Source: Polyangiales bacterium (lineage in GTDB: Bacteria; Myxococcota_A; Polyangia; Polyangiales; Ga0077539). Taken from it: DNA of 64,000 nucleotides. The stretch is from positions 96,001 through 160,000 of the forward strand of contig JBGARZ010000003.1 in the NCBI GenBank assembly GCA_044229975.1. Reading direction: 5' to 3'. Shown here piece after piece: positions 1 through 64,000 of this stretch. The notes under the pieces were generated by a model. That model searched no databases and was not told where the DNA came from. It was given only the letters and a program-made list of their open reading frames with translations. Made by a program: the position numbers and the translations under genes. Within the stretch, counting starts at the first letter, position 1, and the number at the start of each line of letters is the position of its first letter.

Positions 1-677
1 GTGACGAGCGTGGGCGGGCCCTTGCGCTGCGGGATCTCGACGGGGACGAGCTCGTCGCGGAACGCTCCTTCGGCCGTAGCGCGGGCGGCGCGCTGGTGGC
101 TGGCGAGGGCGAAGCGGTCTTGCGCCTCGCGGGAGACGGCGCGGGCGACAGCGACGTTTTCGGCCGTCTCGCCCATGGATTCGAGCGGGAAGCGCGCGGC
201 CATCTTCGGGTTGGTGAAGCGCCAGCCGAGCGACGTGTCGAACATCGCGGGCACCGCGCGGTCGAAGCTCTCGGCGGCCTTGGCCATGGCGAAGGGCGCG
301 CGGGTCATGCTCTCGACGCCGCCCGCGATGACGGCCGAGCGCTCGCCCGTGGCGATGGCGCGGTACGCGTACTGGATGGCTTCGAGCCCGGAGCCGCAGA
401 GTCGGTTGACCGTGACGCCGGTGACCTCGAAGGGCAGGCCCGCGAGGAGGAGGGCCATGCGCGCGACGTTGCGGTTGTCCTCGCCAGCCTGGTTGGTGGC
501 GCCGAAGACCACCTCGTCGATGCCGGGGCGCGCGGCCGGAACGCGATCGAGGAGGGCGGTGATGGTGCGCGCGGCGAGGTCGTCGGGGCGCACGGTGGCG
601 AGGCCGCCACGATGGCGCCCGACGGGCGTGCGGACGGCGTCGACGACGAAGACGGCGGGCAGCGAGGTGGGGCTCAT
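1..677 (-). CDS. Acetyl-CoA C-acyltransferase (thiolase, PaaJ/PcaF-like), runs off window start
   Basis: Manual translation from ATG at 677: MSPTSLPAVFVVDAVRTPVGRHRGG...GATNQAGEDNRNVARM...TVNRLCGSG (catalytic Cys)...AGGVESMTRAP...SMGETAENVA. Absent from ORF track because it is truncated. Confidence 0.93.
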   Translation of the reverse strand, partial: MSPTSLPAVFVVDAVRTPVGRHRGGLATVRPDDLAARTITALLDRVPAARPGIDEVVFGATNQAGEDNRNVARMALLLAGLPFEVTGVTVNRLCGSGLEAIQYAYRAIATGERSAVIAGGVESMTRAPFAMAKAAESFDRAVPAMFDTSLGWRFTNPKMAARFPLESMGETAENVAVARAVSREAQDRFALASHQRAARATAEGAFRDELVPVEIPQRKGPPTLV

Positions 678-736
678 GGTGCGCGCGGGTGTAGCGCACA
701 GTGCGCCGTGACGGGAAGGCGGGGACGCCGAGGGGC

Positions 737-2512
737 TCAGCCCAGCAGGTACTTGAGCACCACGACCAGCGCGCCCGTCAGCAGCAGGTTGAGCGCGAGC
801 ACCACGGCGACGCTCACCGGAGTCAGACGAATCTCACGGGCGTACCAGGCCCCGTCGTCTTCGGTGGTGAGGCGTTCGTCCTTCGGGTGCGCGGGCTCGA
901 CGGGGGAGCGATCGAACTCCTGCGGCCGCTCGGCGCGCACGGCCGGAGCCGTGAGCGCGCGCTGGATCGCGGTCGGAAAACCCGCCGGTTGGGTCGGGTG
1001 ACGGATGGGCGCAGGGCCCGACGGCCGAGGGCGCATCGACGGGCCCGCGGGCGGCGGCCGGGTGGGCAGATGCGCCGGGGGCATCGGCGTCGCGGCTTCG
1101 GCGAAGTCCCCTTCGAACTGCGGCGCCTTGGCGGACACCGCGCGAGCGATCTGCACCGGCACCGCCGGGCTGGTGAAGTCCTCGGAGAGCAGTTCGAGGA
1201 CGTCGGGGTCGTCGATGTCGACGATGGCCGACGAGATGACCGCGTCGCCGACGTCGAGCGGACCATGGACGGGCGTGACCACGGCGTGGGTGGTCTGCGA
1301 CTCGCCCGCGGGCGACGGCGGCGGGTTGTAGGTGTCGCGCTCGGCCCCATCGAGCGCGAGCCATGAGTTGGCCGCCGCGTCGTCGTCGACCCGTCGCTGC
1401 GCGGCGGGCAGCTCAGCGATGCGCGCGGGGATGCCCGTGTGTCCGGGCGCCGTACCGCCGCGCGGCGAGGCGTGACCCGACGGACCGCCCAGCAGCGGTG
1501 TGATGGATCGCACCACGTTGCTCTTGGCGACCATCGCCGGTGGGCGCGCGGAGTTGCGCGACTGCCCCGGCACCGGGGTCGCGAAGCGCATCGTCCCGTT
1601 GCGAGAGCCGGGACCGTGGATGGGGGGGATGGTTCCGCCGCGCAGGACGCCGTCGCGAACGGTGCGGCGGGAGGTGAGCAGCGTGCTCGGGACCGACGCG
1701 AGGGCGGTCGCGAGCTCGTGGGCAAACTCCGTGGCGCTCGCGGGTCGACGCGCCGGATCCATCGACCACGCGCGGTGGAAGATGGAGTCGAGCGGCTCCA
1801 GGCCCTCCTGCGGGGCGAGCGCGATGAACGGGAGCGCGCGGCGCTGCACGGCGTTGAGCACCGCCGACCCGCTGTTGCCAGGGAACGCCGGGCGCCCGGT
1901 GAGCGTCTCGAAGGCCAGCGATGCGAGCGAGAAGAGGTCGGCCCCGGGGGTGAGCTCGACCCCGCCGGCGATCTCCTCGGGCGAGAGGTAGTTCACCTTC
2001 GAGGCAGGGTGCTGGGGCCGATCGGCGTGCCCCACCGCGAGCAGCTTGATGGGCTGACCGTCGGGCGGGATGAGCACCGTCTCGGGCATCACCACGCGGT
2101 GCAGCACCGGGGGGCTGCGCTCGTGGAGGTAGTCGAGCGCGGCAGCGGTCTCGTCGATGATGCGCCGAACCTCCGAGACGGGGATCACCTCGCCGCTGGC
2201 GATGCGGCTCCGGAGGGTGCGCCCGTCGGTCCACTCGGTGATCATCACCGGGAGCTGATTGGCCGTGTACCCGAGCGCGTGCACCTCGACCAGGTTGGTG
2301 TGCTTGAGCCCGCGACCGAGCACGGCGGTGCGCTCGAACCACTCGCGCAGCTCTTCCACGTGCAGCGGGTGCAGCACCAGCGCGCGGGCCTTGGCGCCGC
2401 GACCCTCCGCCGGGAAGGCCTCGTACACGAGGCCGATGCGATCGGCGTGGCTCAGCGCGCCGAGGATGAAGCCGCCCGGGAGGAGCGACCCTGGTGATGC
2501 CATCCGACTCAT
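737..2512 (-). CDS. Ser/Thr kinase-fold protein (probable pseudokinase) with Pro-rich linker and C-terminal TM helix
   Basis: Kinase-like segments LKHTNLVEV, VMITEW, ALDYLH, YLSPEE, ADLFSLASLAFETLTGRPAF. Catalytic motifs are degenerate (HRVVMPET, LAVG). C-terminal hydrophobic VAVVLALNLLLTGALVVVL. Confidence 0.85.
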   Translation of the reverse strand: MSRMASPGSLLPGGFILGALSHADRIGLVYEAFPAEGRGAKARALVLHPLHVEELREWFERTAVLGRGLKHTNLVEVHALGYTANQLPVMITEWTDGRTLRSRIASGEVIPVSEVRRIIDETAAALDYLHERSPPVLHRVVMPETVLIPPDGQPIKLLAVGHADRPQHPASKVNYLSPEEIAGGVELTPGADLFSLASLAFETLTGRPAFPGNSGSAVLNAVQRRALPFIALAPQEGLEPLDSIFHRAWSMDPARRPASATEFAHELATALASVPSTLLTSRRTVRDGVLRGGTIPPIHGPGSRNGTMRFATPVPGQSRNSARPPAMVAKSNVVRSITPLLGGPSGHASPRGGTAPGHTGIPARIAELPAAQRRVDDDAAANSWLALDGAERDTYNPPPSPAGESQTTHAVVTPVHGPLDVGDAVISSAIVDIDDPDVLELLSEDFTSPAVPVQIARAVSAKAPQFEGDFAEAATPMPPAHLPTRPPPAGPSMRPRPSGPAPIRHPTQPAGFPTAIQRALTAPAVRAERPQEFDRSPVEPAHPKDERLTTEDDGAWYAREIRLTPVSVAVVLALNLLLTGALVVVLKYLLG

Positions 2513-2582
2513 GCGCGCGCCGACGCTACTTCAAGCCCGCGCCGGAAGCATCATCGCCGACACGGCTGACGAGCCGCGACCC

Positions 2583-3338
2583 TCACTCCGCGGCGGAGGC
2601 GCAGCAGCGGAAGCCGATGGAGTAGTCGTGGTAGGCGGTGTTGTGACCGGGCGTGCGGTACCAGCAACCCTCGCCGTTGATGGTCGTGTCCATGTAGTAC
2701 CCGCCGCGAAACGTCCCGGTGGAGTCGCTGGTCCACTCGTGGAGGTTGCCCACCATGTCGAAGACGTTTTCTTCGCTGGTGCAGCCCGCGTGGGCGCCGG
2801 TCAGGGACACGGTGCCGGGGAGCTGGTTGATCTGCGGGTCGTTCATCAGCGCCATGCCCCAGAGGTACGGGGTGGTGGCGTGGAAGAGCCGCACCACGGG
2901 GTGCCAGCGGTGGTTTTCGTTGCAGCGGCCGTCCTGGCGCTGATTGCCGTACCCGTGGGTGCGCCCCTGCGGGCCGCGGCACGAACGGAACCACTCGCGC
3001 TCGGAGCAGAGGCGCTTGCCCGACCGGGCGCAGGCCCGCGACGCCTCGACCTGCGAGATGTACCCCTGCGGAACCACTCCCCGCCGCGACACCGCCCGCA
3101 CGTCCAGCCGACCCGGGTTGAGGTACGGCGAGTGGGGGACCTCGCGCCCGTCGGGGCGGATCTCCATGAGCGAGGCCTCGTAGCGGTCTACGCAGAACCC
3201 CGAGGTCGGGATGAAGGACATCCCATCGGGGCACGGAGCGTTGGAGCGTGCCGTGGAGGCCCCCAACACCAGCGCACCTAGTAGCGCGATCACCGAACAG
3301 GCCAACACGCTCGTAGGTACACCAGACGGTCGCTGCAT
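2583..3338 (-). CDS. Formylglycine-generating-enzyme (SUMF1/FGE-sulfatase) domain secreted protein
   Basis: CVDRYE, KRLCSEREW, VFDMVGNLHEW and terminal GFRCC signatures. Signal-like N-terminus; ATG 3338 preceded by GGAGGA. Confidence 0.85.
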   Translation of the reverse strand: MQRPSGVPTSVLACSVIALLGALVLGASTARSNAPCPDGMSFIPTSGFCVDRYEASLMEIRPDGREVPHSPYLNPGRLDVRAVSRRGVVPQGYISQVEASRACARSGKRLCSEREWFRSCRGPQGRTHGYGNQRQDGRCNENHRWHPVVRLFHATTPYLWGMALMNDPQINQLPGTVSLTGAHAGCTSEENVFDMVGNLHEWTSDSTGTFRGGYYMDTTINGEGCWYRTPGHNTAYHDYSIGFRCCASAAE

Positions 3339-3671
3339 CAGTTCCTCCGCGGGTTGATCAAGAGGGCTCCGCGGTTGAGCGCGGGAGCCGAGTTGAAGTC
3401 GCGTACGAGATCCGTGTGCGAGACCGTCTTCTGGCCTCACGAACCGGCCGCACTCCGAGAAGCACGAACGGCCAAGTTCAAGCGAGAGGGGCCATGCTTA
3501 GCCGGGCTTCGCCGATGAGACAACCCCCCTCGGTCAAGATTGCGGCGACGATGTCGGCGCACGGTCCCCCTCACACGACGTCACGCACCACCAACTTCTC
3601 GACGCCTCGGGAGCGCTTGACCCACCCCCGCGCGGTGAGACTCTCCGCGACCTTTGGAGGTCTACCACCCG

Positions 3672-4901
3672 ATGTCAGAAGCACGCTCCCTCGACGCCCG
3701 ACTGCACCACCCACTGCCCACGCTGCGTGAGCCCGCCGTCACGCTCACGGAGGTCGCCGGACTGCGCGCCGCGGGCGTGGCCGCTGGCATCAAGGCCAGC
3801 GGTCGCCCCGACGTGGCGCTGCTCGTCGCCGACGCGCCCGTCGCCTGCGCGGGCATCTTCACGCAGAACCTCTTCCCCGCCGCGCCCGTGGTCGTGAGCC
3901 GCGAACACCTGCTCGCGACCGGCGGGATGGTGCGCGCCGTGGTGGTCAACAGCGGCAACGCCAACGCTTGCACCGGCGAGCAGGGACTCGCCGACGCGCG
4001 AGAGATGTGCGCCCGCGTGGCGAGCGCGCTGGGCTGCCGCGCCGAGGAGGTGCTGGTGTGCAGCACCGGCGTCATCGGGCAACCGCTGCCGATGGAGAAG
4101 GTTCGCGCGGGCATCGACGCGGCGCTCGCGGCGCTGTCGGGCGAGCGCGACGCGGGGCGGAGGTTTCTGCACGCGATCATGACCACCGACGCGTACCCCA
4201 AGGAGGAGGGTCGCGAAGCGGGCGGCGCGAAGGTGGCGGGCGTGTGCAAGGGCGCGGGGATGATCCACCCCGACATGGCGACGATGCTGGCCTTCGTGGC
4301 GACGGACGCGCGGGCGACATCGGAAGAGCTGCGCGCGATGATCGGCGGCGTCGCGGCGAGGAGCTTCAACGCGGTGCACGTCGACACGCACCCGAGCACC
4401 AACGACACCTTCCTGCTCGTCGCGACGGGCCGAAGCGGCACGGACGTGGAGGGCGTTCGGGCGACGGTGACGGACGTGGCGGGTCACCTCGCGTGGCTCA
4501 TCGCGCGCGACGGCGAAGGCGCGACGAAGGTCACCACGATTCGCGTGACGGGCGCGCGTGACGCGGCCGCCGCGAAGGACGTGGCGGCGACGGTGGCGAG
4601 CAGCGCGCTCGTGCGGACGGCGCTCTTCGGCAACGACCCCAACTGGGGGCGCTTCGTGTCGCAGGTGGGCAACGCGAAGACGGTGCGCAGCGTCGCGGGC
4701 CTGCGGTGCACGTTGCAGGGCGTGACGGTGTTCGAGCGGGGCGGGCCGACGCCCTTCGATCGGGCGGCGCTCTCGGCCGCGATGCGCGCCGAAGATCTGG
4801 TGTTGGAGATCGTTCTGACCGAGGGCGATGGCGAGGCGATGCTGATGACCAGCGACCTCGGGTACCGCTACGTGGAAGTAAACGCCGAGTACACGACCTG
4901 A
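3672..4901 (+). CDS. argJ: Bifunctional glutamate N-acetyltransferase/amino-acid acetyltransferase ArgJ
   Basis: NSGNANACTG, STGVIG, IMTTD, KGAGMIHPDMATML, STNDT, DGEGATK, DPNWGR, terminal NAEYTT; GGAGG RBS. Confidence 0.96.
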   Translation: MSEARSLDARLHHPLPTLREPAVTLTEVAGLRAAGVAAGIKASGRPDVALLVADAPVACAGIFTQNLFPAAPVVVSREHLLATGGMVRAVVVNSGNANACTGEQGLADAREMCARVASALGCRAEEVLVCSTGVIGQPLPMEKVRAGIDAALAALSGERDAGRRFLHAIMTTDAYPKEEGREAGGAKVAGVCKGAGMIHPDMATMLAFVATDARATSEELRAMIGGVAARSFNAVHVDTHPSTNDTFLLVATGRSGTDVEGVRATVTDVAGHLAWLIARDGEGATKVTTIRVTGARDAAAAKDVAATVASSALVRTALFGNDPNWGRFVSQVGNAKTVRSVAGLRCTLQGVTVFERGGPTPFDRAALSAAMRAEDLVLEIVLTEGDGEAMLMTSDLGYRYVEVNAEYTT

Positions 4902-4905
4902 GCGG

Positions 4906-5757
4906 TCACCACTTGTAGAACCCTTCGCCGGACTTCTTCCCGAGCTTGCCCGCGCGCACCATCTGACGAAGCAGTGGCGGCGGGCGAAACTGCTCACCCA
5001 CCTCGCGGTGCAGATGTTCGAGAATGGCGAGCCGCACGTCGAGCCCGACGAGGTCGGTGAGGCGCAGCGGACCCATCGGGTGGCGGTAGCCGAGCTCCAT
5101 GGCGCGGTCGATGTCCTCGGCGCTGGCCACTCCCTGCTCCAGCATGCGGATGGCCTCGGCGCCGATGGCGACACCCAGACGGCTGGTGGCGAAGCCCGGC
5201 ATGTCGCGCACGACGATGGGCGTCTTGGCGAGCTTCGCGGCGAAGGCCAGCGCGCGCTCGATGGACTCGTCGGAGGTGCGCACCCCACGAACGATCTCCA
5301 GCAGCTCCATCACCGGTACCGGGTTGAAGAAGTGCAGGCCGACGAGCCGCGTCGGGTCCTTCAACGCCGCGCCGAGCTCGGTGATGGAGAGCGACGAGGT
5401 GTTGGACCCGAGCAGCGCCGTCGCGGGCGCCATGGAGTCCACCATCTTGAGAAGGTCGCGCTTCAGCTCGATGCGCTCGGGCACCGCCTCGATGACCACC
5501 GCCGCGCCGTCCACCGCCGCGCCGACGTCGCCGCCCCAGGTGATACGACCGAGCAACTCGTCGCGCTGCGCCGCCGTGACCTTCGCCTTCGCGACCATCC
5601 GGTCGAGCGAATCACGAACGCCCTTGAGCCCCTTCTCCCGCGCCCCCTCGGAGGGGTCGCTCACGTACACCGCGAACCCAACCGCCGCGCACACCTGCGC
5701 GATGCCGTGACCCATGGTGCCCGCGCCGAGCACCGCAACCTTCGACGTGTCGCTCAT
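4906..5757 (-). CDS. 3-hydroxyacyl-CoA (3-hydroxybutyryl-CoA) dehydrogenase
   Basis: GAGTMGHGIAQ Rossmann motif, IEAVPE, SNTSSLSI, GLHFFNPVP, HPMGPLRLTDLVGLD, GKKSGEGFY. Confidence 0.93.
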   Translation of the reverse strand: MSDTSKVAVLGAGTMGHGIAQVCAAVGFAVYVSDPSEGAREKGLKGVRDSLDRMVAKAKVTAAQRDELLGRITWGGDVGAAVDGAAVVIEAVPERIELKRDLLKMVDSMAPATALLGSNTSSLSITELGAALKDPTRLVGLHFFNPVPVMELLEIVRGVRTSDESIERALAFAAKLAKTPIVVRDMPGFATSRLGVAIGAEAIRMLEQGVASAEDIDRAMELGYRHPMGPLRLTDLVGLDVRLAILEHLHREVGEQFRPPPLLRQMVRAGKLGKKSGEGFYKW

Positions 5758-5771
5758 GGCGACGCTTGATA

Positions 5772-7001
5772 TCACACCGACCGCGACGCTCGCCGTACCC
5801 GCTTCGCCGCTTCCACCGCCGCTGCACCGCCGAAGGGGAGCACCCGCTCGGCGACCGCCATCGCGCCCTTCGCGTCGCCCGCTCGGAGCTGCACCGCCGA
5901 CAGCGTGAGCAGCGCGTTGGCTTCGAGCACATCGAGCTCACCCGTCGCCCGCGCCGGGTGCCCCGCCGGGACGGCCGCGAGCTCTTCCATCATCGCGTCG
6001 AGCTGCCCCGCAGGCTGCGTCGTCACCCACCGCGGAGGCAGCGCGATCCACGTCTCGGCGAGCGTCCACCGCAGCCGCAGCCGCTCGGTTCGATCGTCCA
6101 CCGTCGTCGGGTCGATCGCGCGCAGCGCCTCCAGTCGCGGCACCAGCGCGAGCACGCTGTCCCCTCCCCGCGCCGCCGCGATGGCGTCGTTGCACCACCC
6201 GATCGCTCGCGCGAGTGTTGCGCCCGGCGACCGCGCCGTCGCACCCGCCAACGCCTCCGCGGCCGACGACCAGCGCCTCGCGCGCATCGACGCCATCCCG
6301 CGGGCCACCGCGCTCCAGCCTCCTGCTCCGGGGACACGCGCCGCCGGTGCGGGTGCGTTGGACGGCAGCATCACGCCGAGCCGCGCGCGCTCTTCGTCGC
6401 CCGTCACATCGACGCCGGGTTCCTGCCGATCGAGCACCGCGGCCCGCAGCACGCCGCCCTCCACGCGCGCGGCGTCGATGGGCCACCACGTCGCGAGGCT
6501 CGCGTCGGCCGCCGCGGTCATCGCCTCGCGTGCGACCAGCACCCGCGCGTGCTCCTCGCACTCCGACCACCGCGCGGCGATTTCGGCCAGCCACGCCGCG
6601 GCGTCGACCGGTGCGCCCGACACCAGAGCGTCCGGTGCGACGGACGCGAGGCGCGCCTCCATCGCCGACGTGATCGCGTCGAGCGGAGGGGTGACACGCG
6701 GTCTCCCCGCGCCGCCAAGAACCCATCCCGCGAGCGTGCGCGCGTCGTCCGGACCGAGGTCGGAGAGCGACCCGGTGAGCCAGCGCTGGGCCTGCGCGAG
6801 CGAGGCGCCCGCCTCTCGCAGCGCGCGCACCCGCAGGATGGCGCGCTGGTGTTCGGGGCCGTACCAGGCGAGCGTCGCCGCGCTCTTCTCGGGCGCCGGA
6901 ACCAGTCCCACCTCGACGTAGTGATGCACCTGATCGCGAGTGACGCCGAGCGTGCGCTCCAGCTCACCGATCTTCAGGTGCCGACGCCCGGGCCGCGTCA
7001 T
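5772..7001 (-). CDS. MerR-family HTH regulator with long helical/TPR-like C-terminus
   Basis: LKIGELERTLGVTRDQVHHYVEVGLVP...AWYGPEH MerR-type HTH at the N-terminus. Confidence 0.75.
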   Translation of the reverse strand: MTRPGRRHLKIGELERTLGVTRDQVHHYVEVGLVPAPEKSAATLAWYGPEHQRAILRVRALREAGASLAQAQRWLTGSLSDLGPDDARTLAGWVLGGAGRPRVTPPLDAITSAMEARLASVAPDALVSGAPVDAAAWLAEIAARWSECEEHARVLVAREAMTAAADASLATWWPIDAARVEGGVLRAAVLDRQEPGVDVTGDEERARLGVMLPSNAPAPAARVPGAGGWSAVARGMASMRARRWSSAAEALAGATARSPGATLARAIGWCNDAIAAARGGDSVLALVPRLEALRAIDPTTVDDRTERLRLRWTLAETWIALPPRWVTTQPAGQLDAMMEELAAVPAGHPARATGELDVLEANALLTLSAVQLRAGDAKGAMAVAERVLPFGGAAAVEAAKRVRRASRSV

Positions 7002-7005
7002 GGGC

Positions 7006-7953
7006 TCAGGGCGCGCGCAGCACGCGCACGGCGTCGGCGATCACCGAGAAGCTCGCGGGCAACGACCCGGGCGCCTCGCCGTCGATGTCGAGCGGCACGT
7101 CGCTGTCCGTCGACTCGATGTCGATCACCCGCCCACGACCGGAGATCACCTTCGAGGCGCCGATGTGCGTCCCTTTGAAGATCTTGGGGAAGTTCTGGAT
7201 GACGTCCGCGGTGCCGAGATCGCCGAGGCCCACGACCTCGAAGACTCCATCCGAGGGGTCGGCGTCGGGGCCGATGATCATGCCCCCGCCAAACGACCGC
7301 CCGTTGCAGACCGCGAAGGTCATCGCCTTGCCCTCGTAGAGCAGCGCGCCGTCGACCCGCACCCGCATCACCCGATGCCGCCAGCCGAGGAGCGCGCGCG
7401 CCGTCGCGAAGGTGTAGCTCGCCTTGCCCGACAGCCAGCCGGGCCCCTGGGCGACGAGCTCGTCGACGCGCCCGGAGATCCCGCAGCTCGCGATGTTGGT
7501 GAAGAGCATCGACGCCTTCGCGCCCTTCCGATCGAGGTACTCCAGGCGCCCCAGGTCGAAGGGCCGCGCCACGGCGCCGGACAGCCAGCGGGCCACCGCG
7601 TCGACCCCGGACGGGAGCCCGAGCGTGCGCGCCCCGAGGTCGCTCCCGGTGCCCGCTGGAATCACCGCGAAGGCGGTCTTCTCCGACGGGATGAGCGTGC
7701 CGTCGGGGCGCAGGAGGGCGTTCATGGCGTCGTGGAAGGTGCCGTCGCCGCCCATCACGCCGACGAGTGCGGCGCCCGACTCGGCGAGCGCGCGCACCAC
7801 CTCGCAGAGCTGGGCCTTGCCCCCCGTGCGATGCACCGTCACGTCGAAGCCCTCGGTCGCCAGGGCGCGCGACAGGTCTCCGATCATCCGCCCCGCGCGG
7901 CCACCGCCGGCCGCCGGGTTCACCACGAGTTCCAACGTCCGTCGCGTCGACAC
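7006..7953 (-). CDS. Diacylglycerol kinase family (YegS/DagK-like) lipid kinase
   Basis: VVNPAAGGG, MGGDGTF, IPAGTGSD, NGRSFGGG, IDGE motifs. Confidence 0.92.
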   Translation of the reverse strand: MSTRRTLELVVNPAAGGGRAGRMIGDLSRALATEGFDVTVHRTGGKAQLCEVVRALAESGAALVGVMGGDGTFHDAMNALLRPDGTLIPSEKTAFAVIPAGTGSDLGARTLGLPSGVDAVARWLSGAVARPFDLGRLEYLDRKGAKASMLFTNIASCGISGRVDELVAQGPGWLSGKASYTFATARALLGWRHRVMRVRVDGALLYEGKAMTFAVCNGRSFGGGMIIGPDADPSDGVFEVVGLGDLGTADVIQNFPKIFKGTHIGASKVISGRGRVIDIESTDSDVPLDIDGEAPGSLPASFSVIADAVRVLRAP

Positions 7954-7966
7954 GCCTGCCGCCTCC

Positions 7967-9079
7967 TCAACCGTCGTCGCGGGCCACGCCCAGCGACCGC
8001 GCGATCCACTCCCCGAGATCGTCGGCGCGAACGCCAGCCCGACGCAACTGCAACCGACTCGACCCGCAGCTCGTCACCACCGCGACGTCCTCGCCGACCT
8101 CCCGCACCTCGCCCGCAAGCTCACCCGCGATGGCCCGCGCCGTGGTCGGTCGCGTCACCGGAAGGAGCCCGCCGCCGCCGCTGCACGTCGCCTGATCGCG
8201 CGACGTCGGAAGCTCCGCCAGCGGCCGTCCGAGGATGCGTTGCATCACCGCGCGCGGGGCGTCGTAGACCCCGAGGCCCCGACCGAGGCGACAGCTATCG
8301 TGCACCGCCACCGGACCATCGACGTCGAGCACCGGGAGCCGATCGAGCTGCCGCGCGGCGGCCTCGGAGAGATGCTCCACGCGCGCCCACCCGGCAGGCG
8401 CGAGGCCGAAGCGGGGATACAGCGTGCGCAGCGTCCAGGCGCATCCCGAGTCGGCGACCACGAGCTCGGTCGCGCCACCGACCGCCTCCACGAAGCGCGC
8501 GGCCTGTTGGAAGAAGCCCTCGCGATCGCCTGCGTCCCAGAGCGGTGCACCACAGCACTCGCCGCCGACGGCGTGGCAGCCGCCCGACAGTTCGCGCACG
8601 GCGCCGACGGTCTGTCGCGCACCGGCCGGATCGTCCTTCACGGCGCGGCAACCGGGGACCACCGCGACCCGGGCGCCCTTGCCGACGAGGCCCGCGGCGC
8701 TGGCCTGGGCGGCGAGCTTCTCGCGACGATCAGGCCAGGTGGCCACCACGCGCGAGACGGGCGCGGGCGCGACGTCGTTGGCGAGCGCATCGACGCGACC
8801 ATCCCAGAGCGTGTCGACCACGGGGTTGTCGAGGAGGCACAGCGTCCGGCACTTGCCGCACCCGGTGCAGGCCCAGGCAACCGCGGCGCGGGCGGGCTCT
8901 TCGGTCGGCTCGATGTCGCGCAGGAGTTCGTCCATCGCGCGCATCTTCCCCCACGGCGTGACGGTCTCGCGGCCCTCGACCGTGGAGACGGGGCAAGCGG
9001 GCCGACAGAGCTTCGGACAGTAGGTGCACCGGCTGGTGGCCTCGGCGCGACCCTCCAGGAGCGGGAGCCGACGGTTCAT
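7967..9079 (-). CDS. Fe-S oxidoreductase (GlpC/HdrD-like, CCG domains)
   Basis: CTYCPKLCRPACP and CTGCGKCRTLC ferredoxin motifs; ECCG, HDSCRLGR, TCSGGGG, VTSCGSS. Confidence 0.87.
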   Translation of the reverse strand: MNRRLPLLEGRAEATSRCTYCPKLCRPACPVSTVEGRETVTPWGKMRAMDELLRDIEPTEEPARAAVAWACTGCGKCRTLCLLDNPVVDTLWDGRVDALANDVAPAPVSRVVATWPDRREKLAAQASAAGLVGKGARVAVVPGCRAVKDDPAGARQTVGAVRELSGGCHAVGGECCGAPLWDAGDREGFFQQAARFVEAVGGATELVVADSGCAWTLRTLYPRFGLAPAGWARVEHLSEAAARQLDRLPVLDVDGPVAVHDSCRLGRGLGVYDAPRAVMQRILGRPLAELPTSRDQATCSGGGGLLPVTRPTTARAIAGELAGEVREVGEDVAVVTSCGSSRLQLRRAGVRADDLGEWIARSLGVARDDG

Positions 9080-9215
9080 GCCCGGTCGTAGGTATCACAT
9101 CCCCGCGGCTGGTCCGATTGGCGGCGCGCGCGGAAAGGGTGAAGCGTTGGTGACGGCGCCGCGGGGTGTGGGGTAGGCTGGCGGCTCTTCTCACCTCTAC
9201 CGGGGTACTCGCAGG

Positions 9216-11309
9216 GTGTCGGCGGCGACAGCAGAACAATCACGCATCGGCGCGACGGTCGCGGATCGCTACAAGCTCGTGCGCGTGCTTGGCCGCGGCG
9301 GCATGGGGATGGTCTACGAGGCCGAGATCGTCGGCTCGCTGCGCCACGTCGCCATCAAGGTGATGCACCCGGAGAGTCAGGCCGACAGCGACAACGTCCG
9401 GCGCTTCATGAACGAGGCGCGCGCCGCGGGCCGGGTGCGCCACCCCAACGTGGTGGAGGTGCTCGACGCGGGCGAAGACCCCGACGACGGCTCGCTCTTC
9501 ATCGTGCTGGAGCTGCTCACGGGCATCGACCTCGCGACGTACCTGCTGCGCTACGACAAGCTGCTGCCGAGCGAGACGCTCACCGTCGTTTGCCAGGTTC
9601 TCCAGGCCCTCATCGTCGCGCACCGCGAGAACATCGTTCACCGCGACATCAAGCCGGAGAACGTCTTCCTCGCGCGCCGCCCGAGCGGCGAGACGCACGT
9701 GAAGATCGTGGACTTCGGCATCTCGAAGATCCTCGACCCGGAGAAGGAGATCTCGCTCTCCATCACGCGGGCCAACATGACCGTCGGCACGCCCCACTAC
9801 ATGTCCCCCGAGCAGGCGCGCGGCGAGGGCATCGACCCCCGCGCCGACATCTGGGCGCTCGGGGTCGTGATGTACGAGTGCCTCACCGGCGAGATCCCCT
9901 TCGACGGCGAAAACTACAACCAGCAGATCCTCGCGGTGGTGACCGAAGACCACAAGCCCGCGAGCGCGCACGGTGTCGAGCCGGAGCTCTCGGCCCTCAT
10001 CGATCGCTGCCTGAAGAAGGACCGCACCGAGCGCTTCGACAGCGCCGCCGTGATGCTCGCCGAGATCGGCGCCTACCTCGCCCGTCACACCGAGGTCGCG
10101 GTGCGCGCCTCGCTGCTCCGCATCCCCGGGCCCGAAGAGTTTCCGACGACGCGGCCCGACGACCCCACCACGGTGCAAGACGTGCTGCCGGCGTTTGCGC
10201 GGGAGAGCGTCGAAGACCTCACCGACGACGCGCACCCCGAGGTGGCCGATGACTTCGCGGGGCCGCTGTCCATCCGACCGGTGTTCCCGGGGATGGTGCG
10301 CCTCGACGAGGAGGGCGCCGACAACGCACCCACCAAGGTGCAGTCCATCCACGCCATCGTCCCGGGCGGCGCCGCACCCGTCCCGCTCTCCCAGCGCCCC
10401 GGCTACGCGCCCGGCGAGTCCACGCGCCCGGCCGTCTTCCGCGCGCCGTCGATGCCGCCGCTGCCTCCGCCGCCGCGCCTCCCCGTCATCGAGGCCACCC
10501 CGGCGGGTGTCTCGCTGCCACCCGTCGCGTCGCAGCCGCCCGTCGCATCGCTGCCCCCGGCCGAGCTCACGCCGCAGGGCGCGGTGCTCCCCGTCGATGA
10601 CTCCGAGCGTCCGTCGCTCATCGCCTACCCCCGCTCGCGGCGCTGGCTCTTCCTCTCCGCGGCCTTCATGGCCGGGCTCGTCGTCGCGCTCGGCGTCGCC
10701 GCCGTCAGCCTGCGCGAACCCTCGCGTCCGGTGTCGACGCCGCACATGGTTCGGGTGCGCCTCACGGGCATGCGCGACGACGCGAGGCCCGTCATCGGCG
10801 GCGTGCGGTACTTCTCCAACGAGGCCTACGTCCCGCTCACCGATCGCCCGATGCGCATCCGCGTCGAGGCCGACGGCTTCGAGCCCATCGAGGTCAACGT
10901 CGTCCCCGACCGCGACCGCGACCTCGCCCTCCCCGCGATGACCCCGACGCCCCCGCCGGCGCCGGTCGTCGCCCCGACACCCGCACCTCCGGTCGCGCCC
11001 GAACCTCGCCCTGCCACGCCCACCGCGAGCGCTCCGCCTCGCGCGGCCGCCCCAGCGCTGCCGACCACCGTGGCGCCCGGTGTTCCCCACGCACGGCGCG
11101 CCGCGCTGCCCGAGCTCGCCATCGGTTCGACCCCGCGCTGTCGCGTGCTCGTCGACGGCAACGTGCTCGGCCAGACGCCGCTCTTCCACGTGCGCCTCCC
11201 CGCGGGCAGCCATCGCATCCTCTGCGAGCGCCCCGATGGCTCCTTTGCCCGCAACGTCGAGATCACCCCCGGCGCGAGCAACGCGCGGGTCTTCTTCGAC
11301 GAGCACTGA
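9216..11309 (+). CDS. Membrane-anchored Ser/Thr protein kinase with C-terminal PEGA-like domains
   Basis: LGRGGMGMVY, VAIK, HRDIKPEN, DFGISK, GTPHYMSPEQ all intact; TM WLFLSAAFMAGLVVALGVAAV; VLVDGNVLGQTPL...LPAGSH. Confidence 0.93.
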   Translation: MSAATAEQSRIGATVADRYKLVRVLGRGGMGMVYEAEIVGSLRHVAIKVMHPESQADSDNVRRFMNEARAAGRVRHPNVVEVLDAGEDPDDGSLFIVLELLTGIDLATYLLRYDKLLPSETLTVVCQVLQALIVAHRENIVHRDIKPENVFLARRPSGETHVKIVDFGISKILDPEKEISLSITRANMTVGTPHYMSPEQARGEGIDPRADIWALGVVMYECLTGEIPFDGENYNQQILAVVTEDHKPASAHGVEPELSALIDRCLKKDRTERFDSAAVMLAEIGAYLARHTEVAVRASLLRIPGPEEFPTTRPDDPTTVQDVLPAFARESVEDLTDDAHPEVADDFAGPLSIRPVFPGMVRLDEEGADNAPTKVQSIHAIVPGGAAPVPLSQRPGYAPGESTRPAVFRAPSMPPLPPPPRLPVIEATPAGVSLPPVASQPPVASLPPAELTPQGAVLPVDDSERPSLIAYPRSRRWLFLSAAFMAGLVVALGVAAVSLREPSRPVSTPHMVRVRLTGMRDDARPVIGGVRYFSNEAYVPLTDRPMRIRVEADGFEPIEVNVVPDRDRDLALPAMTPTPPPAPVVAPTPAPPVAPEPRPATPTASAPPRAAAPALPTTVAPGVPHARRAALPELAIGSTPRCRVLVDGNVLGQTPLFHVRLPAGSHRILCERPDGSFARNVEITPGASNARVFFDEH

Positions 11310-11405
11310 AGCCTCCAGCGACCGGGTCGCTGGCTCTGGCAATCCGTCGGGAGGTCGGGCAACCTCCGCCCGCCTTCGCGTCGTCTACCCGTGAGGAGTT
11401 CATCG

Positions 11406-12029
11406 ATGTCCCATCATCACCCGTGCTCTGAATCCGCCTACGAGTCCGTCGCGTTCACCGTGGATGCCCTCGCGGCGAGCGCCGACGACGCCGAGCTCAC
11501 GCGCCTCTCCGATCGCGTGCGCGGCGTGCTCACCGACTGGGAGAGCCTCGACGCGACCCGCCGCATCCTGCGCCGCAAGGCCCTCACGGCGAGCGCCCAG
11601 GTGCACGTGGCCGACGCCTCGCTCGACGCCTCCATCGCCGCCTTCGCCCGCGACCTCGTCGCCCTCAGCGGCAAGGACAGCGACCAGTACAAGAAGTACT
11701 TCCCGGAGTCCCACGAGGACATCATCGCCATGGGCCTGGAGTCCGAGCTCCCGGTGGTCACCCTGGTCCTCGCGCAGCTCGACGCCTCCACCGACGCGCC
11801 CGCTGCGCTCACCGCCCACACCGCCGCGCTGCGCGCCGGCCTTCAGATGGGCAACGGCGCCCTCGGCAACCGCGCCGACGCCCTCGCCGACCTGGGCCGC
11901 CACAACGCCCGCGAGCAGTCGTGGAGCGAGACCTCGCTCGCCTCGCTCGTGAGCGTCCGCCGCGCGCTCGACAAGATCGCCTTCACCCGCGGTCTCTCGC
12001 CCTCCTGGGTCTCGGCGTTCTTCCGCTAG
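11406..12029 (+). CDS. Hypothetical all-alpha protein
   Basis: GAGGAG RBS before ATG 11406; strong GC3 codon bias; no family recognised. Confidence 0.75.
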   Translation: MSHHHPCSESAYESVAFTVDALAASADDAELTRLSDRVRGVLTDWESLDATRRILRRKALTASAQVHVADASLDASIAAFARDLVALSGKDSDQYKKYFPESHEDIIAMGLESELPVVTLVLAQLDASTDAPAALTAHTAALRAGLQMGNGALGNRADALADLGRHNAREQSWSETSLASLVSVRRALDKIAFTRGLSPSWVSAFFR

Positions 12030-12046
12030 GCCCAACACTCACGCGC

Positions 12047-12754
12047 ATGTCGCTCCGCGCCCTCACGCTGCGCCGTGCGCGCCCCCTCTCCCCGAAGGTG
12101 CGCGAGCTCACCTTCGACCCCGGTCCAGACTTCCGATTCCGCGCGGGGCAGTGGGTGTCCCTCAAGGTCCCTGCGGGCGACCCCGACCAGCCCCACGCGC
12201 GCTCGTACTCCATCGCCTCGGCGCCGCGCGACGACGGCTCCTTCGACATCGCAGTCACCCTCGTGGAGTCTGGTCCCGGGAGCACCTTCCTCCACGCGAT
12301 GAACGTCGGCGACACCATCCCCGCCGCCGACCCGATGGGCTTCTTCACCCTCCCCGACGCGCTCTCCCGACCGCTGCTCTTGGTCGGGACCGGCACCGGC
12401 GTCGCCCCCCTCCGCGCGATGATCGAGTCCCTCGACGCGCTCCCCCACGCGCCGCCCGTCACGCTGCTCTTCGGCGTTCGCACCCGCGAGGACATCCTCT
12501 ACGCGGACGAGTTCGTCGAGCGCGCCCGTCGCGACCCGCGCTTCCGCTTCGAACCGACGCTCTCCCGCCCCGACCCCGACTGGGGCGGGCGCACGGGCTA
12601 CGTCCAGACCCATTTCGCCAGCCTCCTCGCCGACACGCCCCACGCCGCCGTCTACGTCTGCGGCCTCAGCGCGATGGTGCGCGAGGCGCGCGACGTGCTC
12701 CGCAAGACCCTCGGACTCCCGCGCGACCGCGTGCAGTCCGAGCGCTTCGACTGA
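12047..12754 (+). CDS. FAD/NAD(P)-binding oxidoreductase (ferredoxin-NADP reductase family)
   Basis: FRAGQW, RSYSIAS, GPGSTFL, VGTGTGVAPLRAM, VYVCG, terminal ERFD. Confidence 0.92.
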   Translation: MSLRALTLRRARPLSPKVRELTFDPGPDFRFRAGQWVSLKVPAGDPDQPHARSYSIASAPRDDGSFDIAVTLVESGPGSTFLHAMNVGDTIPAADPMGFFTLPDALSRPLLLVGTGTGVAPLRAMIESLDALPHAPPVTLLFGVRTREDILYADEFVERARRDPRFRFEPTLSRPDPDWGGRTGYVQTHFASLLADTPHAAVYVCGLSAMVREARDVLRKTLGLPRDRVQSERFD

Positions 12755-12758
12755 CGCC

Positions 12759-14315
12759 ATGCGCCCGCCGCTGCTCGTCGCCCTCGCCCTGCTCTCCTGC
12801 CGCTCGCCTCGTCCCGCGCCGCGCCCCGATGCGTCCGCTGCCTCCGCCCCCGTTGCCGTCATCCTGGACGCTGGCGTCGATGTGCCCGCGCCCCGTGACG
12901 TCGTCACCGACCGGCCTGTCGTCGTCACCCGCGGCCCCTGGCAGCGCCTGCCCCGCGCCCGCTGGACCGACCCCGCGCAGCTCGGTCGCTGGGACGACGC
13001 GCCCGACCTCGATGGCGATGGTCAGCCCGACGAGGTCTTCGCCATGGACGCACGCGGTGTCATCTGCGACCCGGTGCACCGCGACATCCCCTGCCCCGCC
13101 CCCGACGACGGCGGCGGCGACGCGGAGGACGGCCCCGCGCGCATCGCCCTCATCGCCCGCTTCTCCGGCGACACGGACACCGCCGCGACGGTCGGTCGCC
13201 TCTTCGGACTCCAGCGCGTGTGGCGCTCCCGCAGCGTGCCCACGGCCCGCATCGACGGCGTGCGCTTCGGCGACTTCGGTCGCGGCGTGAGCGTTCGCAC
13301 GACCCTGCTCGTCGACCACGGCGCGGGCCTGCGCGACACCCTCGACCGCGTCGACCTCTACCTGGGCGCGGGCCTCGATCGCCCCGCCGGAACCTTCGTC
13401 CACCACTGCATCCGCACCCTCGAAGGCACCCTCCGTCGCGCGGGCGCCCTCGCCGTCACGCTGCCCGAGGAGACCCCGACGCTGTGGCGCTTCGCCTCGG
13501 CGCACCCGTCCAGCGCCTGCGAGACCGACGCCGTCGCCCTCGACGCCGCCCTCGGCCAGACGCTCTCGCGCGGTGTCGTGGTCGCCGACCTCCGCGCCTC
13601 GCCCGTCGAGACCCACCGCGACGTTCGCATCGCCATCACCGACGGCCGCGCCCGCGTGGTCGAGCGCGCGCCGCGCGACTCCGACGCGGGCTTCGCGGGC
13701 GACCCCCTGGCGAGCGGCGTGATGCGGGTCGTCGCGACGGCGCGGCGCTGCGACGGCGACGTGGTGCGCTACCAGCAGGAGGACAAGTCGTGCCTCGTGC
13801 GCATCGAACGATCGCGCTCGGACGAGCGCTGCGACCCCAACCTCCCGGCGGTTCCGCGCTTCGACGACGCGCACCCCGTGGCGCTCGTCGGGGGCGGCGA
13901 TGCGGGGCTCTCCACGCTGGTGATCCAGCGCGCGGGATCGCTCGTGTCGGTGGCCCTGCCGGCCGCGTGCGGAACGGGTCGTCGCAGCGCCGAGACGTCA
14001 CCCTTCGCGGGATCACTCCCGGCCGGAACGCCCGTGTCGACCGATGGTTCGCTGGTGCTCTTCGCCGAGGGCCACGACCTGTGGCTCGCCCGGCGTGGCG
14101 ACCCGCGGCCCGCGCTCGTCAACGTCCCCGGCGGCGGACTTGCGCGCGGCACCGTGAGGGCCATCGCCTTCCTCGACGCGCGACAGGTGGCCGTCGTCAT
14201 CGCGCGCACGCTCTACGAGTTCACGCTCGACGTCCCCGCACCGATGAACGACGTCCCCGAGACGCTCAGCGTCAACCCGGCCGAGCTCTACCGCGCCACA
14301 CACGCCCCGCGCTGA
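12759..14315 (+). CDS. Hypothetical lipoprotein (DxDGDG Ca-binding loop; propeller-like C-terminus)
   Basis: Lipobox LALLSC; DLDGDGQPDEV; STDGSLVLFAEGHDLWLA. Confidence 0.65.
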   Translation: MRPPLLVALALLSCRSPRPAPRPDASAASAPVAVILDAGVDVPAPRDVVTDRPVVVTRGPWQRLPRARWTDPAQLGRWDDAPDLDGDGQPDEVFAMDARGVICDPVHRDIPCPAPDDGGGDAEDGPARIALIARFSGDTDTAATVGRLFGLQRVWRSRSVPTARIDGVRFGDFGRGVSVRTTLLVDHGAGLRDTLDRVDLYLGAGLDRPAGTFVHHCIRTLEGTLRRAGALAVTLPEETPTLWRFASAHPSSACETDAVALDAALGQTLSRGVVVADLRASPVETHRDVRIAITDGRARVVERAPRDSDAGFAGDPLASGVMRVVATARRCDGDVVRYQQEDKSCLVRIERSRSDERCDPNLPAVPRFDDAHPVALVGGGDAGLSTLVIQRAGSLVSVALPAACGTGRRSAETSPFAGSLPAGTPVSTDGSLVLFAEGHDLWLARRGDPRPALVNVPGGGLARGTVRAIAFLDARQVAVVIARTLYEFTLDVPAPMNDVPETLSVNPAELYRATHAPR

Positions 14316-15022
14316 GCGGCGGCTTCGAGCGCGGCCTGCCACGCCACGAGGTCGTCGGGGCGAGGCGCTTCGACCGTGACGGATGCGCCCGTCGAAGAGA
14401 CCCAGGTGATCTGCGCCGCGTGCAGCGAGAGTCGGCCGAGCACCTCTCCCTCGCCTTCGTCCCCGAGCTCGGCGCGCGTCACCTTGGACGCCCGCCCGTA
14501 CACCGGGTCGACCACCAGCGGCGCGTTGACCGACCGCAGATGAACCCTGATCTGATGCTGTCGCCCGGTCTCGGGCAACGCCTCGATCGCGCACACCGTC
14601 CCTCCAGGGAGGCCCTCCCAACGACGCGTGACGCGGTAGCGCGTCCGCGACGGCAGAGCACCTTCCTCGCCGACCGCCGCCGGGCGCATCTTCCCTTTGC
14701 GCGCGGTGTGGAGCGCCGTGTCGATGACCCCTTCGTCGGCGGGTGGTGCGCCGCGCGTCCACGCAACGTAGCGCTTGTGCACCTCGCGCTTCTCGAAGAG
14801 TCCGTTGAGGCGACGGTGCTCGTCTGCGGTACGCGCGAACAGCACCACGCCGCTCGTGTCGCGGTCGAGCCGATGAACGACCCACAGCCGCTCGCCCCGC
14901 GCCGCCTGCAACGAGGCGTGCAGGCAGAGGGCCTCTTCCTCCGCCCGCGCGGGGATCACGACCATCCCGGCGGGCTTGCTCACGGCGATGGAGGCGGCGT
15001 CTTCAAACAGCAGGTCGATCAC
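14288..15022 (-). CDS. RluA-family RNA pseudouridine synthase
   Basis: SKPAGMVV, VHRLDRDTSGV, TGRQHQIRVHL, DPVYG, LSLHA. Confidence 0.93.
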   Translation of the reverse strand: MIDLLFEDAASIAVSKPAGMVVIPARAEEEALCLHASLQAARGERLWVVHRLDRDTSGVVLFARTADEHRRLNGLFEKREVHKRYVAWTRGAPPADEGVIDTALHTARKGKMRPAAVGEEGALPSRTRYRVTRRWEGLPGGTVCAIEALPETGRQHQIRVHLRSVNAPLVVDPVYGRASKVTRAELGDEGEGEVLGRLSLHAAQITWVSSTGASVTVEAPRPDDLVAWQAALEAAAQRGACVAR

Positions 15023-15049
15023 GGGCGCGGCCCTACCACGCCCGCGCTC

Positions 15050-15078
15050 TTGCACCGATGACTGAACATTTGTACGGT
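15050..15078 (+). promoter_or_regulatory. Sigma70-like promoter for bet (TTGCAC-N17-TACGGT) overlapped by SOS-box-like palindrome CTGAACATTTGTACGG
   Basis: -35 at 15050-15055, 17-bp spacer, -10 at 15073-15078; AT-rich imperfect palindrome 15062-15077 with GAAC-N4-GTAC core. Confidence 0.6.
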
Positions 15079-15085
15079 CTTCTTC

Positions 15086-15829
15086 ATGGACCAGAGATCA
15101 CCGATTTCCATGGACCAGTCGGGGCTCGCGATTCGCGACGCGCAGCCGATGGAGTTCACCGACACGCAGCGGCAGCTCATCCGCGACGCGTACGCCAGCG
15201 GGGCCAGCGACGACGAGTTCGCCGTGCTCATGGAGATCGCCCGTGCGCGGCGGCTCAATCCACTCTTGCGACAGATCCACTTCGTGAGCCGGTGGGACAG
15301 CGAGAAGCACCGCGGCGTCTGGTCGGCGCAGGTGTCCATCGACGGGCTGCGCGCCATCGCCGAGCGCACCGGGCTCTACGTGGGTCAGGACGAACCCGAG
15401 TTCGTCGAAAACCCCGACGGCACCATCAAGCTGTGCCGCGTGCGCGTGTGGCGGAAGGACTGGCCGCGCCCCGCGGTGGGCCTCGCCTATTGGGCCGAGT
15501 ACTGCCAGATGGCGCGCGACCGCACGACGGGCAAGCAGCGCCCCACGGCGATGTGGTCGCGCATGCCGCACGTGATGATCGCGAAGTGTGCGGAATCACT
15601 AGCGTTACGGAAGGCGTTCCCCGAAGACATGTCGGGCCTCTACACCGGAGAGGAGATGGGCAACGCGCCGGGGCAGGCGCCCGCACCGCCCGTACCAGTG
15701 CAACAGCCCACCGTGGTCGCGCGGGTGGAGACCCGCGTCGAAGAGCGCGTCACCGTTCCCGCGGCGCTTGGTCCGTTGCGGGTCGTTCCGACGCCGCCGT
15801 CCGACCCCTGGCTCGACTACCTCGGGTAG
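15086..15829 (+). CDS. bet: Phage recombination protein Bet / RecT-family single-strand annealing protein
   Basis: ASDDEFAVLMEIARARRLNPLLRQIHFV, QVSIDGLRAIAERTGLYVG, MWSRMPHVMIAKCAESLALRKAFPEDMSGLYTGEEM are typical Bet/RecT blocks. Alternative start at 15110. Confidence 0.88.
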   Translation: MDQRSPISMDQSGLAIRDAQPMEFTDTQRQLIRDAYASGASDDEFAVLMEIARARRLNPLLRQIHFVSRWDSEKHRGVWSAQVSIDGLRAIAERTGLYVGQDEPEFVENPDGTIKLCRVRVWRKDWPRPAVGLAYWAEYCQMARDRTTGKQRPTAMWSRMPHVMIAKCAESLALRKAFPEDMSGLYTGEEMGNAPGQAPAPPVPVQQPTVVARVETRVEERVTVPAALGPLRVVPTPPSDPWLDYLG

Positions 15830-16644
15830 TCCTCCAACGGCAGCACCCGCAGCCCCTCGCCCACCGTCACGCTCGCCGCGATGGCCGCTGTGAGTCGCTC
15901 CTTCGACCAGCGCACGGCAGCCTCCAGCGCCTCTGCCCCGGGCTTCCCCTCGCGCAGCGCAAGCTGCCCCGTGATGAGCGCCGACAGCGTGCACCCACCT
16001 CCATGGAACTCGCCCGCCAACGCCACGCGCGGCGCCTCAATGAGTCGCGTCACCGACGGCGTCGCGAGCACGTCGACCGCCGTCGACCCCGCGAGGTGGC
16101 CGCCCTTCACCAGCACCGCGCGCGCACCCATCGCGATGAGCGCCTCGGCCGCCGCCCGCGCCTCTTCCACGCTGCGCACGCGATCGCCCAGCAGCGCCTC
16201 GGCTTCGTCGACGTTGGGCGTCACCAGGGCCGCGCGCGTCATCAATCGACCCAGCGCCGCGAGGGCGCGCTCGTCCAGCAGGCGCGCGCCCCCATCGGTG
16301 CGGGTGGCCACGATCACCGGGTCGACCACCAACGGGATGTCCGAGTGTTCGCTCGCGAGCGCAAACGCGAGCTCGACGTTGTCCGTCGACCCGAGGGCGC
16401 CGGTCTTCCAGGCGCGGACGTGTTGGTGTTGGAAGATGCGCTCGGCCTGCGCACGGACGAGCGAAGTATCGACGGGGTGAACCGACGCGAGCCCGGCGGT
16501 GGATTGCACCGTGAGCACCGCGGCGACGGCGCAACCCCAGGCGCCCGCTGCGTGGAAGCCCTTGAGGTCCGCCAGGAAGCCTGCGCCTCCTGATGGGTCG
16601 AGGCCCGCCACGCTGAGCGCGCAGGGTCGCGCCGCGTCGGTCAC
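15817..16644 (-). CDS. thiD: Hydroxymethylpyrimidine/phosphomethylpyrimidine kinase
   Basis: AGLDPSGGAGFLADLK, LTVQS, VVDPV, TPNVDEA, LVKGGH, HGGGCTLSA. Confidence 0.9.
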   Translation of the reverse strand: MTDAARPCALSVAGLDPSGGAGFLADLKGFHAAGAWGCAVAAVLTVQSTAGLASVHPVDTSLVRAQAERIFQHQHVRAWKTGALGSTDNVELAFALASEHSDIPLVVDPVIVATRTDGGARLLDERALAALGRLMTRAALVTPNVDEAEALLGDRVRSVEEARAAAEALIAMGARAVLVKGGHLAGSTAVDVLATPSVTRLIEAPRVALAGEFHGGGCTLSALITGQLALREGKPGAEALEAAVRWSKERLTAAIAASVTVGEGLRVLPLEDYPR

Positions 16645-16648
16645 GCTC

Positions 16649-19366
16649 CTACGCCTCGGCGAGGGCTTCTTCGGCGGTCGTGGTGTCGTCGGGGTTGGCT
16701 TCCGGCGCGAGGCCCGAGCTCTCGTCGAACTCGATGCGCCAGTCGCCGCTCGGCGAGAGGCCGATGTTGAGCTTCCGCGGCAGCGGGCCCTGCGCCATCT
16801 GCTCCAGCAGCACGCGCGAGACCGCGGGGACGAGCGAGCCGCGGAGGATGTGCTCGACGTTGCGGGCGCCGGTCTCGGCCTCCGTGCAACGGCGGGTCAC
16901 CTCCTCGATGAGCGCCGGGTCGAACTTCGTCTCGATGCGGTGGCTGGTGAAGAGCCGCTTCGAGAGCCCGTTGAGCCGCATCTCGGTGATCTCGCGGAGG
17001 ATCGACCGCGAGATGGGCGCGTACGGGATGATCGACATACGCGCGAGCAGCGCGGGCTTGAAGTGCTTGCTGAGAATCGGGCGGATCTGGTTGACCACGT
17101 CGTCCACGGCCGGGGGCTCGTCGCCCTCGTAGGCCTTCATGATCGCGTCCGTCGCGAGGTTGCTCGTGAGGATGATGATGGTGTTGCGGAAGTTGATGTG
17201 GCGCCCCTCGCTGTCCGAGAGCGAGCCCTTGTCGAACACCTGGTAGAAGAGGTTCATCACCTCGAGGTCGGCCTTCTCGACCTCGTCGAGGAGCACCACC
17301 GAGTACGGCCGCTGACGCACGGCCTCGGTGAGCACGCCGCCCTCGCCGTACCCGACGTAGCCGGGCGGCGAGCCGATGAGGCGCGAGACGGAGTGCTTCT
17401 CCTGAAACTCGCTCATGTTGATGACGGTCATGAAGCGCTCGCCGCCGAACATGGCCTCCGCGAGCGCGATGGCCGTCTCGGTCTTGCCGACGCCCGACGG
17501 GCCCACGAAGAGCAGCACACCCACCGGCTGGTTGGGGTTGTTGATGCCCGCCTGCGAGATGCGGATGGTCTCGGCCACCACGCTCATCGCGTGGTCCTGA
17601 CCGCGCACGCGACCGCGGAGCTTGTCCTCCAGCGAGAGCAGCGTGGAGATGTCGTCCTTCTGCATCTTGCCGACGGGGATGCCCGTCCAGTTGCCGACGA
17701 TCTTCGCGACGATGTCCACGTCGACGTCGGAGTGGACCAGCGACGGCTTGTTCTTCACGAGCTCGTGGGCCGCGATGGTCTCGTCGAGCTTCGCCTTCGC
17801 CGCTTCGCGCTCCTCGGGCTTGGCCGCGAGCATCGCCTGCCGCGCCTCGCGCACCAGGCGCACCGCGTCGCGCTCCTTGATCCAGCGCTCGGTGGTGTCC
17901 TTCACCTTCCCGTCGGTGCTCGCGATGCGCTTGATGAGCGAGTCGTACGCCTCCTCATCGATGGCGAAGCCCTGCGTGCGATCCTGCTCCAGCGCCTCGC
18001 GCTCGCGGTTCTGCGAGGTGAGCGCCACCTCCAGGTCGACGAGCTCTTCGGGCTTGGCGTCGAGGTTGATCTTCACGCGCGCCGTCGCCGTGTCGAGCAG
18101 ATCGACGGCCTTGTCGGGGAGCTGCCGACCGGAGATGTACCGGTGCGAGAGCTTCACCGCGGCCACGATGGCCTCGTCGCGAATCGCGATGTTGTGCGCC
18201 TTCTCGAAGATCGGGCGCAGGCCGCGGATCATCTGGATGGCGTTCTCCTCCGACGGCTCATCCACCGCGACGGGCTGGAAGCGACGGGCGAGCGCCGCGT
18301 CCTTCTCGAAGTATTTCTTGTACTCCGACCACGTGGTGGCCGCGATGGTGCGCAGCTCACCGCGCGCGAGCGCCGGCTTGAGCAGGTTGGCCGCGTCGCT
18401 GCCGCCCTGGGCGCCGCCCGCGCCGATGATGGTGTGCGCCTCGTCGATGAAGAGGATGATGGGCTTCGGGGAAGCCTTCACCTCGTTGATGACGTTCTTC
18501 AGGCGGTTTTCGAACTCACCCTTCACGCCGGCGCCGGCCTGGAGCGCGCCGAGGTCGAGCGAGAGCAGCTCGACGTTCTTGAGGCTGTCGGGCACCAGGC
18601 CCTGGATGATCTCCAGCGCGAGACCCTCGACGAGCGCCGTCTTGCCCGTGCCCGGCTCGCCCACGATGATCGGGTTGTTCTTGCGGCGGCGCGACACGAT
18701 GTCGATGAGCTGCCGGATCTCCTGGTGCCGACCGAAGACCGGGTCGATCTTCCCGTCGCGCGCCTTCTGGGTGACGTTTTCGCAGAACTTCGCGAGGTTC
18801 TCCGAGGTGCCCGGGGCCACCGCGCCAGGACCCTGCTGCGAGGCGCCGCTCGCGGTCGCGCCGCCCGGCTGGGCCACGCCGACCTCGGCGGTCTCCTTCG
18901 ACCCGACGATGATCTCCGTGAGCTGCGTGCGGAGCTGGTCGCGCGGGATGTTCTCCAGCTCGGGGAGGGTCTCCGCGCTGTACTTGCCGGGGTTGTTGAT
19001 GAACTGCTGGAGCAGCGCGCCGGTGCGGAGCCGCGTCGCGTCGGTCTCCAGCGAGGAGACCGTCCAGGCGTCTTCGATCCACTGGAAGATCGAGGCCGAG
19101 ATGGTGGGCTTGCCGCCGTTGCCGGTGCGAAGACCGCTGAGGGCCTTCTCCAGGCGACCGACCAGGCGCACCCGGTCTTGATCGAACTGGTGGAGGATGC
19201 CCGCAGCGTCGCCGTCGGCCGGGGACACGAGCTCGAGCAGCAGGTGCTCGACCGTGATCTCGTAGGCGCGAGCGCTCGCCGCGCGGGAGACCGACGCTTC
19301 GAGGGCGCGCGTCGCGGTCGGGGTCAGTCGTCGGACGAGGGTCTTGGGCTCAACGAGCAGTGCCAT
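16649..19366 (-). CDS. tssH: Type VI secretion AAA+ ATPase TssH (ClpV)
   Basis: Two AAA modules (RRRKNNPIIVGEPGTGKT; GPSGVGKTETA), AATTWSEYKKYFEKDAALARRF, NMSEFQEKHSVSRLIGSPPGYVGYGEGGVLTEAVRQ; follows tssG. Confidence 0.94.
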   Translation of the reverse strand: MALLVEPKTLVRRLTPTATRALEASVSRAASARAYEITVEHLLLELVSPADGDAAGILHQFDQDRVRLVGRLEKALSGLRTGNGGKPTISASIFQWIEDAWTVSSLETDATRLRTGALLQQFINNPGKYSAETLPELENIPRDQLRTQLTEIIVGSKETAEVGVAQPGGATASGASQQGPGAVAPGTSENLAKFCENVTQKARDGKIDPVFGRHQEIRQLIDIVSRRRKNNPIIVGEPGTGKTALVEGLALEIIQGLVPDSLKNVELLSLDLGALQAGAGVKGEFENRLKNVINEVKASPKPIILFIDEAHTIIGAGGAQGGSDAANLLKPALARGELRTIAATTWSEYKKYFEKDAALARRFQPVAVDEPSEENAIQMIRGLRPIFEKAHNIAIRDEAIVAAVKLSHRYISGRQLPDKAVDLLDTATARVKINLDAKPEELVDLEVALTSQNREREALEQDRTQGFAIDEEAYDSLIKRIASTDGKVKDTTERWIKERDAVRLVREARQAMLAAKPEEREAAKAKLDETIAAHELVKNKPSLVHSDVDVDIVAKIVGNWTGIPVGKMQKDDISTLLSLEDKLRGRVRGQDHAMSVVAETIRISQAGINNPNQPVGVLLFVGPSGVGKTETAIALAEAMFGGERFMTVINMSEFQEKHSVSRLIGSPPGYVGYGEGGVLTEAVRQRPYSVVLLDEVEKADLEVMNLFYQVFDKGSLSDSEGRHINFRNTIIILTSNLATDAIMKAYEGDEPPAVDDVVNQIRPILSKHFKPALLARMSIIPYAPISRSILREITEMRLNGLSKRLFTSHRIETKFDPALIEEVTRRCTEAETGARNVEHILRGSLVPAVSRVLLEQMAQGPLPRKLNIGLSPSGDWRIEFDESSGLAPEANPDDTTTAEEALAEA

Positions 19367-20507
19367 GAACAGGGCCCTCCAGGGCCTTCGGTGCGGAGTC
19401 GTCGTTCGCCGGGGTCGCACCATGCTCGCCCGGAAGTTCAGGTCCCATCGGAACGGGGACGATCACGCGCGTCTCGCGGTCGGCCCCGACGGTCACCCAG
19501 GAGTCGAGCCCAAGGCGCGAGGCGCCCGCCGCGCTCGACGAGAGCCGCAGCGAGGGCGTCTCCCCTGGCGCGAGGATGAGTTCGAGATCGAACTCCAGCG
19601 GGTCGCGCACATAGAACGTGACCAGCTCCTTGATCTGCGCGAGCCCGGGCCCCCCAGGGAGAAACTGCTGAAACGCCTTGCGCTTGAGCGGCCCCAGCAC
19701 GAGGCGAAACTTGCCGCCGCGGTCGAACACCCGGCGCCCGACGGTGGCGTCGACGCCCAGCGTGGTGTTGGCGATGCCGAGCCGGAGAAGCTGCCGCTCT
19801 TCGATGGAGACCCAGCGCCCGACGAACTGCTCGACGGCGACGGGCGCGCCGATGAGCACCTCCTCCATCACGTCGGACACCGCGGCGATGAGCCCCTGCG
19901 CGGTGCGCGCACGCGTCGAGAGCAGCGGCGCGAGGCGCAGGAGGCGGGTGAGCGTGAGGTTGACCGGCGGCGGTTGGTCTTCGTAGGTGTCGATGCCCGC
20001 GAGGGCGAGCGAGCGGCGCGACCACGCATCGGTCGACCCGGAGAGGTAGTCGCTGGTGAATGAGTACCGGGCGTGCGCGCGGTAGAAGAGCGACAGCACG
20101 CGGTGGTGGAAGACGTCGAGAAACTCGCGCTGCGCGGGCCGCTCGTCGCCCTCGTGGAGCACCTCCTCGACGATGTACGTCGGGAGCGGCGAGACGGTGC
20201 CGGTGAGGCCGAGGAAGGTGGTGGTGATCTCGTAGACGGGCTCTTCGACGCCGTCGCCCGTCTCGCCCGCGCGCCGCGGACGGGCCGTGATGGTGGACAC
20301 GTCACTCGTCGCGAAGGACAGCGACGGGTCGTGACGGAAGCGGATCGACTCCTCGTTGACGGGGCCGTAGTCGCCGATGCGCGGGCCCTTGGTGGCGCGC
20401 TCCAGGATCTCGATGGCCCGGTAGAACCCCACGCGACGGGGCGAGCCGAGCAGGACCCCGACCATCGCGGTCAGAGGATCGGTTGCTGGCCGCTCTTTGC
20501 TTTCCAC
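19350..20507 (-). CDS. tssG: Type VI secretion baseplate subunit TssG
   Basis: IRFRHDPSLSF, FLGLTGTVSPLP, FLDVFHHR, VEQFVGRW, FRLVLGPL, FLPGG, SRLGLDSW. Confidence 0.92.
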   Translation of the reverse strand: MESKERPATDPLTAMVGVLLGSPRRVGFYRAIEILERATKGPRIGDYGPVNEESIRFRHDPSLSFATSDVSTITARPRRAGETGDGVEEPVYEITTTFLGLTGTVSPLPTYIVEEVLHEGDERPAQREFLDVFHHRVLSLFYRAHARYSFTSDYLSGSTDAWSRRSLALAGIDTYEDQPPPVNLTLTRLLRLAPLLSTRARTAQGLIAAVSDVMEEVLIGAPVAVEQFVGRWVSIEERQLLRLGIANTTLGVDATVGRRVFDRGGKFRLVLGPLKRKAFQQFLPGGPGLAQIKELVTFYVRDPLEFDLELILAPGETPSLRLSSSAAGASRLGLDSWVTVGADRETRVIVPVPMGPELPGEHGATPANDDSAPKALEGPVHGTAR

Positions 20508-22240
20508 TCGTACCTCGCGTTGGAGGGGTGCGACTTCACGTTGAGCTCGCTGAAGGTGTTGATGCCCGCGTGCGCCGCGAGCACCTCGTCGATCACCGAC
20601 GCGAAGAGGTAGAGGTCGCCGTCGCCCGAGAAGCTGCCCTCATCGAGCTCGATGGTCGTGCCGATGCCGCGCACCGGGACCCCCTTCACGAGGCGCTCGA
20701 CGGGGCGCGTGTGCACCTCGCGGATGCCCTCGATGCGGAGCCGGTTGGCGCGCGCGGCCTGCCGGTCGACGGCCGCGAGGAAGTTGTAGAGGTCGAGCAC
20801 GGCGCGCAGCGACTGGCGGTCGGCGAGCGCGCGGTAGTTGAGCGCGAGGTGCGAGATGAGCCGCCAATGCAGCGCCTGGCCGAAGGGCGGGCGCACGGGC
20901 ACGGTGACCGGGGTGATGTTCTTGAAGCGGGCGAAGGGCGGCGAGCCCGGCGCGGCCATGCAGATGTCGCCGACCTTGAGCTGCGACGGCAGACCCCGGT
21001 TGGTGCACATGAGCTCGACCGAGAGGGTCTCCTCGACGACGCCCGACGGGACGTCGCGCGGGGTCTGCACTGACAGCCAGGAGTCGATGCCGTCGTCGAG
21101 CGGCGAGTTGCTGCGGCGCACCCGGTAGAACGAAGGCACGTCATCGGGGAGCGACGCGTGCACGAAGTCGAAGAAGGGCTTGTACTCGCGGCGGTCGCTG
21201 CGGCCCGCCTGGAGCCCGGTGACCTTGTCGACGGAGTAGATCTCCATGTGACGCGGGTCGACCTCGCTCGCGCGCAGCATGTACTCGTGCTGCGCCGGGT
21301 CGAGCTTGAGGGGGTCGGCGTCGACGGAGAAGAGATTGATGACGGGCGCGCAGTGGAGCTTCATCAGGTCGCGCGAGATGCGCGACGGGAGCGACGGGGG
21401 CCGCTCGCCGCTCGGGCTGTTGCCGAACTGGAAGACGATCTCGAAGCGGTCTTCGGCGCGCGACGTGGCCGCGTCGAGGCCGCGCACGTCGATGACGTTG
21501 AACTTCGACGGGAGCGTGAAGTACTCCTGCAAGAGCCGGAAGCCGCCGGGCGCGAACTTCGGCCACGGGAGCATCGCGCAGCGCTCTTCGAAGCCCGCGG
21601 CGCGCACGGAGTTCTTGCCGATCTCGATGCCCTTGGCGCCGGAGGAGAGGCCGCGGACGGACACCGACGTGAGGTGCCGCATCATCCACAGCATCACCAT
21701 GGTGGTGACGCCGGCTTCGCCGTGGAGGTACAGCCGGATGCCGTCGGGGTGAAACACCGCAGCGCGCCCCGCCTCGTGCGTCTGAAACTGCACGCGGATG
21801 GCAGGCAACGAGGGCTGCGACAGGTCGTGGATGACGTCGGTGATCTGGAGCGGCAGGAGGTCGACGTCCGCCGTCGTGCGGAAGCGGCACATCGTGCCCT
21901 CGACCGGGTTGGCCGCGAGCTCGGTGTTGCGCGCGACGCGCTGCCGGGTGCGCAGCGCCCCCGCGACCGGCGTGAACTCCACGATGGAGCACGATGGCAG
22001 CGTACGGAGGTAGTGCGGAAGAAGGAGGTCGGTGAGGGTGTGGATGACCTCGGGGACGTCGTCGTCGAGGCGCTCGCGGATGCGCGCCGTAAGGAACGCG
22101 AAGCCCTCCATGAGGCGCTCGACGTCGGGGTCGCCGCCGCGCTCGGAGAGCATGCCCGCCACCGCGGGGTACGCCTTCCCAAACTCCTTCCCCAACTCGC
22201 GGAGGTAGGTCAGCTCGCTCTGGTAGTACTTGCTGAACAA
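20471..22240 (-). CDS. tssF: Type VI secretion baseplate subunit TssF
   Basis: YYQSELTYLRELGKEF, DPDVERLMEGFAFLTAR, LLQEYFTLP, LHCAPVINLF, WRLISHLALNY; TTG start. Confidence 0.95.
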   Translation of the reverse strand: MFSKYYQSELTYLRELGKEFGKAYPAVAGMLSERGGDPDVERLMEGFAFLTARIRERLDDDVPEVIHTLTDLLLPHYLRTLPSCSIVEFTPVAGALRTRQRVARNTELAANPVEGTMCRFRTTADVDLLPLQITDVIHDLSQPSLPAIRVQFQTHEAGRAAVFHPDGIRLYLHGEAGVTTMVMLWMMRHLTSVSVRGLSSGAKGIEIGKNSVRAAGFEERCAMLPWPKFAPGGFRLLQEYFTLPSKFNVIDVRGLDAATSRAEDRFEIVFQFGNSPSGERPPSLPSRISRDLMKLHCAPVINLFSVDADPLKLDPAQHEYMLRASEVDPRHMEIYSVDKVTGLQAGRSDRREYKPFFDFVHASLPDDVPSFYRVRRSNSPLDDGIDSWLSVQTPRDVPSGVVEETLSVELMCTNRGLPSQLKVGDICMAAPGSPPFARFKNITPVTVPVRPPFGQALHWRLISHLALNYRALADRQSLRAVLDLYNFLAAVDRQAARANRLRIEGIREVHTRPVERLVKGVPVRGIGTTIELDEGSFSGDGDLYLFASVIDEVLAAHAGINTFSELNVKSHPSNARYEWKAKSGQQPIL

Positions 22241-22367
22241 GCTTCGTCTGCTCCCGTAGCGGCGGACTCTAACAGCCCCTCATCCGCGACGTCATCCCTT
22301 CATCAGCCCCGCCCGAACGATGTGGAGCTCTCACCCCTGCGGTGCTCCGTGCTACCCGTTCGCGGCC

Positions 22368-23720
22368 GTGACCCGACCCACCCTCGTGCTCCTTCTCGTC
22401 CCGCTCTCGGCGGGGTGCAGCTCTCCGTCCGCGGCCCAGGATCGCCCTGCCCCGCCCGTCGACCGCCCGACGCCCGCGGTCGCCGCCCCGACCCCGACGC
22501 CCGCGCCCACCCCTCCGGTGCCCGCGCCCGCGCCGAGCGGCATCCCGCGCGACCTCAACGTCGTGATGATCTCCATCGACAGCCTCCGCGCCGACATGCC
22601 GTGGGCGGGCTACCCCCACGCCATCGCGCCCTTCCTCACGCGCCTGGAGTCCGAGGCCGTCTCGTACACCCACGCGTACTCCATCTCCTCGTACACCTCG
22701 CAGAGCGTCGGCGGCTTCCTCGGCGGGCGCCTGCCGAGCGAGCTGCGCCGCGACGGGTACTTCTTCGGCACCTATCCGAGCCGGGTGGTGTTCTTCCCCG
22801 AGCGGTTGCAGGCGGCGGGCATTCGCACCATCGCGGCGCAGGCGCACGGCTACTTCCGCCCCGGCCACGCGGGCTTCGAGCAGGGCTTCGACGTCTACCG
22901 CATGGTCTCCGACCTGCACTGGAACGCCACCACCGACGTGGACATCACCGGCGTCCGCCACGCCGACCTCGCGATGCGCCTGCTCGGCGACCCGGCCAAC
23001 ACCTCGGGGCGCTTCTTCGCGTGGTTCCACTTCATGGACCCGCACGACCAGTACCAGGCGCACCCGGGCATCCCCTACGGCCGCCGCGTGCGTGAGCACT
23101 ACGACGGCGAGGTCACCTTCGCCGACCAGCAGGTCGAGCGCCTCGTCACGTGGATCCGCGCCCAGCCCTTCGGCGCCCGCACCGCCATCGTGATCACCGC
23201 CGACCACGGCGAGAGCTTCGGCGAGCACGGCCACTACCGGCACGCCTTCCAGGTGTGGCAGCAGCTCGTCCGGGTGCCGTGGTTCTTCGTGATCCCGGGC
23301 GTCGCGCCGCGGCGCATCGACGCCAACCGCAGCCACGTCGACCTCGCCCCGACCCTCCTCGAACTCTTCGGCGTCGCGGCCGAGCCCGAGTTCACCGGCC
23401 ACTCGCTCGTCCCCGAGTTTGGTGGCGCGGCCCCCGAAGAGCGCGACGTCTGGGTCGACCTCGCCCGCACCGGCAACAACGACCGCCGCCGCGCGCTCAT
23501 CCGCGGCCGCTACAAGCTCACCGCCTACGGCGACGACAGCCGCTTCGACCTCTTCGACCTCGAGGCCGACCCGGGCGAGCTCACCAACCTCGCGCGCACG
23601 CAGCCGCAGGTCTACGCCGACATGGTTCGCCGCTACCGCGAGGCGCAGCCGGGCATCCGCAACCAGCACGTGAGCGGCTGCAACACCCTGACGGGCGCGC
23701 CTCCGGGACGCGGCTGGTGA
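22368..23720 (+). CDS. Sulfatase-like / alkaline-phosphatase superfamily lipoprotein
   Basis: Lipobox LSAGC; NVVMISIDSLRAD, HFMDPHDQY, YDGEV, ITADHGESFGEHG, LFDLEADPGELTNL. Confidence 0.85.
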   Translation: MTRPTLVLLLVPLSAGCSSPSAAQDRPAPPVDRPTPAVAAPTPTPAPTPPVPAPAPSGIPRDLNVVMISIDSLRADMPWAGYPHAIAPFLTRLESEAVSYTHAYSISSYTSQSVGGFLGGRLPSELRRDGYFFGTYPSRVVFFPERLQAAGIRTIAAQAHGYFRPGHAGFEQGFDVYRMVSDLHWNATTDVDITGVRHADLAMRLLGDPANTSGRFFAWFHFMDPHDQYQAHPGIPYGRRVREHYDGEVTFADQQVERLVTWIRAQPFGARTAIVITADHGESFGEHGHYRHAFQVWQQLVRVPWFFVIPGVAPRRIDANRSHVDLAPTLLELFGVAAEPEFTGHSLVPEFGGAAPEERDVWVDLARTGNNDRRRALIRGRYKLTAYGDDSRFDLFDLEADPGELTNLARTQPQVYADMVRRYREAQPGIRNQHVSGCNTLTGAPPGRGW

Positions 23721-23721
23721 C

Positions 23722-24702
23722 CTACCGCTGGTACTCGCCGGGGCGGTAGCGCGACAGGTTGTCCCGCAGCCAAGACGCCACCCGCGCGACGCCCTCCTCC
23801 AGCGACACCTCGGCCCGCCAGCCCAGCACCGACGCCGCCCGCGACGGATCACCCAGCAGCCGCTCGACCTCGCTCGCCGATGGTCGGATGCGCTCCTCGG
23901 CGCTCACGATCTCCACCGTCGTCCCGACCACCTTCATGCAGAGCGCGGCGAGGTCGCCGACGGAGATCTCGCGCCCGGTGGCGAGCTGCACCGTCTGCCC
24001 GAGGGCCTCGTCGCGCTCGGCCGCCAGCAGGAAGCCGCGCACGGTGTCCTCCACGAAGACGAGGTCGCGCGTCGGCGTGAGCTTGCCGAGGGAGAGCGTT
24101 CGACCCGCGAGCACCTGCGTGAGGATGGTCGGCAGCACCGCGCGCGTCGACTGCCGCGGGCCGTAGGTGTTGAAGGGCCGCACCGTCACCGCGCGCAGCC
24201 CGAACGAGCGCACGAAGCTCTCGACGCACTGATCCGCGGCGATCTTGCTGGCGGCGTACGGGGACTGGCCGACGAGCGGGTGCGCCTCGGTGATGGGGAC
24301 GAACTGCGCCGTGCCGTACACCTCGCTCGTCGAGGTGTGGACCATGCGCGCGCCGTTCGCATCGAGGCACGCCTGCGCGACGTGAAGCGTCGACATCAGG
24401 TTGTTGGTGAAGACCTGCGAGGCGCACTGGTACGAGTACGGAATCGCGATGAGCGACGCGAGGTGGAAGGCCACGTCGCAGCCGCGCACGAGACCCCGCG
24501 CGAAGAACGGATCGGTCAGGTCACCCGCGACGACCTCGACCTCGTCGAGCACCACCCTGGGAAGCTGCTCCAGGGCGCCGCGGTCGCTGCGCGCGTTGTA
24601 GCGGACGAGCGCGCGGACCTTGTCGCCGCGCCGCACGAGGGCCTCGACGAGGTGGCTGCCGATGAAGCCGCCGGCGCCGGTCACGAGTGAGTGTCGTTGC
24701 AT
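23722..24702 (-). CDS. NAD-dependent nucleotide-sugar epimerase/4,6-dehydratase (LegB-like)
   Basis: TGAGGFIGSHL, HLASLIAIPYSY, HTSTSEVYGTA, QSPYAASK, RPFNTYGPRQS. Confidence 0.92.
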   Translation of the reverse strand: MQRHSLVTGAGGFIGSHLVEALVRRGDKVRALVRYNARSDRGALEQLPRVVLDEVEVVAGDLTDPFFARGLVRGCDVAFHLASLIAIPYSYQCASQVFTNNLMSTLHVAQACLDANGARMVHTSTSEVYGTAQFVPITEAHPLVGQSPYAASKIAADQCVESFVRSFGLRAVTVRPFNTYGPRQSTRAVLPTILTQVLAGRTLSLGKLTPTRDLVFVEDTVRGFLLAAERDEALGQTVQLATGREISVGDLAALCMKVVGTTVEIVSAEERIRPSASEVERLLGDPSRAASVLGWRAEVSLEEGVARVASWLRDNLSRYRPGEYQR

Positions 24703-24800
24703 GGGCCGCGGGGCATATCACCAGTCCGCGCGGCGCTACCACCAGCAGGCCATCGGGAGGGCGTTGCAGCGCGGTGCGTCGTGCCATAGCTTCGCGCGTC

Positions 24801-26738
24801 ATGGGGACCAGAGCTCTCGCCATCGTGACCACGCTCGCCTTGTCGACCGCCGCGTGCACCGGCGTCCTCGGCGGGGTGCCCGAGGAGCTGATGGTTCCTG
24901 AGGACGTCGGCTTCGAGAAGGTCGTCGAGGACGACGTGGGCTTCGAGCCGGTGGTGCCCGACGACGTGGGCTTCGAGCCCGTCGAACTCGACGCAGGCTT
25001 CGACCCCGACACCGGCATCGCCATCGACGTCGGCGCCCGCGACGTGCAGCTCGTCCCCCTCGACGTCGGCCCACGCGATGTCCCGCTCGTTCCGCGCGAT
25101 ACCGGGCCCCGCGACGTGCAGCTCGTCCCGCGTGATGTGCCCCGTGACGTCCCACGCGACGTCCCCCGCGACACGCCCATCGACACCCCCACCGACCGCG
25201 GCGTGGCCACCGACCGCGGCACCGACGTCGGAACGCCCACCGACCGCGGCACCACCACCGATCGCGGCACTGACGTCGGGACGCCCGTGGACGTTCAGCC
25301 GATGGGCGACCCGTGCCTGCCGTACCGCGGCGTCGACGCGGGCGCGCCGCCCGACCTCACCACCACCGGTCCTCGTGAGCTGCGGGCCTTTCCGGGAGCC
25401 GAGGGCTTCGGCGCGGCGGCGACGGGCGGACGCGGTGGCCGGGTCGTCTTCGTCACCAACCTCAACGCCTCGGGGCCGGGCTCGCTGCTCGCCGCGGTGC
25501 AGGAGACGGGCGCCCGCTATGTGCTCTTCCGGGTGAGCGGGGTCATCCAGGGGGAGATCCACGTGCGCGCGGGCAACCTCACCATCGCGGGGCAGACCTC
25601 CCCCGGCGGCATCACGGTGCGCGGGTTTCACACCACCGAGCAGCCCTACTGCGGCAACTCCTGCCCGGCGAGCACACGCAACGTCGACAACATGATCGTG
25701 CGCTTCATCCGCTCGCGCCCGGCCGGCATGTCCGACGACGCGATGCGCCTGCGCTACGTGCGCAACGCCATCGTCGACCACATCTCGCTCGGCAACGCGA
25801 GCGACGAGGCGATGGAGATCTCCTGCACCAACACCCTCACCGTGCAGAACACCCTCCTCGCCGAGACCGTCGGCGACCACGCGCAGTACGGCGGGATGCT
25901 CATCAACTACTCCAACCCTTCGGCGGGCTACGAGCTCGACCGGCTCACCATCCACCACAACACCTGGAACCGCATCGGCGGCCGCATGCCGGAGTTTTCC
26001 CGCGAGAGCGCGGCGGCGGCTGACTCCACGATGCAGGTCGAGCTCGCCAACAACTTCTGGTGGGACCCGCGCACCTACGTCGACTTCAACAACACCACGA
26101 CGTCGGGCGTCGAGAGCGGCCCGGCCATCCACTACGCCATCAACATCGTCGGCAACTACGGCTTCGCGCGATCGAGCTACGGCTACGGCCTCTTCTCGCT
26201 GCGCGACCGCCAGGGCGAGTCGCCCGCGTACTTCGCCGACAACCTCATGAACCTCTACTCCAACCGCCGCGACTGGCAGCTCAACTACTGCTGCAACGAC
26301 CTGCCGAGCACCACACCCCCGCGCACCGCGCCGGCCTGGGTGCGCGCGACGCGCTTCGACTACCCCGCGGTGACGTACACGCCGTCGAGCACGCTGCGCG
26401 AGTACATGACGGCCAACGTCGGCGCCTTCCCGCGCGACCCGATGGACGTGCGGCTGATGACGCCGGTGCGCGATGGGACGCCATCAACCGTCGCCATCGA
26501 CCGCAACCCGGCGAGCGACGCGTTGCAGGTGGTGACGGGGGCGGCGATGGTTCCGCCTGACAGGGACAACGATGGGATGTCGGATGAGTTCGAGTGCCGC
26601 AACGGGCTCGACCCGGTGGTGCAGGACCACAACGGCACCTCGCTCTCCTCACGCCTCGTCGGCGTCGCGGGGTACACCAACCTCGAGGTGTACCTCCACG
26701 AGCTCGCGCTCATCCGCGTGCGCGATGGGCAGCGCTGA
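24801..26738 (+). CDS. Pectate lyase-like (PL1-type beta-helix) lipoprotein with Asp-rich repeat linker
   Basis: Lipobox STAAC; AFPGAEGFGAAATGGRGGRVVFVTNLNASGPGSL, TIAGQTSPGG, IVDHIS...DE, DRDNDGMSDEFE..NGLDP, GYTNLEVYL. Confidence 0.85.
   Translation: MGTRALAIVTTLALSTAACTGVLGGVPEELMVPEDVGFEKVVEDDVGFEPVVPDDVGFEPVELDAGFDPDTGIAIDVGARDVQLVPLDVGPRDVPLVPRDTGPRDVQLVPRDVPRDVPRDVPRDTPIDTPTDRGVATDRGTDVGTPTDRGTTTDRGTDVGTPVDVQPMGDPCLPYRGVDAGAPPDLTTTGPRELRAFPGAEGFGAAATGGRGGRVVFVTNLNASGPGSLLAAVQETGARYVLFRVSGVIQGEIHVRAGNLTIAGQTSPGGITVRGFHTTEQPYCGNSCPASTRNVDNMIVRFIRSRPAGMSDDAMRLRYVRNAIVDHISLGNASDEAMEISCTNTLTVQNTLLAETVGDHAQYGGMLINYSNPSAGYELDRLTIHHNTWNRIGGRMPEFSRESAAAADSTMQVELANNFWWDPRTYVDFNNTTTSGVESGPAIHYAINIVGNYGFARSSYGYGLFSLRDRQGESPAYFADNLMNLYSNRRDWQLNYCCNDLPSTTPPRTAPAWVRATRFDYPAVTYTPSSTLREYMTANVGAFPRDPMDVRLMTPVRDGTPSTVAIDRNPASDALQVVTGAAMVPPDRDNDGMSDEFECRNGLDPVVQDHNGTSLSSRLVGVAGYTNLEVYLHELALIRVRDGQR
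24903..25290 (+). repeat. In-frame coding tandem repeats (3x30 bp DVGFExV, 3x36 bp DxGxRDVxLVP, DVPR x3, TDRG x4)
   Basis: GACGTSGGCTTCGAG units start at 24903, 24933 and 24963, followed by further degenerate in-frame repeats. Confidence 0.85.
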
Positions 26739-26745
26739 CGGGCGC

Positions 26746-27906
26746 TCAGCCCGGGGTCTGCGTCGGGCAGCCGAAGACGATGCGAACCTCGGCGCCCGCG
26801 TCGGACGTGATGCGCTGGCAGGCCGGCCCGTAGAGGATCACCGAGCGCATGCCCGCCGAGTAGTCCCAGCCGTTGTTGTGGTCGACGTCGCGCGGGATGA
26901 CCGAGGACGTTCCGCCGGAGGTGAGGTCGACGTTGACGCGCGTCGGGTCGACCCGCGACGGGTCGGCGTCCACCGCGAACTCGCAGCTCAGCGCGCGGCC
27001 GCGGATGTCGTCGAGCGCACGCGCGAGGTCGGCCTCGAAGGAGCCGTCACCGAGGCTGTAGTGGCAAGTCGAGAGGCCCTGGCAGCCGGGCTCGCGCGGC
27101 GAGTTGCCGGTAAACGCGAGGTCGGACAGGAAGGTGTCGTTGGCGGAGGGCGTCCCGGCGACGAAGTAGCGGATGGGTGGCACGCCGCGGGCTCCTCGCG
27201 CCACCGCGACGCGAACGGCGTCGGAGGCGATGCGCTCTTGCGTCGCCTGGCAGGCGAGGAAGGCCCCGATGTCGAGGGGGTTGGGGAAGCAGATGGTGGC
27301 GGTGGTGCACTCCTGCGTGGGCGCGCCGTCGGTGATGAGGATGACGTTGCGCGAGCCGTCCATGGTGAACGCGTCGTAGTAGTTACGCGTCCCCTCCATG
27401 GCGCAGGCCATCGGCGTGTTGCCGTTGGGCGAGGCGCTCGACAGCGACGACATGAGACGCGTGCGGTTGGTGCGGAGCGAGTCGACGGCGACGAGCGGGC
27501 GCGTGTACCCGGAGGCCATGTCGGACGACCCGGAGGTCGAAGGAAACATCGTCAGCCCGACCCGCACGTCGTCATCGAGCCCCGTGAGCAGCGTCTGTAG
27601 CCCGCGCACCGCGGACGTCCACCGCGACGGCGTGCCCATCGCCATGGAGCCCGATCGGTCGAGTACGATGAGCAGGTTGACCGGCAGCCGGCGCGCGTCG
27701 GCGGTGGTCGTCGCGCACGAGGCGTCCTGATCGATCACCACCACGCCGCGGTCGGGGATCGGGATCGCGTCGCGCGTCGGGGTGATCGCGCCATCGGTCA
27801 TCGGCGTGACCACCGACGCGTCTCGCGTCGTGAAGGTCGGCGCCGTCTCCGGCGAGCACGCGACCAGGGCCAGCACACCAAGCATCGTCAAGCGTCGGGT
27901 GGTCAT
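26746..27906 (-). CDS. von Willebrand factor A domain lipoprotein
   Basis: Lipobox ALVAC; MIDAS motif LDRSGSM, NTPM, LITDGAP; Cys-containing C-terminal domain ending VFGCPT. Confidence 0.88.
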   Translation of the reverse strand: MTTRRLTMLGVLALVACSPETAPTFTTRDASVVTPMTDGAITPTRDAIPIPDRGVVVIDQDASCATTTADARRLPVNLLIVLDRSGSMAMGTPSRWTSAVRGLQTLLTGLDDDVRVGLTMFPSTSGSSDMASGYTRPLVAVDSLRTNRTRLMSSLSSASPNGNTPMACAMEGTRNYYDAFTMDGSRNVILITDGAPTQECTTATICFPNPLDIGAFLACQATQERIASDAVRVAVARGARGVPPIRYFVAGTPSANDTFLSDLAFTGNSPREPGCQGLSTCHYSLGDGSFEADLARALDDIRGRALSCEFAVDADPSRVDPTRVNVDLTSGGTSSVIPRDVDHNNGWDYSAGMRSVILYGPACQRITSDAGAEVRIVFGCPTQTPG

Positions 27907-27943
27907 CACGGGCGGAGACTCTACCAACGCCCGCGCGTCGCTG

Positions 27944-28363
27944 TCAGGTAGTCCCGCCTCCGCCGCCACCACCACCCTTAGCCCCGTCACCCTTTCGGAG
28001 GATGCGCTTGGCCACCACCCCCAGCACCAGCAGCGCCGCCCCGCTCAACAGCATCACCGGACCGAAGAACTCCTCGCGCGCGCTCGGCGGCGGAGCCTCT
28101 TCGGCCGTGGCGTCTTCGACACGCCTGCGGCCGTGCGTCCCCGCCCGCGACCCGCCGCCCGCGCGCCCCGCCGGGCCGTCGACGCTCTCGCCGAGGCCGC
28201 TGACCTCCTGCGACGACTCCAGCGCCCGCGACGTGGTGTTGCTGCCAAACACCCGCCACGCCGCGATGCCCACCAGCCCGACGACCACCAGCACGATGAC
28301 GTACTCGATGGTCGAGAGCCCACGATCGTCTGCCCCCAGCGAATGCCGCCTCTTCGCTCGCAT
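27944..28363 (-). CDS. Flp/Fap-type (type IVc) pilin-like protein with C-terminal extension and second TM helix
   Basis: DDRG|LSTIEYVIVLVVVGLVGIAAWRVFG Flp prepilin motif (G-1, E+5, Y+6). Confidence 0.72.
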   Translation of the reverse strand: MRAKRRHSLGADDRGLSTIEYVIVLVVVGLVGIAAWRVFGSNTTSRALESSQEVSGLGESVDGPAGRAGGGSRAGTHGRRRVEDATAEEAPPPSAREEFFGPVMLLSGAALLVLGVVAKRILRKGDGAKGGGGGGGGTT

Positions 28364-28385
28364 CGCGGCGGACGCTACCACGCCC

Positions 28386-28613
28386 TCAGTCGGGGCCACG
28401 ATCACGCGCGAAGCCCGCGTCGCGAAAGGGGCTCGTCGGCACGACGCAGCGGTTGTCGGCGGTGCACACCTCGCCGAGTCGACAGGAGGGGAAGCAGATC
28501 TCCCCGCGCTCGGACGTCGGCCCCGCGTCCTCCGTGTACACGGTCTCGCCCTGACAGCCGACCGCGACCAGCGCCGCGAACAGCCACCACGCCCATGCCT
28601 CGCGCTTCGTCAT
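28386..28613 (-). CDS. Small Cys-rich lipoprotein
   Basis: Lipobox VAVGC; CFPSCRLGEVCTADNRC four-Cys module. Confidence 0.7.
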   Translation of the reverse strand: MTKREAWAWWLFAALVAVGCQGETVYTEDAGPTSERGEICFPSCRLGEVCTADNRCVVPTSPFRDAGFARDRGPD

Positions 28614-28668
28614 CGCGCCGAGCGTAGCGCGCCCGTTGACGGGGCGTCCCTCGCGCGTGCATCCCAGT

Positions 28669-29439
28669 GTGACCGTGACGCCCCTCCGCCGTTCTCTCCT
28701 CGCCGCCTTCGTCGCCGCCGTCGCCTGCCGCCGGTCCCCCGCCGGACCTGCGCCCGCGCCGCGCTACCTCCTCGGGCTCTCGCCCGGTCCGTCGTTTACG
28801 GTGCTGGGCGCCACGCTCTACGCCGACCGCGACCTCCGCTATCGCGACAGCCAGTGCCTCGGCGTGAAGCTCGTTCAGGGCCACGAGCCCCCGATGCTCG
28901 ACGGCGGCCGGGTCGAGCTCTGGGTCGTGGGCGGCGACCAGATCGGCCACGTCGACCGTTCGCCCGCAGGCCGCTACCACGCCGCGGTGCGCTCGGTGCT
29001 CACGCCGGGCACCCGCGTCGCAGGCAACCTCGTGGGGAGTCCCTCCGTCGCGGCCCACCGCTTCCACAGCCCGGCGCACGTGCCGCTGCCCGTACAGCGG
29101 ATCCGGCCCGACGCGGGGTTTGCGCTGAGGCTCGGCGAGCCGCTGCCCGTCACCTGGCGGGGAAGCGACAGCTCCCACGTCGCCATCGTCGTGACCGTGT
29201 CCCGCGGCCCCGCCGAGGCCGCGACCGAGGGCTGGTTGCTGACCTGCGTGGCGCCGAGAGGGAGGGGGAGGTTCTCCATTCCGGCGACGGCGTTTCCCCG
29301 GGAGCACATCCCGGCCGACGCCGACACGGTGACCGTGACCGTCGCCGCTGATGATCGGGTGGTAGAGGAGGACTACGCGCTCGACGTCACGCCCGTCGGC
29401 TCGGCCGAAGACCAGGCCGTCGGGCGCTTCGTCCGCTGA
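28669..29439 (+). CDS. Hypothetical lipoprotein
   Basis: RRSLLAAFVAAVAC lipobox; beta-rich C-terminus (LPVTW...LTCVAP..GRFSIP). Confidence 0.65.
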   Translation: MTVTPLRRSLLAAFVAAVACRRSPAGPAPAPRYLLGLSPGPSFTVLGATLYADRDLRYRDSQCLGVKLVQGHEPPMLDGGRVELWVVGGDQIGHVDRSPAGRYHAAVRSVLTPGTRVAGNLVGSPSVAAHRFHSPAHVPLPVQRIRPDAGFALRLGEPLPVTWRGSDSSHVAIVVTVSRGPAEAATEGWLLTCVAPRGRGRFSIPATAFPREHIPADADTVTVTVAADDRVVEEDYALDVTPVGSAEDQAVGRFVR

Positions 29440-30528
29440 TCAGTTGGCCGAGACCGAGCCGGAGACCTGCACCGAGACCTGCACCGACACGTTGACGCTC
29501 GCCACCGCGCTCACGAGTCCGGTGGTGGCGATGCCCGCGCACGCCGTCACCTGCGCGCCCACCGCGCCGAGGGCGTTGGGCAGCTCGTGCGCCGAGCGCA
29601 CCACGGCCGCGCCCGACGAGGCCGCCTGCTCCAGGCGCGAGCGCAGCAGCATGATCTGCGAGAAGCCGCCGCGGAGGGCGGCCTGCACGTGCGTGACCTT
29701 CTCCTGGAGGTTGCTCGCCACGTTGCCCGTGATGGTCAGCTCGGCGCGGCCCGGCGAGCAGGTCGCCTGCGCGTTGAGGCGGGCGTCGCACGCCGCGCGG
29801 CAGTCGGCGCTCACCCGCGGCGGCTGCACGTGCCCCGTGCACCGCGGCGCCGTGAAGGCCACCGAGCAACCGCCGCGGCACTCGCCGCTGCAGGTCCCCG
29901 AGGCGCGCGCCACGCAGCGACCCTGACACGTTCCGTTGCAGGCGCCGCCGGAGGTCGACGAGCCCGAGCAGGTGCCCTCGCAGGTGCCGTTGCAGGTGCC
30001 GCTGACGTCGACCGCGCACTGGCCGGTGCAGGAAGCCGAGCACTGGCCGCGCAGCTCGCCGCCCTCGCACTCGAGCTGCGCCGAGCCCGGCGTGTACGAC
30101 GCGTCGCACTCGCCCGCGCAGCGCGCGTACCCGTCGATGCTCACCTCGCAGCGCGGGGGGACGGCCACCAGTTCGACGCGCACGCCGCCTGACGCGCGGA
30201 TGGCCGCGAGGTCGTCGCGGAGCTGGTTGGACACCCGGGTGCACGCCGCGCGCACGGCGTCGGGGCTGTCGCCCGAGCCGAGCTCGCTGTCGGGAATCGC
30301 GAGGTCGTGCCCGATCTGCCGACACGCGTTGAGCAGCCCCGACTGGAGCTCGGTCGCCGCCTGCGTGAAGGCACCCGCCGTGGCGATGAAGGTCTCCACC
30401 TTCTGGGCGCCCGCCGTGCCGCCGAGGTCGCCGCTGCACGCGGCGCTCATCCCGGGAATTCCACCGCCGAGCATTCCACAGCTCGTCAGCACCACCGTCA
30501 GCGCGAGGCCCATGTTCTGAATCCGCAT
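29440..30528 (-). CDS. Cys-rich (CxGxC repeat) lipoprotein
   Basis: AAGGAGA RBS; lipobox VLTSC; repeated CSASCTGQC/CNGTCEGTC/CSGECRGGC. Confidence 0.8.
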   Translation of the reverse strand: MRIQNMGLALTVVLTSCGMLGGGIPGMSAACSGDLGGTAGAQKVETFIATAGAFTQAATELQSGLLNACRQIGHDLAIPDSELGSGDSPDAVRAACTRVSNQLRDDLAAIRASGGVRVELVAVPPRCEVSIDGYARCAGECDASYTPGSAQLECEGGELRGQCSASCTGQCAVDVSGTCNGTCEGTCSGSSTSGGACNGTCQGRCVARASGTCSGECRGGCSVAFTAPRCTGHVQPPRVSADCRAACDARLNAQATCSPGRAELTITGNVASNLQEKVTHVQAALRGGFSQIMLLRSRLEQAASSGAAVVRSAHELPNALGAVGAQVTACAGIATTGLVSAVASVNVSVQVSVQVSGSVSAN

Positions 30529-30754
30529 CGTCGTCTCCTTGCGTACCGCGGCCCCCACCGTGCGGCGCGGCCGTCTGTCGGGAATGAACGACGAGACCCG
30601 AACCCTGCGCAAGGACTTCCGTCAGCCGTCGGTGGTCACTTCCAACGTGGCTGTCGCGACAAACCCGATGCTAACGTCCGTGTCCCTGCGGCGCCGTTGC
30701 ACCCGGAACCACCGGTGGCGGGCGCCGACGATCACCCCGACGAGGAGCTTACGA

Positions 30755-31231
30755 ATGAGCGATGAGAAGCTGGCGATGGAGCGGAGAACCTTCCTGTGCG
30801 TGCTGGGCGCCGCGGGCGTGACGGCAGGCATCGCGGGCTGCGGCGGCGACGAGGTGATCGCGCCCTTCACCGCGGGCAACGTGACCGACCACGCCGCGAA
30901 CGTCTGGAAGCTCTTCAGTGCTCAGAAGACCATCGTCGGTCGCGACGCGGGCGGCTACTTCGCGTACTCCGCGACCTGCACCCACGAGGCGACCACCATC
31001 GCCTTTCGCACGGGCACGACGTGCAGCACCCCGACGGGCTGCACCTCGCAGAGCACCACCGGGCTCACCGAGTGTCCGCTGCACTTCTCCCGCTTCGGCG
31101 CCAACGGTGAGCAGACCCGCGGCCCCGCGCCCGAAGGAACCCTCGTGCACTACCAGGTCACCATCGCCAACGGCGTCATCACGGTGAACCCGGGCGTCAC
31201 CGTCGCCGCCACGGTGCGCACCGCCGCCTGA
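30755..31231 (+). CDS. Tat-exported Rieske [2Fe-2S] lipoprotein
   Basis: ERRTFL twin-arginine signal, IAGC lipobox, CTH and CPLH ligand boxes, GPAP; GAGGAG RBS. Confidence 0.85.
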   Translation: MSDEKLAMERRTFLCVLGAAGVTAGIAGCGGDEVIAPFTAGNVTDHAANVWKLFSAQKTIVGRDAGGYFAYSATCTHEATTIAFRTGTTCSTPTGCTSQSTTGLTECPLHFSRFGANGEQTRGPAPEGTLVHYQVTIANGVITVNPGVTVAATVRTAA

Positions 31232-31243
31232 GAAGACGCGCCG

Positions 31244-32446
31244 TCAGGGGCAGCGCGGCAGCGTCGCCGTGCGCCCATCCCAGAGCGCGCCCGAGCGCAC
31301 GAACGAGTCTCTCCCCTCCCCCACCACGTACGGATCCAGCGTCTCGTCGCCGCGGGCGAAGCGCTCCAGAAACGCCACCGTCAGGAAGCGCAGCGCCGTC
31401 GCGCGCGAGTCGAGCGGCGTCGCGCCGCGCGCGCACAGGCTGCATTGAAACCCGCACGCGGTGTCGACGAAGTCGTTGTGCCCGAAGTTGGCGAGCGGAT
31501 AGAGCCCGACGCGCGCACCCGCGGGCGCCGCGGCGGCGAAGCGGAGGTAGTTGCTGGCCTCGGGCGCGCACGACTGACCCAGGTTGAGGCAGCGCGACTG
31601 CGTGGCGCCGAAGAGCGCGAGCGGACGCACCAGCCGGCCCATCTGCTCGGGCGCGATGGACGGCGTCGCCTCGGTCACGCCGCCGATGGGGGACGGGTTG
31701 TCGTCCACCGGGTCGAGCGCCACGCCCGCGAGGAAGGCGGGCGCATCGAGCAGCGCCATGATGGCCCCTTTGCCGCCCAGGGAGTGGCCCATCACCACGC
31801 TGCGGTTGACGTCGATGATGCCGCTGGCGGGGAAGCCCGTGACGCCCGACGCGAGCGCCGTGCGTGCCGCGATGAGCGCCCGCGCGACGTTGCGGTGGTC
31901 GACCGCGAGGATCGTCCCCGGGTAGTCGACGGACACCACGACGTAGCCCCACGACGCAACGTGCGACAGCAGCCCGTCGTAGTTGCCCACCGCGAGCTGG
32001 AAGCCGTGCGCGAAGAACACCACCGGCACCCGCGCCCCGGTGCCCAGCGGGAAGAGCGCCCTCGCCTGCGTCGCGGTGCCTGGGATGGCGCCCATCCAGG
32101 TGCTGACCGTGTACGGGCCGCGCGACGAGAGATCGCGCCCGCCCGCATCGAGCGCCGGACCCGGAACGTCACCCGTCGCCACGACCCCGGCGTCTGCGGA
32201 GGGAGCGTCGACGCCGAGGTCATCGATCACGCCCGCGTCGACCTCAATCGCGGCAACGTCGTCCGCCCGCGCAGGGACGTCGTCCGCGGCCGTGCCGAGA
32301 TCGACCGTCGCCGCGACGTCCACGGTGTTGACCGCATCGGTGCCGACCCCGGTGTCAGCCGTCGGCGGGCGGTAGCTCACCACGTCGGTACACCCCACCA
32401 GCATCACCGCGGCCAGCGCCGCACCCGAGTTCCACGCTGTCCGCAT
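31244..32446 (-). CDS. Alpha/beta hydrolase lipoprotein, chlorophyllase-like
   Basis: Lipobox LVGC; PVVFFAHGF, SHVASWGYVVV, GHSLGG nucleophile elbow, ALDPVD, GHNDFVD. Confidence 0.8.
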   Translation of the reverse strand: MRTAWNSGAALAAVMLVGCTDVVSYRPPTADTGVGTDAVNTVDVAATVDLGTAADDVPARADDVAAIEVDAGVIDDLGVDAPSADAGVVATGDVPGPALDAGGRDLSSRGPYTVSTWMGAIPGTATQARALFPLGTGARVPVVFFAHGFQLAVGNYDGLLSHVASWGYVVVSVDYPGTILAVDHRNVARALIAARTALASGVTGFPASGIIDVNRSVVMGHSLGGKGAIMALLDAPAFLAGVALDPVDDNPSPIGGVTEATPSIAPEQMGRLVRPLALFGATQSRCLNLGQSCAPEASNYLRFAAAAPAGARVGLYPLANFGHNDFVDTACGFQCSLCARGATPLDSRATALRFLTVAFLERFARGDETLDPYVVGEGRDSFVRSGALWDGRTATLPRCP

Positions 32447-32477
32447 GGACGCTTCCTCTACCGCGTCGCTCGCATTT

Positions 32478-33101
32478 TCACGAGCCCCGAAGATGGTCGA
32501 GGTGGCGCGTGTCGTTGAGGGATGAGACCCGCATCACCGTCGGCTCGCTCCAGTCGAAGCGATGCACCGCGCAGTTCTCCGACGGAAACACGAGGCCCGT
32601 GTCATCGGAGCGCAGCAGCCGACGAAGGACGTGGTGCAACGCCACCCCGTGGCTCACCACCACGACGACACCGCTCGGGTGTGCGGCAAGGATGTCGTCG
32701 ATCGCGAGGTTGACCCGCGCACCGCACTGCCGATGCGACTCGCCGCCCGGCGGGGTGAACTCCGGGTCGCGCGTTCGCAGGGCCTTCCACGCCTCGGGCT
32801 GCTCGGCCTCCAGCGTCTCGAAGCGAACGCCCACGAACGATCCCATGTCCCGCTCGCGCAGCCTCGGATCGGAGGTCACCGCGAGGCCCGTGCGCGACGC
32901 CAGCGGTGCCACCGTCGAGAGCGCCCGCACGAGGTCGCTGCTGTACAGCGCCGTGGGTCCAAGCGGCGCGAGGGCGTCGGCCACCGCCTCGGCCTGTCGC
33001 TCACCGAGCGCACTCAGCGGCGACGCGCTGTGTCCCGTGAACATCCTCCCCGCGTTGCCCTCGGACTCTCCGTGACGCACCAGCAGCAGCGTTCGCTTCA
33101 A
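32478..33101 (-). CDS. Histidine phosphatase (phosphoglycerate mutase) family protein
   Basis: VRHGES, YSSDLVRA, LRERDMG, PGGES, VSHG. Confidence 0.92.
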   Translation of the reverse strand: MKRTLLLVRHGESEGNAGRMFTGHSASPLSALGERQAEAVADALAPLGPTALYSSDLVRALSTVAPLASRTGLAVTSDPRLRERDMGSFVGVRFETLEAEQPEAWKALRTRDPEFTPPGGESHRQCGARVNLAIDDILAAHPSGVVVVVSHGVALHHVLRRLLRSDDTGLVFPSENCAVHRFDWSEPTVMRVSSLNDTRHLDHLRGS

Positions 33102-33120
33102 GATCGTCTCTCCGTGTCGC

Positions 33121-35721
33121 TCATCGAATGCGGCCGAGGGCCGCGGGTGGTTGGGCGTGGCGTCCGTCTTCGGGCCACATGTGCCGCGGGTACTTCCGAC
33201 AGAGCTCGCGACGGATGGCCGGGTAGTGCTTCGCCCAGAAGCCTTCGAGGTCGGTCGTCACCTGCACCGCGCGCTGGTTGGGCGCGAGCAGATGCAGCAC
33301 CAGCGGTAGCTTTCCCCCGGCCACCGCCGGGCCCTTCGTCATGCCGAAGAAGTCCTGCAGCCGCGACTCCATCCACGGCGCCTTCGCGAGCTCGTACTGC
33401 ACCTTCACCATGCGCCCGCCGCCCAGCGCCACCTTCTCCGGCGCGAGCTCTTCGAGCGCTCGTCGCTGCGCGCCATCGAGGCCATCCCGCAGCGCATCGA
33501 GCAGCCCCGCGCGCCGCACGTCGGCCATCGATCGGGCGCCCACGCAGCACTGCCGCAGCCCCAGCTCCAGCAGCGCGTCACCGTCCGTCGGCAACCCAAG
33601 CGCGGGCATTCGCGCGGCCACGAAGGACACCCGCGCCAGCCACCGATCGACCGCGTCGGCATCCTCCACGAAGGAGCGCAGGCCCTTGCGCCGCGCCTCC
33701 TCCAGCAGACGTTCGGTGACCAGCCGCTCGACCTCGGGCGACGCGCTCGCCCGCCCTTCGTCGATGACCAGGCCCCGGTAGCGCATCACCCGCACCGGAT
33801 CGACCCGCTCGTCAGCCGCCACCCAGCGCGCCTCGACCGCGTCCACCACCGCCTCCGGAAACACCTCCAGCAACCACTCGGGTTCGACCACGCACGCCGT
33901 TCGCACCTGCACGCCACGGCCGCGCTGGTCGGTGCGCTCCTCCGCATCGATGGCCAGCACGAAGGCGCCACCACGCGCCTCGCTCGTGGCCGCGAGCGTC
34001 GCGGTGCCGCCCGAAGCCAGCGCGAGCTCGTCGCCCCGCAGTCGCCGCGCCACCCGGTCGGGGTAGCCTGACAGCAGCGCGAGGCCCAGCGTGTCTTCCC
34101 AGTCATTGCCCGGCGCCGTCAGTCCATCGACGACGAGCGTGCGGTCGCGCTTCGCCGCCGACACGAGCTGCTTGCGCGCACGATCAGCCGCCGCCGCGGA
34201 CAAGGGGTCGAGCCCGATGGCGCGGAGCATCCCCGGGTTGAAGCGTTCGCTCGACGCGCGGTCGAGCGCATCGAGAGCGGCGAGCACGTCCGAGCGCCCG
34301 TTGCTCGGGCTCCAGTCGCCGTCACGGTTGCCGCTCCGTCGCGACAGCAAGAGGTCGCGCTCCCCCAGCACCGCCGCTGCTCCCGCGGCGATGTCGAGCA
34401 GACCGCGACGCGCGCCCTCGACCACCACGCGCGCCAGCCGCGGGTGCGTCGGCAGCGCCAGCATCGAGCGCCCGGTCGCCGTGAGCTCACCCGCCTCGTC
34501 GAGCGCACCGAGGTCACGCAGCAGCCGCTCAGCCGCCTCCGCCGCAGCCGCGCCCGGTGCCTCGAACCACGGAAAGGTCCGCAGGTCGTGCTCACCCGCG
34601 GCGTGCAGCGCGAGCGCCGCGTCGGCGAGGTCGACCCGCTGCACCTCCGGCGTGTCGTGCTCGGGCCGCGTGTCGTGGTCGTGCTTCGTGTAGAGCCGCA
34701 CGCATCGCCCCGGGCGCGTTCGCCCAGCGCGACCGGCCCGCTGGGTCGCCGAGGCGCGCGACACCTTCGCGACCTTCAGCGTCGGCACGCCCGACCACGA
34801 CGCGTGGGCCGCGACGCGCGCGAGCCCGGAGTCGATGACCGCCACCACGCCGTCGATGGTGACGCTCGTCTCTGCCACGTTGGTCGACAGGATCACCTTG
34901 CGCTTCGACGCGGGTGACACGGCGCGATCCTGCTCGGCGCTCGGGAGGTCGCCGTGCAGTGGGAGCACCAGCAGGTCGGCCTCGTTGGCGACGGACGCGC
35001 ACGCCGACATCGCCCGCCGTATCTCCGCCGCCCCCGGCAGGAACACCAGCACGTCTCCGTCGAGCCCCTCCTTCACCAGCGTACGAACGGCGCTCGCGAC
35101 CTGTTGTTCGAGCGGCCGATCGTCGGGGCGGGTCATGTGCTCGATGGCCACGTCGAAGCGCCGCCCCTCGCTGGTCACGCGCGGCGCCGCGACGTCACCC
35201 TCACCGAGGAAGGACGCGACCCGCGCCCCGTCGAGCGTGGCCGACATCACCACGAGCTTCAAGTCGGGTCGAGCGCCCCGCTGGAGGCGACGCACCATGG
35301 CCAGCGCGAGGTCGCCCTGGAGGTGCCGCTCGTGAAACTCGTCGAGCACCACGACGCCCACCGAGGCGAGCGTCGGGTCGGAGAGCAGCCTCCGGGTGAG
35401 CACCCCTTCGGTGACGAAGCGCACCCGCGTCTTCGCGCTGGCGACCTCTTCGAAGCGCACCTGGAAGCCCACCGTCTGACCGAGCGCCTCGCCGCGCTCC
35501 TCGGCCACCCGGCGTGCTGCCATGCGGGTCGCGAGTCGCCGCGGTTCGAGCACCACCACTTCGCGCGAACCCGCGACGCCCGAGTCGAGCAGGGCCGAGG
35601 GGACGCGTGTGGTCTTGCCCGCGCCCGGCGGTGCTTCGAGCACGACGGACGGGCCCGCGCGCAGGGCGTCGATGAGGCCAGGCAGCACGGCGTCGATGGG
35701 GAGCGCGATCACGGCGCGCAC
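33121..35721 (-). CDS. hrpB: ATP-dependent RNA helicase HrpB
   Basis: APPGAGKTT, DEFHER, MSATL, STNVAETS, QRAGRAGR; HrpB C-terminus LLAPNQRAVQVTTDLEGFW...KYPRHMWPED. Confidence 0.95.
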   Translation of the reverse strand: MRAVIALPIDAVLPGLIDALRAGPSVVLEAPPGAGKTTRVPSALLDSGVAGSREVVVLEPRRLATRMAARRVAEERGEALGQTVGFQVRFEEVASAKTRVRFVTEGVLTRRLLSDPTLASVGVVVLDEFHERHLQGDLALAMVRRLQRGARPDLKLVVMSATLDGARVASFLGEGDVAAPRVTSEGRRFDVAIEHMTRPDDRPLEQQVASAVRTLVKEGLDGDVLVFLPGAAEIRRAMSACASVANEADLLVLPLHGDLPSAEQDRAVSPASKRKVILSTNVAETSVTIDGVVAVIDSGLARVAAHASWSGVPTLKVAKVSRASATQRAGRAGRTRPGRCVRLYTKHDHDTRPEHDTPEVQRVDLADAALALHAAGEHDLRTFPWFEAPGAAAAEAAERLLRDLGALDEAGELTATGRSMLALPTHPRLARVVVEGARRGLLDIAAGAAAVLGERDLLLSRRSGNRDGDWSPSNGRSDVLAALDALDRASSERFNPGMLRAIGLDPLSAAAADRARKQLVSAAKRDRTLVVDGLTAPGNDWEDTLGLALLSGYPDRVARRLRGDELALASGGTATLAATSEARGGAFVLAIDAEERTDQRGRGVQVRTACVVEPEWLLEVFPEAVVDAVEARWVAADERVDPVRVMRYRGLVIDEGRASASPEVERLVTERLLEEARRKGLRSFVEDADAVDRWLARVSFVAARMPALGLPTDGDALLELGLRQCCVGARSMADVRRAGLLDALRDGLDGAQRRALEELAPEKVALGGGRMVKVQYELAKAPWMESRLQDFFGMTKGPAVAGGKLPLVLHLLAPNQRAVQVTTDLEGFWAKHYPAIRRELCRKYPRHMWPEDGRHAQPPAALGRIR

Positions 35722-35822
35722 CTATACCTCCCGAGCGGAGTTGGCGTCATGCGGAGGGGCGAGCGCTGCCGAAATCGTGACGTCGGGCGCGCGGTGACTA
35801 GTCTGGCCGCAAGGAGGTCACA

Positions 35823-36182
35823 ATGGACATCAAGAAGATCATCGCGAAGCTGCCCGTGGGCTACGCCGAGGACGCGGCGGGGATGAACGGCGATCAGCTT
35901 CGGGCGGAGATCATCCGCGCCGAGACGTCGCTCAAGTGGGTGCAGCAGGAGATGAAGGCCGACGAGAAGCTCACCGGCGCCCGCGAGCTGATGAAGGACC
36001 TGTCGTCGGCCTACAACGAGGCCAAGAAGGCGCAGCGCGCCAAGATCGACTACTCGCTCCACGTGCTCGAAGAGCGCGGCGAGCTCGGCGTCGGTCACGC
36101 CATCGAGGACGAGGAGAACGCCACCACCGGCGCCCGCCCCTCGCGCACCGAGACGAAGCTCAAGAAGCCCCGCGCGGCCTGA
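35823..36182 (+). CDS. Small helical hypothetical protein with basic C-terminal tail
   Basis: AAGGAGG RBS, strong codon bias, Lys/Glu-rich helices. Confidence 0.85.
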   Translation: MDIKKIIAKLPVGYAEDAAGMNGDQLRAEIIRAETSLKWVQQEMKADEKLTGARELMKDLSSAYNEAKKAQRAKIDYSLHVLEERGELGVGHAIEDEENATTGARPSRTETKLKKPRAA

Positions 36183-36195
36183 TCCGCCTCTCCCT

Positions 36196-37623
36196 TCACT
36201 CCGCCGACAGCAACGACCGGATTCGCGCGAGCGCCCCAGGTAGCGCGCGGACCCGGTACGTCGCCCCGTCCTCGTCCCAGCTCTCTTCCAGCACCCGGCA
36301 CTCGCGGTGGATCTCTCCCCCGACGGCGCCCTTCGAGAAGGGCACCTTGAGCGTGTCCTCGGCCATGCCGAGCTCCAGCGCTTCCAGGATGCGCTCCCGC
36401 AAGGCCAGCACGGAGCCGCGGTCGAGCGCCGACACGAGCACCGCGTCGGGAAACTCCAACGACAGCGCCTCCTGCGCGTCGCGGTCGAGCCGGTCGCGCT
36501 TGTTGAGCACCAGCAGCGACGGCAGCGAGCCCGCGTCGATCTCCGAGAGCACCTCGCGGGTCACCGCGTACTGGGTGCGCCACGCCTCATCGCTGCCGTC
36601 GACGACGTGCAACAGCAGCGTCGCCTCGCGCGCCTCGTCGAGCGTCGAGCGGAAGCTCGCCACCAGGTCGTGCGGCAGCTTCTTGATGAAGCCGACGGTG
36701 TCCGAGACCAGCACCTTCGGCCGGCTCTCGGGCGAGAGCGATCGCACCGTCGTGTCGAGCGTCGCGAAGAGCTTGTCGGCCACGTAGACCTCGCTCCCGG
36801 TAAGCGCCCGCATCAGCGAGCTCTTGCCCGCGTTGGTGTAGCCCACCAGCGCCACGCGGAGCTGCTCCTGCCGCCGCGCGCGCCGCACGTCGCCCTCCCG
36901 CGCGAGGCCCGACAGCTCGCGCCGCAGCTCGGCCACCCGGTCGCGGATCTTCCGCCGGTCGAGCTCCACCGAGCTCTCGCCCGCACCCTTTCCCCCGATG
37001 CCTCCGCGCTGCCGATCGCCGCCCGCGCCCGTCTCGCGCAGCCGCGGCGCGAGGTAGTTGAGCCGCGCGATCTCCACCTGGAGCTTCGCCTCGCGGCTCT
37101 TGGCGTGGCGGTGGAAGATCTCGACGATGACGGCCGTCCGGTCGAGCACCGTCGCCCCCGTCGCGCGCTCCAGGTTGCGGAGCTGCGACGGTCCCAGCTC
37201 GTGGTCGACCACCACCAGACCCGCGCGCTCGGTCGGCGCCACGTCCTCGTCGGCGTCGTCTTCGATCAACCCCTCGGGCTCGATCGGTGACTCGCCGCCT
37301 TCGTCGACCGCGGTCTCGTCCGATCCGTCGTCCGCGCCCGGGCGCTCATCGATCTTGCGCGTCTTCCGGACCGCGCCCGATGGGACCACCCCGGTGCCGT
37401 CGGTGTAGCGCGCGAGCACGCGGAGCTTGCCCTCGCCCACCACGGCCGCGGCGGCGAGGTGCGAGCGGCGCTGCGTGACCGAACCCACCACCCGATGGCC
37501 GAGGGTCTCCACGAGCCGACCGAGCTCTTCGATGGACGATCGGTGCTCGGCGTCGTCGACCCCCGGAAGCTGAACGGCGACCAGGACGGCGGTGGTGGGC
37601 TCTTGTTCGGCGGCTTGGTCCAT
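36196..37623 (-). CDS. hflX: GTPase HflX
   Basis: LQVEIARLNY, GAGES, VGYTNAGKSS, KLFATLDTT, DTVGFIKKLPHDLVASFRSTL, NKRD. Confidence 0.95.
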   Translation of the reverse strand: MDQAAEQEPTTAVLVAVQLPGVDDAEHRSSIEELGRLVETLGHRVVGSVTQRRSHLAAAAVVGEGKLRVLARYTDGTGVVPSGAVRKTRKIDERPGADDGSDETAVDEGGESPIEPEGLIEDDADEDVAPTERAGLVVVDHELGPSQLRNLERATGATVLDRTAVIVEIFHRHAKSREAKLQVEIARLNYLAPRLRETGAGGDRQRGGIGGKGAGESSVELDRRKIRDRVAELRRELSGLAREGDVRRARRQEQLRVALVGYTNAGKSSLMRALTGSEVYVADKLFATLDTTVRSLSPESRPKVLVSDTVGFIKKLPHDLVASFRSTLDEAREATLLLHVVDGSDEAWRTQYAVTREVLSEIDAGSLPSLLVLNKRDRLDRDAQEALSLEFPDAVLVSALDRGSVLALRERILEALELGMAEDTLKVPFSKGAVGGEIHRECRVLEESWDEDGATYRVRALPGALARIRSLLSAE

Positions 37624-37688
37624 GAGGGGCCGGGGAAGGTAGCACCCTTGCCGGGGCCATCGCGCTCCGGTAGAGCCCCGCGATCGCG

Positions 37689-38387
37689 ATGAAGACCCCT
37701 CCCCCGACCGAAGCCTCCGACGAGAGCCCCACCGTGACTCGCGTCCGCGAGCTCATCACCCCGATGCAGACCCGCACGCGCATCGTCGTCCTCCAGCACC
37801 CGCAGGAGCGCGACCGCGACCTCGGAACGGTCCCGCTGCTCCGCGCGATGCTCCCGCAGGTGGAGGTAGTCGTCGGGCTCTCGTGGCCCTCCCTCGCCCG
37901 GCTCCTCGATGACGCCGACGCGGACGCCCTCCGCTGGGCGGTGCTCTACCCGGGCTCGCTCCCGCGAGAGCTCCAACGCGACGAGCAATCGGCCCCGGTG
38001 CTGCGCCTCGATCGCAACGGCAACGCCCTCGGCCCGACGCCGCACCTCCAGGGGCTGCTCGTGCTCGACGGGTCGTGGTCGCAGGCCAAGACCCTCTGGT
38101 GGCGCAACCCCTGGTTCTTGAAGGTGCAGCGCCTGGTGCTCCACCCCAAGGAGCCGTCGATCTACGGAAAGCTCCGCAAGGAGCCGCGGCGCGAGGCCAT
38201 CTCCACGCTGGAGTCCGTGGCCGACGCCCTGGTGTTCAATGGAGAGCCCAAGGAGGTGCGGGAGACGCTCCGGAAGGTGTTCCGCACGATGATCCAGCGC
38301 ACCCGCGACGAGCGGAAGCAGGCGGGGCCCGCGGCGCCGGGCACCGACACCGTCGACACCGACCAAGACCCGCCGGAATCAGCCTGA
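37689..38387 (+). CDS. DTW-domain tRNA aminocarboxypropyltransferase (TapT-like)
   Basis: VLQHPQE, VLYP, VLDGSWSQAK, ISTLESV. Confidence 0.85.
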   Translation: MKTPPPTEASDESPTVTRVRELITPMQTRTRIVVLQHPQERDRDLGTVPLLRAMLPQVEVVVGLSWPSLARLLDDADADALRWAVLYPGSLPRELQRDEQSAPVLRLDRNGNALGPTPHLQGLLVLDGSWSQAKTLWWRNPWFLKVQRLVLHPKEPSIYGKLRKEPRREAISTLESVADALVFNGEPKEVRETLRKVFRTMIQRTRDERKQAGPAAPGTDTVDTDQDPPESA

Positions 38388-38503
38388 TCGTGAACACGAT
38401 CCGGGTCGGACCGTATATGGTCCCGGCCCGCATCGCCGGAGGGTCGGCGCCGGCGGCAGCTCCACTGCCCGTAATCCCCCACACGTCCATAGGAGAACCT
38501 CGC

Positions 38504-39541
38504 ATGAAGTCGGTCAGCCAGAGAATGTTCGTCGTGATGTCCGCGGTCTCGGTCCTCGGCATCGGCAGCGGCTGCGCGCGCACAGCCACCTTCGCCGTGA
38601 CGCGCCCCGCGATGCTCAACGCCGCCGCCGTCGGCAACACCATGTCCGTCGGTGGCGTGGCCGCCCCGTCGGGGATGCCCCAGGACATGCAGGCCGCCGC
38701 GGAGATCGTCAGCGACCTCACCGGGCGCGTCAGCCACTCGCTCAACCCCTCCATCCGCTTGATGGCGGCCGGCGGCGGCGTGGTCATCACCGGCGCGGTG
38801 CTCGCCAACCAGTACGTCGAAAACTTCGAGCAGAACCCCGGCACCTGCACCCGCAGCGTCCCGACCTACGTCAACGGGCGCCCGAGCTCGCGCGTCGAGT
38901 CGTACTCCTGCACCAACCTCCGCCGCGTGGGCACCGCCTCGGCGCGGCTCCAGTTCCAGGTGACGCACGGCCAGGACGGACAGGTGCTGTTCGACCGCAC
39001 CTACGATGACACCGCGACGACGGCCACCACCGGCGTGATCTCGCCGTACGAGCGCCGCGACCCGCCTCCCATCGACGGCGGCGGCATGCTCCACAACCTC
39101 CGCGCAAACCTCACCGAGCACTTCGCGCGCGTGATCCTGCCGTGGCAGGAGAACGTCACCGTGGTCTTCGAGGACTGCGATGGCGACGCGCGCTGCCGCC
39201 AGGGCTACGACCTCGTGCAGCACCAGAACCTCGCTGGGGCCGAGCCGCTCTTCACCGCCGTCATCGGCCAGTACCAGAACGCCACCCTCCCGGTTCCGCC
39301 CAACGAGGCAGAGAAGATCGGCGAGGCGTTCTACAACCGCGGGCTCGTGCGCTCGTACCTCGGGCAGTACGCCCGCGCGGTGGCCGACCTCACGCGCGCC
39401 ATCGCGCTGCGCCCCGAGGAGACCGACTGGCAGCAGGAACTCCAGTCCGCCCAGCGCATGTCGCAGGATCAGGAAGCCCTCCGTCAGCAGGGCGCCGTCG
39501 CCAACGAGACCCAGAACGTCCAGCAGGCAGGCACCCCGTGA
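38504..39541 (+). CDS. TPR-containing lipoprotein
   Basis: AGGAGA RBS; lipobox GSGC; AFYNRGLVRSYLGQYARAVADLTRAIALRP TPR. Confidence 0.8.
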   Translation: MKSVSQRMFVVMSAVSVLGIGSGCARTATFAVTRPAMLNAAAVGNTMSVGGVAAPSGMPQDMQAAAEIVSDLTGRVSHSLNPSIRLMAAGGGVVITGAVLANQYVENFEQNPGTCTRSVPTYVNGRPSSRVESYSCTNLRRVGTASARLQFQVTHGQDGQVLFDRTYDDTATTATTGVISPYERRDPPPIDGGGMLHNLRANLTEHFARVILPWQENVTVVFEDCDGDARCRQGYDLVQHQNLAGAEPLFTAVIGQYQNATLPVPPNEAEKIGEAFYNRGLVRSYLGQYARAVADLTRAIALRPEETDWQQELQSAQRMSQDQEALRQQGAVANETQNVQQAGTP

Positions 39542-40977
39542 GCTTGCGCCGCGTCGGTTCATGGTCCCTCGGGGCGGCGCTGTGCGTCGCCGGCGCGGGC
39601 TCGCTCTGGTCGTGCCGCAACATGAGCGGCGCGGCCCCCGTCGATCAGAGCGCCCTCGCGGCGCAGAACAGCGTGTTCTTCCAGGAGCAGCTCCGCCTCG
39701 CCCGCGAGGCCCTCGCGCGCCAGGAATGGGAGGCCGCCCGGCAGAACCTCGAAGGCGTCGTCGAGTCGCTCCCGGCGACCGATCCCAACGGTGCCGAAGC
39801 CCGCGCGGGCCTCGCCCAGATCGCCTTCGAGCTCGGCGACTACGCCCGCGCCGCTCAGGTCGCCGCGGAGGTCCCCAACAACTCCGCCGTCGCGGCCTCG
39901 GCCCTCGAGAGCCGCGGCCTCGCGCAGCTCTTCTCGTGCAACTTCGAGGCGGCCACGCAGACCTTCTACCAGCTCGCGGAGGTCGACAACCCGCGCGGCC
40001 GCGTGTGGCTGGGCGTGGCCTTCGCGTGGACGGGCGCCGACGCCAACGCCGAGCGCGAGCTCACCTCGGTGGTCTCGAGCGCCGGCAACACCGAGCACGC
40101 CCCCAACGCCCGCTTCTACCTCTCGCAGCTCGCCCTCTGGGGTCGCCGCGCGGGGCCCGCGCAGCGCTATCTGGGTGAGCTCCAGTCGTCGTCGCCGCAG
40201 TACCTCCCGACGCTCGACACCCGCGCGCAGAACTGGCTCACCCGCCGCGCGCACCTCATGCGGGCGTACTTCACCTTCGACACGCTGGCGCGCCTGCACC
40301 GCATGTCGTCCAACAACCAGGCCGTCGCCGACGACCAGCACGCGGGCCAGGCCCTCGCGCTCCTCCAGGCGTCCCCCGGTGCGTGTGGCGAGCAGGTGAC
40401 CCGCCTCGCCCAGGCGCGCTCCGCCGCGGCCGGCGACCGCGACGCCTTCGCGGCCGCCAACCGCGACAACGACGGCGACGGCGTGCCCGACGCGCGCGAC
40501 CGCTGCCCCAACGAGGCGGAGACCCGCAACGGCATCCAGGACGACGACGGCTGCCCCGAGGCCACCGCGGCCATCGAGGTGGTCGGCAACCAGATCCGCA
40601 TCCGCGACGGGTTCGCCATCAACTTCGACCCCGCCCGCGACTCGGTCATGGACTCGTCGCGCCCGGTGCTCGACGCCATCGCGGCGCTGCTGCGCAACCC
40701 GGCCTACAGCTGGATCCGCCGCATCCGCCTCGAAGGCCACACCGACGACGTCGGCGAGACCGCCGCCAACCTCGACCTCTCGCAGCGCCGCGTGCGCCGC
40801 GTGGGCGCCCTGCTCGTCGCCAACGGCGTGCCCACCGACCGGCTCACCTTCGAGTCGTATGGTGAGAGCCGCCCCATCGACCCGTCGGGCACCGAAGAAG
40901 CCCGCGCCCGCAACCGCCGCGTGGAGATGTTCATCATCGACCCGGCGACCTTCGGCGGCGTTCGCGCCACCAACTGA
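39538..40977 (+). CDS. TPR + thrombospondin type-3 repeat + OmpA-like peptidoglycan-binding lipoprotein
   Basis: GTGA overlap with upstream gene; DNDGDGVPDARDRCP...DDDGCPE; EGHTDDVG..NLDLSQRR..YGESRP..NRRVE. Confidence 0.88.
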   Translation: MSLRRVGSWSLGAALCVAGAGSLWSCRNMSGAAPVDQSALAAQNSVFFQEQLRLAREALARQEWEAARQNLEGVVESLPATDPNGAEARAGLAQIAFELGDYARAAQVAAEVPNNSAVAASALESRGLAQLFSCNFEAATQTFYQLAEVDNPRGRVWLGVAFAWTGADANAERELTSVVSSAGNTEHAPNARFYLSQLALWGRRAGPAQRYLGELQSSSPQYLPTLDTRAQNWLTRRAHLMRAYFTFDTLARLHRMSSNNQAVADDQHAGQALALLQASPGACGEQVTRLAQARSAAAGDRDAFAAANRDNDGDGVPDARDRCPNEAETRNGIQDDDGCPEATAAIEVVGNQIRIRDGFAINFDPARDSVMDSSRPVLDAIAALLRNPAYSWIRRIRLEGHTDDVGETAANLDLSQRRVRRVGALLVANGVPTDRLTFESYGESRPIDPSGTEEARARNRRVEMFIIDPATFGGVRATN

Positions 40978-41070
40978 CCCTCTCCCCTCTCCTCTCGTCC
41001 CCACGCATCAACGCTCGGCCCGTCCGCGGGCCGTGTGGCATCATCGGCGCCCCTCACGAGGAGCGTTGCG

Positions 41071-41805
41071 ATGATTGGTTCGCGGGTCATGGGTCTGTGG
41101 TCCAACGGAAGCTGGTATCCCGGCACGGTCAGCAAGAGCCGTGACCGCGGGGGCGAGCACGAGTTCTTCGTGCAGTTCGATGACGGCGACACCGCATGGC
41201 TGCGGCTCGACCAGCTCCAGCCGCAACCGGGAGCCCAGACGGCGGCTCGTGGGCACAACCCCTTCCCCGGCGCGCGGGTCATGGGGGACTGGACCGAGGA
41301 CAGCTGGTACCCGGGCTACGTCGCCGAGGCCAACGCCAACGAGAGCCTCTTCTTCGTGCAGTTCGACGACGGCGACACCAAGTGGCTGCCCGCCGTGAAG
41401 ATCCGCCCCAACGGCGACCGCCCCAACGCCGCCCCGGCGCCGCACCTCACCGCGGGCACCGTGGTGCAGGGCGATTGGAGCGGCGGCTCCTGGTATCCGG
41501 GCGTCGTCGCGCGGGTCAACGCCAACGCCACGATGTTCTTCATCCAGTTCGATGACGGCGACCAGAAGTGGCTGCCCGTCCATCTCCTGCGCTTCGGTCA
41601 CGTCGCCGCCGCCCCGCCGTCCTATCCGCAGCACGCGCCGCCCTCGTACCCGCAGTACGCGCCGCCCTCCTACCCCCAGGCGCCCGCGGCGCCCGTGGTG
41701 GAGAAGGTCATCGAGCGGCAGGTGCTCGTGGTGCGCTGCCCCTACTGCAAGAAGCTCACGCCCGCCGACCTCACGAGCTGCGAGCAGTGCGGCGCGAAGC
41801 AGTAG
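41071..41805 (+). CDS. Triple Tudor-like domain protein with PPSY repeats and C-terminal zinc ribbon
   Basis: Three repeats V.G.W....WYPG.V...FF[VI]QFDDGD..WL; (APPSYPQx)3; CPYC...CEQC; GAGGAG RBS. Confidence 0.85.
   Translation: MIGSRVMGLWSNGSWYPGTVSKSRDRGGEHEFFVQFDDGDTAWLRLDQLQPQPGAQTAARGHNPFPGARVMGDWTEDSWYPGYVAEANANESLFFVQFDDGDTKWLPAVKIRPNGDRPNAAPAPHLTAGTVVQGDWSGGSWYPGVVARVNANATMFFIQFDDGDQKWLPVHLLRFGHVAAAPPSYPQHAPPSYPQYAPPSYPQAPAAPVVEKVIERQVLVVRCPYCKKLTPADLTSCEQCGAKQ
41611..41682 (+). repeat. 3 x 24-bp in-frame tandem repeat encoding APPSYPQ(H/Y/A)
   Basis: Units at 41611-41634, 41635-41658 and 41659-41682. Confidence 0.9.
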
Positions 41806-43035
41806 TCAGCGCCGACCGCTCTTCCCCCCGCCCATGATCTGCGAGAGCGCCGCGAGGCCCGCCGTCAACGACGACAGGGTCTCGTCGAGGTGCGCCTTGC
41901 TCGCGCGGCCCTTGGCGGCCGCCCGCTTGGGCTTCGTCGGCTTCGCGACCTTCGGCACTTCGCGCGGCACTTCGACGCGAGGCGCCGGGGCCGCGACCAC
42001 CACGGGCTTCACCTCGCGCGCGACGCGGAGCGGGGCCACCTTGGTCGTCGCGCGGCTGCGCTCCAGCGCCGCCGTCGACGGCAACGCCGCGGGGGCCGCC
42101 GCCTTCTGCACGCCTTCGGGATAGACCCGCACGCCCGCCGGCGGTGTCGACACGTCCGTCCACCACGACGCGTCGGGCTGCGCGGCGTCCTCCGACTCCA
42201 CGGGAGGGAGGCCGAGGTCTTCGGCGTCGATGCCCCACGCGAGGCACGAGTGACGCTCCGCCTCGGACATCTCCGCGATGGGCTCGACCCGCGTGGCCCG
42301 ATGCGCGAAGCGACGAGGCTTCGCGGCACCCCGCGAGCGCCACGGACGATCACCGTGAACGTAGTCCTGCCCGAGCAGCCAGTGCCCCAGGAGGGCGCGC
42401 ATCCATTCGGAGGGGAGCACCAGTCGGCGCAGCGTCTGGGTGCCGCTCGCGCCCGGCGTCTGCGCCACCACGAGCAGGTCGAGCAGCTCGAACACCAGCT
42501 CGGTGTGATGCTCGGCGAGCAGCAGCATCGCCCGCGCGGCAGCGTCGCGGTGGGGACACGCCTGCTGGGACGGCGCCGGGCTCCAGACGGTGAGCGGCCC
42601 GCGCGGCGGCTCACGCGCGATGCACTCCTTGCACTGCTGGGCGCCCGCGCCGGGTGGCTTCAATCGACCACCGAAGCGGCTGCGCCACGTCGCGCGCAGG
42701 TCATCGATGACGGCCATGGGACCTGCGTCGAGGTCGAGCGGCCGGTCGCGCGTGACCCAGGTCGGGTGTTCGAAGAGCGAGTGTTGTGCGATGAGCACCC
42801 GCAGCCCTTCGGCGTACTCGCGGTCTTCGATCTGCGTGGCCCATTGGCGGTAATGCCAGCGGCGCAGGTCGAACTCGGCGGGCTCCTCGCCGCGCGGGGT
42901 GTGGATCAGGGTCGAGAGAAAGGTCCCGTGGCGGCGCACCTCGACGCGACCGGCGTCTCCGAGGTCGAGGGCGTACAGGTCACGCACCGGCACCGCGTAG
43001 GCAGGCTCGCGCGAGGTCTCCAGCTCAGGGATCAA
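41806..43035 (-). CDS. Hypothetical protein, probable divergent SWIM zinc-finger partner of SNF2 helicase
   Basis: Start overlaps the SNF2 stop (TTGA); CKEC-x22-CPH followed by ..AA....LLAE....LVFEL, resembling the SWIM CxC..CxH block; Lys/Ala-rich tail. Confidence 0.6.
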   Translation of the reverse strand: MIPELETSREPAYAVPVRDLYALDLGDAGRVEVRRHGTFLSTLIHTPRGEEPAEFDLRRWHYRQWATQIEDREYAEGLRVLIAQHSLFEHPTWVTRDRPLDLDAGPMAVIDDLRATWRSRFGGRLKPPGAGAQQCKECIAREPPRGPLTVWSPAPSQQACPHRDAAARAMLLLAEHHTELVFELLDLLVVAQTPGASGTQTLRRLVLPSEWMRALLGHWLLGQDYVHGDRPWRSRGAAKPRRFAHRATRVEPIAEMSEAERHSCLAWGIDAEDLGLPPVESEDAAQPDASWWTDVSTPPAGVRVYPEGVQKAAAPAALPSTAALERSRATTKVAPLRVAREVKPVVVAAPAPRVEVPREVPKVAKPTKPKRAAAKGRASKAHLDETLSSLTAGLAALSQIMGGGKSGRR

Positions 43036-46000
43036 CTCTCTGCTCCGTCTTCGTCGATCTCGTCGAGCGTCAGGAAGTCCTTCAGCTCACGGTCGCTCAT
43101 CTCGGTGACCCAGGTCTCGCCCGCGTCGGAGAGCACCTCGGCCGCGAGCGACCGCTTCTCTTCCAACATCTTCTGGATGCGCTCTTCCAGGGTGCCCGTG
43201 GTCACGAACTTGTAGACATTGACCGGTCGCGTCTGGCCGATGCGGTGCGCGCGGTCGGTGGCCTGATCTTCGACGGCGGGGTTCCACCAGCGGTCATAGT
43301 GGATGACGGCCGTGGCACGAACGAGGTTGAGCCCGGTGCCGCCCGCCTTCAACGAGAGAATCAGCACGGGCTCGCCGTCCTCGGAGCGAAACGCGTCGAG
43401 CATGGCCTCGCGCTCCTTGGGCGAGAGACCACCGTGGAAGAAGGGCACCTCTCGCTTGAACTTCTGCTCGATGGCGGCCTGCAACAGCTCACCCATCTCC
43501 CGGTATTGGGTAAACACCAGCGTGGGCTGTCCCTGGTCGATGAGCTCCTCCAACAACTCGATGCACCGATCGAGCTTGCTCGAACGGCCCAACAGCCGCT
43601 CGGGCTCCTCTTCGGTGTAGTTCTCCGGGTGGTTGCAGATCTGCTTGAGCCCGGTGAGCGCCGCAAGAATCGACGCGCGCCGCCCCATCCCGGTGCCGCC
43701 CTTCACCTTCTCGAAGGTCACCTCGGTGAGGGCCCGATACAGAGCCGCCTGCTCACGGGTCAGGCCACACTCGACGATCTGCTCGGTGCGCGCCGGGAGA
43801 TCACCCGCCACCTCGGGATCGCGCTTGCTCCGACGCAGCATGAAGGGCGTCACCCGTCGCCGCAGCCGCGACATGGCCGTCTCCTCGCCGCGCCGCAGCG
43901 GCTCAAGAAACGACCGCGAGAACCGCGTCGGCCCGCCCAGCAGCCCGGGCATCACGAGGTCGAAGATCGACCAGAGGTCGCGCAGGTGGTTTTCCACCGG
44001 CGTACCCGTGAGCGCCAGGCGCCGCGCCGCGCGCAGCCCCTTGAGCACCTGGGTCTGCTGGGCCAGCGGGTTCTTCACGTGCTGGGCTTCATCGACGATG
44101 AGGATGTTCCACCGGTGCTCTTCAAAGAGGACGCGGTCGCGTCTCAAGAGGGCATAGCTGGTGACCATCACGTCATGGGTGCGGACCACCTCGGCGAAGC
44201 GCTTCGGATCGGTCTCCCGCGAAGCCTCCTGGTGCATGTACACCTTGAGCTTCGGAGCAAAACGGCGGGCTTCCTTCACCCAGTTGTGCACCACCGAGGT
44301 GGGACACACGACGAGGTCAGGCGCCTTGGGCTTCTTCGGAGCACCCTGCCGACGGTGATGCCACAAGAGCGCCAGCACCTGAACGGTCTTGCCCAGACCC
44401 ATGTCGTCCGCAAGGCAGGCGCCCAGGCCGAACGAAGTGATCTGGTCCATCCAGCTCAGGCCCCGGAGCTGGTACGGGCGGAGCGTCCCCTGGAAGCCCG
44501 GCGGCGTCTCCGTCAACCGACTCGCGCTGCCCGACGCGAGCCTCTCCAGGAAGCTCTCCCACTGCGCGGCAAACACCGACTCCAGGCGCGCGGCGTCGCG
44601 GGTCGCGGTCCACTCGTCTTCGAGCTGATTGACGTCCTGCCAGCCGAGCGAGCCGCCCTTCATCAAGCGGTCGAGCACCTTGCGACGCGCGAGCGCCAGC
44701 TCCAGCACCGCCTCCAGATCACTCCGCGGAACGGCCCTCCGACCAATCCGAAGAATGGCCCCGTCCGATGACTCCAGGAGTGCCTTGGCGCTCTCGGGAG
44801 AGAGCTCGTCCTCTCCCAGCACCACGGTGAGCTCTGGCACGAAGCGCAGCATCGCGAGGCCGCCCTCGCCCAGCTGCTGCTCCAGCGCATCGTCGTTGAC
44901 GGGGCTCCACTTCACCCGCAGCCGCGCGCTCTGGGTGTTGCCGAGAGAGACGCTGAAGAGCACCGGCTCGCGACCGCGGCTCGGCGCCTCCATGTTGAGA
45001 ACCCGATAGACCTTCTCCGTTGGTCTTCCGTGAATGGGCGCGAGGCCCGCCACCACGGACATCTCGGCCTCCGTCAACGGACTGCGGCCATCGCGGAGGA
45101 GCTCGGGGCGCGCGGCGAGGTACGGGCGCTGCTCCAGCAGGCCCTCCCAGTCGCGGTAGGCGACGCTCGCGGGGAAGCGTCGCACGGTCTCGTCGGGGCC
45201 CTCGATGAGCGGGTCGCGCATCGACTCCTGCTTGAAGAGTCCGAAGAGCGGCACCGCGGGGCCCTCTCCGATCAACGCCATCTCCATCTGCCATGGATGA
45301 TCGGACTTCATGATGTCCGATGGGGCGATGACGCCGTGGAGGTGGGACTGCGACGGCAGGACGGCCGGGCGCCACACGTCGTGGTTGGGATGCAGGCAGC
45401 TCCCGAAGGAGGCGTGCAACGAGGCGAGCACCTCGGCCTTCAGGGGCGCCGGGCGCTGGGCAGCAGGAGGGTCGGCGGACTCCGGCGTCGCGGCGGACAG
45501 GGCCTCGACCGCGAAGCGCGCGAAGGGGGCGGTCTCGTTGGGCGCGACGAGGGGCTGGGTGCGAAACTCGTGGGCCCGGACACACCACGCGTGGACCGCG
45601 CCGAGGGTGGGACACCCGACGAGCAAGCGCCGGAAGCTCATCAGGGTGTTGAGCGAGACCGGCGGGATCCACTTCAGGGGAGAGTGGTCAGGGAGCGCCG
45701 GGAGCCGGGTGGGGAGGAGGTTGCCGTGAGAGAAGCAGTCGTGGAGCAGGTCGAGGGCGTCGAGGGTGACGAAGCAACCTGGACTGGAGAGCGCCGCGCC
45801 GTGGCGTTTGGTCCATGCGCGCAAGAAGGGGCGGAGGTGCGTCAGGGCCTGCGCGGCGGGCACCACCCAACCGACGATGTGATAGGGCCCCTCACCCACG
45901 GCGCGCCGCGGAAACTCCGCGCGGTCGGTGTCGAGCTCGCGGAGATGACCGGGCAACGGCACCGGGTGATGACTGGTGAGACGCGGAAAGGGTGCCGCGA

Positions 46001-54358: not shown

Positions 54359-55722
54359 GGGTCCGTCGACGGTACACCCGGCGACGCCGGGTCGCACGCG
54401 ACAGAGAACCCGACGCGCGCTCCGCCTCCGGGGATGTTTGCGGCCCACACGTCGCCGCCGTGGGAGTTTGCGATACGGCGAACCAGCGCGAGGCCGAGGC
54501 CCGCACCAACCCGCCGACCCGCTGCCGCTCCACGGTAGAAGGGCTCGAAGATGTGCGGGAGCTCGTCGACGGCAATCCCCTCGCCCACATCATCGACCTC
54601 GAAGCGCACCAGCCCGGTGCTGCGTTCGACCCGCAGCGCGCGCACCGAACCGCCGTGGCGCTGTGCGTTTCCGAGGAGGTTGACCAGCGCGGTGGTGAGC
54701 AGCGTCGCGTCCCCGACGATGGGCAATGGCTCGTCCGGCGCGATCAACACCCCGAGGTCGACGCCCGCCTTGGTGAGCGCCCTCGTCGCCACCTCGGCGC
54801 CGTCGAGCTCGACCCGACGCAGCGCCTGGAAGTCCATGCGCGAACTCGCGAGCAGGTCGCCCACCAGCGCGTCGATGCCGACGAGCTCGTCTTCCACCTC
54901 GGTGATGGCCGACGCACGCGCCGCGTTGTCCGCCTCCTCGTTGCGCGCCGTCTCCAGCAGAAACCTCACCCGCGCGAGCGGCGATCGCAGCTCGTGCGAG
55001 ACCGCCGCGAGGAGCTCACGCTGCGCCGCGACCTGGGCCTCGATGCGCGCCGCCATGTCGTTGATGACCCGCGCCAGCAGCCCGAACTCGCTGCGCCCGT
55101 GCGTCTGCAACCGCGCCCGCCGATCGAGCTGCCCCTGGCCGATGTCGGTCACGACCTCGACGAGCTCATCGAGCGGGCGCGCGATGCGGCGGGCGATGCC
55201 ACCAGCCATCTTCCAGATCACCGCCAGCACGGCCAGCACGAGCAGCGCCGACCGGGCCACGCCCCACGCGTGCTCCGCCGAGCAGAAGCGCACCTCGCCG
55301 ACCGCGACTCCCGCACCATCCTTCACTCGCGATCGGAGGACGGGGTGGCGGCAGGTGGTGGCGGACGTACCGTCGGGGGCGCGGGCGAGCAGCAGGGCAC
55401 CGGCGCGGTCGCGCAGCTCGACGTGGAGTCGCAGCTCGGTGGCCACCGCCGACGCGAGGTGGTCACGGCGCGCGGGCTCGGTCCACACCTCGGCGAAGCG
55501 TGAGCCCGCGAAGAACTCCAGACGTTCGCGCTGGGACCTCCAACCGCCGCGCGCTCCGAGTGCGCCCGTCACGATGGAGGCCACCAGCCCCGTCACCAGG
55601 ATGACCGCGCCGAAGGACCAGAAGAGCCTGCGTTGCAGCCGCGACGTGATGAACCACCAAACCCTCGATCGAGGCCGCGGTGGGTCACAGGGCGGGTCAT
55701 GGTGACGGGGATGATGGCGCAC
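54355..55722 (-). CDS. HAMP-domain sensor histidine kinase
   Basis: Two TMs, HAMP, H-box VSHELRSPLAR, N-box NLLGNAQRH, DVGEGI, IFEPFYR, GAGLGL. Confidence 0.93.
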   Translation of the reverse strand: MRHHPRHHDPPCDPPRPRSRVWWFITSRLQRRLFWSFGAVILVTGLVASIVTGALGARGGWRSQRERLEFFAGSRFAEVWTEPARRDHLASAVATELRLHVELRDRAGALLLARAPDGTSATTCRHPVLRSRVKDGAGVAVGEVRFCSAEHAWGVARSALLVLAVLAVIWKMAGGIARRIARPLDELVEVVTDIGQGQLDRRARLQTHGRSEFGLLARVINDMAARIEAQVAAQRELLAAVSHELRSPLARVRFLLETARNEEADNAARASAITEVEDELVGIDALVGDLLASSRMDFQALRRVELDGAEVATRALTKAGVDLGVLIAPDEPLPIVGDATLLTTALVNLLGNAQRHGGSVRALRVERSTGLVRFEVDDVGEGIAVDELPHIFEPFYRGAAAGRRVGAGLGLALVRRIANSHGGDVWAANIPGGGARVGFSVACDPASPGVPSTDP

Positions 55723-55726
55723 GGGC

Positions 55727-56416
55727 CTACGCGTCCCCCTCGCGGAGCAGCACGTACCCGACGCCGCGGATGGTGCGGATCATCGTAGGCGACCGCGGAT
55801 CGTCGCCGAGCTTCTGCCGCAGGTGGGACACGTGGACGTCCACCGCGCGCTCGCCGATGTTCACGTCGTCGCGACCGGCTCCCGCGAGGAGCGACTCGCG
55901 CGACACGACACGACCCGCCTTGCGCGCGAGCGCCACCAGCAGGTCGAACTCCAGCCCGGTGAGCTCCACCCGCCGCTCGTCCACCTTCACCTCGCGGCCC
56001 GGAACGTCGATGACCACGCGTCCCGCAACGAGGCGGTCGGCCATCGCCTCGGGCTGCGTGCGTCGCAACACCGCGCGGAGCCTGGCGAGGAGCTCGCGCG
56101 GTGAGCAGGGCTTGGGGAGGTAGTCGTCGGCGCCGAGTTCGAGGCCCACGATGCGGTCGGTCTCGTCGCCCTTCGCAGTGAGCATCACGATGGGGACGTT
56201 GCGCTTCGCCCGGATGCGCCGACAGACCTCGAGGCCGTCGATACCGGGCATCATCACGTCGAGCAGCACCACGTCGACGTCCGCGCGCTCCAGCACCGCG
56301 AGGCCCCGCCCGCCGTCGGGCGCGTGGGTGACCTGCATCCCGTTCTGGGCCAGGTACCCCGCCACCAGCTCGGCGAAGCGCGAGTCGTCATCGATGTGGA
56401 GCACGCGAACCGTCAC
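55727..56416 (-). CDS. OmpR/PhoB-family response regulator
   Basis: IDDD, LLDVMMPGIDG, LELGADDYLPKP, winged helix VDVHVSHLRQKL...TIRGVGY. Confidence 0.95.
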   Translation of the reverse strand: MTVRVLHIDDDSRFAELVAGYLAQNGMQVTHAPDGGRGLAVLERADVDVVLLDVMMPGIDGLEVCRRIRAKRNVPIVMLTAKGDETDRIVGLELGADDYLPKPCSPRELLARLRAVLRRTQPEAMADRLVAGRVVIDVPGREVKVDERRVELTGLEFDLLVALARKAGRVVSRESLLAGAGRDDVNIGERAVDVHVSHLRQKLGDDPRSPTMIRTIRGVGYVLLREGDA

Positions 56417-56434
56417 GGGAACCTCCCGCTCAGA

Positions 56435-56617
56435 CTACCAGCGCGGGGGCGCCGGGGGCGGGGCGTTGGGGTTGCGCGCCGCGTCGATGCACACCCGCGC
56501 CACGTGGTGCTCGAACGCCGCCCTCCGGTGCCGGTGCGCGCACAGGCTCGCGAACCCCGACCCGTAGCCCAGCAACACGCCGAGGCCCAGCACCGCGATC
56601 TTCACGTTTCGTCGCAT
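56435..56617 (-). CDS. Small exported/membrane protein
   Basis: GAAGGAGA RBS; hydrophobic IAVLGLGVLLGYGSGF; in operon. Confidence 0.7.
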   Translation of the reverse strand: MRRNVKIAVLGLGVLLGYGSGFASLCAHRHRRAAFEHHVARVCIDAARNPNAPPPAPPRW

Positions 56618-56643
56618 GGTCGTCTCCTTCTCGTGTCTCTCGC

Positions 56644-57240
56644 TCAGGCCCGGTACGGACCGCGACCCCAGGGACCGCGACCGCCCGTGAAGCGCTCGAT
56701 GTGGTCGGCGAAGTCGCGGCGCTGCTGCTCGTCGAGCGCGTCGTGAACCTTCTGGAGCGCCTCGAAGACAGCCTTCTGCGTGGCCTCCAGCGCCTCGTCC
56801 TGCTTGGCGAAGGACTCGCCCATCACGCCCTCGTCGAAGCGCTCCCCGCGAAACGCCTTCGCCGCATCACCCGCCGTCGCCCGCAGCGCCTCCTTCGACG
56901 CGCCGACCTTCGCGCGCAGCGAGGTCGCCGCGTCGAGGATCACCCGTTCCTGCCCCGGCGTCGTCGCCAGCCGCTCGAATAGCGGCCGCAGCCAGAACCT
57001 CAGCGCCGCTCCCTCGTCACCGCCGCCGCGCTCCCAACCACCGCCGCCGCGACCCCACGGTCCGCGGCCGTAGCCTTGCTCGTCGCCGCCAAGCCGCGGG
57101 TCGCCCCAGTGCCGACCACCGCAGCGACCGCCACCACCGTGACCGTAGTAGCCGTAGCCCCCGTGGCCGCACCGACCACCGTACCGGAGCGTCTTCACCA
57201 GACCGATCAGACACATCGTGCCGACAATGAATCCCAACAT
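56644..57240 (-). CDS. Spy/CpxP/ZraP-like (LTxxQ-type) accessory protein with Gly/Arg-rich segment
   Basis: GAGGAGA RBS; N-terminal TM; LATTPGQ and LDEQQR motifs; first gene of the TCS operon. Confidence 0.7.
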   Translation of the reverse strand: MLGFIVGTMCLIGLVKTLRYGGRCGHGGYGYYGHGGGGRCGGRHWGDPRLGGDEQGYGRGPWGRGGGGWERGGGDEGAALRFWLRPLFERLATTPGQERVILDAATSLRAKVGASKEALRATAGDAAKAFRGERFDEGVMGESFAKQDEALEATQKAVFEALQKVHDALDEQQRRDFADHIERFTGGRGPWGRGPYRA

Positions 57241-57304
57241 GGTTCGTCTCTCCTCGTCCGCGGGAGCGCACTGCTCTCCGCCGCCCACCACCTTGGCGAC
57301 GCTC

Positions 57305-57344
57305 TGTGAAGCCCATCCCGCGACGAGTGTGAAGAAGTGCAAAG
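57305..57344 (-). promoter_or_regulatory. Putative OmpR-family tandem binding site
   Basis: TGTGAAG (57328-57334) and TGCAAAG (57338-57344) at 10-bp period, plus a third TGTGAAG at 57305-57311, in the divergent intergenic region. Confidence 0.5.
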
Positions 57345-57384
57345 TCGCCCCGTCACGCCCGGCGTAGAGTCCGCGCCCCGCACC

Positions 57385-58731
57385 GTGTCCCAGGCTTCCC
57401 TCCGCGACGATCTGCGCCTCACCCTCGGCCTCGCGTTGCCCGCCGTGGCGCAGTCCCTCTTGCAGACGATGGTGTTTCTGGCGGACCGCTTCTTCCTTGG
57501 TCACCACAGCGCCGCCGCGCTCGCCGCGATGCAGATCGCCGGCCCGCTCACCTGGACGCTCCAGTCCGTCTTCGGCGCCTTCGGCGTCGGCACCCTCGCC
57601 GTCATCGGGCGCGCCGTCGGAGCGAACGACCGACGCCTCGCGGCGAGCGCCCTCTACGGAAGCCTCGTCCCCGCGGTGGGTCTCGGTCTCGCCGTCGGCC
57701 TCGGCGGATGGCTCGGCCTCGACCTGCTCATCGACCTCCTCGGCGGCGGCGGATCACCCGCCGTCCGCGGCGAGTCGGCCCGCTACCTCGGCGTGGTGCT
57801 CCCCGCGATGCCGCTGCTCTTCGTCGCCATGGTCTGCACGCAGGCTCTGCAGGCCGGCGGCGACACTCGCACGCCGCTCGCCATCGCGATCGCCACCAAC
57901 GCGCTCAACCTCGCGCTCAACGCCGTGCTCATCTTCGGGCGCTTCGGGTTGCCCGCCATGGGCGCGCGCGGCGCCGCCATCGCCAACGTCTCGGCGCTCG
58001 CCCTCGAAGCCACCCTCGCCCTCGTCGCCCTCGCCCGCCGCGACCGTCCGGTCAGCCTCCGCTCGGGCGAACCGCTCGACGTACGTGACGGAGTGCGCCG
58101 CGTCTTCCGGGTGTCCGTCGGGTCCTTCGGCGAGCGCGCGCTCTATCACACGGGCTACCTCGCCTACGTTCGCATCACCAACGGCCTGGGCCCGATCGCC
58201 ATGGCGGCCCATCAGGCGCTGCTCTCATTGGAGAGCGTGTCGTTCTTGTCGGCGGACGGCTTCGCGGTCGCGGCGGGCGCGCGGGTGGCGCAGCGGCTCG
58301 GCGCGGGCGACCCGGTGGGCGCACGTCGCGCCGGGTGGATCGCGGCCCTCAGCTCGGCGTCGGTCATCACGGTGGTCGCGGTGGTGCTCTACCTGGGCGC
58401 GAGGCCGTTGCTCGGGTTGTTTCTCGACGACCCGGCCGCGGTGCGAGAGGGCGTATCCGCGATGCTGCCGGGCGCGGCGGTGCAGGTGCCCATGGCCCTC
58501 GCCATCGTGCTGCTGCAATCGTTGCGCGGCGCCGGTTCGACGCGCGAGGCCTTCGCCATCGCGGTGCTCGGATCATTCGTGGTGCGCATCAGCGCGACGG
58601 TGTTCTTCGTGCGCGTGCTGCACCTCGGGCTCGCGGGTGTGTGGCTCGGCAGCGGGTCCGATTGGTTTCTCCGCGCGGTGCTCGGCGCCTGGCGCTGGCA
58701 GCTCGGTCGATGGTCGCGCGTCAGGGTGTGA
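57385..58731 (+). CDS. MATE-family efflux transporter
   Basis: LALPAVAQ, DRFFLGH, GDTRTP, LNAVLIFG...MGARGAAIA, LGLAGVW; about 12 TMs. Confidence 0.92.
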   Translation: MSQASLRDDLRLTLGLALPAVAQSLLQTMVFLADRFFLGHHSAAALAAMQIAGPLTWTLQSVFGAFGVGTLAVIGRAVGANDRRLAASALYGSLVPAVGLGLAVGLGGWLGLDLLIDLLGGGGSPAVRGESARYLGVVLPAMPLLFVAMVCTQALQAGGDTRTPLAIAIATNALNLALNAVLIFGRFGLPAMGARGAAIANVSALALEATLALVALARRDRPVSLRSGEPLDVRDGVRRVFRVSVGSFGERALYHTGYLAYVRITNGLGPIAMAAHQALLSLESVSFLSADGFAVAAGARVAQRLGAGDPVGARRAGWIAALSSASVITVVAVVLYLGARPLLGLFLDDPAAVREGVSAMLPGAAVQVPMALAIVLLQSLRGAGSTREAFAIAVLGSFVVRISATVFFVRVLHLGLAGVWLGSGSDWFLRAVLGAWRWQLGRWSRVRV

Positions 58732-61033
58732 CCGACTCGCGCCGGATGCGATCGACCCAATCGGCGGCCGTGTCCCGCGCGCCCGACGGACGGCCCTCGT
58801 CCTCTGCCAGCATCGTGAACACCGTCGAAGCCTCCGTGAGGTTGCCGCTGCGGTAGAGCGCGATCGCCCGCATCCGCTGCGTCTCCGCGAGCACCCGCGG
58901 CTCGCCGATGGATGCGATGTCTCCCACGCGCAGCATCCGCAACGCCGGCTCGAAGCGCTCGGCCAGGAAGAGCTGCCGACCCGCGAGGTAGGCCACCCAC
59001 GGATCGCTCGCCGCCTGATCGTCGAGGCCCAATCGGGCCATCGCCGCGGTGGGTGACGGGTCGAGCTCGCCGCGCCCGATGAGCAGGTCACGGAACACCT
59101 CCGCCGGCGCGCCACCCCGAGTGAGCATCGCGCGCTTGATGAGCAGCGTTCGCGCCTCGTCGTCGTCCATCAGGGTGACGTCGAGCGCGTCGTAGAAGAC
59201 CTGCGACGCGCTGAGTCCTCGCCACCGCCACACCTGGTCGGCGACCTGCGAACGCGCGCGTTGCCCGGCCGCCGGACCCAGCGCCTGCTCGGCCTCGGTC
59301 GCAATGCGCGTCGCTCCTCCGAGGTCGCCCGCCCGCACGCGCGTCACGGCGAGCAGCATGTGGGTGTGGAGGTCGGTCGGGTCGTGGGCGATGAGCGTCC
59401 GCAGCTCACGGTCGGCCGCGGCGAGGTCACCCGCGTCGAGGTGAGCGACAGCGTCGCGGGTCAGGTCTTCCAGCAACAGTGGGCACGTTCGACCAAACAC
59501 CGACGCACGACGAAACCGCGTCCGCGCCCTCGCCAGCACACCGTCTGACGTTGGCACCCTCCGCAGGAAGGCGTGCCACTCGCGCTCCAGCGCCGCGAGG
59601 GAGACCCCATACGCCGCGACCGCATCGGCGTCGCGATAGAAGCGCCGGAAGCGCGGCCTCCCGCGCGTATCGACCAGCCACCGGCAGAACGACCCCGCCG
59701 CCGTGTACGCCCGCCCCGATGACGACGCGTAGAACCCGAGCCCCGTCAGCGACGAGACCGACGGTGTGAGCCCGGCCTCCATCATCGCGCGAGACCACTG
59801 GTGCGGCGTCGCGTCGCTCTCGCCCTCCCACGCCGCCGCGACCGCGGCCCCCTCGATGAGCCCCGGCGTCGGAACCACTCCCCCCAGCGTGGTCACCCGC
59901 AGTGGCCCGCGCGCCATGGCACCCGCGACCACATGCGCGAGCTCGTGCTTCAGCACCGGGTGCGGAAACGGCGCGTACTGGAGGTAGACCTCGTCGCGCC
60001 AGGGCTTCGCGATGTACGTGTCCTCGGCGCCCATCAGCTCGCGCTTCTGCGTCGAGTTGGCGAAGAGAAACACCGTGATCGGCCGCGCCTGGCGCACGCC
60101 GTAGAAGTCTTCGAGCTGGCCCACGCGCACGTCGCAGTCGCGCGCCGTGAGGGAGGCCTGCCGATCGTCGATGCTGCGGTCGTAGAGCACCACGCAGCGA
60201 CGCGAGGCCACGCGACGTTCGAGCGCGCGAGCGATGTGTGAGACGTCGTGGCGATGCCCGAGCGCGGGGCCCGCGACGTAGACACCGACGGCCGCAACGA
60301 GGCCGGCGCCAAGCACGAGTGTCGCCGCCCGATGTGAGCGCAGGGTCGCGAGCGAGAGCCGCCCCGTGGCGCCGTCCCACGCGGCGACGAGGAGCGCGGC
60401 GAAGGCGACGATCCAGCCGAGCGTTCCGAGGCGGTGGGTGACGTGCGCGAGGGTGACGGGGACGTGCTCGTCGTAGAGCGCCCCCGGAAAGAACCCGAAA
60501 AACGGGTCGAACGCGAAGATGGTGGGCGTCGTGTAGAAGCGCACGAGACTCCACCCGACGAACGCTGGCACCAGCAGCGCCGCGAGCGTCGTCGCGACCC
60601 CGCGACGGCGAATCACACCACCGAGCGCGGCGCCCACGAGCGATGCGAGCACCGGCCCGGGCAGCGCGAAGAGCAGCGCATGCACGCCGCCCGTCGCGGG
60701 CGAACAAGCGGGCGCCACGAGTCCATGCGCGAGCACGACGAGCAGCGCGGTCGTCACGAATGCGATCGCCGACAGCGCCGAGGTGACCGCGACGTCGGCG
60801 CCCGAGCGACCGCGACCGAGCTGCGCGACGCGGACACCCACGAGGGCCGAGGCGATGCTGCCAACGACGGCGACGACGAGGCTCGCCGCGAAGCCGACGT
60901 GATCGGTGAGGTGGTTGCTCCAGAGCGCGAGGCCGGTGACGACGCTCAGCGCCGCCGCGACGCGGAAGCGCCACGACGACACGAGCGACGCACGGGGCTC
61001 AGCGGTTGGCTTCGACGGCCGCGTCGTCGTCAT
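58721..61033 (-). CDS. Multi-TM protein with gluzincin (HEXXH) metallopeptidase-like domain and C-terminal TPR
   Basis: About 6-7 N-terminal TMs; VLKHELAHVV; GLIEGAAVA; TPR-like helices. Confidence 0.75.
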   Translation of the reverse strand: MTTTRPSKPTAEPRASLVSSWRFRVAAALSVVTGLALWSNHLTDHVGFAASLVVAVVGSIASALVGVRVAQLGRGRSGADVAVTSALSAIAFVTTALLVVLAHGLVAPACSPATGGVHALLFALPGPVLASLVGAALGGVIRRRGVATTLAALLVPAFVGWSLVRFYTTPTIFAFDPFFGFFPGALYDEHVPVTLAHVTHRLGTLGWIVAFAALLVAAWDGATGRLSLATLRSHRAATLVLGAGLVAAVGVYVAGPALGHRHDVSHIARALERRVASRRCVVLYDRSIDDRQASLTARDCDVRVGQLEDFYGVRQARPITVFLFANSTQKRELMGAEDTYIAKPWRDEVYLQYAPFPHPVLKHELAHVVAGAMARGPLRVTTLGGVVPTPGLIEGAAVAAAWEGESDATPHQWSRAMMEAGLTPSVSSLTGLGFYASSSGRAYTAAGSFCRWLVDTRGRPRFRRFYRDADAVAAYGVSLAALEREWHAFLRRVPTSDGVLARARTRFRRASVFGRTCPLLLEDLTRDAVAHLDAGDLAAADRELRTLIAHDPTDLHTHMLLAVTRVRAGDLGGATRIATEAEQALGPAAGQRARSQVADQVWRWRGLSASQVFYDALDVTLMDDDEARTLLIKRAMLTRGGAPAEVFRDLLIGRGELDPSPTAAMARLGLDDQAASDPWVAYLAGRQLFLAERFEPALRMLRVGDIASIGEPRVLAETQRMRAIALYRSGNLTEASTVFTMLAEDEGRPSGARDTAADWVDRIRRESVTP

Positions 61034-63419
61034 CGGCGCGCGGAGGGATGGACGGAGAGGCGGGGCGTTCGAGCAGCGCGTGCGCGAGCACCTCGTCGAT
61101 CTTCGCGCAGAAGTCGATACGCAGCTCGTCGCGCACCTCCTGGGGGATGTCCTCCAGGTCCTTGCGATTGCGAGCCGGCAGCAGGACGTGCTTGATGCCC
61201 GCGCGGTGCGCCGCGAGGACCTTCTCCTTCACGCCGCCGATGGGGGTGACGATGCCGCGCAGGGTGATCTCGCCGGTCATCGCGAGGTCGCTGCGAACGG
61301 GGCGACCCGTCATGAGCGACGTGATGGCCGTGACCATCGCCACGCCCGCGCTCGGCCCGTCCTTCGGGGTGCCGCCCGCCGGGACGTGCAGGTGGATGTC
61401 GCTGTTGGCAAGCACCTCCGGGTCGATGCCCAGGTGCTCGGAGTGCGTGCGCACCCACGAGAAGGCCGCGGCGACGGACTCCTTCATCACGTTGCCGAGC
61501 TGGCCTGTGATCGAGATGTTGCCCTTGCCCGCGTACTTCGTCGCCTCGATGAAGAGGATGACGCCGCCCACCGGCGTCCACGCGAGGCCCGCGACGATGC
61601 CCACGCCCGGCGCACGCTCGGCGCCCTCCTCCAGAAACTTCGGCGGGCCCATCACGGACTCGACGAAGGCCGCCGTGGCCGTCTCGTGGACGTCCTCGCC
61701 GGAGGCCACCCGCACCGCCACCGCGCGGCACACCGCCGCGATCTCTCGCGTCAGGTTTCGCACGCCGGCTTCGCGCGTGTAGCTCTCGATGAGCGACGCG
61801 TACCCGTCGTCCTTCCACTCCAGGCGCTCGCTGGTGAGCCCGTGCTCTTCGAGCGCCTTCGGACCGATGTACTCGCGCGCGATGTGGAGCTTCTCGACGC
61901 GGGTGTAGCCCGCGATCTCGATGACCTCCATGCGGTCGAGCAGCGGCGCCGGGATGGTCTCCCGGTTGTTGGCCGTGCAGATGAACATCGCGTGCGAGAT
62001 GTCGTACGGCACGTCGATGTAGTGATCGACGAAGGTGCTGTTCTGATCGGGGTCGAGCACCTCAAGCAGCGCCGAAGCGGGATCGCCACGAACGTCCGCC
62101 CCCATCTTGTCGACCTCGTCGAGGATGAGGATGGGGTTGACGGTCCCCGCCTTCTTCATGGCCTGGACGATGCGGCCTGGCAGCGCGCCCACGTAGGTGC
62201 GCCGGTGTCCGCGAATCTCCGCCTCGTCGCGAACGCCGCCGAGCGAGATGCGAACCATCTGTCGACCGATGGCCCTCGCGATGCTCTTGGCGAGCGAGGT
62301 CTTGCCCACGCCGGGCGGCCCGATGAAGCACAGGATGGGACCGCGCCCGTCCTTGCGGAGCTTGCGGACGGCCACGTACTCGACGATGCGCTTCTTCGGC
62401 TTGTCGAGGCCGAAGTGATCTTCGTCGAGCGCGCGGCGCACGGCCTCGACGTCGAAGCGGTCTTCCGTCGAGCGCGACCACGGGATGTCCGCGAGCCACT
62501 CGATGTACGTGCGCGTGACCTGGTACTCCGCCGAGTGGCCCTGCATCGCGCGCAGTCGACCGAGCTGGCGCTTGGCGACCTTCTCGATCTCGTAGGGGAG
62601 CTTCGCCTTGGCGACGCGCTCGCGGAGCTGGTCGAGCTCCTCCTCGCTCTCGTCGGTCTCGCCGAGCTCTTCCTTGATGGTCTTGAGCTGCGCGCGGAGG
62701 ATCTCCTCCCGCTCGCTGCGCCCCATCTCACCGGTGACGAGCTGGTGCACCTCCTTGCGGACGCGGTGCAGCTCGTGGACGCGGCGCGCGAGGTGGTGCG
62801 CGAGGCGCAGCCGCTCTTCGAGGTCTTCGGCTTCGAGCACCTGCTGCCGGTCGGCCGGGCTCACCGGCGGCGTCGGCAGGTGGAGCGCCACGAGGTCGGC
62901 GAGCGACCCGGGCTCGGCGGCGTTTTCGGCGACCGTCACCAGCTCACGCGGCACCGGCGGCGAGAACTCGCCGAGCGCCCGCGCGACCTCGCGCAGCTCC
63001 CGCGCGACGCGCTCGATCTCGGGGCTGCGCGAGAGGTTTTCGGTGACGCGCTGGATGCGCCCGCGGAGGTACGGCGACTCGCTCGCCATGCCCACGAGCT
63101 TCATCCGCGCGATGCCCTGGAGGAGCACCGAGTAGTTGGAGGCCCCGAGCTTGATGACCTTCACGATGCGGGCGACGGTGCCCATCTCGTAGAGGTCGGC
63201 GAGCGTCGGGTCTTCGGTGTCGGGCGACTTCTGCGTCACCACGGCCACCAGCCGATGCTCCTGGTGCATCAGCTCTTCGACGAGGCGAACCGAGCGCGCA
63301 CGCCCGACGTTGATGGGCACCACCGCGGCCGGAAACAGCACGGCGTTGCGCAGCGGCAGGATGGGAAGGACCTCGACCGAGCCGGGGCCCCCACTCGTAG
63401 AATCGTCTTCTCGCGTCAC
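60999..63419 (-). CDS. lon: ATP-dependent endopeptidase La (Lon)
   Basis: LPILPLR LON-N domain, [37 protein letters not shown]. Confidence 0.97.
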
Positions 63420-63504
63420 AGTTCGGGAACCCTAGGAAACGCGGCCCCCGGTTGCAAGCCCGCGCTGCCTCGTCCCTGATTCTTCTCTCCGACGCGGCGC
63501 GTGA

Positions 63505-64000
63505 TCAGCCGGTTTGACGCTTCGCCCGCCCGGCCGGCGCCGTCGTGACCGTCTTGCGCGCGGGCGCCTTGCGCCGCACCCCGATGAGCCCCAGGCGCGA
63601 CATCACCTCTGCGGTGAGCCCTTCGTAGTCCTCGCGACCGCGGCCCCCTTCGGGCTCGTGCTCGAAGATGGTCTTGCGGTGCGAGGGCGCTGCCTTGTGG
63701 TGCGTGTTGGCGCGAATCACCGTCTCGAAGACCTCGGCCCCGAAGCGCCCGCGCAGCACCTCCTCGACCTCTGCGGTGATGCGCTCGCGTCGGTCGACCA
63801 TGGTGAGCAGATAGCCGAGCACCTCGGCCTTCGCCCCGGCGCGGTCTCGCAAGCGAGCGAGCGTATCACCCAGGAGCTTGAGCCCGAGCATCGGCAGGTA
63901 CTCGCACGACACCGGGATGAGCACCTTCTCCGCCGCGACCAGCGCGTTGACGGTGAGGAGTCCGAGGTACGGCGCGGTGTCGACCACCACCACGTCCATC
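63505..64000 (-). CDS. ParA/Soj-family ATPase, C-terminal part (runs off window end)
   Basis: VVVDTAPYLGLLTVNALVAAEKVLIPVSCEY, LLTMVDRR, FETVIR. Confidence 0.88.
   Translation of the reverse strand, partial: MDVVVVDTAPYLGLLTVNALVAAEKVLIPVSCEYLPMLGLKLLGDTLARLRDRAGAKAEVLGYLLTMVDRRERITAEVEEVLRGRFGAEVFETVIRANTHHKAAPSHRKTIFEHEPEGGRGREDYEGLTAEVMSRLGLIGVRRKAPARKTVTTAPAGRAKRQTG

Follow-up and report, generated by a model that had tools for sequence, protein, structure and literature searches.

The triple-Tudor gene and its surroundings

The window, i.e., the whole stretch of 64,000 nucleotides from a Polyangiales bacterium that was analysed, carries a gene for a protein with three predicted Tudor barrels, a proline-rich linker and a zinc-ribbon-like tail, referred to here as the triple-Tudor protein (Table 1). 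Translation of the open reading frame gives exactly 244 amino acids and contains the motifs quoted in the initial annotation. The start methionine is common to the orthologues, and comparison with four close loci (L005-L008) indicates purifying selection on the barrels, with dN/dS values of 0.24-0.41. The triple-Tudor gene is a real gene. A scan at the gene found no promoter or terminator, and ESM Atlas yielded no usable match for the protein. The search of RNA runs returned one soil run with a share of 0.08; its contigs are those of a relative (less than 95% alike) and no transcription of the gene is shown by them.

Table 1. Features of the triple-Tudor gene, in positions of the window.
Feature	Position	Strand	Evidence
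Gene encoding 244 aa, with three Tudor barrels followed by a Pro-rich linker and a C4 zinc-ribbon-like tail; lacks a signal peptide and a membrane segment	41071..41805	+	Translation, Pfam, model
Shine-Dalgarno-like GAGGAG, 8 nt 5' of the ATG	41059..41064	+	Sequence
Predicted Tudor barrel 1, aa 1-52, pocket W10, Y16, F36, D38	41071..41226	+	Pfam, model; 53BP1 3lgf Z 8.1, rmsd 0.8 over 49 residues
Predicted Tudor barrel 2, aa 64-115, pocket W74, Y80, F98, D100; most conserved barrel	41260..41415	+	TDRD3 Z 9.3, PHF19 Z 8.9, tree
Predicted Tudor barrel 3, aa 126-177, pocket W136, Y142, F160, D162	41446..41601	+	MTF2 5xfr Z 9.6, rmsd 1.5 over 51 residues
Low-confidence Pro/Ala/Tyr linker, three PPSYPQ units; length and sequence vary among orthologues	41602..41700	+	pLDDT 44-59
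Conserved tail: ERQVLVVR strand and C4 zinc-ribbon-like motif C223, C226, C237, C240	41701..41802	+	Conservation, model

Upstream and in the same orientation are two genes, one for a TPR and one for a TPR-OmpA protein. This pair (38075-40977, forward strand; the second product is of the TPR-TSP3-OmpA type) follows a DTW-domain gene, and the block is kept in L005-L009, with a divergent kinase gene between the triple-Tudor gene and the OmpA gene in L009. Downstream, a convergent ORF of 409 aa (41806-43035, reverse strand) has no Pfam match at an E-value of 1, is about 66% or more alike among the closest loci and overlaps the stop of an SNF2 gene. The latter, also convergent and two genes downstream of the triple-Tudor gene, is limited to the closest loci. 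Among the matches listed, conservation of the neighbourhood is confined to the closest loci, L004-L008, and is partial in L009; neighbours in L010-L013 are unrelated. In L009 and at L010 (7991-9337), a four-barrel orthologue is directly followed by a gene of the MATCAP family (tyrosine carboxypeptidase). No conserved methyltransferase neighbour was found for the triple-Tudor gene or for the SpoOM-Tudor paralogue described below, and no transport or amine-metabolism neighbours were present at the examined loci.

Three Tudor barrels and a four-cysteine tail

The three tandem repeats of about 50 residues noticed earlier are well supported. Pairwise identities are 26/47, 24/46 and 28/46 (52-61%), and the repeat alignment scores of 138, 120 and 166 lie far above the respective maxima of 54, 45 and 41 obtained with 1000 shuffles each. 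Pfam Tudor_5 matched three stretches of the protein (E 6.5e-21, 74 bits vs a cut-off of 31), and the BAHCC1-like Tudor, Tudor_3, Tudor_2, Agenet and DUF4537 families also exceeded their cut-offs, so that each of the three names suggested for a Pfam check (Tudor, Agenet and DUF4537) was recovered. In the AlphaFold2 model, built from a 45-row alignment, the barrels have pLDDT values above 90, the four-cysteine tail is ordered and the linker is disordered (pTM 0.53). Each modeled barrel is five-stranded, about 50 residues long and has the 3-10 turn typical of Tudor domains. In a structural search of 48,161 solved chains, Tudor domains were the top matches with Z values of 8-9.6 (MTF2 9.6, TDRD3 9.3, PHF19 8.9, 53BP1 8.1), whereas KOW/NusG domains scored lower (7.2 and 6.8). 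At the level of the backbone, the model matches the Tudor domains of MTF2 and 53BP1, as proposed, and that of PHF19. The predicted fold is a Tudor fold and not the generic SH3/KOW barrel that had been named in the refuting case.

The top Foldseek match was the triple Tudor of SETDB1 (E 4e-11). Compared with the compact packing of triple Tudors (SETDB1/Spindlin), the model gives TM scores of 0.28-0.33 at a low inter-domain confidence. A pTM of 0.53 together with the TM score of 0.28 against SETDB1 suggests that the barrels may be loosely arranged. All three are net acidic, with ratios of K+R to D+E of 5/7, 4/8 and 3/4.

The Pro/Tyr repeat reported after the barrels is present, with PPSYPQ occurring three times, but it is not conserved in orthologues. 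In the zinc ribbon seen in CPYC..CEQC, C223, C226, C237 and C240 are invariant in 25 close relatives, although the Pfam match of the isolated tail is weak and below the cut-off (Zn_ribbon_3, E 4e-4). The four invariant cysteines and the modeled strands give two CxxC knuckles on hairpins, as in C4 zinc ribbons, with putative metal binding. All 16 matches in a search with the tail motif also carry Tudor families.

The predicted binding pocket

A profile of 19 single barrels gave KDM4A as the best match (E 2.7e-12), followed by PHF20L1, BAHCC1, MTF2, SETDB1, PHF19, PHF1 and 53BP1. W10 and Y16 align on W967 and Y973 of KDM4A, and F36 and D38 on F932 and D934. In the available text of two reports on KDM4A, these four residues form the cage for trimethyl-lysine, which is preferred over monomethyl-lysine about 45-fold (PMC3176149, PMC5114558).

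The initial annotation had described all four cage aromatics of the PHF1 type as conserved in each repeat. The equivalents of W41, Y47 and F65 of PHF1 are indeed kept, but the position of F71 is taken by A42, K104 and K166 in the three barrels (an ungapped PHF1 alignment puts F71 on K166). Across the clade of relatives that share the C-terminal zinc ribbon (the zinc-ribbon clade), this position is Lys in 46/90 barrels, Ala in 38/90 and aromatic in none of the 90, and a Trp occurs one residue further in 88 of the 90. The predicted pocket thus consists of W, Y and F plus Asp, as in KDM4A, and not of the four aromatics of PHF1. According to the accessible parts of a study on PHF1 (PMC7492083), mutations W41A, Y47A and F65A abolish binding and F71A weakens it about threefold; the same source states that efficient histone binding needs the complete cage and that MTF2, with Ser at the F71 site, binds weakly. 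Because the effect of F71A in PHF1 is only mild, the absent fourth aromatic appears to be the dispensable one.

When barrels were scored for this aromatic-aromatic-aromatic-acid set, in groups that we assigned from a signal-peptide/TM heuristic, the pocket was intact in 89/89 scorable barrels of the zinc-ribbon clade (90 barrels found in 29 proteins), 118/124 barrels of secreted relatives, 772/859 barrels of long proteins and 128/248 barrels of a group of 325-420 aa without signal peptide. The full conservation in the clade supports the earlier suggestion of a conserved pocket of the methyl-ammonium type.

Distribution and cellular location

The homologue search found 150 proteins among 899 candidates, and the single-barrel profile matched 6214 clusters (E ≤0.001) in a set of 1.84 billion, a figure that pools prokaryotes and eukaryotes. 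Where a full-length relative is named, its genome was assembled from a metagenome, and the usual label is Myxococcales, Myxococcaceae, Polyangiales or Deltaproteobacteria. In the host family, 11 of 25 genomes carry a full-length orthologue, against none of 16 from the order's other families, some of these genomes being incomplete.

Consistent with the earlier remark that a signal peptide is lacking, barrel 1 already begins at residue 2. Of 161 retrieved proteins of at most 460 aa, 27 have a signal peptide, 10 a TM segment and 124 neither, by a hydrophobicity heuristic that missed at least two signal peptides and in a set that is biased to the query and may hold eukaryotic fragments. All 29 proteins with the C-terminal zinc ribbon belong to the group with neither, i.e., the same heuristic detected a signal peptide or TM segment in 0/29. 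The triple-Tudor protein is therefore likely to be cytoplasmic, as judged from its sequence and those of its relatives.

In a tree of 97 barrel rows, barrels cluster by position, with barrel 2 forming a group of 10 rows (support 100/97). This grouping suggests that each barrel has been kept under its own selection. The long many-repeat proteins separate from the others (15/16 rows, 97/89); one is named Nematostella and the others are presumably eukaryotic. With 52 columns the backbone of the tree is not resolved, and therefore we claim no origin or direction. Of 496 candidates for longer fusions, 7 were matches, none of them a close relative fused to an enzyme, which is weak evidence.

Several other architectures came to light. 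P0030, P0031, P0040, P0052, P0063, about 45 others and L014 form a large group of proteins that are built of five or six Tudor barrels, lack a signal peptide and have about half of their pockets intact; one member is named Gemmataceae and L014 is from Gemmatales. P0058, P0077, P0081, P0108 and L054 combine a zinc ribbon, two Tudors, a TM helix and two further Tudors, which would place barrels on both sides of the membrane. The long profile matches P0130-P0265 reach 35 barrels with mostly intact pockets and are apparently eukaryotic. Barrels are also found fused to a calcineurin-like phosphoesterase (P0245) and to a SAM domain (P0214).

Paralogues, a candidate ligand and possible writers

The host genome encodes six further bacterial chromo/Tudor-type proteins, including the caspase+chromo type known from a published survey (PMC5906684). 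Single barrels end many cytoplasmic low-complexity proteins, with zinc ribbon-linker-Tudor, SpoOM-Tudor, LemA-Tudor and kinase-Tudor arrangements. Two Ser/Thr-kinase-like proteins (G000:C32:646488-648563 and C34:323271-325349) end in a chromo/Tudor barrel, which follows a hydrophobic segment in one and not in the other. Another paralogue (G000:C38:298988-300145, L077; relatives L038 and L040-L045) has an N-terminal Tudor with a degenerate pocket and many FNPF repeats and is conserved in the family; its pocket Tyr is lost, yet the gene persists. We take the FNPF repeats to resemble eukaryotic NPF motifs.

The paralogue G000:C23:144343-145260 (L078, L080-L099) consists of a SpoOM-like domain, low-complexity Lys-Gly(-Gly) repeats and a C-terminal Tudor. 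Among 6517 filtered ORFs it alone reached at least 4 occurrences of [AGS]KG[GAM] per 100 aa (8; the next best had 2), a pattern chosen after this paralogue had been seen. The repeats are kept in 16 of 17 SpoOM-Tudor orthologues, collected from 20 loci, and the repeat unit varies by lineage. In the linkers of these proteins 126 of 158 lysines precede a Gly, compared with 46 on average and at most 65 after shuffling, the sequences being related and hence not independent. Three further tandem-Tudor proteins that lack a signal peptide (P0181, P0225 and P0230) have similar Lys-Gly linkers. No such enrichment was found in the linkers of the zinc-ribbon clade (3 observed vs 2.0 expected), of secreted relatives (4 vs 3.7) or of other short relatives (17 vs 14.8). 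The SpoOM-Tudor gene is present in 19/25 genomes of the family, including all 11 that carry the triple-Tudor gene, a co-occurrence that relatedness alone could produce. Prediction of a complex of the three barrels with unmethylated Lys-Gly repeats gave a score of 0.00, with no controls folded, and counts neither for nor against binding. The SpoOM-Tudor protein is a possible methyl-lysine substrate, and its Lys-Gly repeats are, speculatively, the best candidate ligand, to be taken as a lead and not as a result.

No dedicated writer of lysine methylation was found. PrmA is present (E 3.7e-52), and no other lysine methyltransferase was identified that might act as the writer. A search of the host genome (93% complete) did not find SET, nor does SET track the triple-Tudor gene, as it occurs in 1/11 carriers vs 6/14 other genomes of the family; SET was therefore rejected as a co-occurring writer. 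Histones of PF00808 were detected in 0/41 genomes, a model that divergent bacterial histones could escape, and DUF1931 was not found in the same 93% complete host genome.

Proposed function and alternatives

Taken together, the triple-Tudor protein is best explained as a cytoplasmic multivalent adaptor that would bind proteins other than histones through their methylated lysine (or arginine) side chains, a prediction that we consider moderately probable. We infer a multivalent reader because the same barrel ends varied low-complexity cytoplasmic proteins and because chromatin and nucleic acid are disfavoured as targets. In each barrel, cation-π contacts and the Asp would grip a methyl-ammonium group, as in KDM4A. 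The barrels may be arranged as beads on a string, with the flexible linker leading to the four-cysteine tail. Such an arrangement would let avidity favour targets with repeated lysines, and the putative zinc ribbon could bridge a bound target to a second partner. Several findings weigh against a methyl reader: no writer co-occurs with the gene, the PHF1 study asks for a complete cage, the clade's own linkers show no Lys-Gly enrichment, the search on myxobacterial lysine methylation found no relevant paper, and the pocket is equally conserved in secreted relatives (118/124), whose ligand cannot be a cytoplasmic protein, so that another cation may be bound. A more far-reaching version, in which the Lys-Gly-Gly repeats carry methyl marks and multivalent Tudor adaptors cross-link them in a histone-free intracellular write-and-read network, is conjectural and rather improbable; if true, it would be a bacterial parallel to the methylated RGG repeats and Tudor proteins of eukaryotes.

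Next after the methyl reader we rank a methyl-independent peptide adaptor, and then a small-amine binder. In the former case the barrels would recognize low-complexity peptides that contain unmodified Lys/Arg or are rich in Pro, in the manner of SH3 domains, with no methyl mark involved. The many low-complexity proteins that end in a single barrel, the persistence of the FNPF paralogue that has lost its pocket Tyr and the lack of a co-occurring writer agree with this, but the near-invariance of W, Y, F and D in the clade (89/89), the methyl-lysine readers found as closest solved relatives by sequence, and the strong preference of KDM4A for the trimethylated side chain argue for methyl recognition, and we regard the unmodified-peptide adaptor as unlikely, if the most serious competitor.

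An aromatic box with an acid is a general solution for binding quaternary amines. The barrels could accordingly recognize choline, betaine, free trimethyl-lysine or a methylated lipid head group and serve as a sensor or membrane tether. The pocket is kept on both sides of the membrane, including in the TM proteins P0058, P0077 and P0081. However, the gene has no transport or amine-metabolism neighbours and the protein no output domain besides the zinc ribbon, which makes an amine binder quite improbable.

Two further proposals are very improbable. Binding of nucleic acid, as by PSHCP or ProQ and assisted by the zinc ribbon, would fit the structural match to PSHCP (6nnb, Z 8.0), but in the available text on PSHCP, which binds tRNA, that protein is described as basic and lacking a cage (10.1101/542068), whereas the barrels of the triple-Tudor protein are caged and acidic. 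Comparably doubtful is binding of envelope peptides, the published model for the family (PMC5906684, as far as its text was available), by a protein exported without signal peptide and partnered with the products of the co-oriented TPR and TPR-OmpA genes that lie upstream; a signal peptide was detected in 0/29 clade members, all have the four-cysteine tail, a divergent kinase gene intervenes in L009 and the neighbours in L010-L013 are unrelated. Least probable of all is that the protein reads bacterial chromatin or modified histones and was perhaps acquired from a eukaryote. Although the best structural matches are chromatin readers and an SNF2 gene lies downstream in close relatives, that neighbour is confined to the closest loci, the presumably eukaryotic long many-repeat proteins group apart in the tree, and PF00808 histones (0/41 genomes), DUF1931 and SET (host genome) were not found, with the proviso that divergent histones could be missed.

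Comparison with known Tudor proteins

The methyl-reading function had initially been presented as one not known to be characterised in bacteria. This overstates its novelty. An in silico survey published in 2018 (Kaur, Iyer, Subramanian and Aravind; PMC5906684), in the parts available, describes bacterial chromo-like domains that are closest to Tudor, have aromatic cages, occur in 2-6 tandem copies in deltaproteobacteria and planctomycetes, and are predicted to bind a methyl-lysine-like ligand. Its tables list Minicystis CHROMOx3, Haliangium Band_7+CHROMO and one Myxococcales ZNR+TUDOR protein. Because these tables include the same FDDG-type barrels, the survey had already published this domain, its tandem layout and the idea of methyl binding. 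By motif comparison only, rows of the survey's alignment share the pattern W..YPG...[FY]DDG-D with the triple-Tudor protein, which likewise has caged bacterial barrels in tandem copies. The domains of the survey are consistently secreted, with peptidoglycan or matrix ligands proposed, whereas the zinc-ribbon clade has no signal peptide (0/29) and a conserved C-terminal zinc ribbon. When the available part of the survey's supplement was searched for zinc-ribbon, SpoOM and Gemmat entries, that single ZNR+TUDOR row was the only one found among the chromo proteins, and the remaining parts may list more cytoplasmic members. A literature search, with most subscription papers outside its scope, turned up neither a report of tandem Tudor proteins that stay inside the cell and end in a zinc ribbon nor a binding experiment on a caged bacterial Tudor; a search on methylated lysines in the proteomes of myxobacteria found no relevant paper. 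The zinc-ribbon clade is likely an intracellular variant of the described, mostly exported bacterial Tudor family.

Cytoplasmic Tudor folds are known from bacteria in PSHCP, PA2504, the C-terminal domain of UvrD and CarD. In the sources as far as available, these are single barrels, none being reported as a tandem caged protein; PSHCP lacks a cage and binds RNA, and the cage of PA2504 is modelled only. Among eukaryotic proteins, the double Tudor of KDM4A/JMJD2A (PF18104) has the same four pocket residues W, Y, F and D, but its barrels are interdigitated hybrids fused to a demethylase and read histones, whereas the triple-Tudor protein has three separate barrels in the model, no enzyme and no histone found. 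PHF1/MTF2/PHF19 and 53BP1 are the top structural matches and share the equivalents of W41, Y47 and F65, but PHF1 has an aromatic at F71 where the triple-Tudor protein has Ala or Lys. The position after DDG is Asp in 90/90 barrels of the zinc-ribbon clade; in 53BP1 it is presumably Tyr1523. Like SETDB1 and Spindlin, the triple-Tudor protein has three tandem barrels, but the arrangement in SETDB1 does not superpose (TM 0.28, rmsd about 12 Å) and the linkers of the triple-Tudor protein are variable.

Since the triple-Tudor protein is small and predicted to be soluble, and a candidate ligand can be named, the question of what bacterial caged Tudors bind becomes directly testable. If no methyl preference were observed, it would be an ordinary adaptor of the described family. 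Readers of methyl marks are treated as eukaryotic innovations in the accessible text of a preprint (10.1101/2021.11.30.470311), and the available parts of the 2018 survey regard the bacterial forerunners of such readers as secreted proteins that bind the cell wall and that moved inside the cell in eukaryotes alone (PMC5906684). A cytoplasmic clade with a fully conserved KDM4A-type pocket would imply that the move into the cell also occurred in bacteria.
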